A stretch of 63,871 nucleotides of DNA, the filler included, from Octopus bimaculoides (lineage: Eukaryota): NCBI RefSeq assembly GCF_001194135.2. It is 6 parts of 6 records of this genome, joined end to end, with 100 filler letters (N's around TTAATTAATTAA, not from the genome) between each part and the next. Parts side by side here need not be neighbours in the genome. Positions count along the whole stretch, not along the records: positions 1 to 15,666 come from NC_068988.1; 5 more parts are not named here. One strand, written 5' to 3'. Both the position numbers and the translations under genes were made by a program. Position 1 is the stretch's first letter; every line of letters begins with the position of its first letter. The notes beneath the pieces were generated by a model that had not been told where the DNA came from, ran no database searches, and saw only the letters and a list, made by a program, of their open reading frames with translations. Below, piece by piece: positions 1-63,871 of the stretch.

Positions 1-29
1 TATATATATATGTATATATATCTGTATAT

Positions 30-278
30 ATATATAATTGTTAAAGAAGACAACAAATGTTAAGGCAAGACAAAACATCTCAAGTCATATACGTGATTAT
101 TATTCAAAAATTCAGTCTTGCAGCTGTTTTAGGATTTCCCAGAGGACGAGATATTCCGTCATCGGAGCTATCCCAGAAACAACTACAAGTCTTTGAAATT
201 TTCCTATAATAATAATGCATATAACTTGAGATATTTGTGTTGCCTTAACGTCTGTTGTTGTCTTTAACAATTATATAT
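30..278. repeat. Foldback (palindromic) element with ~100-bp arms, embedded in (TA)n
   Basis: Left arm aattgttaaagaagacaacaaatgttaaggcaagacaaaacatctcaagt is the imperfect reverse complement of acttgagatatttgtgttgccttaacgtctgttgttgtctttaacaatt; pairing continues inward to about 130/177. Confidence 0.8.
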
Positions 279-404
279 CTGCTATATCGGAAGTCTACAA
301 AGGCTCCATAGCTTCTGTCTCAGCTATATCCTTGAAGCCCTGGTAATCCGTTACATAACTTATTCAGCGTACCTAGTCGTTTAGATCACCTGTGAATTCA
401 TGTT

Positions 405-437
<33 letters not shown>

Positions 438-1229
438 NNNNNNNNNNATATATATATATATATATATATATATACATTCAAACACACATATACATATTTA
501 AGTGTAAGTATAAAGATGTTATTTTTTATTTCTATAAATGTATGTATATAGGCAACTCATGCACGCACTCACACATATCTAAGTATACATTGGTATACAT
601 AATTTGAAGTATAATCTAAATTCTACTGCAATAAGATGTAGATAACCATAGCATCTACAAAAAATCTTGCGTCCCGATCTGAAATAAAGAAAAAGTCATT
701 ACAAATCAAGTGAAATAAAGAGCATGGTCAAATATAAAACTGACATTGCCATTTAGATGAAAAATACATACAGATTACCGAAAATGAATATTTGAAGTGT
801 AAAATTATATAAGAATCAAAACAGACGTAATGAAACATTTTTAATATGCAAATGTAATTAATCGAACGTGTCTGATTATCAGGAAATATAGCCTTAGATT
901 TATTAGTTTCGCCTTCGATATCTTTCAACCAACAAGCAAAATTTACCTCATTGCATATTGGGGGACTGATTTCGAAGGTGATTTCACAATTATAATACAT
1001 TTTAAAGGAAAATCATTAACAATGATTAATATGAAATCCAGAATTTGTCACTCTGTAATATTTAAGTTTTATGTTAAACGACTTCAGTTCGGATTAGAAT
1101 TTCTATCGAATTTTGCTATGCAGTTCAGATCTGATCTCCGTGGATCTTAAAACGTATTTTGAGACCTCCATTAGACTTGTAGCACTTACGGCATACATAG
1201 TACTAAAAGGTGTGCACAGACACATAGGC

Positions 1230-1650
1230 CGGATAGTTAGTGAAGGTTCGTTTTTCATGGGTCCGCAAAGGAGATTTGTGCCCAGCAAAAGAAAGGTATG
1301 GTCTGTCATCAACTGTGCGCACAAAATCTTCCATTGTGATTCACCTTCTCGATGGTAACTTTCTTCTTTAAATGTGTCTTCAGTCTTGCATGCATTATCC
1401 CGGCTTCTTCAAGCGCTTTCACTCCACTCCACATTTCTGTTAGCCATCCGGCTCAATCCGAAGCAAGCGTTTCTGTATCTTCTGGATCCATTCCAAGTGA
1501 CTTCATGGTAGTCCTTATGCGGACCTTAAATATCTTTTTAGGTTTACACCGAAAGCGTTTCCCCTCTGCAAGGTTGTCATAAAACAGTTGTTTGGATGTA
1601 ACTTTCATCTGCCATTCGAACAATATGGCCGGACTCTCTCACTTGGTTTT
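1230..1650 (-). mobile_element. RTE-clade LINE, degenerate 3' coding fragment
   Basis: Frameshifted minus-strand translation SGHIVRMADE..KQLFYDNLAEGKRFRCKPKKIFKVRIRTTMKSLGMDPEDTETLASD matches the RTE C-terminal pattern (GHVVRM, KQLFY.EL..GKR). Confidence 0.7.
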
Positions 1651-1659
1651 TCAGAATCA

Positions 1660-3390
1660 TTGCTTTAATTGAAGTGATGCCTGTAGTTGCAGGGACATCT
1701 GTTTTTGGAGTAAAAGAACTCCATTTAATGTTTAAAATGGGATGAAGTTATTTTGGTGGAATTATTCTAACAATTTGAAATGAACACTCTGCCTCTTTCT
1801 GTGGCTTAAGGGCTCTAACTAGGATGCTCTTAATATTGGGTGCACAGCTAAGCGAAACTCTAACATTGTGCCTGTTGAAAATGGTCTCATATCTATGGGG
1901 TTAGTAAAATGATTATCTACTAATTTAAAGAATATTCTGCCCACGTGTTTTTGTGTTAAGAATGAAGGGTAGGGTAAACCAAATGGTATTTCTGCTACGC
2001 TTCCTTTTGCTGCTGTTGGGTTCCGGCATGTAGGAGATGTGGTCTCTAAATCCGCTGGTAGCATTGTCTCGTTATATTACGGGGCAGCTGCGTCGAAAAT
2101 CTCTTGGTTGGAAGAAATGTTCGTGGTCCTCTTACTAACACATTTTACCAGGTTTTTGGATACGATGGGTGGGTGGCAGAAGGCTGTGATGATGTACTTT
2201 AGCTTCTCGTTTGGTTTGCAGCAGGGCCTGTATTTACTGGAGCCCAAGTCGAGCGAAACGTCTAAGAAGTCCGCAGTTGTGAGGTTGGTCTTTATAGTGA
2301 TTTTCAAACCCGTGGAGGTAAGCGTGCTGCTTAGATCTTTCCTAAGATTTGTCTAGTGTATGTCCGTTTGTACCCATAGCGATGGCCAGGGCATCATCTC
2401 TGTAGAGGCCAAAGAGGACAGAGGGGAACTTTTTCCTAAGGGTATCGAGGATATACAACCTGATGAGGTCGCTTACGTTAATACTGTCGAAGGCTTCCAT
2501 CAAGACGTCAAAGGAGGCTGTAGTGTCAGATTGCTTGACACATGCCAAACCTTTGTTGAACAGCATTGTCTTTATGACATGCATAATGACTTATATGTTT
2601 CAGTGGCTAAGGTCAGTGAAGCCCCTAGCGAAGGAAAGCGCCTTGGACAGTAATCTTTTTGACACAGACGAGGAAAAGTTGACTTGCTCTGCCTCTTCCC
2701 TTGTTGATGTTAAACCATACGGTGTCTTTATTGGTTCTGAGCCACAGGGAAAGGCTGCTGGCCATTATTATGTCGTTATTGATATCTCTCAATATGTGCT
2801 TGTTCGACACCGATCTCGGAGTTGGCCGGATTGATCAGGTGACATTTAGGGTTTGAGGCAAAGTTCAGTTCACGATCTTTAATGGCTTGGATCTCTTCCC
2901 TATACGCTATCTCTAGTTCGTTAGTTATTATTTTTTTTGGGCTTCACTGTTGATGTCGTTATATGTGTATGGGAAAGCGCACCTGTAATTTTGTGGGATA
3001 TTATTTTCTATTAGTCTATGGTAATCAAGTGCGCCTATTCAATATGTTTTTAGTCTTATGAGAGAAGACTGGGGACCTATCTAAGTTTTTTAACAATCCT
3101 AATGTCCACCCGGAGATTGTATTGGAAGGAGAAAGAGGTCTTACAGAATTTCAGCTTGAGAATGATGCCAAGTAGGTCTGCTTTGAAAGGTTCGTGGTCC
3201 TTGATTTTGGGTGGGTGTTTCCTAGATCTGATTCCATGTTTACTGTACTCTAGGGATGGTACGATCAGGTGGTGGTCGAATGCTTTCCACTCCACACACC
3301 TAATCATGTCCATTATCTTTTCCAGCAGCATGAACGGGGTGGGTATATTCTTAGTGGAGCAGCCGAGGTCAAACCGTTCCATATTTTAGT
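1660..3390 (-). mobile_element. Penelope-like retroelement, degenerate reverse transcriptase region
   Basis: Minus-strand pieces in the expected order: FDLGCSTKNIPTP, DTVWFNINK, GLYRDDALA (RT catalytic), DFLDVSLDL, HPPIVSKNL, HVGRIFFKLVDNHF. Multiple stops and frameshifts. Confidence 0.85.
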
Positions 3391-3621
3391 GGAGTAGACG
3401 AGATTAAATCGTTACATATGTATGCGAGATTCGTGGTTTCTTCGGCTACTCCATTAAAAATGAGGACATCATAGAAAAGTCATGTAGAGTCAGAAAGATT
3501 AGCCGTCCTGCAGATATGAATAATCAGCAAGAAAGTGAATATCTCTACGGAAGCAGCAGCTCCTCTACTTTCATTATCAAAATCAAACTTATATCAATAA
3601 TGATTGGCGCTTATTGTTCTT

Positions 3622-3644
3622 TTAGTAAATGTCGGGGCAGCAAT
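3622..3644 (-). CDS. PAN-domain secreted protein, exon 5 (terminal, (D)CCPDIY*)
   Basis: Acceptor tttctctttttcctag; phase 1 matches exon 4; 73-nt intron; total CDS 705 nt = 235 codons. Confidence 0.5.
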
Positions 3645-3717
3645 CTAGGAAAAAGAGAAAAATAAACACTGACAAACATTAATTTTAGATTACACGAAAA
3701 CGAAATTTAATACTTAC

Positions 3718-3824
3718 CCTTGATGTTCTCTCTGTAAAAAATGCGATAATTGTTATTGTCTTCCCCCTTCTTTGCTCTCATTGCAGAATGATAATTATAT
3801 GGTCGGATGGTGATAGACTCGTCA
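3718..3824 (-). CDS. PAN-domain secreted protein, exon 4
   Basis: Acceptor tttgcag, donor G|GTAAGTA. The only open frame is phase 2, which is what exon 3 requires: DESITIRPYNYHSAMRAKKGEDNNNYRIFYRENIK. Confidence 0.7.
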
Positions 3825-4382
3825 CTGCAAATAATATATTACAACTAATGGATTCAATAACGTTCATCATAATGTAATACTTTACGACTGTATTTACAAC
3901 AATCAGTTCTGTTTAATGAGTTTATATTTCATCTTTGAAATTATTGAGTGTGTTTTCTTAGTTTGTTATTTATAACATAAAAAGTAAACATGAACTGTAA
4001 TTTGGATAAATCAGATTTAAAAAGGAGTGTCAGATGAGATTGAAACGAAAGTTTTAGGAAATGTAACTGATACGGATGAAAATAAAAATGGCTGCCAGAA
4101 GCAGTTTTGAATATGTGCATTGGCTGTAGATAAGAGCTTGCTTTTTACCAGTTTGAAGAACCGTAAATTCACTATCGTAACGGAAGAAGAGATAGACAGA
4201 GTAGAGACTGTGAGGTTATTGGTCATTAGTTGTACTAATGTGCACGTGTTTGTAGTATTTGAATGGACAAGACTGGCTATCATTCACCTTTCAGTTGTAA
4301 ATCCAACGGTATATTTCCCACTTAAAGCTACGGTTTCCTACTTCTTTCTGTAAACTGAAAAAAAATATTTATATACACATAA

Positions 4383-4810
4383 TCATGATGGAAGAGTACT
4401 CCAACTGGCACGGGAGCAGAATTGCATTTTAGACGCATGGCAGAAATATGTAGGGTTAGCGCATTGGAGGAGAGTGCCAGGCGCCTCGAAAACCTGTTCT
4501 GAGAGTGCCAAACGCCTCGAAAACCTGTTTTGACAGGTAACGACTAAGTTTTCTCGATGCACCTGCGTTGACGAGAAGCAAGCATTGCGGTTCATCCAAA
4601 TCGTACCTAGATGAATATTTGTTGGAGCAGCAGATAACGATAATATAGGATAATACAGTTCTATACTTAAGAGATGGGGAATTATGTTCATTATTTACAT
4701 TGTTTACGTTTGACGGATATTTGTCCTCATCTTGCTTGTTGTTAATACAACATTTCATCCTTCATCAGGTGTCTTGGGGGAAATTTCGAACCTGGATTCT
4801 CATTCCTAAG
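4383..4810 (-). mobile_element. Interspersed repeat with a Penelope pseudo-LTR-like end and an internal 31-bp tandem duplication
   Basis: gagagtgcc..cgcctcgaaaacctgtt occurs twice (4471-4532); eroded CTGATGAAGG..GAAATGTT on the minus strand at 4748-4768. Confidence 0.4.
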
Positions 4811-4824
4811 GTGTTTTTTATTGT

Positions 4825-4870
4825 TATGTTGTTATTATTATTATTATTATTATTGTTGTTGTTGTTGTTG

Positions 4871-4916
<46 letters not shown>

Positions 4917-4990
4917 GATTGTTATTATTATTATTATTATTATTGTTCAGTAGTTTTATTTTTATAACGTGCTTTCACTTCACTACCGAG

Positions 4991-5072
<82 letters not shown>
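4825..5072. repeat. (ATT/GTT)n microsatellites
   Basis: Directly visible trinucleotide runs. Confidence 0.95.
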
Positions 5073-5076
<4 letters not shown>

Positions 5077-5149
5077 TCCCTGACTGGAATCGAACTCGGA
5101 ATCTTGGGGTTAGTTGCCCGCGCTCTTAACCACTACGCCATATGCCCGT
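5073..5149 (-). mobile_element. tRNA-derived SINE head with (AAT)n tail
   Basis: A box TGGCGTAGTGG and B box GAGTTCGATTCC on the minus strand, no acceptor stem, followed by (AAT)n. Confidence 0.75.
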
Positions 5150-5688
5150 AGGATGTTCACATTTCAAAATGGCTGGTCACACAGATCATAAATTTGATGT
5201 CCGTTTGATCGACCTAGTGAATACTCGATTGCTGGCGAGCGAATGTCGTTTCTGGTGAACAAAACTAGAAGGACCCTATCAGTAAATATGCTAAGGAACA
5301 ACTGATGGGAAAAATTACCACTCATGTTCTTTAGTGAGCCCTTATGACTAATAATGAAAAAAATTATTATTAGAATTCTTATAATCATCATTGTCATTAT
5401 CATCGTCAATTAAAATGACTAAAGGCAGAATCGACAAGGTTGCAAATAATACGCCATTCTGGAGTTATTTTTGTTCATTAATATTTTGAGTGTGAATCTC
5501 ACCACAATCTATTCTGATATTTATTTTGCGGCTCGATAAATTAATACTCGTTAATTATTGAGATGGATGTATCATAGTTAACTGTGATGTATTTTCGAAA
5601 TATTTAAGTTTTTGCTCATATGAGAAATCGTAATTATTAGCATTGAGAAACCATAAATGTGAATAAAAAACAAGTGGTTAATATATAC

Positions 5689-5843
5689 TTATAATTAAAC
5701 TCGTAGTTTCCTCGGTAATTTCCGAACCACGGCGGCGATGAAATGAGTTTACTCTCCTGGAACCACGATATGTAATTTGTTCCTCTTCCATCGAAAATTA
5801 ATGAGTGAATGTCAGCATTATGTTTTCTCAACACAAGTTTCAC
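5689..5843 (-). CDS. PAN-domain secreted protein, exon 3
   Basis: Acceptor ttttgttttttgcag, donor AA|GTATAT; VKLVLRKHNADIHSLIFDGRGTNYISWFQESKLISSPPWFGNYRGNYEFNY; phase 0 to 2. Confidence 0.85.
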
Positions 5844-6289
5844 CTGCAAAAAACAAAATTAAATAAATTGAAGTAGAAACCTGAGAGAGAGAAAGAGTGA
5901 GAGAGAGAATATGTGTGTGTATGTGTGTGTGTGAGAGAGAGAGAGATAGAGAAGACGAGAATGTGAGAGAATGAGAAAGCAGGAGGTCGAGAGGGAGACA
6001 GAGAGGAAAGGGTATGCGGACAGAGAAAATGAGGAATGGGGAGCGAGAGATGATGATTGGGAGAAAGGAAATGAGGAAAAACAGTTGAGAGAAAGAAATG
6101 ATGAGGGTGAAATGGTGAGAGAAAAGTGTAGGGTGAGCTTAAAAAAAGATAGGATTCTGATGAAAGATGTACGTGGAACATTTTGTACGTTACAGGATAT
6201 AGAACAGGACGGTGAAGTAATATCAACTAAACATTAACTGTGTAAATTTCGTTGCATATGTAGGAGAGATACTTTATCTTAGTTCTTTA

Positions 6290-6780
6290 CTCTTTTACTC
6301 TATTACATGTTTCAGTCATTTGACTGTGGCCATGCTGGAGCACCGCCTTTAGTCGAGCAAATCGACCCCAGGACTTATTCTTTGTAAGCCTAGTACTTAT
6401 TCTATCGGTCTCTTTTGCCGAACCGCTACGTTACGAGGACATAAACACACCAGTATCGGTTGTCAAGCGATGTTGGGGGGGGGGGGNNNNNNNNNNTGCC
6501 GAACCGCTACGTTACGAGGACATAAACACACCAGTATCGGTTGTCAAGCGATGTTGGGGGGGGGGGACAAACATGGACACACAAACATGCACATACACAC
6601 ACATTCATATATATACATATATACGACGGCCTTCTTTCAGTTTCCGTCTACCAAATCCACTCATAAGGCTTTGATCGGCCCGAGGCTATAGTAGAAGACA
6701 CTTGCCCAAGGTGCCACATAGTGGAACTGAACCCGGAACCATGTGGTTCGTAAGCAAGCTACTTACCACATAGCCACAAC
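6290..6780 (-). mobile_element. tRNA-derived SINE of the most abundant family in this window
   Basis: Head ggctatgtggtaagtagcttgcttacgaaccacatggttccgggttcag and core gggcaagtgtcttctactatagcctcgggccga; homologous to the copies near 18.4, 21.7 and 37.2 kb. Confidence 0.85.
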
Positions 6781-6909
6781 CTTTAACAGATTAATGACAG
6801 ACGGGTATGAAAATAAAATATTGGGTAATTTTACTTGCAATGTCATTGCTTTCTACCTAGCAGAAGATTTAACTCTTCACTTATCTGATAACTTCAAAGC
6901 GGAGAACCG

Positions 6910-7890
6910 AGCAGATGGCATGGTTTCTACAGCTGGTTGTCCTAATGCCCTTCCTAACGCTAATCACTTTACAAAGTGTACAGGGTCCTGTTACGCAGTA
7001 TCGGTACGGTACGGGTGCTTTTTACGTTGCACCAGCACTTACGAGCCAGAAAGATTACAGATGCTCAGCTGGAGAAGGTTGCAATGAACGGGCATGCACA
7101 CAAGAACAACAACGTTTTTACTTACCTTGAAGTATCTTTTCAAGTATAGCAAACCATCAGGAGTCTCGGTCCCCCTGCTATCCCCTCTGTGACTCCCAAC
7201 GTTTGTAGATCCTTTCCCACCATTTCGTCCCACATCTTGGATCTAGCCCTCTAGAATTTGAGATCGGCATCTCTTGATGCAACACTCCTCATTCATACGC
7301 ATTACATTGCTATAGCGATACAGTCTTCTCTCTTGCGCACTACATTTGTTGTTATCTATATCTAGTTCCTCTCTCAAAACACTCACAATCTGTCGTATAT
7401 GCATACTAACATTATCCATCCTGCGAAGCATACTGGCTTCATTTCTTTCAAGCCTTCGCAGTAGTGATAGCCCATGATTTACTGCTATATAACATAGCTG
7501 TCCGTACATAGGCATCGTACAATCTGCCTCAATCTCTGAGGGAGAGCCTCAGAGGTGGTAGTTCTCTGAACTTCGCTCAGCCTATTCGTATTCTAGCAGT
7601 CATGCTTTCGGAACAAGCACACCTACTATTAATTTGGTCACTTAAGTAACAGAAACTGCCTACTCCTTCTACGGAACACTTTTGACATACGAGGGATTCT
7701 ATTTTTTGTACATTCCTGGTATTTAATATACTTGTACATCAGTCACATGTAAAGACTACTTTCTCCGCTTGTCGTCCAATGTTACAGCTGTACCTCTTAT
7801 GCTTCCATAGCTTGCACTGGGTACGCCTGATGGAGTTTCTCCGATACCTTTTCTACATATCAGACAGGGCTACCTCCATGAAGGTACCTG
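6910..7890 (-). mobile_element. RTE-clade LINE 3' fragment including 3' UTR
   Basis: Minus-strand C-x2-C zinc-finger-like stretch, then SMTARIRIG.AKFREL, LRRLERNEASMLRRMDNV and QERRL; the tail is shared with the copy at 46680-47600. Confidence 0.8.
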
Positions 7891-8109
7891 CGTTTTGTCT
7901 TTTATCCTACTTATCAATACGATAATAATGATGATGAGGATGATGTTAATAACAACAACAACAACAACANNNNNNNNNNNNNNNNNNNNNNNNNNNNNNN
8001 NNNNNNNNNNNNNNNNNNNNNNNNNNNNNNNNNNNNNNNNNNNNNNNNNNNNNNNNNNNNNNNNNNNNNACGTTATAAAAATAAAACTACTGAACAATAA
8101 TAATAATAA

Positions 8110-8672
8110 AATGCCCTGAAGCAGTCCCAGACAGTTGCTCTCATGGCTTCTGCTCTTAACTGACTGGAAGTGTTATCATCTACATTGTTTTGTCTTGGTA
8201 TAATAGATGGGCTACAGCAAATATTCTGCTTAATACCACAGATTTGCTTGGCAGTTGTTTGACCTTAACCAGTTGAGCATGTCCCTTGGTGGCTGACGAT
8301 ATGTGCATCTCTAATCACAAGCAGAAGTAGTGAGGGAGCATCATCGTCATGTGTTGAAAGGAATTCTTTGTGGTTTGGATAATTCACCTTTGGAAACATG
8401 GGTGTTTCGTTCAATATGCTTAAAACAAACCTTATTCAGGGACATTTTGAGCGGGATGGGCTACACGACGTGAAGAAAATTTTAACTGGGCTCCACCTGC
8501 AAGGGCATGTGCTGTTAATCGTTGTATGTGTTCATCATGTTCCACACGTTTATGGCTGTCAAGCATGTGTCTGGTGTATCCTTATCAGACGGGTAGTCAT
8601 GATGGGTATACTGGGCTTCGTATATTTTACCCCAGCATCACTTTGATGGCATGCACTACTCTCTCACTCGAT
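8110..8672 (-). repeat. Interspersed repeat of ~560 bp (family A, copy 1)
   Basis: Collinear homology with 59185-59583 (ctctcatggctt, aataccacagatt, gtgttgaaaggaattctttg, ctctctcactc). Confidence 0.8.
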
Positions 8673-8697
8673 AATGATGATGATGATGATGATGATG

Positions 8698-8767
<70 letters not shown>

Positions 8768-9520
8768 GGGGACGTTTAACAGAGAGCACCGAGGACGTTT
8801 AACAGAAAACACCGGGGACGTTTAACAAGTGAAAGCGATAAAACACTGCTCCGAAATTTATCCAAAAACATCGGAACTAAAAACAGCACATGCAGACAGA
8901 AATTTAGCTGACAATGGGTTGGACTATATCCGATTAAGATAAATAAAAATAGAACAATTAAAAGGAAAAATACATCAGTAAAATCTAGATAGTAGCCACA
9001 CAACAATGCCAAATAATATAAACACTGAGATAGTAAAACACGAAGACAAACGTACCATTTCCAACAAAAACGAAGTAAACAAAAAGCAACAATCCCAGAC
9101 CGGAGGGATGTATAATAATGTACAAAAAGCACCAATCCAGAACACCACAGACAAACATGAATGAAAAGGAAGGCGAAACAAATCTAAAATCTGGAAACAG
9201 TGTAGGGGAACCTAATGATTATGATACTATAAAAATGAGAATAATCAAAGAACTGAAAACCACAGATCTTAGAATGGATCACAGATTATACCTCCCAAAA
9301 ATCAAAATAGACAACATCAATAAGGAATAGCATAAACCTGGCTGTCATGGAACTAACAGCCACAGAAACAACTGGTAATATCACTGAGCTAAATAACATA
9401 ATATATGCAGCAGCCACTGCAGCCACAAAAGAAGCAAGATACTCCCTCAAACCCATCCAAACAGGAGTACCACCACCCAAACAAACCTTGTGGATAAATA
9501 ATATCCAAAACAAAATTGCA
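8768..9520 (+). mobile_element. R4/Dong-clade non-LTR retrotransposon, degenerate 5' part
   Basis: KMRIIKELKTT, HRLYLPKIKID, ITELNNIIYAAATAAT and LWINNIQNKI resemble R4-clade N-termini; starts immediately after (AAT)n. Confidence 0.6.
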
Positions 9521-10021
9521 AACTTGCCAATTCACTACCCTTCATCAGTACCTGATTGGTACTTTATTACATTGACTCTCGGAGGAAGAATTATAAAGTT
9601 GGATGACACGGGCGGTATTTGAACCCTGAACATAAAATTTCGGTTGAAATACTGGATGACAATTGTCTCATGGTCTAACGATTTTAAATCACATACATTG
9701 TTGTTTTCCTTTAACCCTAACTATCCATCGTGGGAGGTGACATAAGATGGAAAATGTTCCAGCCTGTAGTTTCTCAAGATATTGTTTCTCAGAAAACAAT
9801 AACCAGTAGTTAGGTAATTTCTAATTTGTAGTAGATTTGGCTGTTATTTCCTGCAAATCAAACGATTACAAAGAGGTTCTCTCGTTAGTTGAACTTTTTA
9901 GTTTGTAGGCACTAACGAGTAGCTAACTTTAAGTTTTCTCGCTAAAAGAAATAGCCAAACATAAATATTTATGCGTGTGTGTGTGTGTGTGTATGTATAT
10001 ATGTGTTTGGTTTAGCATGTA

Positions 10022-10066
<45 letters not shown>

Positions 10067-10068
10067 TT

Positions 10069-10115
<47 letters not shown>

Positions 10116-10418
10116 TTGTGTGTGTGTTCGTGTGTGTGTTTGTGTGTGTGTGCTTTTGTATCATTGTATCAGGGCTGAAACACCTGATATAGAGTGGCAT
10201 ATATGAAAATAAGACAGGAACGAAAGTGGCACATATTTGACAACATAGTTTAAACAGCAATGGCAGCACCAACAATACCAAGAAAATAAATTACCATTGC
10301 ATTAATGAAAAAAAAAATAAAAGCAAGAAATAACGTCGTCCACGACATAACAGACTGACAACTATGTAATACTGTTTATCAAATGACAATCGTTTTGAAA
10401 ATTGAAAATGTATTTTAC

Positions 10419-10510
10419 CTTTTCAATTGGCAAACTCTCCCAGTATTTATAAATAGGACTTCTTTTGAAAGACTTTTCGTTAATCTCAAATACTTTTTGC
10501 CAGCTTGTAC
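10419..10510 (-). CDS. PAN-domain secreted protein, exon 2
   Basis: Acceptor atgcag, donor AAG|GTAAAA; (G)TSWQKVFEINEKSFKRSPIYKYWESLPIEK; phase 1 to 0 links exons 1 and 3. Confidence 0.85.
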
Positions 10511-12281
10511 CTGCATAGATCATAAATAAGTTGAATAATTTAGCTGCAGTGGTATACATAATTCGCTATAGTTATTTAAGAGGGCTGGTGTCGTTTGGCC
10601 TGGAGGCGGAAATATCACATACATAAAATATACAGTTCACACAATCTTATTAGCAGAATTGGAGAGGTAACTTCGGAGATCACAGGCTGTCGTAGTCGGA
10701 AAGTGAGAGGGAGGGTCAGTTGATAAATTACAAGAAGACAAAGTGTATGGCGGCTCATCGTTAAACTACTTTGGGACTGTGATAACAGAAGATACAAGAT
10801 ATATGAATGAGATCGAAAGACGAACAGTGCTGGTAAAATTTGGAACTGTTTCAGAAAGCATAGAACATAATTGTGGCAGGACATGATCGTTTATGTTGTA
10901 CATTCGCCAGACACTTCCTTGAAGAAGAGGAATACACTTCTTTGAAGAAGAGGAATAAATTTCCTTGAAGAAGTGTATGAAATATTGTCATTGTTTAAAT
11001 TTTGTAAAAAATACATATATGTTTTAATTCTTACACTTTTGAAGATTTTATCCTTGTAGGAAGGGATTAATTCAATGTTACACTTCTGTATTCGTGATCT
11101 AATGAAAAATATGTGATAAGATTCATCGACTACCAAACTAATTTTGCTCTAACAAGGGCAGGTAGTTCCTCCTGCCTTACGGTGGATGCATTGGCTATTT
11201 TTGCATTTTAAAAAAAATGTATTAGCCATGGCTTTACTGTTCATATGATCAGATTCTCTTCTTACTGTATAGCTGTAATATTCTCATAACTCTTCTTGTC
11301 AGCTCTTCTTATATTATATAGCTCATTTATTTCTTGATTCTATAATAAAATTAGTATTGCATTAATATTCACTATCATATAGGAAATGATTTTTCATAAT
11401 CAATTTTCGCACTTTCTTTTTTTTGGTGCGTTCGTATTATGCACTTTGTTTCAATATGAAAATTTTATATACATTAAAGATGTAGGTTCTTATATTTTTT
11501 ACAATTATAAATACATTTCTCATTATCCTAAAAACTTATTAATTTTAAAGTAAATAGACATACAGGTAGGTTTCATTTAATTGACACAAAAGAAGCAGTC
11601 ATTTATTTCTACTAAATATCGCTTGCATGTTTTATCTTTCAATGGGCAGACCAGGAAGTTCCTAGCAATGCTGTTCAGAAAAAGCAAAAGGGCAGATACC
11701 TCCCCGTGCCTTACGATGGATGCATTCACTATTTTCACATTTTTCAAATCATTTTTATATTAGCCGATGCAACGAAACCCTGTCCAGATAACTTTTTCTT
11801 ATTATTATGAATTAAGACAAAAATGTGAAAATTAAAATAAAACACAATAAAATATTCTTATTTTAATTCAATCATCAACAATGAAATATAATTCAAATAT
11901 TTTTTTAACAAAAGAATATTTATTAGTTTTATTGCATTGCCTGGAAAAAAGTTTATTACAATGAAAAATGCGGATGTATGCATGTCAGTATTCTTAAGTA
12001 TTTACTCTTGGAAACGTACAGACCAGTAGTATTTGCCTAATTCGTCAACTCTGAAGGAAACTAAAATGTACTTAAAATTAATATTCTACTGTACTTAAAA
12101 TATTGCAACCGAAAATAACATTTATAAAGTTAAAATACATTATATTAGGTAAATTTGAGATACTTTATTTTATTTATTATGAGAATCTAAAAAAAAAACA
12201 CATCTTTTAAAACATTGTAAAAAAAATCCAAAATAAATTCAAACAGAAAAGTTTTTTAAAATCATATATTTTCAAATCATT

Positions 12282-12900
12282 TTATTTCGTTGTATCAAAT
12301 ACAAACAATAAAATATGAAGTTGTAAATAATATTGCACAACATTATTTTTCACTTGAATTGAGATCCAATTACAAAAAAATATAAAAAGATTAATCGCAG
12401 TATAATGGTCATCAAATGGTTTGAAATCAACTGTATGCTCAGTCAATTCTTCTGCATTAAAAAATCTGACAAACAAATATTAAGTAAAATTTATTAGCAT
12501 TGTTGTAATCTGTTCTACGTTTTCTATTTGGTTGTCTTCAGCTTATTCTGTAGTTGCTAATGTATTCACCCAGAAATATTTTCAAATTGAAACAATGTGT
12601 TCAGAGTGACATGAATGCGCCTTCCCTTAAAAACAAAATTCTTTCTTACTTGCTGTTGATAAAATGATTAGCGTCATCAAAATACATTTGTGGAGAAATT
12701 TTAAAACATCAATTCCAAAACATTTCTGTTAGATTATCGTTTATTTTACTGGACTCGCTTACGATTACAAATAAACAACTGAGAGTAATCTCTCTTCGAC
12801 AATAAAAATAAGCGTAGGAAACATGAGCATAGTCGGAAAAAAATCCAATTCTTTTTTATCTAAAAATTTTTATGTCATATATAGGGATGACAAGAATTGA
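12282..12900 (-). pseudogene. Possible decayed hAT-like transposase fragment
   Basis: Stop-riddled frame with NVEQITTML..LFVRFFNAEELTEHTVDFKP, weakly resembling the hAT EQ.S..VRFV...EHFLGF motif. Confidence 0.3.
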
Positions 12901-14110
12901 ATCTCTTATCTATTTCTTTTTAACTAATCTAAAAACAATCAGATATATAACTTAAGGTCATAGTGGAGGAAAGCAAACGTCTTGTATCAACATAGCAAGA
13001 ACGTTTGAATAAAATAAAATGTATGTGAGAGTGAGTGACATAGCTTCCAGAAGACAAGCTATCCACTAGATAAAATCTGGAAAAAATCCAGGCTTTTATA
13101 GATTCCAATGGAAGTTTCTAGAAGCGTTCCGAAATACATTTTAGAACAATTCTGGCTAAAATCTAGAATCATTTCGGCTGAAATCTGTTCAACCAATAAG
13201 AGGACTTGTTTTAAATTGGCTTAAAACAAAGCTGCCAAAACAAAAGCACTCAATACAGCATTAATACAGTAGAATTAGCCTAATTCGTCTTTGGCTAATT
13301 CGTTCCTTCACCTAATTCCTCACTTTCAATTTTTTCCTAGGGTGGACTAATTAGTAGAATTTTACTGCAGTTTTTTAAGATTAATTTTATTTTATTTCAT
13401 TTTTAAAATACTGCTTTTTTCAAAAATAAGCCCATGGGCTTAACTACAGGCTTTAATAATTTTGCAAAAATAATTTTTTTCTGAAAATTATAAAAATATT
13501 ACTGGGGCTACTCATAAAATGACAATCGGAATATAAACACATAAGCTTAAAATCGGATGAGATTATTTTTGAAAAAACCCAGTAATATGTTTATAATTTT
13601 TGTTTTAATAAAATGTAGTAAATTTTTAAAATGTTATTCTCAGCTGCAATATTTTAAGTATAGTAGAATTTTAATTTTATGTACTTTTTAGTTTCCTTTA
13701 GAGGTAATAAAATAGGGAAATTGTACTGTATAAATCTTGTTCTGTACTTTTCCAGATGTAATAACTTAAGAATATTAACATACATGCACCCGCAGTTTTC
13801 ATTGTAATATATATTAGACATATTTGCACGATTATACTTACACTTGCAAACATACCTATGTAAGTATATATATGTANNNNNNNNNNNNNNNNNNNNNNNN
13901 NNNNNNNNNNNNNNNNNNNNNNNNNNNNNNNNNNNNNNNNNNNNNNNNNNNNNNNNNNNNNNNNNNNNNNNNNNNNNNNNNNNNNNNNNNNNNNNNNNNN
14001 NNNNNNNNNNNNNNNNNNNNNNNNNNNNNNNNNNNNNNNNNNNNNNNNNNNNNNNNNNNNNNNNNNNNNNNNNNNNNNNNNNNNNNNNNNNNNNNNNNNN
14101 NNNNNNNNNN

Positions 14111-14151
<41 letters not shown>

Positions 14152-14213
14152 CAACACAGCACATTATGCTAATGAAATTACAAACGAATGAAAGAAAAAT
14201 GTGATTTACATAC

Positions 14214-14541
14214 CGCCTCCGTTGAGCAAAATATACGATGAACAGTCGCAGTTATTACCACTAAGATCTCTCAGGTAAAACGATCGATGCATGCGACATG
14301 TGCCATTGCAATAGCTAAAATATCCACAACCATCGGATGATGTACACAGAGACGCACATTGGACACGAGATGACGTCTCCTCAATTGGTTTAAATGGGTT
14401 AGATAAGCATTGTGATTTAGGAAGTCTTTTGAAATTATTTTCTTTATACTCAGTATTCCCATTAATCGGAGACAAGAAAAGTACGAGTATCAAAGGTGAA
14501 CAGAATTTCAGAATGAAATGATTTTCAACAGACGTTGCCAT
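14214..14541 (-). CDS. PAN-domain secreted protein, exon 1 (signal peptide plus PAN/apple module)
   Basis: Hydrophobic leader FCSPLILVLFLSPING, then SRVQCASLCTSSDGCGYFSYCNGTCRMH (PAN C-x3-C-x5-C pattern); acceptor tttccag 2 nt before the ATG; donor G|GTATGT. Confidence 0.9.
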
Positions 14542-15879
14542 TCCTGGAAATATTATATAAATATATCGTTAGATTTATAAATAGATACATGCGCATACAG
14601 ACACCCCTGTATATATATGGAGAATAATAAAAAACGTTAAAAAAACAGTTTGAGTATTAAAATGCATATATACATTCGTTGATGATAAAATATATTTAAA
14701 GTATAAAGCTTTGTATGAACTTTGTAGTGTTACATACTGATTATCACACATTCTCTGATAATAAGATGAAAATGTTAAAAACAGTGTATGAAAATACACA
14801 TATGGAAAAATACTTATACATATTTTTGATAATCGAATAAAGTTGAGGAGGAACTGACCTGGCTTTTTTCTCTTGTGTATATTGAGGGAATGTTTTGCTG
14901 TCTTAAGAGACAGTATGACTAGCTAGCTGGGGTGGGAGGAANNNNNNNNNNNNNNNNNNNNNNNNNNNNNNNNNNNNNNNNNNNNNNNNNNNNNNNNNNN
15001 NNNNNNNNNNNNNNNNNNNNNNNNNNNNNNNNNNNNNNNNNNNNNNNNNNNNNNNNNNNNNNNNNNNNNNNNNNNNNNNNNNNNNNNNNNNNNNNNNNNN
15101 NNNNNNNNNNNNNNNNNNNNNNNNNNNNNNNNNNNNNNNNNNNNNNNNNNNNNNNNNNNNNNNNNNNNNNNNNNNNNNNNNNNNNNNGTTTGTGTGTTTT
15201 TTGTGTCGGTGGGGATGTTAGGTGTGTGTACGTGAGAGTGTGCGTATATCTCTTTGTCTGAGTATGTATGTGTTGTTTTGATCGTCCTTGTGGTGTGTGT
15301 GTGTGAGAGCAACCGTATGTATGTGTGAGGGTGTGTACGTATGTGTGTGTATGTATGTGTGCATCTGTGTGTATGCGTCGGAGTGAGTGTGGGAGTGTGT
15401 GTGTCTCTCTGTCTGAGTGGGTGTGTTGTTTTAAATATCCTTGTGGTGTATGTGTGTGTGTGTAAGCAACCGTATGTGTGTGTGATGGTTCATATGTATG
15501 TGTATGTCTGCATGTGTGTGTGTGTGGTATGTGTATATGAGTATGTGTGTGTTTTATCTATGGTAGGATGGTGTGTGTATGTGTGTACACGTTTGTGTGA
15601 GTGTGTATGTGTGTGATTAATATTTGTTAGGGTGTTGTGTGTGCGCATGTGTGTGTATGTGTATATNNNNNNNNNNNNNNNNNNNNNNNNNNNNNNNNNN
15701 NNNNNNNNNNTTAATTAATTAANNNNNNNNNNNNNNNNNNNNNNNNNNNNNNNNNNNNNNNNNNNNAAATGAAAAGAGAATGAAAACACATGTGCATCAT
15801 AAACAGGAGTGAACATGACACTTTAGTGTAAGTATCTAAACTGATTTATCAATTTCTTTAATTTTGTTCTTTTAATCTT

Positions 15880-16240
15880 TTGCTTGCGCTAGTCATTGGA
15901 CTGCATCCATACTGGGGCCCGCTCTCAGTACCTATTTTTAAAATCTGGTTCTTATTCTATCGGTGTCTTTGCCGAATCGCTAAGTTACACGGACGTAAGT
16001 AAACGCCGGTTGCTAAGCCGTGATGGGAGACAAACACAAAGACACACTCTCTTTCACACACACACACACACACACACATACTAGATATATACGATGGGAT
16101 TCTTTCAGTTTCCGTCTGCGAGATTTATTCAAAAGGCATTGGTCAGTCGGAGACTACATTAGAAGTCACTTGTCCAAAGTGTCACGCTGTAGGACTGAAC
16201 CCAAAATTACATTATTGCAAAGTGATCGTCTTAACCACAC
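15880..16240 (-). mobile_element. Degenerate tRNA-derived SINE
   Basis: Diverged homology to 6290-6780, with a central (CA)n. Confidence 0.7.
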
Positions 16241-16593
16241 AGCCACGAATCGCTTTTTCTCTCTCTCCAAAATAAGCAAAAGAACATATGATTTAAGCTG
16301 AATATTACTTTTGTTATATACATTCACTTGTCTTGAGTGGTTTGGTACGTGCAGAAATGTAGAAGTACAATTTATGTATTTTTGCATCTTCATGGCGAAA
16401 ACTGATACTTGTCATTAGCTATTTGTTAAACTGTTAATTCTGTTTTTTTTTTTATTACCTTATTTCAGTTAAATTAACGAGTAGTATTTTGTACCCTTTT
16501 TAATGAGTTTCTTTTTCTGAAAGCCTTTTTGTCTCCACTTTCCATATGAAGGAACCACCTGCTGATGTGGGTTGATGGACAGTGTCATAAGAT

Positions 16594-16933
16594 TAGTGTT
16601 TTTCAACCATTTTTAAAATCTATATGATTACTATTTTATTCTGGTGGACCCATAGCTAATCGATATCTAAATCTAACTTTATAGAAACTTCTATCAAAAT
16701 TCCTATTTTGTTTTTCACACATTAACTTGTGTAGGTTGAACTATGTAAAATGTTAGAGAAAGAAACCTACCTGCTTCTTGCAATACGTACCAATACATAT
16801 ATCTAAAGCAAATTTTTTTTCAGGGGCCCATAAAATACTATTGTGAATCCCCAATTTATTATTTTGTGCGTGGACTCCCAAAAGTCTTATATGGACCCTC
16901 AGGGGCCATATGGATCCCGGTTGAAAACCATTA
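16594..16933. mobile_element. hAT-like MITE
   Basis: Terminal inverted repeats tagtgtttttcaacc / ggttgaaaaccatta; no conserved 8-bp TSD. Confidence 0.6.
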
Positions 16934-17049
16934 TTTCTAGACTGAAAATCCCATATTAGATTACAAATCAGCATAGCTCGTGCTTGATAACTTAGCTACT
17001 GAAGGTTAAGGTCATCCAGGGTGGTTGCTACAGTCCCGTTAGGTGCTGC

Positions 17050-17520
17050 AGTAAAAAAAAAAAACAACTTTTTTCTCCTTCACACGTCATTTCGGCTATT
17101 TATTTATAGACATTACTGACTATTATAGTTTGACAAACATGTCCGCCATGAAGACAAATCTCTCTCCTCCGCTATCCCACTAAAAGTCCCCACAAAATGA
17201 AAAAAAAAAAAAGCAGGCATGGTTTTAGAGGGGGATATATAACACTTAGATATGTCGGGATATATTTAAGTATAGATAGTCAAGAGTAGTAAATACAGTG
17301 GAAGCTGCTTATTATCAGAGATATTGTTATCAAAATTAGTGCGTTCTAAACAATTTCAAGATATTCTTCTGCTTTAATGCTAACAGCTGGTTGCTATTGT
17401 CTGAAAGACTCCGCCCAAAAGTAATCGCAATAAACGCCATCAACTACAGTACATTTTAAATTTACTTCCTGAACACAAACGCACCCATATACGTAGTACA
17501 CGCATATAAAATTTATGTAA
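17050..17520. promoter_or_regulatory. Candidate promoter region
   Basis: Non-repetitive, locally CpG-containing; CACGTCA (CRE-like), CCGCCATG and CGCCAT (YY1-like), CCGCCC (GC box); lies between two divergently oriented coding exons. Confidence 0.3.
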
Positions 17521-18379
17521 TTACATGTTTTTTTTTTAATTTTATTCATTGCTTTTTTGTTTTTAAAACAAAATTCGGTTGCTATTGTGTGGTATGTTGT
17601 TTTAAAACTTGGCAGTTATTAATATTATGATATCAAGAGGTTGGGCCAACGCATTTCCATTGTTGAATATAATTTGTATTTCAGGCTTGAAAATAAACGA
17701 TTTCTATGAATTAATTAACTAAATTTAATTAACAAACGATAAACTAGTTAGAGTAATTATATCACTACTGATTTGTTGTTTTCATAGTGTTGTTGTTGTT
17801 GTCGTTGTTTAACCTCCAAGCCAGCAGTTAGATATGATCAAATCAAATAGTGTTCCAACAATGACCATCACGACTGGAATATGTTTTCTTTTCTTGTCAG
17901 ATACAGGTTACGGTCATATTATCCATCATGAGTTGATCAAAATTAGGCTACTATTTCTGGCAAACCGAGTGACCACGTGGAGCTGCTACCCCAATAGCTC
18001 GGCGTTACACTATATATTAAACACACTTCAAAACTATGTAATCAAGTAATATGTCTTAAGTGTTTGTTGGTTACCTTGCAGGTGTGCATTGTTTGACTGG
18101 CCTAGTTTTTCAACTCTTGCTGCAGTTAAAGTACAAACTAACCACTGTTGCTTTACTGGTGATAATTTCCCCAGCAGAGATGTAAGATAGATTGAACAAT
18201 GGAATTGTATTTGCCTAACATTCTTACTACCTGTTGATTGTGCTTTCGTTTCCAAGTAAGCCTCTTATGTGGTCGCACGACTTGCTAGATATCTCAACCT
18301 AAATGTCTCATCAAAAGACACCGTATCGTTTTATTTTTTTATCTTTCACCCTCTATTTTTTTTTAACTTGTCTTAGTCA

Positions 18380-18568
18380 TAAGACTGCGGCCATGCTAGG
18401 GCTCTGTCCTGAAGGGTTAAGTTGAACAATTCGATCCTAGTATTATTTTTTAAATGTCTGGTAACTTCTTTTATCGGTCTCTTTTATCGAACCAGTAAGA
18501 TATGGGAAAGTAAAGTAAACAAATCAACACCGGTTGCCAAACGGTAGGAGACAAACGCGAAAACAAAG

Positions 18569-18665
<97 letters not shown>

Positions 18666-18800
18666 ACGCGATGGGTTTCCACACAGTTTCTGTCTACCAA
18701 ATTCCCTCACAAGGCAATGGTCGGCCCAGGGATATAGTAGAAAGTATAGAAGTGGGACTGAACCCGAAGAGCACGTGATTGTAAAACGAGCTTTTTAACC
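18380..18800 (-). mobile_element. Degenerate tRNA-derived SINE with long central (CA)n
   Basis: gactgcggccatgct tail and gggactgaacccg head, homologous to 6290-6780. Confidence 0.75.
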
Positions 18801-19871
18801 ATACAAACAAGGGGAGACATTAGTTAATTTATGTACACCTAGATACTCTTAAAAAAGGATAGTTACGACTGGGACACCTCGATCCAATTTGACCTCGGGT
18901 TAAACAAAAGCAACAACAATGGACACGATTCCTTTCTTGAGTCCTCAGTTCCCTTCGTGAGACACCGCCTATCTTGGATATCTACACTGGGCAAAAACCA
19001 TTCCAATCCAGTTTCGGCCGCAGTTGATTCCTTCCAGAGAGTAATAGGAGAAAAAGAAATCTTTGGTGTTTCCCAACGGGAAGGGAGATGAGTATGAGGA
19101 ATAGCGGAAAGTAGGGTGTAAAAAAAATGAGGAAAAAAAAGAGGTATCTTTGGGATTTTCTTTTTTAGAATCATAATTCCCGTCGTATGAAACAGGGATA
19201 CTAAGATATAAAACAAAACCCTACCGTTTTTCTTAACCTCAAGGTATAACAGGACTTCAAATTCGAAATTTCCACGAAGAATCAACTCCAGTAATTGACT
19301 GGTATTTTAGATATTAAACTCGACCCTTTTTTTTGCCTCCCTTAGAAGTATGGGACTCCTAATCCGAAACTTTCACGAAGAATCAATCCCAGCAATGGAC
19401 TGGTACCTCAGTTATCGAACTCGGAACGATGAAAGACGAACTGAGTTTGAGCGGGATCTGAACTCGGATCCTTGGAGTGCTAGAAAATATTCTGTCTGGC
19501 ATTTAAAGGGCTCTGTTAGCTTGCCCACCTTTACAACCACTTGTATCCCTAAGACATATATTAGACTTCTTTCTGTCTCTATCGAACTAATTAGCAAACT
19601 TTGGATGATATATATAATACGAAGAACACACCATGCTGCCTGGACGGGAATCGAATTCACGACCTTACTATCATGAGACCAACAGCTTAAACATTAGGCA
19701 TCGCACCTACATATGCAGAATATACATAATTATATACTACTGGTAGGCTTGTGGAAATTGCACGCTTTACTTATGTTCTATTTTCAATTTTGATGCATAA
19801 ATTCTCTTATTTCTGTTTTTGTACACAGCATAAGACTTGTAAAATCTTTACATCGATTCTCTATCTTAAAG

Positions 19872-20215
19872 ATTTCGATTATGTCTTCGATTTTGTTCGA
19901 TAGTTAACATTGTTGGGCGTATAACATCCATACTTCTTTTATTATGTTAAATATTTCGGTTGTCTTATATTTTGTTTCATAGCTAACGTTGTTGAACGTA
20001 TAATATTTATGTCGCTTTATGTTAAGTATTTCAATTGTCTTCGATTTCGTTTTACAGTTAACGTATAATATTCGCACTTGTGTATTATTGCCTTAAATAT
20101 TTCAATTATTTCTTATATATCGTTCCATAGTTAATGTTGTTGAATGTATAACATTTATACTTGTTTTATTGTATTACAAATTTCTATCGTGTCTTCAATT
20201 TTGCTCCATAGTTGA
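19872..20215. repeat. Degenerate minisatellite, 71-81-bp unit, about 4.5 copies
   Basis: Units start at 19872, 19953, 20028, 20099 and 20180 (atttc..ttgtctt..ttt.gtt..atagttaac.ttgttg..cgtataa). Confidence 0.75.
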
Positions 20216-20550
20216 GGTTTTTAAAGTGTAACACGCGAACATATGCTGCGACAAGCCAAATGATATTGTATATTTTTAAAAATGTATGTCTTATTAAGTT
20301 GACTCGATGTAGTTCATTCAACACTACTGCTTCAAATATATGCACATCATATAAAAATAACGAACATGCATATTTGCGTGCATGCAACATGAATTTGTGC
20401 GCGCACACACACACACACTTACATTCATTTTCGTATGTACACACATATATACATACACACACATATACACGCACACAAACTTAATTCATACATTTTCGTA
20501 TGTGCACACTTACATAAATACATACATACATGCATGCATAAACACACACA

Positions 20551-20590
<40 letters not shown>

Positions 20591-21315
20591 CACAAACACA
20601 CACACACAAACACACACACACACACATGTATATAGATATAGGCATACACAGCTGCGTTGGTGACATGAGCGAAGAGTGCGATTTGCGTGATGCTTGGTTG
20701 CTATTTCTAGCAAGTCCGAGTGACTCCTCTGTAGAAGATCTATCGTGTTATGATTTATTAGATGTGACTTAATGTTGTGACCTTCATGTATTTCCTCTGA
20801 AGTAAANNNNNNNNNNNNNNNNNNNNNNNNNNNNNNNNNNNNNNNNNNNNNNNNNNNNNNNNNNNNNNNNNNNNNNNNNNNNNNNNNNNNNNNNNNNNNN
20901 NNNNNNNNNNNNNNNNNNNNNNNNNNNNNNNNNNNNNNNNNNNNNNNNNNNNNNNNNNNNNNNNNNNNNNNNNNNNNNNNNNNNNNNNNNNNNNNNNNNN
21001 NNNNNNNNNNNNNNNNNNNNNNNNNNNNNNNNNNNNNNNNNNNNNNNNNNNNNNNNNNNNNNNNNNNNNNNNNNNNNNNNNNNNNNNNNNNNNNNNNNNN
21101 NNNNNNNNNNNNNNNNNNNNNNNNNNNNNNNNNNNNNNNNNNNNNNNNNNNNNNNNNNNNNNNNNNNNNNNNNNNNNNNNNNNNNNNNNNNNNNNNNNNN
21201 NNNNNNNNNNNNNNNNNNNNNNNNNNNNNNNNNNNNNNNNNNNNNNNNNNNNNNNNNNNNNNNNNNNNNNNNNNNNNNNNNNNNNNNNNNNNNNNNNNNN
21301 NNNNNNNNNNNNNNA

Positions 21316-21480
21316 TTTCCCCGTCATTGCTTTCTGAGTTCAAATTCCGCCGAGGTCGACTTTGCCTTTCATCCTATCGGTGTTGATGAAATAAATACCA
21401 TCTGAGCACTGGAGGTGATGTAATCGACTTATCCCCTCCCCCGAAATTACTGGCGTTGTGCCAAAATTTGAAGCCATTAT
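21316..21480 (+). mobile_element. SINE of the second family (gagttcaaattccgccgaggtcgactttgcc)
   Basis: B box GAGTTCAAATTCC plus shared core; ends in an ATT tail. Confidence 0.75.
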
Positions 21481-21744
21481 TATTGTAGTTGTTGTTGTTG
21501 TTGTATTCCAGGTCAGTTCTGACTGAGCAGTCTTATGATGAAAGATGTTTCAGCTGTGGCCACCTGCGTATCTATAACTATATCATCCAATCTCTTTCCA
21601 AGAGAGAAACTTGGGGTGCGATTTTTAGCAGGTCGAGCCCATTATAATAGAGGATCCTTCCGACATTAGTTGTAAATGAAATGATCTCCCGTTTGAGAGT
21701 TCAAGCCAGAAGAACCCAGTCTACAACTTTATCTTATGCTTGTT

Positions 21745-21935
21745 CCGGTCATTAGACTGCGGCCATGCTGGGGCACCGGCTCGAATCTTTAGTCGAATGA
21801 ATCGACCCCAGTACTTATTTTTAAATCTGGTATTTATTTTATCGGTTCTTTTGCTGAGCCGCTGAATTACGATGACGTAAACACACCAACACCGGTTGTC
21901 AAGCGATGGTGGATGCATCGACACAAGACATACGC

Positions 21936-21983
<48 letters not shown>

Positions 21984-22140
21984 GACGAGCTTCTTTCAGT
22001 TTCCGTCTACCGAATCCACTCACAAGGCTTTTGTTGGCCCGAGGCTATAGTAGAAGACAGTTGCTCAAGGTACTACGCAGTGGAGCTGAACCTGAAACCA
22101 TGTGACTGGGAAGCAAGCTTCTTGCTACAGAACCATGCCT
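21745..22140 (-). mobile_element. tRNA-derived SINE
   Basis: Homologous to 6290-6780 over the full length. Confidence 0.85.
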
Positions 22141-22408
22141 ACGCCTATAGTTACTTTGTTTACTTAATCCCTTCGCTCCCTATGCAGAATAGGCCACCGA
22201 TGTCCTTTTTCTTCCAAATCTAGTAGTTTTTGAATTGTCATCGATGCATCTATAACTTTTTTTTTCCAGGTAGGGGTGTTCGCTCTACGCAAAACTATTT
22301 TTACTTTTAGGAAGAAAGTCTTCATATTTTTTACTCTTTTTATCTGTGACGCATTGGAGACCCAACAAGGAGCTTGTGCTTCAAGGGAATAGCTCTGGGG
22401 CTCATTAA

Positions 22409-22628
22409 CCCTTTAACATATAAATCAGCCATACCAGACCCAAATATTCCACATGTTTTATGTTCAAACTGGCCAGATGCCACCTCTCATACCTACCAAA
22501 CAATGTCATTCTAGAAATATACAATCACGTCATCGAAATTTTGAAGCTACAAAATAATGCATGATTACCATAAAGCAATGTGAACAAACAAGTATTACAT
22601 TTGACAGAATAATCTGAATGCTAAAGGG
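22409..22628. mobile_element. piggyBac-like MITE
   Basis: TTAA|CCCTTTA ... TAAAGGG|TTAA termini with TTAA target duplication. Confidence 0.75.
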
Positions 22629-23034
22629 TTAAGGAATACAAACCACCAAAGTGCAACCACGACTAGAGTTTGTGGTGGACAACCTTGTACTGGATGATGA
22701 AAACGAGATTGCTTTGCAAAATCTCTTTTTGTACGAACACTGGGATCTGAGTAGAGAAGTAGTATTCCTAGTAGTTGTTGTAGTTATTCAGTTCAAGATA
22801 AATCTTAAAATAACAGACTTAATCAAAGGCATTCCAGTGGTGACCATCCGATGTTTTCCCCTATTTGGACATATCTCAGGATGACATTATATTATGCATA
22901 CTCACCGTCTTTTCGAATGTTAGACTGTGATGTGAGGGAGATTTGGTTGTTGTTTTAAGCAGGCTTTTTGTCTGCTTTCGTTTTCGTCATTATTATTATT
23001 GCCACTACCACTCATAGTAGTTGTTGTAATGGTT

Positions 23035-23084
<50 letters not shown>

Positions 23085-23264
23085 AGAAGTAGTAGTAGTA
23101 GCAGCAGCAGCAGCTTTCCAGGAATGATCATCCCGAGATTTGGCTTCTTTCTCTAGCAGACTCCCTCATTGCCTCATGTCACTGTTATCGTAGTTTTACA
23201 GGACATCACTATACCATCGTTGGTATAGTGGTCATCACTCTTTACCACTGCCCTAATGGTCAGT

Positions 23265-23640
23265 GGTAAAGCGGTGGGCTGACAGAATGCTTAGCGGTAT
23301 TTCGTCCGTCTTTATGTTCCTGAGTTCAAATGCCGCCGAAGTCGACATTGCCTTTCATGTATTCGAAATCAATAAAATAAGTACCAGTTTAATTCCCCCA
23401 AAATAGCTGGCTTTGTGACAAATTTGTGAAACCATTATCACCATTAAGGCAAGTCAGTGGGCAGAATCGTTAGCACCCAGGGCGAAATGCTCAGGTTCTG
23501 AGTTCAAATTCCACTGTGGTGGACTTTGCCTTTCATATTTTCGGTGTCGATGAAATCAGTATCAGTACAGCACTGGGGGTGAATGTAATCGACTTTCCCC
23601 TTCCCCAAAATTTCAGGCTTGCGCCTACAGCTGAGATGAT
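23265..23640 (+). mobile_element. Two adjacent SINEs of the second family
   Basis: Two heads (cagaatgcttagc..gagttcaaatgccgcc and cagaatcgttagc..gagttcaaattccac). Confidence 0.7.
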
Positions 23641-24583
23641 TATTAGGTCAGTGGTTGGCATGTGCGGTACAACCACCAAATCCTAACCTCAAAATTTTCA
23701 CTAAATGCTTTTGCTAATATTTAGCGTGATCCTATTACAACCGGAGTTCAAATGTACACTAGTAGACGAGAAACTATTACTGATTATATATCTCCGAGAT
23801 GGATGTATGGAAAATCATAAATTCATCCTGGCAAGAAATGTTTTCAGGTAGCATAAATATGAAAATAAATATCGGAAGAATTCATCTTATGTTCATCCTT
23901 ACTTCCAGCCTAAAAAGATTATGCCCATGGGCAAATGTTTTCTACTGTTAAGCTTTGGGTTCATCAAAGCATTGTGAATCAAAATTCGTAGGGAGAAAGC
24001 ATCCAGTAGTATGAGCACGCACGTGTACCTCGCGCTAGCGCGTATATATCCCGAATTGCTGTATGTTTGTATTTATATATGTATATATATGTATGTGTTT
24101 ATGTATATAATGTACATCGTTAGTGTTTGTTTACAGCTGTTGTCAAAAGCGATACTTTGTATATGTTGTAGGTATCCCGTAACTTAGCATTTCGGCAAAA
24201 AGATTTGATAAAATACTTATCAGACTGAAATACGTAATAGGCTCAGTATAATCTTCGCGTCGCTTTTGTAGCATTTGCTTATCTTAAAAGCCATAATCAT
24301 TATCATTGTCTAACTGAATAAAGTTACAAGATCGTAATTTCGATATAATTTTCACTGGATTTACGCCAGGAAATCTGCAGAATTTCTTGAGTTTATAAAT
24401 GATGAAGGAAACGAAAGATGGATTTAGTATGAATCTTTATTCAGCATTACGATCGTTTCGGCCAATCCTACAGCTGCCCCTCTTTGGCATATTCTCGTTC
24501 GTTGTACGTGTATACATAGATACATACATACATAAAGATCAACTTCCCGGTGGAAGTGAGCAAAGATTAGTTTTCCAGTGGAT

Positions 24584-24740
24584 ATGAATGACGCGTCAAA
24601 AATTGGAGGAAAGGAGAACATATATGGAGGACTAATGGGAAAACCACATCTCTTATATCCAGAGTATGGATTTTTATTTGTGTTAATTATACTAATTATC
24701 ATAGGTGCAGTGGACTCGTCACGTCAGATTTTCATTAAAG
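24584..24740 (+). CDS. Candidate first coding exon with signal peptide (gene identity unproven)
   Basis: Acceptor ttttccag at 24578, ATG at 24584, hydrophobic GFLFVLIILIIIGAVDS, strong phase-1 donor AAAG|GTAAGA. Confidence 0.5.
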
Positions 24741-25718
24741 GTAAGAAAGATTGGAGAAGCAAACTGATCTGCATTCTCCAGACGCAGTCGATTAGTGATA
24801 CAGTGAAATTTACAAACCATTCCAGGGATTCTCCATTTGAGGTGCCTAGATTGATGACCCTCATACACAGAGGCATATATACACATGGAATTCACACACA
24901 TAAATAGGAATGAATGGAAAAATACATATGTATTAAAATGACACGCACACCTACGACGGGAGTAGGAGTTTCTTCATACATACACATATGCAGCAAAAGC
25001 AGCAGATATAAGCATAAAATAATGAATTTAAATATTTATACATAAACCCCAAGAGCCTTCTTTACTTAAACAAAAGAACTTTGTTACGTAATGACTGGTT
25101 TGAATTCTGCAAAGGAAAGACATATATGGGTAGAGGACGTCACCAAAAGTAAACATGAAATACGAAAACAAATGAGTTCAATATGCAAACAACGAGAGAA
25201 ACAAATGGAAAATAGGACAAGTAACACAAACAACCACCATTCATCAGTTGTCGGCTGTTTATCTACTACTCAATTCGAGCATTGAACGACACTATGAGTC
25301 TTCGAAAACAGTTGCTCCTATAAATACCAAGATAAAATTTTGGATTAATGGACGGTTGAAGTTGGGAAAAAAACAGGACAGTGGAGACTACCCTCGTTCT
25401 AGTCTAACAACCCCCAATGTTTGTTTTTGTTCGGTTTTGTTTTCAATTTNNNNNNNNNNNNNNNNNNNNNNNNNNNNNNNNNNNNNNNNNNNNTTAATTA
25501 ATTAANNNNNNNNNNNNNNNNNNNNNNNNNNNNNNNNNNNNNNNNNNNNAGACGAGGACAGGTGGTGTAAATAACAAAAGTATATATTAGTATATATAGG
25601 GAGAATTCACAAATTCTATGTATATATATGGGAGAATTTACGAAAAAAACAACAGACGAGGACAGGTGGTGTAAACAACGAAAGGATGTATTAGTTTAAC
25701 GCTCGGGAATAGAGAAAG

Positions 25719-25755
25719 TCTTTAACGTTTCGAGCTACGCTCTTCAACAGAAAGA
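25719..25755 (-). ncRNA. Minimal type I hammerhead ribozyme motif, one core substitution (A6 to U)
   Basis: TCTTT CTGTTGA A GAGC GTA GCTC GAAAC GTT AAAGA: perfect helices I and II, palindromic ACGT helix III. Confidence 0.6.
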
Positions 25756-25817
25756 AATAAGGAGAAAAACAAGGAGAAAAAAATATAAATGTAGTGGTCA
25801 GCGATCTATCATGGCGA

Positions 25818-25899
<82 letters not shown>

Positions 25900-26277
25900 G
25901 TATGTATGTATGCATGTATGTATGTATGTATGTATCCATATGTATGTATGTACACGTGGGCCACAATGTAAAAACGCATGTCTTGATGTTTGTCTGATGA
26001 ACTACAACTACAATGTAATGAACCACGCACACACACTGCAAGTATTCTTATGGCAGGGTCCGAGGTTATAGTTCTTCATTCTGAATTGTAAATCAGTAGT
26101 TGCGCTCCAATCAAACTAGTTCTTACACAGAATGATATATTGAAGACAATGTACAAATAAGCCAAATTTACTCTAATAAAGAAAAAATATGTAATGACCA
26201 TTATTTATACCTTGTCTTATACATAATGTATATACCCTGTCTTATACATCATTTATGCCTTGTCTTAAACCCCCCCC

Positions 26278-26322
<45 letters not shown>

Positions 26323-28489
26323 NNNNNNNNNNNNNNNNNNNNNNNNNNNNNNNNNNNNNNNNNNNNNNNNNNNNNNNNNNNNNNNNNNNNNNNNNNNNNN
26401 NNNNNNNNNNNNNNNNNNNNNNNNNNNNNNNNNNNNNNNNNNNNNNNNNNNNNNNNNNNNNNNNNNNNNNNNNNNNNNNNNNNNNNNNNNNNNNNNNNNN
26501 NNNNNNNNNNNNNNNNNNNNNNNNNNNNNNNNNNNNNNNNNNNNNNNNNNNNNNNNNNNNNNNNNNNNNNNNNNNNNNNNNNNNNNNNNNNNNNNNNNNN
26601 NNNNNNNNNNNNNNNNNNNNNNNNNNNNNNNNNNNNNNNNNNNNNNNNNNNNNNNNNNNNNNNNNNNNNNNNNNNNNNNNNNNNNNNNNNNNNNNNNNNN
26701 NNNNNNNNNNNNNNNNNNNNNNNNNNNNNNNNNNNNNNNNNNNNNNNNNNNNNNNNNNNNNNNNNNNNNNNNNNNNNNNNNNNNNNNNNNNNNNNNNNNN
26801 NNNNNNNNNNNNNNNNNNNNNNNNNNNNNNNNNNNNNNNNNNNNNNNNNNNNNNNNNNNNNNNNNNNNNNNNNNNNNNNNNNNNNNNNNNNNNNNNNNNN
26901 NNNNNNNNNNNNNNNNNNNNNNNNNNNNNNNNNNNATAATATATACATATATATATGATATATATATTTATATATAAATATATATATTTTCATATGATCT
27001 AGTTTATTTCTCAAGGAAAGAAGAAGACAATAACCTATTATACAGGGTGCAGACCTATGATTTATTCATTAAATCTGAATTTCTTTTATATTTAATTATT
27101 TATTATTTTTCTTACTGATACGATATTCTGAAAAGGAAAATTCTATTATTATTTCTGTTTCTTTCATTTTATATACAATGCACTGACTTTTTCCTTTATT
27201 AAGTGGCTGTGTTCTTTATTTCGTGACTATTTGCAATAATATTGATTTCAAATTTTGCCTCAAGAACAGTCATTTTAGCTGATGACTAAATCGATTACTT
27301 CAACTCCAGTGCTTTACTGATGCTTATTTTATCATCCCCGAAAGAACGAAAGGCAACTAATGAAGTCAGTTATACAGTGCCGGATGTTCATAAACAATAA
27401 TGCATGATTTTGGATCTTTTCAGTTTGGCTGCCAGTTTTCGAAAATTCAAAATTTATTGAAAATTTTAAAGGTTGATACATTAATGTAATTTTCCAAGCT
27501 GAATCTCAGGAGATATTTCACTTTTTTCAGGAAAATTGTTGAAAAAAGTTATAGAGGTTTAAAATTTGATCATTTTTACCCAGTCAAAAAACAGGATTTG
27601 GATGATGTCATTTTGTGCGTGACAGCACATGTTGTCAACTGTAAACAAATTAAATACTGGCAGAATTCTGCTTTACGCACGCCATGTAACCACTCATAAC
27701 TTTTTTTAAGTTTTTGGAATTTTCAGAAAATTTTTGCGAATCTGTATTCTGCACACTGGAATTCATACGATTATGCAAAAACCAAAATTGGGGGTGCGTG
27801 ATAAAAGGTCTATTTAGCTGTTATTTTTATCACAGTTCACCATCACCCCAGTGAATAGAATATATTTATCAACACATGCTTTCTTGCAGACAAAAGAGTT
27901 CTCATGCTTGGCTTGTTACTATGGAAACAAGCATGAATGTGTCTGTGAATTACGATTGGCTAAATTCACCCAAAATTTGCGAATTTTAAAAGCTATCAGC
28001 TCTTTATTTATTGATTTATGGCGAAGATGCATTTCAAAGTATTGATTAGAATATAAAACTATACCATTACACCGAATATGAAATCAATTAGAGCAGAAAT
28101 TGTGGAGATTGGAAATTGGCAGCCAAACAAAAATTCCTGACCTTTACCTACATGAATCAGTACTGGCAGTCTTATCCCAGTAAAATATTTCTATGACCTT
28201 ATTTTGGCCGGAGATGGTCGTCGTTTCCTATAATGCAATCACCTTCAATATAAAATTTGTGATCACCTTGAATATATAATATATAAGTTTAAAGTTTAGT
28301 TCTTATAAAGTTCTTATGTAAATTTAACTGTATTTGTCTACGTATTTGTATGCATATGTGTGTATGTATGTACATAACTGAATTGTGTCTTAACAGAATT
28401 GTGAATTTGTCAGTTTAATAAATTCATTAGCAAAAGACTCAAGTAATTTGAGTCACTATTCCTTCTCTATGTGTTTATACACACACTCT

Positions 28490-28521
<32 letters not shown>

Positions 28522-28621
28522 NNNNNNNNNNNNNNNNNNNNNNNNNNNNNNNNNNNNNNNNNNNNTTAATTAATTAANNNNNNNNNNNNNNNNNNNNNNN
28601 NNNNNNNNNNNNNNNNNNNNN

Positions 28622-28699
<78 letters not shown>

Positions 28700-29329
28700 T
28701 AACATTCATGTGTGTATGTCAGCGAGTTGTGTGATTATACGTATGTATGTATATATGTATGTATATAAGTGTATCAATGTATAATTTTATACATATTATT
28801 TATCTGTCGTCTGTTGGTTTGACTCATTGGACTACTGCCACATAAAGGCAACGCCTTCTGTCAATTAGACAATCACATCGCCTCCACCCACTATTTTGAG
28901 CTAGCACTATTTATCCATCTGTGTATCCATTTATCTATCCATGGACACACACATCGCGCGCACGCACGCACGTATAATATAATAGACACACACACACAGT
29001 TGCCCGTCAGTTTATGCAATATCCCGTTTGCAGTTTCACTTTAGCACGGTTTTCGTTGTGATGAAATAGTTTTGACTTTACGTATATCCTTTAGAAATAT
29101 CGTTTCGTCATCTCTTCATTTCCGGTTTGTGTTTTTTCTATTTCCCACTGATTTTTCTCTCATTTTACATTTATTTCACTTTTACTATAGCGAATGTTAA
29201 TGGCACGCAATAGAAGCAGTTAACTCATTCTTTTATTCTTTGTTTAATATTTTTTACAATTGAATGACGACGTTCAAAATATTGAATTAAAAAGTGACTT
29301 TGAAGTCAATTTCTCTAAAAATGAAAATT

Positions 29330-29900
29330 GAAATTTTAAACCCACTTTAAACAAGAAATAATTCTACAGAAACTGCGAAACAGTTTGATATAATCTAATA
29401 TAAACGAAGCAGCTGTAATTTAAGAAACAAAGAAAAACTAAAGTAGAATATTTACAGGATCTTCCATAACTTCAAATCTACATTCGCAGTATCAATATGG
29501 AAAGAATGAAGAAACTATTATTTTGAATGGATGATGAAACCTAAGAAGGATTGCTTATAGACTGTTTTGCTCTACAAGAAACCTGTTATGTCTCAAGCTA
29601 CTGCTATCTGGCACCTTCGGATGATCTCTACTCAACCGTTACACAACTGCTACTCGACTGCTACTCAACACTCCTACCACGGCCAGACTACCTCTATTTG
29701 TCTTGGGAGATCCTACTTCTTCGCCTGGGTGCGTCGACACAACAAAACCTAGAGAATTTTTTTTATCAATTCAACCTTAGAAACAAAACATTTAATAAAC
29801 AGCAACCTGGGCTTTCAAATGATAAAGATTGGTTTGAAATATTTAAAACATTCTGCACATTTTGCTTGATGAGATAGATTAAGCATTAAGAAAAATGTCA
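29330..29900 (+). mobile_element. Tigger/pogo-like transposase N-terminal relic
   Basis: Degenerate CENP-B-like helix-turn-helix (KIEIL, STETAKQFDII, RNKEKL) and a DWFEIFK motif resembling GWF..FK. Confidence 0.45.
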
Positions 29901-30663
29901 AACATTTTTTCCTACAAATAACTAAAATAAGTCTTCTACTCTTAAAAACAAATATTTGGTACTGATGAACCTAGTCTATTTTGGTAGTTAATATCACAAA
30001 GAACTCTTGTATCAGGAGGAGTATATGCAGAGTCAAAACATGAATGAGGTAGACTCACAATATTATCATTATGCCGTAATGCACTAAACAACTGTTACAT
30101 AAAGCTATTATCAATTATTTTGCTATATGTAAATATAAACAATGACACAGACACAGAAGCTCGCATACGAATATGGTTATATGTATGTTTACGTTTTTCG
30201 TGTATATCATCCACAATACCCGAATCGATTTATACGGTGACTCGCTCATTATATCTAACATATAAACCGAAAGACAACTGTATACATACATACATACATA
30301 CATACATACGTGCATACATACATGCTTGCATAAATACAAACGTGCATACATACATGCATACATGCATGCATACGTGCATGCATACCTTTAAATTTCAGTC
30401 AACCGCTCACCACCTACAAAGTGGGCTTCTCAATATCCTTTCTTCTGTAGGCTCAAGACCTGAAATTTTAGGATTTTGGTCAGTCGATTTCATTGGTCTC
30501 AGTGCTCAACAAAGTTGAACTCGGCGGAAATTGAGAGCATGGAAGAACTACTGCTAAGCATTTTGTCCGGCATGCTAACGGTTCTAACAGCTTGCAACCT
30601 TTGGGTTTCTTAATATCGGAATTGTTTTAAATTAGCTATCTTATCCTAGTGCTCTACCATTCT

Positions 30664-31025
30664 TATTTCTTTATTGCCCACAAGGGGCTAAACATAGAGG
30701 GGACAAACAAGGGCACTATGTCGATTATATCGACCCCAGTGCGTAACTGGTACTTAATTTATCGATCCCGAAAGGATGAAAAGCAAAGTCGACCTCGGCG
30801 GAATTTGAACTCAGATGATAACGGCAGACGAAATACCGCTAAGCATTTCGTCCGGCGAGCTAATGTTTCTGCAAGCTTGCCGCCTTCTCACTCCAAAAAT
30901 ATTTATTTCTTTATTACCCACAAGGGACTAAACAAAGAGGGGACAAACAAGGACAGAGAAAGGGATTGAGTCGATTAGATCGACCCCAGTGCGTAACTGG
31001 TACTTAATTTATCGACCCCTCGCCG
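30664..31025 (-). mobile_element. Head-to-tail SINE dimer with a 19-bp TSD
   Basis: cctagtgctctaccattct at 30645-30663 and 31026-31044 flanks one deleted and one complete SINE copy. Confidence 0.8.
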
Positions 31026-31069
31026 CCTAGTGCTCTACCATTCTGCGGTTTGATTGTGTTGTGTGCATT

Positions 31070-32420
31070 TTATTCTTTAATTTCTGGAACTTGGCCAGTC
31101 ATTATGACTTCCATGATATGCAAAACTTATTTCTGTCTCTGTTGTACAATTTTTGGTAGAACTTCAGTTCGCTTTCTTCAATCCTATTTTTACATTCTGT
31201 AATAATTCCAGCTTCTTTTAATACTGTTGTTATTTAGCCGTACCTTTTATAAATGTTCTTTCTCCGAATATTCAAATCGTTTCCATCGTTAAATTGCTGT
31301 TTCTGTTATGTTGACGTTTCTATTCAGTAGTTCTTTCATGAATTCTTTCTTATCTCTTCATTCAGTTCTGGTGCTTCTGTCTTAACTGAATTGATTGAAA
31401 TTGTTTTCGTTTCCACATCGGATCAAGGCTTTTCAGAGACAGTTTGTGGCATTTCTCGTGATTTTTGAGCTCTTTTAACGAAGTCTTTTCTTACGTTGTT
31501 GTCCAAAATTTATATCTTCTGTTTATATCAGTTGTTCAGTAAGGGCGTGGAGGCGCAATGGTCCAGTGGTTAGGGCAGCGAACTCGCGGTCACAGGATCG
31601 CGGTTTCGATTCCCAGACCGAGCGTTGTGAGTGTTTATTGAGCGAAAACATCTAAAGCTCCACGAGGCTCCGGCAGGGAATGGTGGTGGCGAACCCTGCT
31701 GTACTCTTCCACCACAACTTTCTCTCACTCTTACTTCTTGTTTCTGTTGTGCCTGTAATTCAAAGGGTCAGCCTTGTCACACTGTATCACGCTGAATATC
31801 CCCGAGAACTACGTTAAGGGTACACGTGTCTGTGGAGTGCTCAGCCACTTGCACGTTAATTTCACGAGCAGGCTGTTCCGTTGATCGGATCAACTGGAAC
31901 CCTCGACGTCGTAAGCGACGGAGTGCCAACAACAACCAGTAAGGGCGGTGTGAACTTGGAAATTATAAATTAGTCGCATAGCTCTCCTTATTTGTAGTGT
32001 ATTTTCTTTCTAAATTCGATTTGAGGTTTGCCTCTCACCATTCTATAATCACATGTTAATTACTTCAAAACTTCAAATGATGTTTGTGATAATGTTATTT
32101 ATCATATTTAAGAATTCTTAGTTTTCATTTCTCCTGCTAGTTATACTGTTTCTCCTTCTTAACTAGACTAAACGATGCTCATCTGCTTGTCGTATCTTGG
32201 CGTTTTGCTCTTCCATTAGGATTGTATAATAGGTTTTGCGATGGCTGACTGCTTCAGCAATCGTTTCATAGAATATTTCCAATTTTAGTTTGGAAACTAG
32301 CAGACGCTGGTGAATATAGTCGGATTATTTGAAATTGTATATCTTGATGGATTCGAAGGAAATCCGGCGACTCAATCAGAACTGATTAGGAATTCCTCTT
32401 CGCTGTTCTTTATTGCTTAT
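31070..32420 (-). mobile_element. RTE-type LINE fragment (APE endonuclease plus linker), degenerate
   Basis: IIRLYSPAS, KLEIFYETIAEAV and YYTILM..NAKI resemble the APE motifs IIQVYAPT, FYE.L and MGDFNAK. Confidence 0.6.
31548..31936 (+). mobile_element. Young Nin-domain-type SINE with an 11-bp TSD
   Basis: TSD cagtaagggcg (31537-31547, 31937-31947); A and B boxes; cacttgcacgttaatttcacgagcaggctgttccgttgatcggatc core; (CAA)n tail; CpGs intact. Confidence 0.8.
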
Positions 32421-32659
32421 TGACTTGGAAATCCACTCTGTTTTGTTTATTATCCTTCTATTGTTATGTGGTTAAACAAGTGGTGTTCTTTTATTTGTGT
32501 TATCACTTCGCTAAATCTTCGACTTTCACTGAGGTCAATAACGAACTATATTTTTTCCTGTTTTTCTATTTCGTCCCTGTTTCAGAAGCGATCATAAAAA
32601 AATTAATCGCAATTAGAAGTGTTACTTTTTGTTTCAATGCCATATCTGTTCGGTATGCC

Positions 32660-33500
32660 ACTTTTTAAAGTATCAGAATCACATTAATGGACATGTAGAA
32701 TGGTTTTCAACATTCTGTCTACATGCCCACTAAAAGGATTTCCCGCAAGGACCTCTGGAGTAGCTTTACTCGACAGGATGCCTCGGAGATCAGGAAATCT
32801 TTCCAGGTCGAACCGCTACTTCTCTCCAGGAGAGCTCACACCTCCAGTACCATGGACATGTATTAAGAATGTCGCAGAAGATCCCAAGATATATTCTTCA
32901 AGCTGAGCCCATCTTCAGGAGACCTAGGAGTAAATCACAGGCGAGATGCTGGATGATATCCATAGTTTCATCTGGTTAAGCTTAGGAACTTAGCAGGAAA
33001 GTTCAATGACGGTTGTTTCTGATAAAAATCCTATGGAAGAGGTAGCTGCAGACGCTACTCTTATGACTCTTCCAGAAATACAGGGCAGCAAAAGTGGTTG
33101 GATGGATGGACAGATTTCATCAGTTAGAGTTTGGCTGATACAAGGTTAACTAGGTGTGTGGTGGGATTAGTTTATACTACTTGATCTTGGATGCTAGACA
33201 GTCCGTACAAGAATAATTGACATTAAAACTGAATTGATAGAAGTAAACCATAGTTTAACGAGGAATAAATCAAGCTTTGCCTAATGATAAAGTTCGAGAT
33301 CCTGAAGCAACATACTACATGTCTTAAACATTACTTGTCCATAAAATTCGGATATCAAGACTGAATTTAACTAGGTTCAATTGGCATTGTAGATAAGGAG
33401 TTTAGTAGAAAGAAGAGGATTCTGCAGACTGAAGCAAGTTCAGCCACGTGACACGCTTTAGTCAGTAAGAATCGATCATACAAGAGTACCTGCAGATATA
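32660..33500 (-). mobile_element. Probable CR1/L2-like LINE 3' fragment; its end is repeated at 34945-35045
   Basis: Weak RT C-terminal likeness (HVAELASVCRILFFL, HKSSVCSYLFHRIF); shared tcagaatcacattaat.gacatgtaga end. Confidence 0.35.
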
Positions 33501-34150
33501 AAGCTTTTCACTAGATTTCATTACCCCAATATCGCCTAAAAGATTACAATTACACACTTGGCGAGTGTGTCTGTGTGAAACTGAGAAAGAATACAATGAT
33601 TTCGCTGACGGCTTTCAAATAAATATATACTATTCATTACGTTTTCAGTGTTAAACAATGCGCCAGGCTTATCGCCTGACCAATTACCAACAGAAACAAG
33701 CGATACATTGTAATGTGATATATAAAGAGTGTATATGAGTGTGAATACGTATGTGTGCGCACGTGTGTGCGTATGTATTTTTATAAAGAGAGATAAATCG
33801 CTTATGTGAACACAGACAAGTATATAGATTAGATACAGTTATTCAAATACATTTTAAATAAAAAAACAATATATTGATAAAACAACAACACAAAATAACA
33901 TACAGACAACACATACAGCCATAACAACACTCTTTATATTTAACTATTAATTTGCTTCTCATTTTTATCAGCTCATTCAGCAATATTCACTTATGAAAAA
34001 AATATATAAATGATTTTTTTTTTTTCTTGAAATAATTAAAAAAAAAATGTCTGAATTTTTTAATTAGGCTGAAGATACGAGAAAATATGAAGGAGAAATA
34101 AAAGTGATTAATATCTCTTTGTCTCTTTCTAAATGTGTGTACGCACGTGC

Positions 34151-34181
<31 letters not shown>

Positions 34182-34439
34182 GCAGCATGGCTGAATAATC
34201 AAGGAGGTATCATCTGAATCAAAAGATCTGGGTTCGAATATAGTGTACCATCATTTTTAAAAATTCTTTTTTACTTATTTCAGTCATTAGATTGCGGCCA
34301 TGCTGGGATACTGCTTTGGAATGTTTGAATCGAATACATCGACTTCACTAAATATTTTCAAGTCTACTCCATATTCTATTTGTTTGTTTTTTTTATCGAA
34401 CCGCTAAGTAATAGGGAGTCAAACAAACCAACATAGGTT

Positions 34440-34488
<49 letters not shown>

Positions 34489-35528
34489 TTCCGTGCTTTA
34501 GAACTGGACCCGAAGCTAAATTGTTACGAAGCGAGCTGCTTAACCTCAGAAGCATGCCTGTGTCTATCTTGCGTAAGCATCTCTTACACTAAAGTTTGAT
34601 TTCCCCAAGTCTGTGGAAGGAAAGAAAGTTGATAGAAACTGCTAGGAAACCAGTCAGTTGAATTTATCTGTGACACAAAATATTGGTCATGCTACAAACA
34701 AATTGCGCGATACTGATTACATGTGAAAATGACAATAAAAGCACACGTGTCTGTGGAACGAAGCTGACCATGGCATTTGAACCAACAAGCTGTCGTGTAT
34801 CGAAAGACGTAACCCATAAAGTTAAACATAGATAAATTCATACATTCAAGGATGCATACATACATACATACATACATACATACATACATACATACACTGA
34901 GACACGGATTTTCAGTTCTATAGAAGTTTGGTATATCATTTCTTTTAACGTCAGAATCACATTAATAGACATGTAGAAAGATTGCCCAGCATTCCATTTA
35001 CGCATCCATTAACAGGGTAACTCTGTAGGATTTCTGGAGTAACATTAATGGAGAGGGTGTGTATCGCAGAGACCAGGGAATCTCAGTATTGAGAGGACAC
35101 AGATCTCAATTTGCATGCATAAAATATCACATACGTCTGTGTCTGTGGCTATATATATATATATATGTATATATGCATGTATGTATAGTATTTCTGAACA
35201 AAGTTTTGCATTGAAAACATGTACATCAATATACATACATAAATACATACATAATACATAATGTATGCATACATATATACATACATACGTATATATATAT
35301 ATATATATATATATATATNNNNNNNNNNNNNNNNNNNNNNNNNNNNNNNNNNNNNNNNNNNNNNNNNNNNNNNNNNNNNNNNNNNNNNNNNNNNNNNNNN
35401 NNNNNNNNNNNNNNNNNNNNNNNNNNNNNNNNNNNNNNNNNNNNNNNNNNNNNNNNNNNNNNNNNNNNNNNNNNNNNNNNNNNNNNNNNNNNNNNNNNNN
35501 NNNNNNNNNNNNNNNNNNNNNNNNNNNN

Positions 35529-35574
<46 letters not shown>

Positions 35575-36000
35575 CGAAAATTATAAGAATATATGAATGA
35601 TGATAAATAAGGAAAACAGCTAAAGTTCTGCTATAAAGTCGGAATAATTAAGGAAATGGGTGAAATAATAAGGATTAATTCCACAGAAATGACACATTTT
35701 GATGTATCGATTTATGATCTAATGATAACAACAAATATATATATATATATAGGCACACACATATATTTACTGTACGGAAAGTTAAAAACTCTGATACATG
35801 GATACTTGTCTGAATGTGCTTATATCTGTCCCTTTGCCAAGCTATTGCTGTCACTCCGTGAATTTTATATGTGAATATATGAATATGATGAATATGATGA
35901 ATATAATCATTCTATTTGGCTTCTCTGGCGGGAATAGTTTAACATTAAAGAATATATGGGTTTTATATGAGTTCTCTCTTTTAATGCGTCAATTTTGCTT

Positions 36001-36083
<83 letters not shown>

Positions 36084-36463
36084 CATATATACATATGTAT
36101 ATACATATACATATATATACACATATATATATATTTATATAAATATATATAAACACACATATATATATAGGCATATATATATTTATATAAATATATATAA
36201 ACACACACTTATGTATATAAACATATATATATATAGTAATATGGATATGCATATATATATAAATGAATATGTGCATATATGTATACATACATATATGTAC
36301 ATATGTGTATATATATATATATATATACATACATATATATATTTATATATATATATATATATANNNNNNNNNNNNNNNNNNNNNNNNNNNNNNNNNNNNN
36401 NNNNNNNTTAATTAATTAANNNNNNNNNNNNNNNNNNNNNNNNNNNNNNNNNNNNNNNNNNNN

Positions 36464-36515
<52 letters not shown>

Positions 36516-37092
36516 TACATATAGACATATCTCAGTACACACACACACACATATGTGCATACACTCATTACTATTAGTCTTATTTTTATTCTTATCTTTA
36601 TTTTATTCTTATTTTTATTTATTTCATTTACTTTTTCTTCTTTGCCTTCTTTATTCCTTCCTCTTGTTGTTGTTGTTGTTGTTGTTGTTCTTGTTTTTCT
36701 TCTTTTTCTTCTTCACATATGCTTTTGTATTTTTTTATATGTATTTTTTTAATATATTTCGCCCTTTTGTGTTTATATACTTTTTAATATATACTTGTAA
36801 GAAAATGTCTTTTCCTATTTAAGAAATCAGTAAAACATACATTTTTCAGTTTGAAAACAGCTACTTGAAGCTTGAAACTCACATCAGGGTAACTCACTGT
36901 AAACATTATTATTAAGATTAAAATAAAAATTATCCTCCTAAAATAGCTATCTTTACTCATTTTTTTCAAGTATATAATGTATATATAGACATATATATAT
37001 TGTACTGCATTACCTCTGGATACCTTTGTTGCTTATTTTGATGAATATATATATATGTATATATATGCATGTGTATATGCATATATATATAT

Positions 37093-37154
<62 letters not shown>

Positions 37155-37156
<2 letters not shown>

Positions 37157-37560
37157 CATAGGTGTGGCTGTGTGGTAAAAAGCTTGTTTCCCAACTACAT
37201 GGTTCCAGGTTCAGTCTCACTGCATGGCACTTTGGGCAAGTGTCTTCTACTATAGGCTCGGGCTGACCAAAGCCTTGTGTGTGGATTTGGTAGACAGGAA
37301 CTGAAAGAAGCCTGTTGTGTATATATTTATATGTATATATATATTTGTGTGTGTATGTCTTCATATCTGTGTTTGTCCTCCCACCATTGCTTGACAACCG
37401 ATGTTGGTGTGTTTATGTTCTCAAAATCTAGCAATTTGGCAAAAGAGACCAATAGAATAAGTACAAGGGTTACAAAGAATAAGTCCTGGGGTCAATTTCT
37501 TTGAGTAAAGGTGGTATTCCAGCATGGCCACAGTCAAATGACTGAAAAGAGTAAAAGAGT
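37155..37560 (+). mobile_element. tRNA-derived SINE
   Basis: Head ggtgtggctgtgtggtaaaaagcttg..ggttccaggttcag and family core and tail. Confidence 0.85.
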
Positions 37561-37568
37561 ATGTGTAT

Positions 37569-37608
<40 letters not shown>

Positions 37609-38921
37609 CATCATCATCATCATTACCGTATGTGTATATTTATATATATATAAATGAAAGTATAGAGTATTCAAGATCCATTTCAGTCAGTCTTACCAAT
37701 CAGTTTTGCACTGGATATTAAATAATAGATAATAGTGTGCTTAAGTAACACAAGATCTTCAAAGATGGCAGTACAGAAAAATATGACAACTGCTTTCTGT
37801 CATTGGAGGAGAAAAATGTCACATTTGGTTTGTGGGTGCTATTCTGAAGAATAGATATGCAGGGTAGTAGTGGTTAGGGGTTGGTATATATGTAGGATTT
37901 ATATTGGTTGAGTGGAATGTTGGGCAGGTGCCTGAATCTTAATGTGCATGTTTGGGCACATATGTGTATTAATGTTTATTTGTGTTGTGTGTATGTTTTA
38001 GTTAAACTTTTTGCTGGGTTCTCAGGGTGTGATGATGGGAAGGCTGAAGGTGGAGAACCTAGTGATAATTGTAATGGTGGAGCCTGTATGTAAGATAAAA
38101 TATATCCTCTCTCATCTAGACACAGGCCAAAAATCTCATTCCTGCAGTTAAGGTAGTTGTCCAAGTACTGAGAACTTTTTAAGATAATTTTGCTCAACTA
38201 AATGATCTGCATTTTCTGCTGCTATTAAAATAATGCTTGCATTTCTCAAGGTCTTTCCCCATGCCTACTACCTGCTTACCTAATATCTAGGGTGAAGTGA
38301 ATTAGTAAGATTGGCTGAAATGGATTTATTACACTGTGTACTTTGATTATACACCCACTACATTGACATGTGTGTGTGTGTGTGAGTGTATAGAAGTGTA
38401 ACTGAGTATGAATTCACCTTGACATGTGCATGCTGATTTTAAACAAATGCCTCACTATTCATCTAAGTGATGTCATTTATTGTTTGATAGACTGGATGAT
38501 TATTAACATGCTATGAAACAGGTGAGGGCTGTCATCAGGATAAACATCCAAGTGTAGAAAATTCTGCCTCAGTTAACTTTCATCTGGTCAATGCAATCAT
38601 GGAAAAATAAATACTAAAACAATGATGAGGAGGAGAAGGAGGAGGGTAATATACTCACACATGTGTATGTATAGATGTATGAATATTTTATGTTGCTATC
38701 CAATTCAAGTCAATGTTATTGGGAGAAAAGATTTGAAAAGTGTTTCTCTATGTTCGTTAACTTACGTAATTAAACTGCAGCCATTGAGATCTAGCTGGAC
38801 TAGATAATGACACACACCAGACAAATACTGCGGTGCAAGGTCGGTGATCTGCAGAATAAACAATTGCAAGAAAATTCAAATACATGTAACTCCGTCTTGT
38901 TTAATCACATACTGACATACA

Positions 38922-39000
<79 letters not shown>

Positions 39001-39684
39001 CACACACAGATCTGCATGTCTACATACATGCATGTATGTACAGATATACCTACATGCACACTCATACATATTTTTTATATTTACAAATGCTTCTAACAGG
39101 TAGAGAGTATAATTGATTGAATTGACCACAGTACATACCTGTTGATTATTTTATCCACCCTTGGAGGAAATGAAATCAAAGTCAAACCCCAGATAACAAT
39201 GTAGGTGTGTGTAAATACTTTGATACACTTTTTGAATTGTAGGAATAAAATAATGAGATGCTAAAAGTTGTACTTTGGCCAATATAATGAAATATATCCT
39301 TAAAGACACTATAAGATGATGACAGGTCAGTGACTAAAACCAGAAAGAGAGTAAAAGTAATATAAATAGATAGCTTATTATATGTATGCATGTATTTGTG
39401 AGCGTGCATACACACGCAAACACACACACACACACACACACACATACGTTAGTTGAGTTAGAGGTTAAAATAACTGTCTAGGGGATAGAAGTATCCATTA
39501 CACTACCAGTACATTACCTATGTTTAACCATGGGCATACATATGCAAGCATACTGTGCTCATAAAATTATAGGTAAAGACAAGGATAAACCTGAGTTTAT
39601 CAACAATCAAAATTTAAAGAAGACAGAAAATAGAAATATTGATGAACAACAATTGAATTATTATTCATCAATTCAATAGAAATA

Positions 39685-40646
39685 GACTGCATCCCATCTA
39701 ACAGCTGTTTCTGCTTCGAATGGTGTATGGTTTGCCATTGATATGCTAAAAATATTTATCATATTTGGTAATAAAACTGGTTGGAAACATGGAGCTTCAT
39801 CAGAGTGAAGAATAAATAAAGAAGAGCATGGAGAAGAAAAAGGGAAAAGTCGAATATGGTTGTAATCATACAATTTTGCTTTTGTATATCTCTTTGGGAT
39901 ATTGAACAATAGTGGTATACGCCAGTCAGTTTCAGTCAGAGAAGGGTTGAAGATACAATAAGATTTTAGATTAATCATAATATTTTATAATACTTATGTT
40001 TGTAGTACTAATTAATAGTATTAATCATAATAAAGTGCTAATCAGTTAAATGTAATTTTATTTATTTACTAGTAGGTGGTTAAGCCCTTCCACCTGTTGT
40101 CAGAAGTGAGATAGGCCAAGGTCCAACATAATGATGTAATTGGTCAGTTGAAATTTAAAAACAAAAGGCCAGCTATTGAGACCATTATACAGGGTAAGAT
40201 AAATAAATAAATGAATGGAAAAATGGTGTATGTTGTAAGGGGCCTGAAAATGCTTAGGATAGTAAATACTAGATTTAAAAAATAGTAATAATATCATGGA
40301 ATAAATATTAAGAGAGGAACCTGTCCAGATATTTAGGAAGTAAGGTGGTTGGGTTTGAAAATGGTTCAAAAGTTTTTAATAGGAATGTGAAATTAGTAAA
40401 AACAATGAAACAAATTCATTCTGTAGGAAAATTAGGGAAATATTTATGGCTAAGGGGAGGTAATAACTAGGGTAAGTGGCCTAAATCAGGGATTGCTGCT
40501 CTGCCATCCAGTACACCTAATCAGTGAGCTGACTAGTCCAACAAACAGTTAATTTTCCAGCTAATTGGCTAAACATATTTTTAGCATATCAATGGCAATA
40601 ACATACAAAACTCGCAGCAGAAACAGCTGTTAGATGGGATGCAGTC
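39685..40646. mobile_element. Candidate non-autonomous TIR element with 73-bp inverted termini and flanking TA
   Basis: 39683-39755 is the reverse complement of 40575-40648; TA|GACTGCATCCC ... GGGATGCAGTC|TA. Confidence 0.6.
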
Positions 40647-41017
40647 TAACAGTTTATAAATAACTTCTGTTACATTTTTAAAGAATTAACTGATTCATGG
40701 TTATCAAAGTTAATTTTTTTGGTTAACGAATGGTTAATGAAGTTAACTTCTCGATTAATGGTGCCCACCTTTGGATATATCTATGTTCGTGTGTCTTTAC
40801 GTTTGTGCTTGTTCTTCACCACTGCTTGACTACTTTTGTTGGTTTGTTTATGTTCCTGTAAGTACTGGGGTTGATTTATTCAACTAAACCCTTCAAGGTG
40901 GTGGCCCCTGCATGGCCACAGTTCATTAACTGAAACAAGTTTTCATAAGTAACAGCAAAAGTTTAATTCAAGTGCTTTGTTAGGTTGCTATACTGGATTT
41001 AGCTACCTTTGTGGATA

Positions 41018-41914
41018 TCAGGGGTACCCAAAGGAAACTGGAATTTTGCAGTATTATTTTATTCCTTTAGATTTACATGTTTACACTTTTATCACCTTCA
41101 AAGTATTCTCCATTTGAAGTAATGCATCGGTCCAGAAGCATTTTCCACTGTTCAAAGCACTACTGGAACTCCTGCGAAATGATGCCTTTTAACGCCTCCG
41201 TCATTTTTTTCCTTCACCTCTTCCACATCTGCAAATTCCACAGCACCAGTTTTCGTCACCAGTGATGACCTTCGAAAAAAATGTCTAGATCAATTTCCCA
41301 CTGTTCTTTCAGTTCATGGCATGCATTCAGCTGTGACTATTTTTGATCATCTGTGAACAAGCAAGGCACAGATTTTGCTGCAACTCTTTTCATTCGCAAT
41401 TCCTCACTCAAAATTCGTTGGCAGGAGCTCCAGGACACACCAGTCATATCAACAAGTTCATCAATTGTTTGGTGATGGTCCTCCAAGCTCAGTTCATGAA
41501 TTTTTTATGAGGTTTTCATTCATTCAGGAGGTCAATGGACACTTTGAACAAGGTTGGTTTTCAAGTGACCATTCTTAAAGCATGAAAACCACTCATAAAC
41601 TTGTGTTTTGCTCATGGCAGCATCTGTGTAAGCTGTTAGAAGCATGATAACTGTTTTGACTGTTATTTTCCCCAGCAGAAAGCAGATTTTCATGGAAGCA
41701 TGCTGTTCATTTCAGCCATTGCAAAAATTGATGAACAGAGGAGAAACACTGCAAAGCAAAAATGCACCACATGGCAGTTAGACTACACTCGACAATGCTG
41801 GTTGGCAGACTGATGCCTGAGGGTCGCATCAAATGGCTTCTAGCAGTGGAAGCCTGAACTACAACAGGCTTGTTCCACAGAAAACATTTCTGGTTACTTT
41901 TGGGTACACCCTCG
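41018..41914 (-). mobile_element. Mariner transposon, internally deleted
   Basis: Transposase end QWKMLLDRCITSNGEYFEGD; TIRs tcaggggtacccaaaggaaactgg / tggttacttttgggtacaccctcg. Confidence 0.85.
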
Positions 41915-42839
41915 TGTACATACTGAAGCTATTCACTAAACTTAGTAACCTTGGATAGATTGGCAATCATTAATGGTACTGGTGACATTCAGTAGGTTAT
42001 GGAACTCATTTTTTCCTGTTTCCAGGTAATTTTGGTAAATAAGTCTTCATAATTCTTCAAGAATTCTGTTTTTCAAATGAGTATATGGCTTATAGATTAT
42101 CTAGAGAAGGCTTTGCACTCCTTTCAACTTCTTGTTGCTATGTAGCTTGTCTAAATAAAAAGTAAATTGAATATCTAATCCCTCCCAGTTGGTACTTAAC
42201 CAAACCACCTTCAATTATAGACTCTCTCACTGTCTCCACGTGAGCACCTTATTATTTGAAGAAAATTTGAATAGATTCTTGCAGATATCTGGAGTTCCTT
42301 AAGATATACATTGTCATCATCGTTTAACATCTGTTTTCCATGCTGGCATGGGTTAGATGGTTTGACTGGACTGGTAAGCTGCAGAGCTGCACCTGGCTCC
42401 AGTCATCTGTTTTGGCTTGGTTTCTATGGCAAGATGCCCTTCCTAACACCAACCACTTTACAGAATATACTGGGTATTTTTTACGTGTCACCAGCAGCAG
42501 CAGCAGCAACCTGCTTATATATATGGGACATTGCAAATGTTATGCACACAAACTAGCAATTGCCAATATATCATAGCTAGTGTATCCCGAGAAAAATCAT
42601 TTAACAACAACATTATAGCTACTAATTCACATTACTGTATCAACCCATTTTATTTTCTATTGCTATTACAACAGTTCTTTGTGTATTTACATTTTATTGA
42701 GCAAATTTATTTTTTGCAGTTTACTAAAAGCCACCCTAAAATATTTAATAGACTTTATTCAAGATTTAAGAACTACAGAAACAACAACAACAACAAATGG
42801 AATTTTCATATTAAATTAAGAAGTTTATATATTACTTAC

Positions 42840-42920
42840 AAATTTACAACCAGATAATTTCACACAACTCAAAAGACGACAGCAGAAAGCTAAATTCTTT
42901 ATAGCAACATCTGTAATTTG
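42840..42920 (-). CDS. FBXL13: F-box/LRR protein 13 (dynein regulatory complex subunit 6) exon
   Basis: Acceptor tttcctgtag, donor |GTAAGT; QITDVAIKNLAFCCRLLSCVKLSGCKF; phase 0-0. Confidence 0.85.
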
Positions 42921-43289
42921 CTACAGGAAATGTAAAAGTAAATATTATTAACAAGTACACATTAGATATTTCATATTACATAATCCTCTCTATTGTGTTT
43001 ATGTAGTTATATTATTAACTTAAAAGATATAATTAATGTAAATTTAAAAATATATAAAGCAGGCATGGCTGAGTGGTTAAGAAGCTCACTTTGCAATCAT
43101 TAGTTGTCAAGATCAATCCCACATTGTGAGACATCTGGTAAGTGTCCCGATAGCCTTTGGTTGATTTAAACATTGTGAAGACACTGGCTAGTTGGAAACA
43201 TTATTAGAACATTTAAATACAAAGAAACAAGAAGAAAGAGAGATAAGAAAGGAAAAGAAAGAAAAAGAGAAACAAGTGGTGGGCTGAGG

Positions 43290-43480
43290 CAGTGAAAGAT
43301 GGAGGGGGAAAGAACGATAGGCCACATGCCCCAGAACAAATGGTGTGCTCAGCTGCTCTCTGCACTAATTACCACAATGGCATTGCCATGGAGAGTGGCC
43401 AGCAACACTTGCTGCAGCGGTTACTCCACCTCATGGGCCTCATTTCTCCAACAGGCTGCCATTAGCCCTATTTTTCAGAG
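43290..43480 (-). mobile_element. LINE-like (possibly Tx1/L1) 3' fragment; second copy at 58390-58560
   Basis: About 170 bp homologous between the two sites (ccagaacaaatggtgtgctcagc, tggccagcaa.acttg.tgcagc); both sit next to a purine-rich tract. Confidence 0.5.
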
Positions 43481-44269
43481 TAAATTGGCAGTATGGGGTC
43501 CTAAAACACCTGATGTCTCAATGACGAACAACACAAACTGATAGCAGCCAAAACTGTTTGCAAGTTGATCACATGGACAATACCTGTAAACTAAAGGACA
43601 GCTTTGTAACATGGTGTCATGCTGATACTACCTGAGAATTACTTTAAGAGTACACATATATGTGGATTATTCAACCATTTACACTATAAAAAATGATGCA
43701 CTTTACTTGTAACACAGATAGAGTCTATCAGGATAGCCTAGTCCCAAGCTGTCATGTTGGTTCTGCCAAACCTTAGTTGAAAAGCAAGGATTGGCAGCAG
43801 GAAGAGCATTTGACTGTAAAATCTTGTCTCAAATAAGATCCTGTCCAACCCATGCTTGCTTCGAAAAAATGGATGTCAAATAAATGAATGAACAAACATA
43901 TGTATTTATGTAGAAGTGAGTGCATGTGTGTGTGTGTGTGTGTGTGTGTGTGCTTGTGAAGCATAAAATTATTCAATGGAACTTTATGTTACATGCAACT
44001 TTATATTGTTTACATATTAATTTACACAAAATAATCTGAACTATGATTTTATTAGATTGGTCCTTTAGGTCACTGTACATGTCAGAGGGTTTAAATAGAA
44101 TTTATCTCTGTTTATCTCATGTAAATGAACGCACATGAAAATCACAACCATAACACTCAGAGCACAACTCCAGATTTGTACCATTTATAGAATATTGTCA
44201 GATTGTTGTTATCTCAAACTGATTTGAGATATTGAGTCAATATATAAAAGAATGTGAAGGACAACTTAC

Positions 44270-44407
44270 CAGACAGTGTGAAAGATCAATCTGCTCTAAG
44301 CCTGGACATTGCTTAGCAAACTTCTGGAGCCCTAAATCTGTAATATTAGTACACTGAGAAATGTTGATATTCTTCATCCTTGCTCTTTTTCCAATTGCGG
44401 AAATACT
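44270..44407 (-). CDS. FBXL13: FBXL13/DRC6 exon
   Basis: Acceptor ttttatcag, donor CTG|GTAAGT; SISAIGKRARMKNINISQCTNITDLGLQKFAKQCPGLEQIDLSHCL; phase 0-0. Confidence 0.9.
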
Positions 44408-45672
44408 CTGATAAAATAAAGAGAACATAAACTTAGTTAAAAAAACCCAACAAATAGTACTCTGTTGTTTTTGTTTTCTTTGGTGGATGTGAATTAGTAA
44501 CAATTATAAAGTGTGTGGAAGGACAAATCTTTTTACTCTGTGGTTGTTTAACACCAAGTCAGCTCTTATTGAGCAGCTCTGTGATTAAAGGTAGTTCAGC
44601 TGTAAGTATTATATCTCATTTTTAGAGAAAATGTATCGAAAATTATTCCATGTATCATTAACAAAAAAATAGATGTTGCACAATCTGTGTCATATAATAA
44701 TATGAATACAAAAGATGTGTCACTTCTTGTGCCACACAACCAATATAAATAGATGTTACAATCTCTATGTCACACTACAATCTTCTATTATAAAAGAGAA
44801 ACTGATCTCCATCTGTCTGTCCATAACAACATGTATATAGAGGGAAGGAAGAAGGGGAGGAATTAAAATGGGAGATAGTCCCTGTCATAACATATATCTA
44901 GAACAGGAGAAAAGTTGTTGTTGAGAGAGAAATATAGTGAGAGAGAGAGAGAGAGAAAGAAAGAGAGAGAGCGTGTGAAAGATAGATAAGTAGTACAGTC
45001 ACCATAGTAACTAACAAGTTTGATTAAAAACATGGGAATTTTAAGTGGAAGTCTGTCAACACAATGCAACGCAAACTTTAAAAAAATAACTAAATGTATA
45101 CAAATAAAACACATAGTTTCTTTCTGAGTTTTGTGTGTGTGTGTGTGTGCGTGCGCATCTCTGTATGTCTTTGAACATATAGACAACACAAACACAGACT
45201 TTAAAAAAGCACTTTCACTATCATGACAGGTTGTTGTTGTTGAGAGAGAAATATAGTGGGGAAAGAGTGAGTGCATGTGAAAGATGGAATTAAAATTTTT
45301 ATTAAAACATGCTGTTGCTGAGTATATTAAAGTGTTTCTTAAAATGAAGGATCTATTTCATCTTGACTAGGTCATTACTCAGCAGTGTTGCAACGGGTTA
45401 TGACTAGTAGAACTAGGTTAGACATGTCCTCTGTCATATTACAATGTAAATATATTAAATGTGTTACTCTATATATCCTTTATCACATATTGATAAAAAC
45501 AGAAAAGTTATACTACCAACTTAGACCTATTTAACATACCATATAACAGAAAACCTAACTTTGAATAAGAGTAGTGTAGTGATATTTCTTCATTTTTTTC
45601 TGTCATTTATTCTTTCCTTCACTTGTTCATGTGCTCTTTCATACAAGATAAATTTCACATTTAAACAAATAC

Positions 45673-45799
45673 CTGATCTGAACAAGAACTACCAGAAATG
45701 TCCAGCGAAATTAGATTTGGTGCCTGTCCCAATGCTTCCAGACTGGATTCACTGATGTTATCACAAAAGCTCAGACTAAGGTAAGTCAAATTCTGTAAT
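45673..45799 (-). CDS. FBXL13: FBXL13/DRC6 exon
   Basis: Acceptor tttctgtag, donor CAG|GTATTT; LQNLTYLSLSFCDNISESSLEALGQAPNLISLDISGSSCSDQ; phase 2-0. Confidence 0.9.
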
Positions 45800-46060
45800 C
45801 TACAGAAATAGATTGATTAAATATATACATGCAAGCATATACATTCACAAAGACTTGAGTAATTATAGTTGTCATTTGTTTGTAGCAGGTATGTGGGTAG
45901 GTGTGTTGGAATGTAGATATACAAGGAGATAGATATTATATTATTTCAGGGGTTAACAAGTTCATAAAGAAGCTTGTCTGATCATTTAGAATAAAGTACT
46001 CAAAAATAAGTCTGAGAGTAGACAAAAAAATATTTAATTTATAATTGTTAAGATAATTAT

Positions 46061-46120
<60 letters not shown>

Positions 46121-46197
46121 CAAAATGTAACTACATGTGGATTGTTGAAATTTTTTTCCCTCCATCTTCCTTTACTCTTGGACTCTCCTCTGTCCCC

Positions 46198-46234
46198 TGT
46201 TTCTGAAGAAGAGCTTTGCTTGAAACGTAGAATA
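46198..46234 (+). ncRNA. Minimal type I hammerhead ribozyme motif with intact catalytic core
   Basis: TGTTT CTGAAGA A GAGC TTT GCTT GAAAC GTA GAATA; CUGANGA, GAAA and NUH (GUA) all present. Confidence 0.65.
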
Positions 46235-46620
46235 CCCTTTCATTCCTTCGCTGAGCGTCTTTTAATATTTTGCGTGTACCATGTCCTCACGTTGTTGATT
46301 TTTTCTTGTGTTTTTTCCTTCATTTTTGGGGGATTAATTCTATATATATATATATATATATATTTATGCATTTATGCACACATGATAGAGTGTGTATGTT
46401 ATTTGTTCATGCATTTAACATTCAATTTTCTACGTTACCATGACATGGAAGCAAGATTTTATTGCTGGAATATCTTGCAGTTGACAAACATCACCAGCTT
46501 TTAGCCTGTAGGGCAAAACAATCAAACATAATGTTAACAACAAGGAATACAACTATCAACACTGCATTGCTCAAAGTAAAATATCAGATACACAGATTCA
46601 TACACACACACACACAAACA

Positions 46621-46675
<55 letters not shown>

Positions 46676-46679
46676 ATAC

Positions 46680-47600
46680 TGCTGAGGACATGCGTAAGCT
46701 CGCAAGGAATGAAGCCAGTATGCTCTGCTGGATGTGTAATGTCAGTGTGCATACTCGACAGAGTGTAAGTACCTTGAGAGAAAAGTTGGACCTATGAAGC
46801 ATCAGATGTGGTGTGCAAGAGAGACGACTACGCTGGTATGGTCATGTGTTGCAAATGGATGAGGACAGCTGTGTGAAAAAGTGTCACACCCTAGCAGTTG
46901 AAGGAACCTGTGGAAGAGGTAGACCCAGGAAGACCTGGGATGAGGTGGTGAAGCACGACTTTCAAACATTAGGCCTCACCAAGACAATGACTAGTGACCG
47001 AGACCTTTGGAGATATGCTGTGCGTGAGAAGACCCGACAAACCAAGTGAGACCATAACATGTGGCCTATACCAGGGGTGTAACCAGTCCACTTATGTGTA
47101 CCTTTCCTTCATTGGACACTAGACTCTGCTTGTGAAGACCTGTTGAGGCAAGTGAAATTGAAATCAAATTCAATGACTGGCATCCGTGCTAGTGGGGCGC
47201 TAAGGGCACCATCCGAGTGTGATCATTGCCAGAGCAGTTGACTGGCTTCTATGCTGGTGGCATGTAAAAAGCACCATTCAAGCGTGATCGTTGCCAGCGT
47301 CACCTTACTAGCACTTGTGCTGGTGGCACATGAAAAGACATTCGAGCGAGGTCATTGCCAGTGCCGCTGGACTGGCTCCTGTGCAGGTGGCACATAAAAA
47401 AACACCATTTGAACGTGGTCATTGCCAGTACCACCTGACTGGCCCTCGTGCTGGTGGCATGTAAAAGTGCCCACTACACTTTCAGAATGGTTGGCATTTG
47501 GAAGGACATCCAACTGTAGAAACTCTGCCAGATCAGATTGGAGCCTGGTGCAGCCATCTGGTTCGCCAGTCCTCAGTCAAATCGTCCAACTCAGGGCATA
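46680..47600 (+). mobile_element. RTE-clade LINE 3' end with a tandem-repeat 3' UTR
   Basis: MRKLARNEASMLCWMCNV and QERRLRWYGHVLQMDEDSCVKKC..GRGRPRKTW; ~65-bp repeats at 47221-47480. Confidence 0.9.
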
Positions 47601-47656
47601 CCTAAAAATGTATACACACATTGAATGATAATAAAGATAGTGTTTATTAAAATATA

Positions 47657-48943
47657 TTGGGTCATCCCATAAATAATGTGGTTTTTTATACATGTTTTAT
47701 TTTGCAAAATTAAGATAAATAAAGTTCTATTTTAATCTAAAATATACTCTCCTTCACTTTCTACAATGCTCTTCCATCTATCTGGTAGACTTGCAAAGCC
47801 CCTCTTCCAAAATTCACTTGTCTGTGATTAAAAATGTTCCTCCATTACGGTTCTGACCTGATATTCATATTTTTTCTGTCCAAATGATTTTGAAGACTGC
47901 AGAATAAATGATAATCAGTTGGGGCAATGTCCGGTGAATATGACTGGTGGGGCATCGTTTCCCATTCACACTGCTCCAGCCTTTGGAATGTCATCCTTGC
48001 TGTATGTGGCTGAGCATTATCCTGATGGAAGGACACTTTTCATCTTGAAACCAAAGATGGTCGTTTTTTTTTTTCTAGCACTGACTTACGTTGCTCAAGC
48101 TGCTCACAGTAGATCTCCTTTTTTATCATTTGGTTTGAGTTTAAAAGTTTAAAGTGGACTAAACCTTTCATATCCCACCAAACAGATAACAACACCTAAC
48201 GTGGGTGAAGACTTTCTTTAGCCTGGGGTGCTGGTGTTTCTTCTTTTCCTATCCACTGTCTTTGGCACTTGACATTTTTATAGAGAACCCATTTCTCGTC
48301 ACCAGTCATTATTCAGTCCAAAACAGATTCACTTGTGAGACATGACAGCAAAGAAAAGCACACATGTACTCTCTCTGTGCGATTAGACTCGGGAAGTTTG
48401 TGAGGAACCCATTGACACAATTTTCTGACTTTTCCGATGGCACACAGATGTTGATGAAATGAATGGTTGAATGACCATATCCAAGTTTTTCTGCTAGCTC
48501 TTCAACAGTTACAATGGAATTTTGTTCCATCAGGGTTTGCAGGACATCCTCATCAATCTCTACAGATCTTCTAGGATGAGGCTCGTCTTCTAGGCTGCAT
48601 TTTCTGGCTCAGAATTTCTGGAACCACTGTTGACACTGGCTTATGCTTATTGTCCAATCCCCATATACTGCATTAATTTCCTTGCACTTTCCATTGTGCT
48701 GTTGCTTTTATTGAACTCATAAACCAAAATATGCTGAATATGTTCCTTTGCCTCTTCCATTATAGCTTTGAAAAAATAACTGTTAAACTCGAACTGCACT
48801 CTTCAAAACGTACACTAAGAATAAGGACAAGGTAAAATTACTACCTGCTTTAAAAGCAAGTTGATGTAGGTAGTTTATCCCATCCCCCTCTGACTTTTAG
48901 TTCATGCAATTAAAAAAACCGCATTATTTATGGGATGACCAAA
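47657..48943 (-). mobile_element. Full-length mariner transposon (1287 bp), transposase disrupted
   Basis: TA-flanked TIRs ttgggtcatcccataaataatgtggttttt / aaaaaccgcattatttatgggatgaccaaa; motifs FHQDNAQPH, YSPDIAPTDYHLF, VEELAEKLG. Confidence 0.95.
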
Positions 48944-48989
48944 TATTTCTTTTTCCAAATTTGGTAGAATCTACAAACAGAATTTAATT

Positions 48990-50135
48990 TTTTATGAACA
49001 TGCGTTTTCAAACTGATTACTGCTCTGGTCCAGGCACTGCTGATAATGCAAAGCAATGGAATTGCAATCATAAAGAAACATTTTGTTAGCTATTTGTGCA
49101 CATTCTCAATCAATGGCTGTTCTCATTTCATTGGTTGTTACTGGTTTTGTACAATAAACATTAAAAAGTCAGACAGTGTGAGGTCTGGTGAAGGCAGAGC
49201 ATATTCTACTGAACTTATTCATTGAATCCACCTGTTTGACAAAATCTTGTCAAGGATGGCCCTTATTTACTATGGTAGTGTTGGGGTACTCCATCTTGTT
49301 GGTAATAAAGTAATAAAATTCCACATCTTCGAAGTCCTCATGAATACTTGGTATGAGATTGTTGCAGCATGTTCAATAAAATGGGACCGTTCACAGTGCT
49401 GTCAAAACTGAATGGTCCAGTTAAGCCATTTAATGATAAGCTGCACCATACTATAACTCCAGGTAAATTAACGTGATGACCCTCCACAATATGCAAATTC
49501 ACAGGTCACCAGCAGGTGCAATTGTGGCAGTTAATTAAGCCATTTAATTTATATTTAGCCTCATCAATCCAAACAATCTTTGTTGGAAAGTATACATCTT
49601 TTACACATCTTACCAAGTACCACTCACAAAACACCACTCTTTGGTCCAGATCATCTTCATTGAGAGTATAGACTATTCTTGAAATATAACTTATTCTCTG
49701 GCAGCACTTCAAAATGCAATGGACACTTAATTTTGAAATTCCTATCTCATGACATTCTTGCTACACAGATTTTCTTGAACTCTGACCATTATGTTTCTAG
49801 TATCTTTTCTTACTTTGCAGAGCTTGTTAGTGTCTGTGGTCTTCTGGAACATTTCTTGTGCATATTCTGAAAAGTTCCACCTGCTTCAAACTAATCTCTA
49901 ATTCAAGTGATGGTGAATCGTGTAAGTGGCTTTGTTTGAAACTCCCTCCTAAACTGTATTAGTACTTTGATTGCTGTGGTTTAAAACCTCCAGTAGCACT
50001 TCAGGACAAATTTCCTTTGTTCAAAGCTTAGTCTAGTTTCCACTCATTATTTCTAAAGGATTAAGTCTAAAAATAAATGAAAATCAAGCGGATTATCAGT
50101 AATTAAAATGTGTATACGCTTTCTGGGACCCCCCT
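48990..50135 (-). mobile_element. Tc1/mariner-superfamily (Tc3-like) transposon relic
   Basis: [39 protein letters not shown] and a degenerate SPDLT..DF motif. Confidence 0.8.
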
Positions 50136-50205
50136 CCCCCCCNNNNNNNNNNNNNNNNNNNNNNNNNNNNNNNNNNNNNNNNNNNNNNNNNNNNNNNNNN
50201 NNNNN

Positions 50206-50288
<83 letters not shown>

Positions 50289-50662
50289 CATATATTATAC
50301 ATATATATATATATAATATATATATACATATATATATGCAATGGGCTTCCAACAGTTTCCATTGATCAAAGCAAGATACCTACCCAAGGAGGTATGCAGT
50401 GGGACTAAACCCAAAACCCAGTGGTTATAGAGTGAACTTCTTAACTACACAAACATGCCTCTGTGTGTGTGTGTGCACGTGCATGCATGTGCATGTGCGT
50501 GTGTGTGTGCACATGCGTGTGCGTGTGTGTGTGTATGAAGATGTGTATTTGCAGGCAAATACTAAAACTCACTGAAGCAGGCAGATACACAAATTAACAT
50601 GTTTGAAAACAGTTATATTATTTTCAATTTCTATTGAACAAAATAGAAATTTTTTGACTCAC

Positions 50663-50782
50663 TTTTTAGAAATGATGATCAAAGACATATCACCCAGATG
50701 CACACAGTTTGATAGATTCAATTCCCGTAGCTTAATGGCACAGATCCCATCTGAAAAACTTCGAATCCCAGCATCTGTAATG
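50663..50782 (-). CDS. FBXL13: FBXL13/DRC6 exon
   Basis: Acceptor atctag, donor AA|GTGAGT; ITDAGIRSFSDGICAIKLRELNLSNCVHLGDMSLIIISK; phase 2-2. Confidence 0.9.
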
Positions 50783-52150
50783 CTAGATATTTTTTAAACT
50801 TTCTTCATTTGACAAGATAATCATGAGTATGAATAAACTGTTAACATTTTAGTGTAAATGAAATTATGCTTTATGAGCTGTAGTTGGAGACAGAAAAGAA
50901 TAACAACCCAAACATAGGTAATAGCTAGACTTGAACCAGAAACCCATTGCTTGCTAGATGTTTACATTAGCGGTCACACTGCACAGCACTTTCTGTTTCC
51001 TCTTCCCAAATTATATACTATTAATTATTTCTTAAATTCATTTATCTCTTCTCAGCCACTTAATACCATCAGGATAGCTTATTCAACAAATGTCCAGTAC
51101 AGTGAAGCATTCTATCTCAGTTTGGTGTTTACATGACAATTAATCCATAAATCAAAATATAAATTAACTGCTAACAATTTAATATAAATGTTATTAGAAA
51201 TTATAGGAACAATTTTAATGGTAGGCACATTATGCTACCAATTTTAATATCACCTCCTGCCCTACTGGTGCAAGCATTCAGAGCTGACCCACAGTAAGGT
51301 GTTTATCACAATCATGATAACAGCCCGCCATAGTGTTGTAGAGTGTAGGATGTTGATACACTCTGCCTAAATGTTTCTGTCAAAAAATAACACTAAACCC
51401 AGAAGACAATTCTTCCTCATCTTCTCTAATATCTTTAGACTCTGATCCAATCTGTAGCACATATACTGCCACTTACTGAATTACACATTCTATTCTTCTA
51501 CCATCTGCAACTCTTTTTGCTCTTCAGACTAGTCAAAATTCACTTTGAAAAATTGTTTTCTGTACATATATGTGTGGTGTTACATGTGGTGTTATGGGCT
51601 GTGATGAGCTATGTGTTGTTGGTGGAGAGAGATTGCAGATGAAGCAAACAGAAGTGAAGACAGACTGGAAGTCAGCCACACGCAGTGGACAGCGAGCATG
51701 TGTGGGCAGTTCAAAGATAGACGGCATACGTACAAGACGTGTTTTGATCTGGAGCGATTGTTTACCCTGCCACGGTCGACAAGGTAAGGTCCCAGTGTTT
51801 CGTTCTCCCTTTTGCTTCCTGTTGTCTTTTTCTNNNNNNNNNNNNNNNNNNNNNNNNNNNNNNNNNNNNNNNNNNNNNNNNNNNNNNNNNNNNNNNNNNN
51901 NNNNNNNNNNNNNNNNNNNNNNNNNNNNNNNNNNNNNNNNNNNNNNNNNNNNNNNNNNNNNNNNNNNNNNNNNNNNNNNNNNNNNNNNNNNNNNNNNNNN
52001 NNNNNNNNNNNNNNNNNNNNNNNNNNNNNNNNNNNNNNNNNNNNNNNNNNNNNNNNNNNNNNNNNNNNNNNNNNNNNNNNNNNNNNNNNNNNNNNNNNNN
52101 NNNNNNNNNNNNNNNNNNNNNNNNNNNNNNNNNNNNNNNNNNNNNNNNNN

Positions 52151-53551
52151 GCGTGGTTAAAGAAGATGAAGCTGGTTGCGAAGCTCCACAGGATAGGCAA
52201 CTTAGCAAGCTTTTTACCGCTGTACTTAGATGGCCCAGCGTTGGCGCTATTCTTAGAGATGGAAGAGAGGGACCAACTTAGCGCAGAAAAAATAGAAATC
52301 CGCTTGATGGAGGCCTTTGCAGAAGGAATGTTTGAAGCATACGCTCGCCTGGGGAAAGCAAAGTGGACTGGCGAACAGGTCGACGTGTTTGCCAACAAAC
52401 TCAGGAGATTGGCGAAACTGGCGGGGTATGAAGGAGAATCGCTGGACCGGACGGTTAAGTTAGCGTTTGTGACTGGTTTTCCTGACCACATGTTGGTTGA
52501 ATTGCAGAAACTGCCGAATGTGAACTCCATGGCAATGGCGGATATTATAACTCGTGCTCGTGTGCTAGTTTCGTGTTGTAGATTGATGCCATTGGTGGCA
52601 ACTGCAACAGCAAAAGGTGGCCAATCAAGGAGTAGCGGAGAGGGGTCGAACAAGGAACGTGTGCGACCATTCAAAGGACAGTGTTTCCAGAGTCAGGGCC
52701 CGCACATGGTGCGAGACTGCAAGTTACCCAAGTCTGAGGTCATTTGCTACCATTGTCAGACATATAACCAGGGAATGTCTGCAGGGAAACGGTCTAATGG
52801 AGACTACTGCGCCAGTAGTCATCCCTTTGGATCAATAGAGGCACGTTTGTTGCTACCCGTTGTCGACATTCTGGTGGAGGGGAAGATGTCGCGAGCCCTA
52901 GTGGACACGAGCTGTACGACGACCCTGATGACTCCGGGAGTGGTAGAGACGTGGAGTGGAGAAAGCAGTGTGAGGGCAGTTGACGGAAGAGAGGTACGCT
53001 GTGAAGGTATTACAGACGTGCAGATTGAGGTGCAGGGAACAAAGCTGACGCTGCAAGCAATTGTAGTTGGCCACTTATTGGATGAGATTGACATGGTGAT
53101 AGGGATGGATGCAATCACCCGTTTAGGAGGTGTCACTGTCAACAAGGCCAGTGTGACTTTCAGGGTTGCGGGGAAACCGTGTATGGCGACACCGTGCATT
53201 GGTGAGAACCACAAAGAAAACTATGCCCCGCACACCATTGAAGACCAGGATTTTCGTGCTGCCTTCGATGGCCAGAGGTGGACAGTGGAGTGGCACTGGC
53301 GGGGAGAGCCCCCGACGTTGAAAAATAAAGTGGGCTGCTACCAGCATACTTTGAAAGGAGTTGCCAGAAGTGAGTTCGAGGGGGAGGTGGAGCAGAGGAT
53401 TAAGGAGGGCATATTGATCCCTTGGGAACAAGTAGAGAGCGGAGTCCTGCCGCTGATGGCAGTGGTACAGTCCACAAAGCATAAGGTCAGACCAGTGCTT
53501 GACTTCCGAGAGCTGAATGACTACATATCATGTCATACAGGCGGCAGATGA
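52151..53551 (+). CDS. Gypsy gag-protease-RT start (sequenced part of the polyprotein)
   Basis: Gag WLKKMKLVAKL, degenerate zinc knuckle CFQSQGPHMVRDC, protease ALVDTSCT, RT start VRPVLDFRELN. Confidence 0.85.
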   Translation, partial: AWLKKMKLVAKLHRIGNLASFLPLYLDGPALALFLEMEERDQLSAEKIEIRLMEAFAEGMFEAYARLGKAKWTGEQVDVFANKLRRLAKLAGYEGESLDRTVKLAFVTGFPDHMLVELQKLPNVNSMAMADIITRARVLVSCCRLMPLVATATAKGGQSRSSGEGSNKERVRPFKGQCFQSQGPHMVRDCKLPKSEVICYHCQTYNQGMSAGKRSNGDYCASSHPFGSIEARLLLPVVDILVEGKMSRALVDTSCTTTLMTPGVVETWSGESSVRAVDGREVRCEGITDVQIEVQGTKLTLQAIVVGHLLDEIDMVIGMDAITRLGGVTVNKASVTFRVAGKPCMATPCIGENHKENYAPHTIEDQDFRAAFDGQRWTVEWHWRGEPPTLKNKVGCYQHTLKGVARSEFEGEVEQRIKEGILIPWEQVESGVLPLMAVVQSTKHKVRPVLDFRELNDYISCHTGGR

Positions 53552-54028
53552 CAGGGGCCTTNNNNNNNNNNNNNNNNNNNNNNNNNNNNNNNNNNNNNNN
53601 NNNNNNNNNNNNNNNNNNNNNNNNNNNNNNNNNNNNNNNNNNNNNNNNNNNNNNNNNNNNNNNNNNNNNNNNNNNNNNNNNNNNNNNNNNNNNNNNNNNN
53701 NNNNNNNNNNNNNNNNNNNNNNNNNNNNNNNNNNNNNNNNNNNNNNNNNNNNNNNNNNNNNNNNNNNNNNNNNNNNNNNNNNNNNNNNNNNNNNNNNNNN
53801 NNNNNNNNNNNNNNNNNNNNNNNNNNNNNNNNNNNNNNNNNNNNNNNNNNNNNNNNNNNNNNNNNNNNNNNNNNNNNNNNNNNNNNNNNNNNNNNNNNNN
53901 NNNNNNNNNNNNNNNNNNNNNNNNNNNNNNNNNNNNNNNNNNNNNNNNNNNNNNNNNNNNNNNNNNNNNNNNNNNNNNNNNNNNNNNNNNNNNNNNNNNN
54001 NNNNNNNNNNNNNNNNNNNNNNNNNNNA

Positions 54029-55102
54029 GGAAGATGCAGCCTGGCTCAGGAAGATGCAGCCTGGCTCAGGAAGATGGATGACTGCAACCATATCAATGTG
54101 GCAGAGTTGGATGCCGTGCTGAAGGGGGTGAACCTGGCCTTGAAGTGGGAGTGGACAGGACATTGTTCCTAGCCAGGAAAGTCGACTCTGAGGTAACGAG
54201 ACGGAGCGTGCAGAGAGTGGTTAGCAGCTGTGACAGGTGCCAGTCTATCGACCCTGCTCCGGGCGTACATGAGACAGGAAGTATTCCAGTGGACCACGAC
54301 TGGAAACGACTGTCAGTGGACATAACACACTACCGGCAGGGTACGTACCTCTCAATAGTTGACTGCGGACCGGGGCGGATGGCCATATGGAGGGAGATGA
54401 AGACAGGGACTGCAAAGGAAATCATGAGAGTATTAAATGAGATATTCCTGGAACGAGGCCCCGTGGATGAGCTGCTGCTGGATAATGGCACTGCATTTCG
54501 CTCGGAGGTGCTGAAAGAAATGCTTGATGGGTGGCAGGTCAGCCGCTTCTTCAGGGCCAAGTGGAAATGGAGTGGTGGAAAGGCATTATTGTACCATCAA
54601 GACCATGGCAGAGAGGGGTCACATTTCACCAATTGAGTCCGTATTTTGGTACAATATGTCGCCCAGGTCAGGACAGGCTGAGGAGTCGGTGCCACACAGG
54701 GCAACATTCAAGTACGAGTGAAGGCATCTGTGTATTGCATCAATGCGACTCGGGGGAGAGGAAGAGCACACCTTTGTGCAGATCGGGGAAGAAGTTTGGG
54801 TAAAACCCCCAAATGCACGGTGTACATCACAATGGGGAAAAGGAACTATAACCTCCATCAATTCGAAGAACAAAGTCTCGGTCGATGGTATGCCACGCCA
54901 TGTTTTGGATGTGCAGAAGATTGTCAATACCTCAGAGGATGGAACCAGCAGCAGTGGGCAAGATGATGAAGACAGCAGCAGTAGGCAAGATGATGAAGCC
55001 AGCAGCAGCACGCCAGGAACTCAGGTCAGTCCCAGGGTCACACAGCGACCACAGAGGGAGCGGCACCCTCCTCCCTGGTTGGCTGATTACGAAACCAATT
55101 AA
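54029..55102 (+). pseudogene. Gypsy RNase H remnant and integrase, frameshifted
   Basis: HINVAELDAVLKGVNLALKW, CDRCQSIDPAP, WKRLSVDITHY, LLLDNGTAFRS, SGNGVVERHYCTIK. Confidence 0.85.
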
Positions 55103-56527
55103 GGTAGTTCGGGAGCGAGAAGTGAGTGGGAGAGCCGGTTGAGTGATCTGTAGATCGGGAANNNNNNNNNNNNNNNNNNNNNNNNNNNNNNNNNNNNNNN
55201 NNNNNNNNNNNNNNNNNNNNNTTGTGGTGTTTGTGGTGTTATGGGCTGTGATGAGCTATGTGGTGTTGGTGGAGAGGATTGCAGATGAAGCAAATGGAAG
55301 TGAAAACAGACTGGAAGTCGGCCACACGCGGTGGACAGCGGGCACGTGTGGGCAGTTCGAAGATGTGTTTTGATCTGGAGCAATCATTTATCCCACCATG
55401 GTCGACAAGGTAAGGTCCCAGCGTTTCGTTTTCCCTTTTGCTTCCTGTTGTTTTTTTCCTCCATCACAGCACAATATGTATATAACATATAGATTCTTCT
55501 GTCCCTACCATTCACTTTTTCCTCCCGGATATCAGCATGAAGGACTGCCAGTCTCCTTACCCAACTCTTAATACATCTACTTTCAATTCTGCACTCCAAC
55601 TCTCTAATCTCTTCAATTATACCTCTTCTTACATTGAAACAAGTCATTTACCTTGGTGAATCCGATGTTCAGACCTCTTCTTAACTCTTACTCTCATGTG
55701 ATGCCGATTCCCACCTTGCAGAAACTGAATCCACAACTCTCTACAACAGTTGTTTCTACTCCTCAAGGCTTAGGTGATGTCCACTTGGGCACTCCTAACT
55801 CACTCATCTCTCCTCTTCTTATCATATATATTTTCAAACTGGGTTAGGCCTTCTTCCTCTAGAATTCCCTCCTTGTCAATGGTTTTTCATATAGTCATCA
55901 ACTTACAACAGTTAGAAAAGAACGTTAACTGCATCATCTAACAGGTTTTGGAAAAATCTGCAATTACCATGACTACAGCCAATAAAAAACAATTTGATAG
56001 AACAGCTGATCCAGTGATGGTTGTCAAATCACATATCTATCACTTGTTGAGTAACTGCATTCCTAATTACATGACAGAGCTCTTGGTATTCCCTCTTCTC
56101 AAATCAACTAAACTAAACCTTCAGCCTGCCAAAGATCTCCAAGTTTTCAACTTTTTATGCATATATTTTAGTCAGAGGAAGAAAAACAGCACTCATGATC
56201 TCTTTATGGCTTTAGTGATAGGTCGGGTGACTGGAGAAAATTGTTCTCAGATCAATGCTTGCAATATAGAGCATTCTGTTTAAGGCTTCAAGGCCCAGGT
56301 GGTGGTGTTAGAAGAGTGATGGCCTTCCACACAGTTTCCATCAACTACATTTCACTTAAGAGCCTCCAGTTGACCTGATGATATGGTAGAAAACCAATAC
56401 CCAAAGTGCTATACAGTGAGATTGAACTGGAAACCATGGAGTTGTGAAACAAACTTTCTAATCAGACAACCATATCTATTTGATTTGAACAAAGCACTAG
56501 AAACTATAAATTAGATTTTATACTTAC

Positions 56528-56690
56528 TTTATACATTCAGCAAGATTAAGAATGGTTAGTTGCTTGCAAGTTGCTAAATATCGAAGACATATATCTGTTA
56601 GTCTCTGGCAATCTGCTAAATAGATATGACTCACATTGGGACACATTCGGCTTAGCAGCTTGATAGACATGTCAGAGATACGATTGTTAC
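56528..56690 (-). CDS. FBXL13: FBXL13/DRC6 exon (most 5' exon found in this window)
   Basis: Acceptor tattatag, donor AA|GTAAGT; (G)NNRISDMSIKLLSRMCPNVSHIYLADCQRLTDICLRYLATCKQLTILNLAECI, similar to vertebrate FBXL13 GNKRVTD..SHIYMADC..QLTVLNLANC as recalled. Confidence 0.9.
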
Positions 56691-57396
56691 CTATAATAGA
56701 TGAGTTATCATTTTAGAAGAGAATCACATATGCATACAATTTGTTCAACCTTACATTTATCTACACTTACACCCACATGTACAAACAGAAATAAGCCAAT
56801 GAAAGGACCTTTAGGTGATAGCATGATCTGCTATAAACAGCAGCTAAAACACCCTCAAATCACATCATGATACTGTCTTCCAAACAGGAATGGAGGAGAT
56901 GTATTAAATAATGTAGTCCTGCATGCAGAATCTCTGAAAAATGAGGGTGGTCATGGCTAGAATGTTTTTGATAATAATAGATCCATTCAGTTAGGATTGA
57001 TTGTAGCTAAGCAACAACAACAACAACAACAACACACACACACACACACGCACATATATTTATATGGCGAAATGATGACAGATATTACACTACCAACTTA
57101 TAAATAGTGAATTCATATTAGAACATGTGTCTTAAATGAATTAGTCTTGTTTGATTACTTCTTAGTTTGAGCAAGTGATAATGTGAGGCACAATAACCTT
57201 ATTCACATACAAACACACAAATATTCGTTTTCTTCCCATTCTTTGAAACACAATAATTGAGTAGAACTTAGAAAGAAAAGGAAGGTGAAATTATTATACA
57301 TGATGATGTTGTTGTTTAGCTCCAGATTAGTCATGCTAAAGCAATTGTATGATTAAAAACATTCCAGGTATGACCATTGCTTTTTTTTATCACATA

Positions 57397-58268
57397 AACG
57401 AAGTGATGTCAAAAGGTTCCCAGACTAATTATGTTTAATAAAACATAACTTAGTTACCTAAGTTTGAACATCATCTCCTTCGAAATAGTCACCCTTGCAC
57501 AGCAATATGCTGGTCCCAGCATTCCTGCCACTTTTGGAATCCAGTCTGGAAGTTGTTTTCCATAAGCAAGTTGAGGACTTTCTGCGATTTGCTCTTGATC
57601 TCGAGAACAGTGGTAAAATGGCAACCTTTGAGCTGCATTTTCATCTTAGGGAAGAGATGGAAGTCTGAGGTGCTAAATCTGGCAAACAGAGTGGGTGTGG
57701 AAGTGATACCATGTTGTTTTTGGCAAGAAATTCATGAGTGAGGAGAGTTCGGTGACAGAGTGCATTGTCGTGAAGAATTCAATTCTCTGCACTCCACAGA
57801 TCCAGTCCTTCCTCAAATACTTCAAAACGTTGCAGCAAAACTCTCAATTGATTGTCTGGTCCAGAGGGACAAATTCTCAATGCACAATACCACATTGCCG
57901 GGGGCTGATGTTTGTGGCAAGTCTTCTAGGGACATTCTTCCACTTTTGAAGTATCTGTGCCACTCAAACATGGCATACAACCAATTGCCTCATCACTGTA
58001 AGCTTGCTGAAGTATGCCCAATGTCTCTGTAGCATTCTTCTCAAGTTTAACGCAAAATTTCACATTAGCTCTTTGTTCCTGTCCATGACAAAATTGCAGA
58101 CTACAGCATACACGTGATCACAAAAACACAAATTTCACAGCTTGCAAAGTAAACACAGTAATGCCACTTGGCACACTGCCACATGAAAGTGACTGAGAAT
58201 AACACCGTATGTTGCTGTCTGTTCACATGCTACAAAACTAGTCCAGGAACTTTTTGATACCATGTCAT
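57397..58268 (-). mobile_element. Mariner transposon, internally deleted
   Basis: Transposase end GDYFEGD at ~57475-57500; TIRs tcaaaaggttcccagacta / tagtccaggaactttttga. Confidence 0.8.
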
Positions 58269-59100
58269 AGTTTATTTTAGACTACATTATCTAACTTCTT
58301 TTTTGTTTTGTTTTTATGTCGTTTAAATACAAAGAAACAGAAAAAAAAAGAAAGATAAAAACAGAAAAGAAAGAAAAAAATTGTTGGGGAGTATAGCAGC
58401 AGAAGATGGAGGGAGAGGGGCAGTGGGCCATATGCTCCAGAACAAATGGTGTGCTCAGCCGCACCCTGCAGTAGTGACCACAATGGTGTCGCTGTGGAGA
58501 ATGGCCAGCAATACTTGTTGCAGCAGCAGCCACTCGACCTGGCGAGACTCATTTCTCAAATGAGCAGCTGTTATCCTTCCTTCTTAAAGACTATAAGTTG
58601 TTTTTTCAGAGAGATTTGACTGCTCTTCTTACCAGGTCAAGTAAACATATAGAGGCTCTTTTGTTATGCATGATGAACATACTCAACTCTTTATGGATTG
58701 TTGTAATCCTGTAAGGCAGTGATTATCTCCCTTAAGTGAATTTCAAATAAATTTTTCCTTCCAATCAGATATCAGTCTATCACTGTGCAGAATAGTACTA
58801 CAAGTCAACAAGACATTTGTGGATTATATGCAGCTGTTAGTCCTTACAGCAGTGAACTATACTACACTACAGATACTACTTGGAGCAGGATGGGCTTGGC
58901 ACTTTTAGGGTTATGTGACATGATTACAGACACAATATATACTCACAAGCATAAACTTAACAGATAATACTGAGAAATGAGAAAGTAGTCAATTGGTTTC
59001 AAGAAACATCAACCAAATTGCCCTCATTAAAAAAGAGGAGACATTGAATAATTTGAACCTATGTTTTTCAGGTGCTGACTTGCACCTGCTGCTGCTGCCG

Positions 59101-59184
<84 letters not shown>

Positions 59185-59185
<1 letters not shown>

Positions 59186-59583
59186 TCTGATGCAGTACCA
59201 GGCAGTGGCTCTCATGGCTTATGATCTTAGCTAATTGGAAGTGGTATCATGTACATGTTTTGTCTTTAAAAGATGGTCTACAGAAAATATTCTGCTCAAT
59301 ACCACAGATTACCTTGTCAACTGCTTGACCATAACCAGCTGAGTATGTCCTTTTTTAACTGATGATATGTGCATCTCAGATCATAAGCAAGAGTAGTCGG
59401 AGAACATCATAGCCATGTGTTGAGAGGAATTCTTTGATGTTTGAATAATTCACTTCTGGAAACATAGTGGTGAAGTATGTGCCTGGTGTACCTTTATCAG
59501 ATGGGTAATCATGATGTGTATATTGGGCTTTGTATACTTGTGCCTCAGTGTCATTTTGATGGTATGCACTGCTCTCTCACTCA
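59185..59583 (-). repeat. Interspersed repeat family A, copy 2 (internally deleted)
   Basis: Homologous to 8110-8672. Confidence 0.8.
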
Positions 59584-59597
59584 ATAATGATGATGAT

Positions 59598-60250
59598 AGA
59601 GTGGGTGAAACCATTGCCCATATTACAAACAAATGCCCTAGATTTGCCCAAAACTACTACAAGCTGTGGCGACAAAATCAGGTAGCGAAAGTGCTACATT
59701 GGAAACTGTGTGAAAAGTCGGGGCTGGACAGAAGCAAGATATGGTATGAGCACAAACCATAAAGTGTGGCAGAGTTCTGCATAATCTTCTGGGATTTCCC
59801 AATCTAAACAGATCAGGAGCGAGAGCATAACAGACTGGACCTAGTGGTAGTGGACAAGATGTGCAACATATGCTATATAGCTGATGTTGCATGCCCCTTT
59901 GACCCATGAATAGTCAAGAAGGAAGGCGAAAAGATGGATAAATACAACCCTCTTAAGTACGAAATAGCCCGGCTATGGAAAATGAAGAAGGTGAAGATAG
60001 TGCTAATTATTGTTGGGTCCTTGGGAACAGTATCAGAAGGCATCAAGGGGAATATAAAAGAAACTAGAATAGAGTGCCCAGTAGAACTGTTACAAAAGGT
60101 TTGCCTCCTTGGCATGGCCAGAATAATCAGGAAAGTATTAAATAGCTGAAAAGAATGGATAGCATGGTCTCGTAGGCTGCAGGTAAAAAACCTGCTATGC
60201 ATGTAAAACTCCAGGAGCTAACAAAACCTGTGATAAAGAGAAATAATAAT
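59598..60250 (+). mobile_element. R4/Dong-clade non-LTR retrotransposon, 5'-truncated 3' end (restriction-like endonuclease)
   Basis: ETIAHITNKCP, RQNQVAKVLHW, IILWDF, RLDLVVVDK, DVACPFD, KYNPLKYEIARLW, IIVGSLG; ends in an AAT tail. Confidence 0.9.
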
Positions 60251-60539
60251 CATCATCATCATCATCATCGTTTAACGTCCGCTTTCCATGCTAGCATGGG
60301 TTGGACGATTTGACTGAGGACTGGTGAAACCGGATGGCAACACCAGGCTCCAGTCTGATTTGGCAGAGTTTCTACAGCTGGATGCCCTTCCTAACGCCAA
60401 CCACTCAGAGAGTGTAGTGGGTGCTTTTACGTGTCACCNNNNNNNNNNNNNNNNNNNNNNNNNNNNNNNNNNNNNNNNNNNNTTAATTAATTAANNNNNN
60501 NNNNNNNNNNNNNNNNNNNNNNNNNNNNNNNNNNNNNNT

Positions 60540-60955
60540 GTGAATCCCTAAAACTTGAGAACTACACAACCAATTTCATTCAAATTTTCCATATGCCTTA
60601 CTTACGGTCCAGGTAGTGTTTTAGGTCAGAACAATTTTTAACTTCTTGCTTAGTGCGAGCCCACTGCAATGTCACATCTCCTCCACTATTGTAGTATTAC
60701 GTGTCAAAAGGGAAAAATAACATCTCTCTATTCCAATGTCAGACAGTTTCACTTTAATACTGAAACTATTAAAGTGAAACTATTATCTCACATATAACAC
60801 TGTGTGGTAACATAAAATATAAACTGAAGCTAAAACTTATTAAATTATTCTTATTGTTTCTTCAACTTACCGGAGAAGAGTTCCTGGCTCCTTTTACTGC
60901 AGGCGAAGGAGTAAAACACGAAGATATTTTGACTTGTCCGGGCATTGCTATTACA
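60540..60955 (+). mobile_element. Non-autonomous repeat, possibly Helitron-like
   Basis: aaaacttgagaactacacaaccaatttcattcaaatttt leader and cttgtccgggcattgcta end; family recalled from style only. Confidence 0.3.
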
Positions 60956-61036
60956 AACAAATTAATTCGACTCGTGACATAAACACAAACTACCTCATGC
61001 AGACTGCAAAACTCCTGCCAAATTAGCCAGAAACAC

Positions 61037-61078
<42 letters not shown>

Positions 61079-62143
61079 NNNNNNNNNNNNNNNNNNNNNN
61101 NNNNNNNNNNNNNNNNNNNNNNNNNNNNNNNNNNNNNNNNNNNNNNNNNNNNNNNNNNNNNNNNNNNNNNNNNNNNNNNNNNNNNNNNNNNNNNNNNNNN
61201 NNNNNNNNNNNNNNNNNNNNNNNNNNNNNNNNNNNNNNNNNNNNNNNNNNNNNNNNNNNNNNNNNNNNNNNNNNNNNNNNNNNNNNNNNNNNNNNNNNNN
61301 NNNNNNNNNNNNNNNNNNNNNNNNNNNNNNNNNNNNNNNNNNNNNNNNNNNNNNNNNNNNNNNNNNNNNNNNNNNNNNNNNNNNNNNNNNNNNNNNNNNN
61401 NNNNNNNNNNNNNNNNNNNNNNNNNNNNNNNNNNNNNNNNNNNNNNNNNNNNNNNNNNNNNNNNNNNNNNNNNNNNNNNNNNNNNNNNNNNNNNNNNNNN
61501 NNNNNNNNNNNNNNNNNNNNNNNNNNNNNNNNNNNNNNNNNNNNNNNNNNNNNNNNNNNNNNNNNNNNNNNNNNNNNNNNNNNNNNNNNNNNNNNNNNNN
61601 NNNNNNNNNNNNNNNNNNNNNNNNNNNNNNNNNNNNNNNNNNNNNNNNNNNNNNNNNNNNNNNNNNNNNNNNNNNNNNNNNNNNNNNNNNNNNNNNNNNN
61701 NNNNNNNNNNNNNNNNNNNNNNNNNNNNNNNNNNNNNNNNNNNNNNNNNNNNNNNNNNNNNNNNNNNNNNNNNNNNNNNNNNNNNNNNNNNNNNNNNNNN
61801 NNNNNNNNNNNNNNNNNNNNNNNNNNNNNNNNNNNNNNNNNNNNNNNNNNNNNNNNNNNNNNNNNNNNNNNNNNNNNNNNNNNNNNNNNNNNNNNNNNNN
61901 NNNNNNNNNNNNNNNNNNNNNNNNNNNNNNNNNNNNNNNNNNNNNNNNNNNNNNNNNNNNNNNNNNNNNNNNNNNNNNNNNNNNNNNNNNNNNNNNNNNN
62001 NNNNNNNNNNNNNNNNNNNNNNNNNNNNNNNNNNNNNNNNNNNNNNNNNNNNNNNNNNNNNNNNCACACACACACACACACACACTAAATAAAAAAATGT
62101 TAGTAAGTAAATGTGTTTTAAAAAAGATTGGTAAATTTTCAGA

Positions 62144-62236
62144 TTAACACCCGCCCGATTTTCACTACAGTGCTGGGTTCGGGTTTTAGGGTCAGGGTTA
62201 GGGTTAGGGTTAGGTAGGTAATCGTGCGGGTGTTAA
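62144..62236. repeat. Interstitial telomere-like (TTAGGG)n core flanked by 17-bp inverted repeats
   Basis: ttaacacccgcccgatt (62144-62160) and aatcgtgcgggtgttaa (62220-62236); TTAGGG TCAGGG TTAGGG TTAGGG TTAGG at 62186-62214. Confidence 0.85.
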
Positions 62237-62439
62237 TGTCAAGATTTACGAAAAAAATTTCAAAAAAACAGTTTGTAGGGAATAAAAGTTTATCGATCGT
62301 ATTTACAGTCTACAACGTCTCATATGTGCCTCAACTAAACTCATTTTAATATCATAAAGTCGATACGAATTAGACTTGTATGATATAAAGTAATTTGAAA
62401 AAACATTTTTAGGAAAAATATAAAATTTGTTGCCTATTT

Positions 62440-62800
62440 TACCCTAAGTATTAAAAGAGCATATCCCATCATATTCCGTGGTCTGTTGCCATCGTTATGC
62501 AAGAAGCTCAATTCCATGCTTATACCATTTGGCTGGTTTAGAGGCAAAATAACTCCCTGCATCCGTTTTCAATCTCATCCACATTGTTGAACTTTCATCC
62601 ATGCAGTTAATAAGACATGCCTCGGAAAAGGTGGTAATCTGATGGTGTAGGCAGGGCGAGGCAGCATTTCTAGACACACCCCTAATTCCTCAAGTTTGCG
62701 GTTGATCATATTGGCAGTGTGTGCTCAGGCATTGGGATTCTGTAGGAGTGCAGACAAGGTATTTTCAACCAGAGCCTCTGGTAGAGATCACTTTCTTAAG
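62440..62800 (-). mobile_element. Mariner transposase C-terminal fragment
   Basis: AHTANMINRKLEELG..MLPRPAY..SDYHLFRGMS..YFASKPAKWYKHGIELLA.RWQQ. Confidence 0.8.
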
Positions 62801-63047
62801 GTACTATGATGTGAGATGAAATACAGTACACGTTGGTTGCGAAGAGATCTTCTTTAGCACCCACACCCGCACCCATTATGTTAACAATTTAGATACAAAA
62901 CACATTCCCCACCCACTAGAGCAAGAACAACCGTCAGGCTTGAACTCGCCTGTAATACATATTGTGTTTATTTGTACTAAATAAAGTAATAATGTATCAC
63001 TTTATTCTATTGAATAAATTAGTTTATTTAATTACTTCTCTTTACAG

Positions 63048-63176
63048 GTTATACAAGAGTCTAACACCGGAGAAAATAAAAAGCTTAACAGTCATATTAT
63101 TGGTGCAAATATTCCAAACATTCAAATGACCAACCTTAGTGAACCAGTTAATATATCATTGACTTTAAAACGTCAG
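63048..63176 (+). CDS. Adhesion GPCR internal exon (GAIN domain, just upstream of the GPS motif)
   Basis: Acceptor ttacttctctttacag, donor CAG|GTAATA, 129 nt phase 0-0; VIQESNTGENKKLNSHIIGANIPNIQMTNLSEPVNISLTLKRQ fits the LNS.VI.A....NL..PV.I.F GAIN pattern. Confidence 0.75.
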
Positions 63177-63871
63177 GTAATAGCTGGGTATTTATTATTG
63201 TCGATGTTATTGTTCTTGTTGATGTTAATGTTNNNNNNNNNNNNNNNNNNNNNNNNNNNNNNNNNNNNNNNNNNNNNNNNNNNNNNNNNNNNNNAGCATA
63301 AATGTGTCAGTATTTGCAGTGCTTGTTGTTGAGTTTTGTAATTAGGGTCAGTCCTGATCAGATCCCTGGTACATATTTAGTTTCTGCCAAATAACGAGGT
63401 ACAATCCCCAAATCTGGTGATCCAGAAACACCTTTCTCGAGATTAAGGACATTCTTCACATGTCCATATATAGCGTTGTGCTGTGTGACAGTTTATATAT
63501 GATATTTCTCCACAATTTCCTCCAATTGCCTGTAAGTTTTGATGAGATATCACAACAGTTAAAGACCTGGTAAGCAAGATCAAAGAGCCGCATTTATTAC
63601 TTGTTTACATATATCCTTTAAGACGTACATTTCATCTTAGTGATAGGTGTCCATGTTTATATTGATGTTGTTGCTATTTTGGCTGTGTGTGTGTGTGTGT
63701 ATGTGTGTGTGTTTAAACTGATTGAGAGGAAGGTTGTTTTAGGATGTCACTATAGTAGCGTCCTAACATGTTGTTTCGAACCGTATCAGATACAAGTGAA
63801 TGGAACTAAAACCAGATAGGTTCTAGCCATGACCATCTCAACGTTGTTGACATAAAGTGTATCATTTCTCT

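What the first reader, a model, noticed from the sequence alone, without database searches (positions are those of the whole stretch)
3622..14541. Complete five-exon gene for a secreted PAN-module protein with an unnamed C-terminal domain
Seen: exons of 328+92+155+107+23 nt with canonical splice sites and matching phases (1,0,2,1), giving 234 aa. The ORF track shows only fragments of it. The N-terminus is a signal peptide plus PAN/apple module. The C-terminal half (GGGTSWQKVF...YWESLPIEKVKLVL...IFDGRGTNYISWFQESKLISSPPW) matches no named domain I recognise; from memory it resembles uncharacterised mollusc and cnidarian proteins. The GGG-x-W-x-x-VF start recalls fibrinogen-related folds. Inference: a lineage-restricted secreted recognition or lectin-like protein.
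Basis: partly seen in the sequence, partly recalled or inferred. Interest (0 to 1): 0.72.

Follow-up and report, generated by a model that had tools for sequence, protein, structure and literature searches.

The report
Octopus secreted PAN protein, unnamed domain

Summary
There is a real gene on the minus strand. The model is neither complete nor 234 aa. The true first coding exon (ATGAATCTTAAAG, MNLK) lies 8.1 kb upstream, outside the window. The true last exon is 678-623 (DRDARFFVDAMVIYILLQ*), not the 23-nt exon at 3644-3622. The six-exon product of 250 aa is identical to RefSeq XP_052825843.1, LOC106876620 of Octopus bimaculoides, which sits beside its same-strand paralogue LOC106876622. 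All three assembly gaps fall in introns.

The PAN/apple module is confirmed by its cysteine pattern, family-level Pfam hits and a fold match. The C-terminal 135 aa has no Pfam model and no sequence match to a solved structure. It is a shortened, cysteine-free version of a roughly 190-aa extracellular domain (hhalign 99.2%). That domain occurs in bivalves, a gastropod, a starfish and amphioxus, next to lectin, EGF, Sushi, TSP1, kringle and ZP modules. Its predicted fold resembles fibrinogen-related domains only weakly (TM 0.33-0.40), and profile comparison gives 0.3%.

The most likely role is a secreted binding or recognition protein. The function is untested.

The parts
14214..14543 (-). Coding exon 2 (330 nt, phase 1-1). 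It encodes G5-G114 plus 1 nt: a hydrophobic signal-like segment (residues 14-28, FILKFCSPLILVLFL) and the PAN/apple module with 8 conserved Cys.
   Evidence: Acceptor TTTCCAG|GA and donor GTATGT. Identical to P0001 and XP_052825843.1. PAN_1 E 0.01. Hydropathy and Cys positions.
10419..10510 (-). Coding exon 3 (92 nt): (G)TSWQKVFEINEKSFKRSPIYKYWESLPIEK. This is the first strand, a helix and the most conserved motif of the C-terminal domain.
   Evidence: Borders TGCAG| and |GTAAAA. 90% amino-acid identity to paralogue P0003 and dN/dS 0.07. Core of the hhalign match to the 190-aa domain.
5689..5843 (-). Coding exon 4 (155 nt): VKLVLRKHNADIHSLIFDGRGTNYISWFQESKLISSPPWFGNYRGNYEFNY. This is the central beta-hairpin and the WF motif.
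   Evidence: Borders TTTTGCAG| and |GTATAT. Present in XP_014783130.1 and XP_052825843.1.
3718..3824 (-). Coding exon 5 (107 nt): NDESITIRPYNYHSAMRAKKGEDNNNYRIFYRENIK(D).
   Evidence: Borders TATTTGCAG| and |GTAAGT. Used by both RefSeq models. Collinear with exon 5 of P0003.
623..678 (-). True terminal coding exon (56 nt including the TAG stop at 625-623): (D)RDARFFVDAMVIYILLQ*.
   Evidence: Acceptor TTATTTCAG|. Matches the C-terminal motif 'AD.maI.v' of the wider family. The equivalent strand in the P0003 model has pLDDT about 97. Exact RefSeq match.
3622..3644 (-). Rejected: it is intron sequence.
   Evidence: Acceptor AG missing in the paralogous gene. The 234-aa product is not on record. 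It would delete the conserved terminal strand.
5214..5320 (-). Second 107-nt open stretch with AG/GT borders (NGNFSHQLF...). It is a chance ORF in an intron, not an exon.
   Evidence: Weak sites. tblastn similarity to paralogues has E 22. The homologous stretch in the paralogue's intron has an in-frame stop and a 2-nt indel.
13877..14110 (.). Assembly gap of 234 N, inside the intron between the 330-nt and 92-nt exons.
7970..8069 (.). Assembly gap of 100 N, inside the intron between the 92-nt and 155-nt exons.
6487..6496 (.). Assembly gap of 10 N in the same intron, flanked by an exact 70-bp duplicate (6416-6485 = 6497-6566) that ends in poly-G.

Best explanation
The window carries coding exons 2-6 of Octopus bimaculoides gene LOC106876620 on the minus strand. 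The gene has six coding exons spread over 22 kb on chromosome record CM046608.1. It lies directly downstream of a same-strand paralogue, LOC106876622, and further numbered paralogues are on the same record.

The 250-aa product has three parts. First comes a short N-terminal region with a hydrophobic segment that most likely acts as a signal peptide (inferred). Next is a PAN/apple module with eight conserved cysteines (shown by sequence pattern and by the fold of a paralogue model). Last is a 135-aa all-beta C-terminal domain.

That C-terminal domain is a shortened, cysteine-free derivative of a roughly 190-aa extracellular domain that has no Pfam model and no solved structure (shown). The parent domain occurs in bivalves, a gastropod, a starfish, amphioxus and Octopus itself. 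There it sits beside C-type lectin, SUEL lectin, F5/8-C, EGF, Sushi, TSP1, kringle, SRCR, D8C, ZP and PAN modules (shown).

The most likely mode of action (inferred) is as follows. The protein is secreted. The PAN module binds a protein or carbohydrate partner. The beta domain gives a second binding or self-association surface. This would make it one member of a diversifying Octopus family of extracellular binding or recognition proteins. Tissue, ligand and function are unknown.
For: Gene model:
- The six GT-AG exons translate exactly to XP_052825843.1.
- The same exon plan is found in the tandem neighbour P0003.

PAN module:
- PAN_1 scores E 0.01 on this protein and hits 16 of 54 family members, best E 6.8e-8.
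- All eight Cys are conserved.
- The AlphaFold model of paralogue P0003 (pLDDT 89.7) matches plasminogen PAN, TgMIC4 apple-5 and other PAN structures at probability up to 1.00, with TM 0.73 to the target.

Secretion:
- Residues 14-28 have a mean hydropathy of 2.45.
- In the paralogue model the equivalent N-terminal segment is a low-confidence helix.
- All partner domains are extracellular.

C-terminal domain:
- 141 relatives were found among 1.84 billion cluster representatives.
- hhalign of the Octopus type against the 190-aa type gives 99.2%, E 7e-20.
- The N-terminal 'W..VF' strand and the C-terminal 'AD.m.I' strand also align.

Functional constraint:
- dN/dS against the neighbouring paralogue is 0.49 overall and 0.07 for exon 3.

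Family size:
- At least 13 loci were seen in O. bimaculoides and at least 15 in O. sinensis. Every named member of the shortened type comes from Octopus.
Against: - No expression, secretion or binding data were available. No signal-peptide predictor was run.
- This protein's own PAN_1 score (16.1 bits) is below Pfam's cut-off of 21.4.
- The structure evidence comes from a paralogue (48% identical) and a bivalve relative, because the spliced protein could not be submitted.
- The Octopus domain has lost the cysteine-containing part of the parent domain, so any binding site located there is gone.
- dN/dS gives no sign of positive selection.
Confidence: 0.62

Rival explanations
1. One reading: a complete five-exon gene encoding 234 aa, starting at the ATG at 14541 and ending in the 23-nt exon 3644-3622.
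For: The ORF is open and all borders are AG/GT. The 23-nt exon has a good pyrimidine tract.
Against: This product is not on record, whereas the 250-aa product is an exact RefSeq match. The paralogues and P0001 start MNLKGM..., which needs an upstream exon. The acceptor AG of the 23-nt exon is absent in the paralogue. The conserved terminal strand is encoded at 678-623.
Confidence: 0.03
2. The C-terminal domain family is a very divergent fibrinogen-related domain. The protein would then be a ficolin- or FREP-like lectin in which PAN replaces the usual N-terminal region.
For: Foldseek of the bivalve family member (pLDDT 92) returns fibrinogen-related domains as about 40 of its top 50 PDB matches. 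The best are ANGPTL6 (E 0.029, probability 0.63) and ANGPTL3 (TM 0.40). Weak fibrinogen-related matches also appear for the Octopus paralogue model. The order of secondary-structure elements looks similar (my inference). The PAN plus fibrinogen-related architecture exists in a coral (P0278 and P0280).
Against: No match reaches E<1e-3, TM is below 0.5 and rmsd is 7-9 A. hhalign against 111 real fibrinogen-related domains gives 0.3%. Pfam Fibrinogen_C hits none of 54 members. The Octopus form lacks the region that would correspond to the ligand-binding P subdomain.
Confidence: 0.25
3. The gene is a decaying or silent copy in a tandem array. It is annotated by homology but makes no functional protein.
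For: It belongs to a large, rapidly diverging family. The closest relative is only about 50% identical, and no close O. sinensis orthologue was found. Exons 5-6 have dN/dS 0.72. Earlier annotations split the gene into two faulty models.
Against: The ORF is intact over six exons, with six canonical splice-site pairs. All conserved Cys and core motifs are kept. dN/dS is 0.07 in exon 3 and 0.49 overall.
Confidence: 0.08
4. It is mainly a structural component of mucus, an egg coat or extracellular matrix rather than a specific recognition molecule.
For: The parent domain occurs in repeats next to ZP, EGF, D8C and FN3 modules, which are typical of matrix and coat proteins.
Against: This protein is small and has two modules, with no polymerising ZP or repeat region. 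The other partners are lectin modules. Nothing here separates this reading from the main one.
Confidence: 0.15

Closest known systems
PAN/apple module proteins (Pfam PF00024: plasminogen and HGF N-domains, factor XI and prekallikrein apple domains, apicomplexan MIC4 and SML-2 lectins)
   Same: It has the same disulfide-rich alpha/beta module with the core pattern C-x3-C-x5-C-x-F-x-Y-C-x3-C. The paralogue model superposes on solved PAN domains. These modules bind proteins or carbohydrates outside the cell.
   Different: There is a single PAN module with eight Cys, followed by an unrelated beta domain. There is no protease, kringle or microneme context. This protein's own Pfam score is below the cut-off.
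Unnamed domain of about 190 aa in marine invertebrates (for example Solemya velum KAL5005486.1, Dreissena KAH3750350.1 with PAN plus the domain, Branchiostoma XP_078667427.1 with four repeats, Acanthaster XP_022098360.1)
   Same: It is homologous over the core 'RSPI..W..LPI.KVK..L....IF.G.GTN..SWF...KLI..PW' (99.2%), and also over the first and last strands. The PAN plus domain architecture is also seen in bivalves, a gastropod and other Octopus genes.
   Different: The Octopus type lacks about 45 aa after the first strand. It also lacks the 'GC..D.GW...C.WE' region with its cysteines, so the domain is 135 aa instead of 190 aa.
Fibrinogen-related domains (Pfam PF00147: ficolins, angiopoietins, tenascins, mollusc FREPs)
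   Same: They are the best, though weak, fold matches of the 190-aa domain. Size and extracellular modular use are similar. Lectin function is common among them.
   Different: No sequence or profile similarity was found. TM is below 0.5. The hallmark motifs (GGWTV, DNDND calcium site, GGWW) are absent.

Membership tests
PAN/apple module (Pfam PAN_1, PF00024) | Pfam model hit above the gathering score | tested here: inconclusive
   This protein scores 16.1 bits, E 0.01, against a cut-off of 21.4. At family level, 16 of 54 relatives hit PAN_1, best E 6.8e-8.
PAN/apple module (Pfam PAN_1, PF00024) | Conserved cysteine core (C..C.....C.F.Y......C) | tested here: met
   QCASLCTSSDGCGYFSYCNGTC is present. 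Cys 50, 67, 71, 77, 83, 87, 103 and 105 are conserved across paralogues.
PAN/apple module (Pfam PAN_1, PF00024) | PAN fold (a helix packed on a beta-sheet) | tested here: met
   Tested on the model of paralogue P0003, not on this protein. Matches: 2ll3 with TM 0.73 (normalised to the target) and probability 1.00; 4dur_B with rmsd 2.6 A over 77 columns and probability 1.00.
Unnamed invertebrate extracellular domain of about 190 aa | Significant profile match to the family core | tested here: met
   hmmsearch E down to 1e-8 to 1e-41 for non-Octopus proteins. hhalign 99.2%, E 7e-20.
Unnamed invertebrate extracellular domain of about 190 aa | Full-length domain including the cysteine-bearing 'GC..D.GW..C.WE' region | tested here: not met
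   That region and the loop after strand 1 are deleted in all Octopus-type members. It is therefore a truncated derivative.
Fibrinogen-related domain (Pfam PF00147) | Pfam or profile-profile sequence match | tested here: not met
   No Fibrinogen_C hit in 54 members. hhalign 0.2-0.3% against an alignment of 111 fibrinogen-related domains.
Fibrinogen-related domain (Pfam PF00147) | Shared three-subdomain fold | tested here: inconclusive
   Fibrinogen-related domains dominate the Foldseek list, but E is at least 0.029, probability at most 0.63 and TM 0.33-0.40.
Fibrinogen-related domain (Pfam PF00147) | Calcium site and acetyl-group binding pocket in the P subdomain | not testable with these tools
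   Model coordinates could not be inspected. The corresponding region is missing in the Octopus form.
Pfam DUF7922 (PF25538) | Model hit on the domain | tested here: not met
   Only a summed 32-bit score on a four-repeat amphioxus protein, with no single stretch passing. One repeat alone gives no hit at E up to 10.

The most novel reading that the evidence does not exclude
The C-terminal half belongs to a widespread extracellular domain family of marine invertebrates (molluscs, echinoderms, cephalochordates) that has not been described. The family may share an ancient fold with fibrinogen-related domains. Octopus has cut this domain down to a cysteine-free 135-aa core, fused it to PAN and multiplied it into a genus-restricted array of secreted binding proteins.
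Probability: 0.4. Interest if true: 0.55.

Novelty: new variant of a known kind. Interest (0 to 1): 0.4.

Why it matters
The gene itself is ordinary and already annotated. What it points to is more useful. A domain of about 190 aa is used by many marine invertebrates alongside lectin, EGF, Sushi, TSP1, kringle and ZP modules, yet it has no Pfam entry and no solved structure, and I found no paper about it. Defining and naming that family would improve the annotation of thousands of 'uncharacterised' invertebrate proteins. Testing whether it is an offshoot of the fibrinogen-related fold would matter too, because that fold is central to invertebrate immunity. The shortened Octopus array is a compact case of domain reduction combined with gene-family expansion.

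Tried and rejected
- The alternative 107-nt exon 5320-5214 looked tempting because 'NGNFSH' resembles 'NENFSH' at the start of the corresponding exon in other paralogues. The similarity is at chance level (E 22). The stretch is ordinary conserved intron, with a stop and a frameshift in the paralogue.
- The Pfam DUF7922 lead did not survive a single-repeat scan.
- Profile searches against PDB sequences gave nothing for the C-terminal domain.
- A fibrinogen-related relationship was tested by profile-profile alignment and was negative.
- I considered whether the hydrophobic C-terminus is a GPI signal. I rejected this because it is only about 10 residues long, is conserved as the last beta-strand of the whole superfamily, and is modelled with pLDDT about 97.
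- The spliced window protein could not be submitted to the representative search or to structure prediction, so a paralogue was used instead.
- Intronic ORFs, including the one borrowed by the old RefSeq model at 7515-7387 and one containing 'YRDDALAI', have no Pfam hits.
- Literature searches on accessions, LOC identifiers, DUF7922 and 'apple domain' with octopus found nothing relevant.


Full report
**Observation.** The feature is on the minus strand. Two different 107-nt stretches fit the fourth position, at 5320-5214 and at 3824-3718. The first protein search returned only Octopus proteins. One was a 145-aa fragment 100% identical to exons 1-2, but it starts MNLKGMATS. Another was an older RefSeq model (XP_014783130.1) that joins exon 3 to 3824-3718 and then to a terminal exon encoding DRDARFFVDAMVIYILLQ. 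The rest were full-length paralogues of about 250 aa. 'MNLK' is not encoded anywhere in the window.

**Gene model.** The revised 250-aa sequence is an exact match to RefSeq XP_052825843.1, 'uncharacterized protein LOC106876620 [Octopus bimaculoides]'. The public locus (L002, CM046608.1:30720760-30762828, reversed) is 100% identical to the window and carries the same N runs. Six exons of 13+330+92+155+107+56 nt, all GT-AG, translate exactly to the RefSeq protein. The 13-nt first coding exon (ATGAATCTTAAAG|GTAAGT) lies 8.1 kb upstream of the PAN exon, and the window ends only 1.1 kb upstream of that exon. The neighbouring upstream gene, LOC106876622 (P0003), is on the same strand and has the same plan, 13/330/92/152/110/56.

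The sequence matching the 5320-5214 stretch has an in-frame stop and a 2-nt indel. Both are just intron sequence that still aligns at about 70% identity, as much of the flanking intron does.

**Gaps.** The three assembly gaps lie in introns. The protein is collinear with its paralogues, so nothing coding is missing. The 10-N gap is flanked by an exact 70-bp duplicate ending in poly-G.

**N-terminal half.** Residues 14-28 (FILKFCSPLILVLFL) form the only strongly hydrophobic segment at the N-terminus. This is consistent with a signal peptide, but no predictor was run. Pfam gives PAN_1 at E 0.01 for this protein, below the cut-off. PAN_1 hits 16 of 54 relatives, best E 6.8e-8. All eight cysteines are conserved. 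An AlphaFold model of paralogue P0003 (68-sequence alignment, pLDDT 89.7, pTM 0.82) matches solved PAN/apple domains: plasminogen, TgMIC4 apple-5, HGF, Eimeria PAN and factor XI. Probabilities reach 1.00, with TM 0.73 to the small targets. The PAN assignment holds.

**C-terminal half.** Pfam has no hit, and a profile search against PDB sequences found nothing. A profile of the Octopus domain, searched against 1.84 billion cluster representatives, found 141 proteins. About 35 are Octopus paralogues. More than 100 are distant relatives that match the core 'F.RSPI..W..LPI.KVK..L....IF.G.GTN..SWF...KLI..PW'.

The named examples are all 'uncharacterized' or 'hypothetical':
- Branchiostoma (several species)
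- Acanthaster planci
- Mizuhopecten, Dreissena, Saccostrea, Solemya and Sinanodonta
- Nucella
- Octopus sinensis

In these proteins the domain is about 190 aa. It occurs singly or in two to four repeats. It sits next to PAN, C-type lectin, SUEL lectin, F5/8-C, WSC, EGF, Sushi, TSP1, kringle, FN3, SRCR, D8C and ZP modules. Pfam covers none of it. A DUF7922 score on a four-repeat protein was an artefact of summing weak scores.

hhalign links the Octopus type to the 190-aa type at 99.2%, E 7e-20. In a joint alignment the first strand (W..VF) and the last strand also correspond; the last is 'AD.maI.v' in the wider family and VDAMVIYILLQ here. The Octopus type lacks about 45 aa after strand 1 and the cysteine-bearing 'GC..D.GW...C.WE' region. 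Every named member of the short type comes from Octopus bimaculoides, O. sinensis or O. vulgaris. I saw at least 13 loci in O. bimaculoides, and several with consecutive LOC numbers are on the same chromosome record.

**Fold.** In the P0003 model the C-terminal domain is an all-beta domain modelled with high confidence, but it has no convincing PDB match. The best non-PAN hits have probability 0.13 or less. A bivalve protein that consists of the full domain alone (P0113, Solemya velum) was modelled at pLDDT 92, pTM 0.89. About 40 of its top 50 Foldseek PDB matches are fibrinogen-related domains: ANGPTL6, ANGPTL3, ficolins, fibrinogen beta and gamma, FGL1, tenascins and angiopoietin-2. However, E is at least 0.029, probability at most 0.63, TM 0.33-0.40 and rmsd 7-9 A.

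I collected 120 real fibrinogen-related proteins (the query sequences were written from memory, the hits are database sequences). I aligned 111 of their domains and ran hhalign. The result was 0.3% for the full domain and 0.2% for the Octopus type. Membership is not supported.

**Constraint.** Against the tandem neighbour, Nei-Gojobori dN/dS values are as follows:
- exon 3: 0.07
- exon 4: 0.43
- exons 5-6: 0.72
- PAN module: 0.41, with dS 1.5
- overall: 0.49

This indicates purifying selection that is strongest on the conserved core. It gives no signal of positive selection in this single pair.

**Interpretation.** Shown here:
- the gene and its exact product;
- the PAN module;
- homology of the C-terminal domain to an unnamed, widespread extracellular domain;
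- its truncation in Octopus;
- tandem placement beside a paralogue.

Inferred:
- secretion;
- a binding or recognition role, based on the PAN module, the lectin and adhesion partners of the parent domain, and the family expansion.

Tissue, ligand and any immune, mucus, salivary or reproductive role remain unknown. No literature was found.

**Verdict.** This is a real, already annotated but uncharacterised gene. The interest lies in the unnamed domain family rather than in this locus.

Noticed in passing
window 6416-6566: The 10-N gap (6487-6496) is flanked by an exact 70-bp direct duplicate (6416-6485 = 6497-6566) that ends in a run of G. This looks like two contig ends that overlap but were not merged, so the true sequence probably has one copy and no gap.
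   Followed up: yes
window 7387-7515 (-): The older RefSeq model XP_014783130.1 (P0008) starts with a 43-aa exon taken from an intronic ORF (MPMYGQLCY...MHIRQI) and misses the PAN exon and the 92-nt exon. The ORF has no Pfam hit. The current RefSeq model does not use it.
   Followed up: partly
window 14214-14543 (-); P0009 and P0013 (O. sinensis): The PAN exon is symmetric (330 nt, phase 1-1). Two O. sinensis models (MNLKG|TSWQKVF...) read exactly as if that exon were skipped or absent. Such products would lack both the signal-like segment and PAN. It is unclear whether these are real isoforms or genes, or annotation errors.
   Followed up: no
window 14214-14543 versus L001 14728-15057: Between the tandem neighbours, the signal and PAN exon is much more diverged (53% nt identity, dS about 1.5) than the 92-nt exon (88%) or even the flanking introns (68-75%). 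This suggests a mosaic history (gene conversion, or exchange of the 3' part) or faster evolution of PAN.
   Followed up: partly
window 6286-6770; L001 573-1006, 10373-10573, 25790-25875: A stretch of a few hundred bp in the intron between the 92-nt and 155-nt exons recurs at 77-91% identity at several places around the neighbouring gene. It is probably an interspersed repeat.
   Followed up: no
window 2342-2584 (-): An intronic ORF contains 'GLYRDDALAI', which is reminiscent of the reverse-transcriptase YxDD motif. It has no Pfam hit.
   Followed up: partly
window 4832-5072, 8698-8767, 9975-10152, 15519-15663: Microsatellites and tandem repeats in the introns and upstream region: (TTA)~79, (ATA)23, (GT)~90 and a 64-nt unit x2.2. 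These account for several of the long low-complexity ORFs in the ORF list.
   Followed up: yes
P0278 and P0280 (Oculina patagonica and a Logan contig): Proteins that combine a fibrinogen-related domain (PF00147) with PAN_1 (PF00024) exist in a coral. This architecture parallels PAN plus the unnamed domain.
   Followed up: no
P0002 (O. sinensis LOC118764386, 402 aa): One paralogue carries two tandem copies of the short C-terminal domain after a single PAN module.
   Followed up: no
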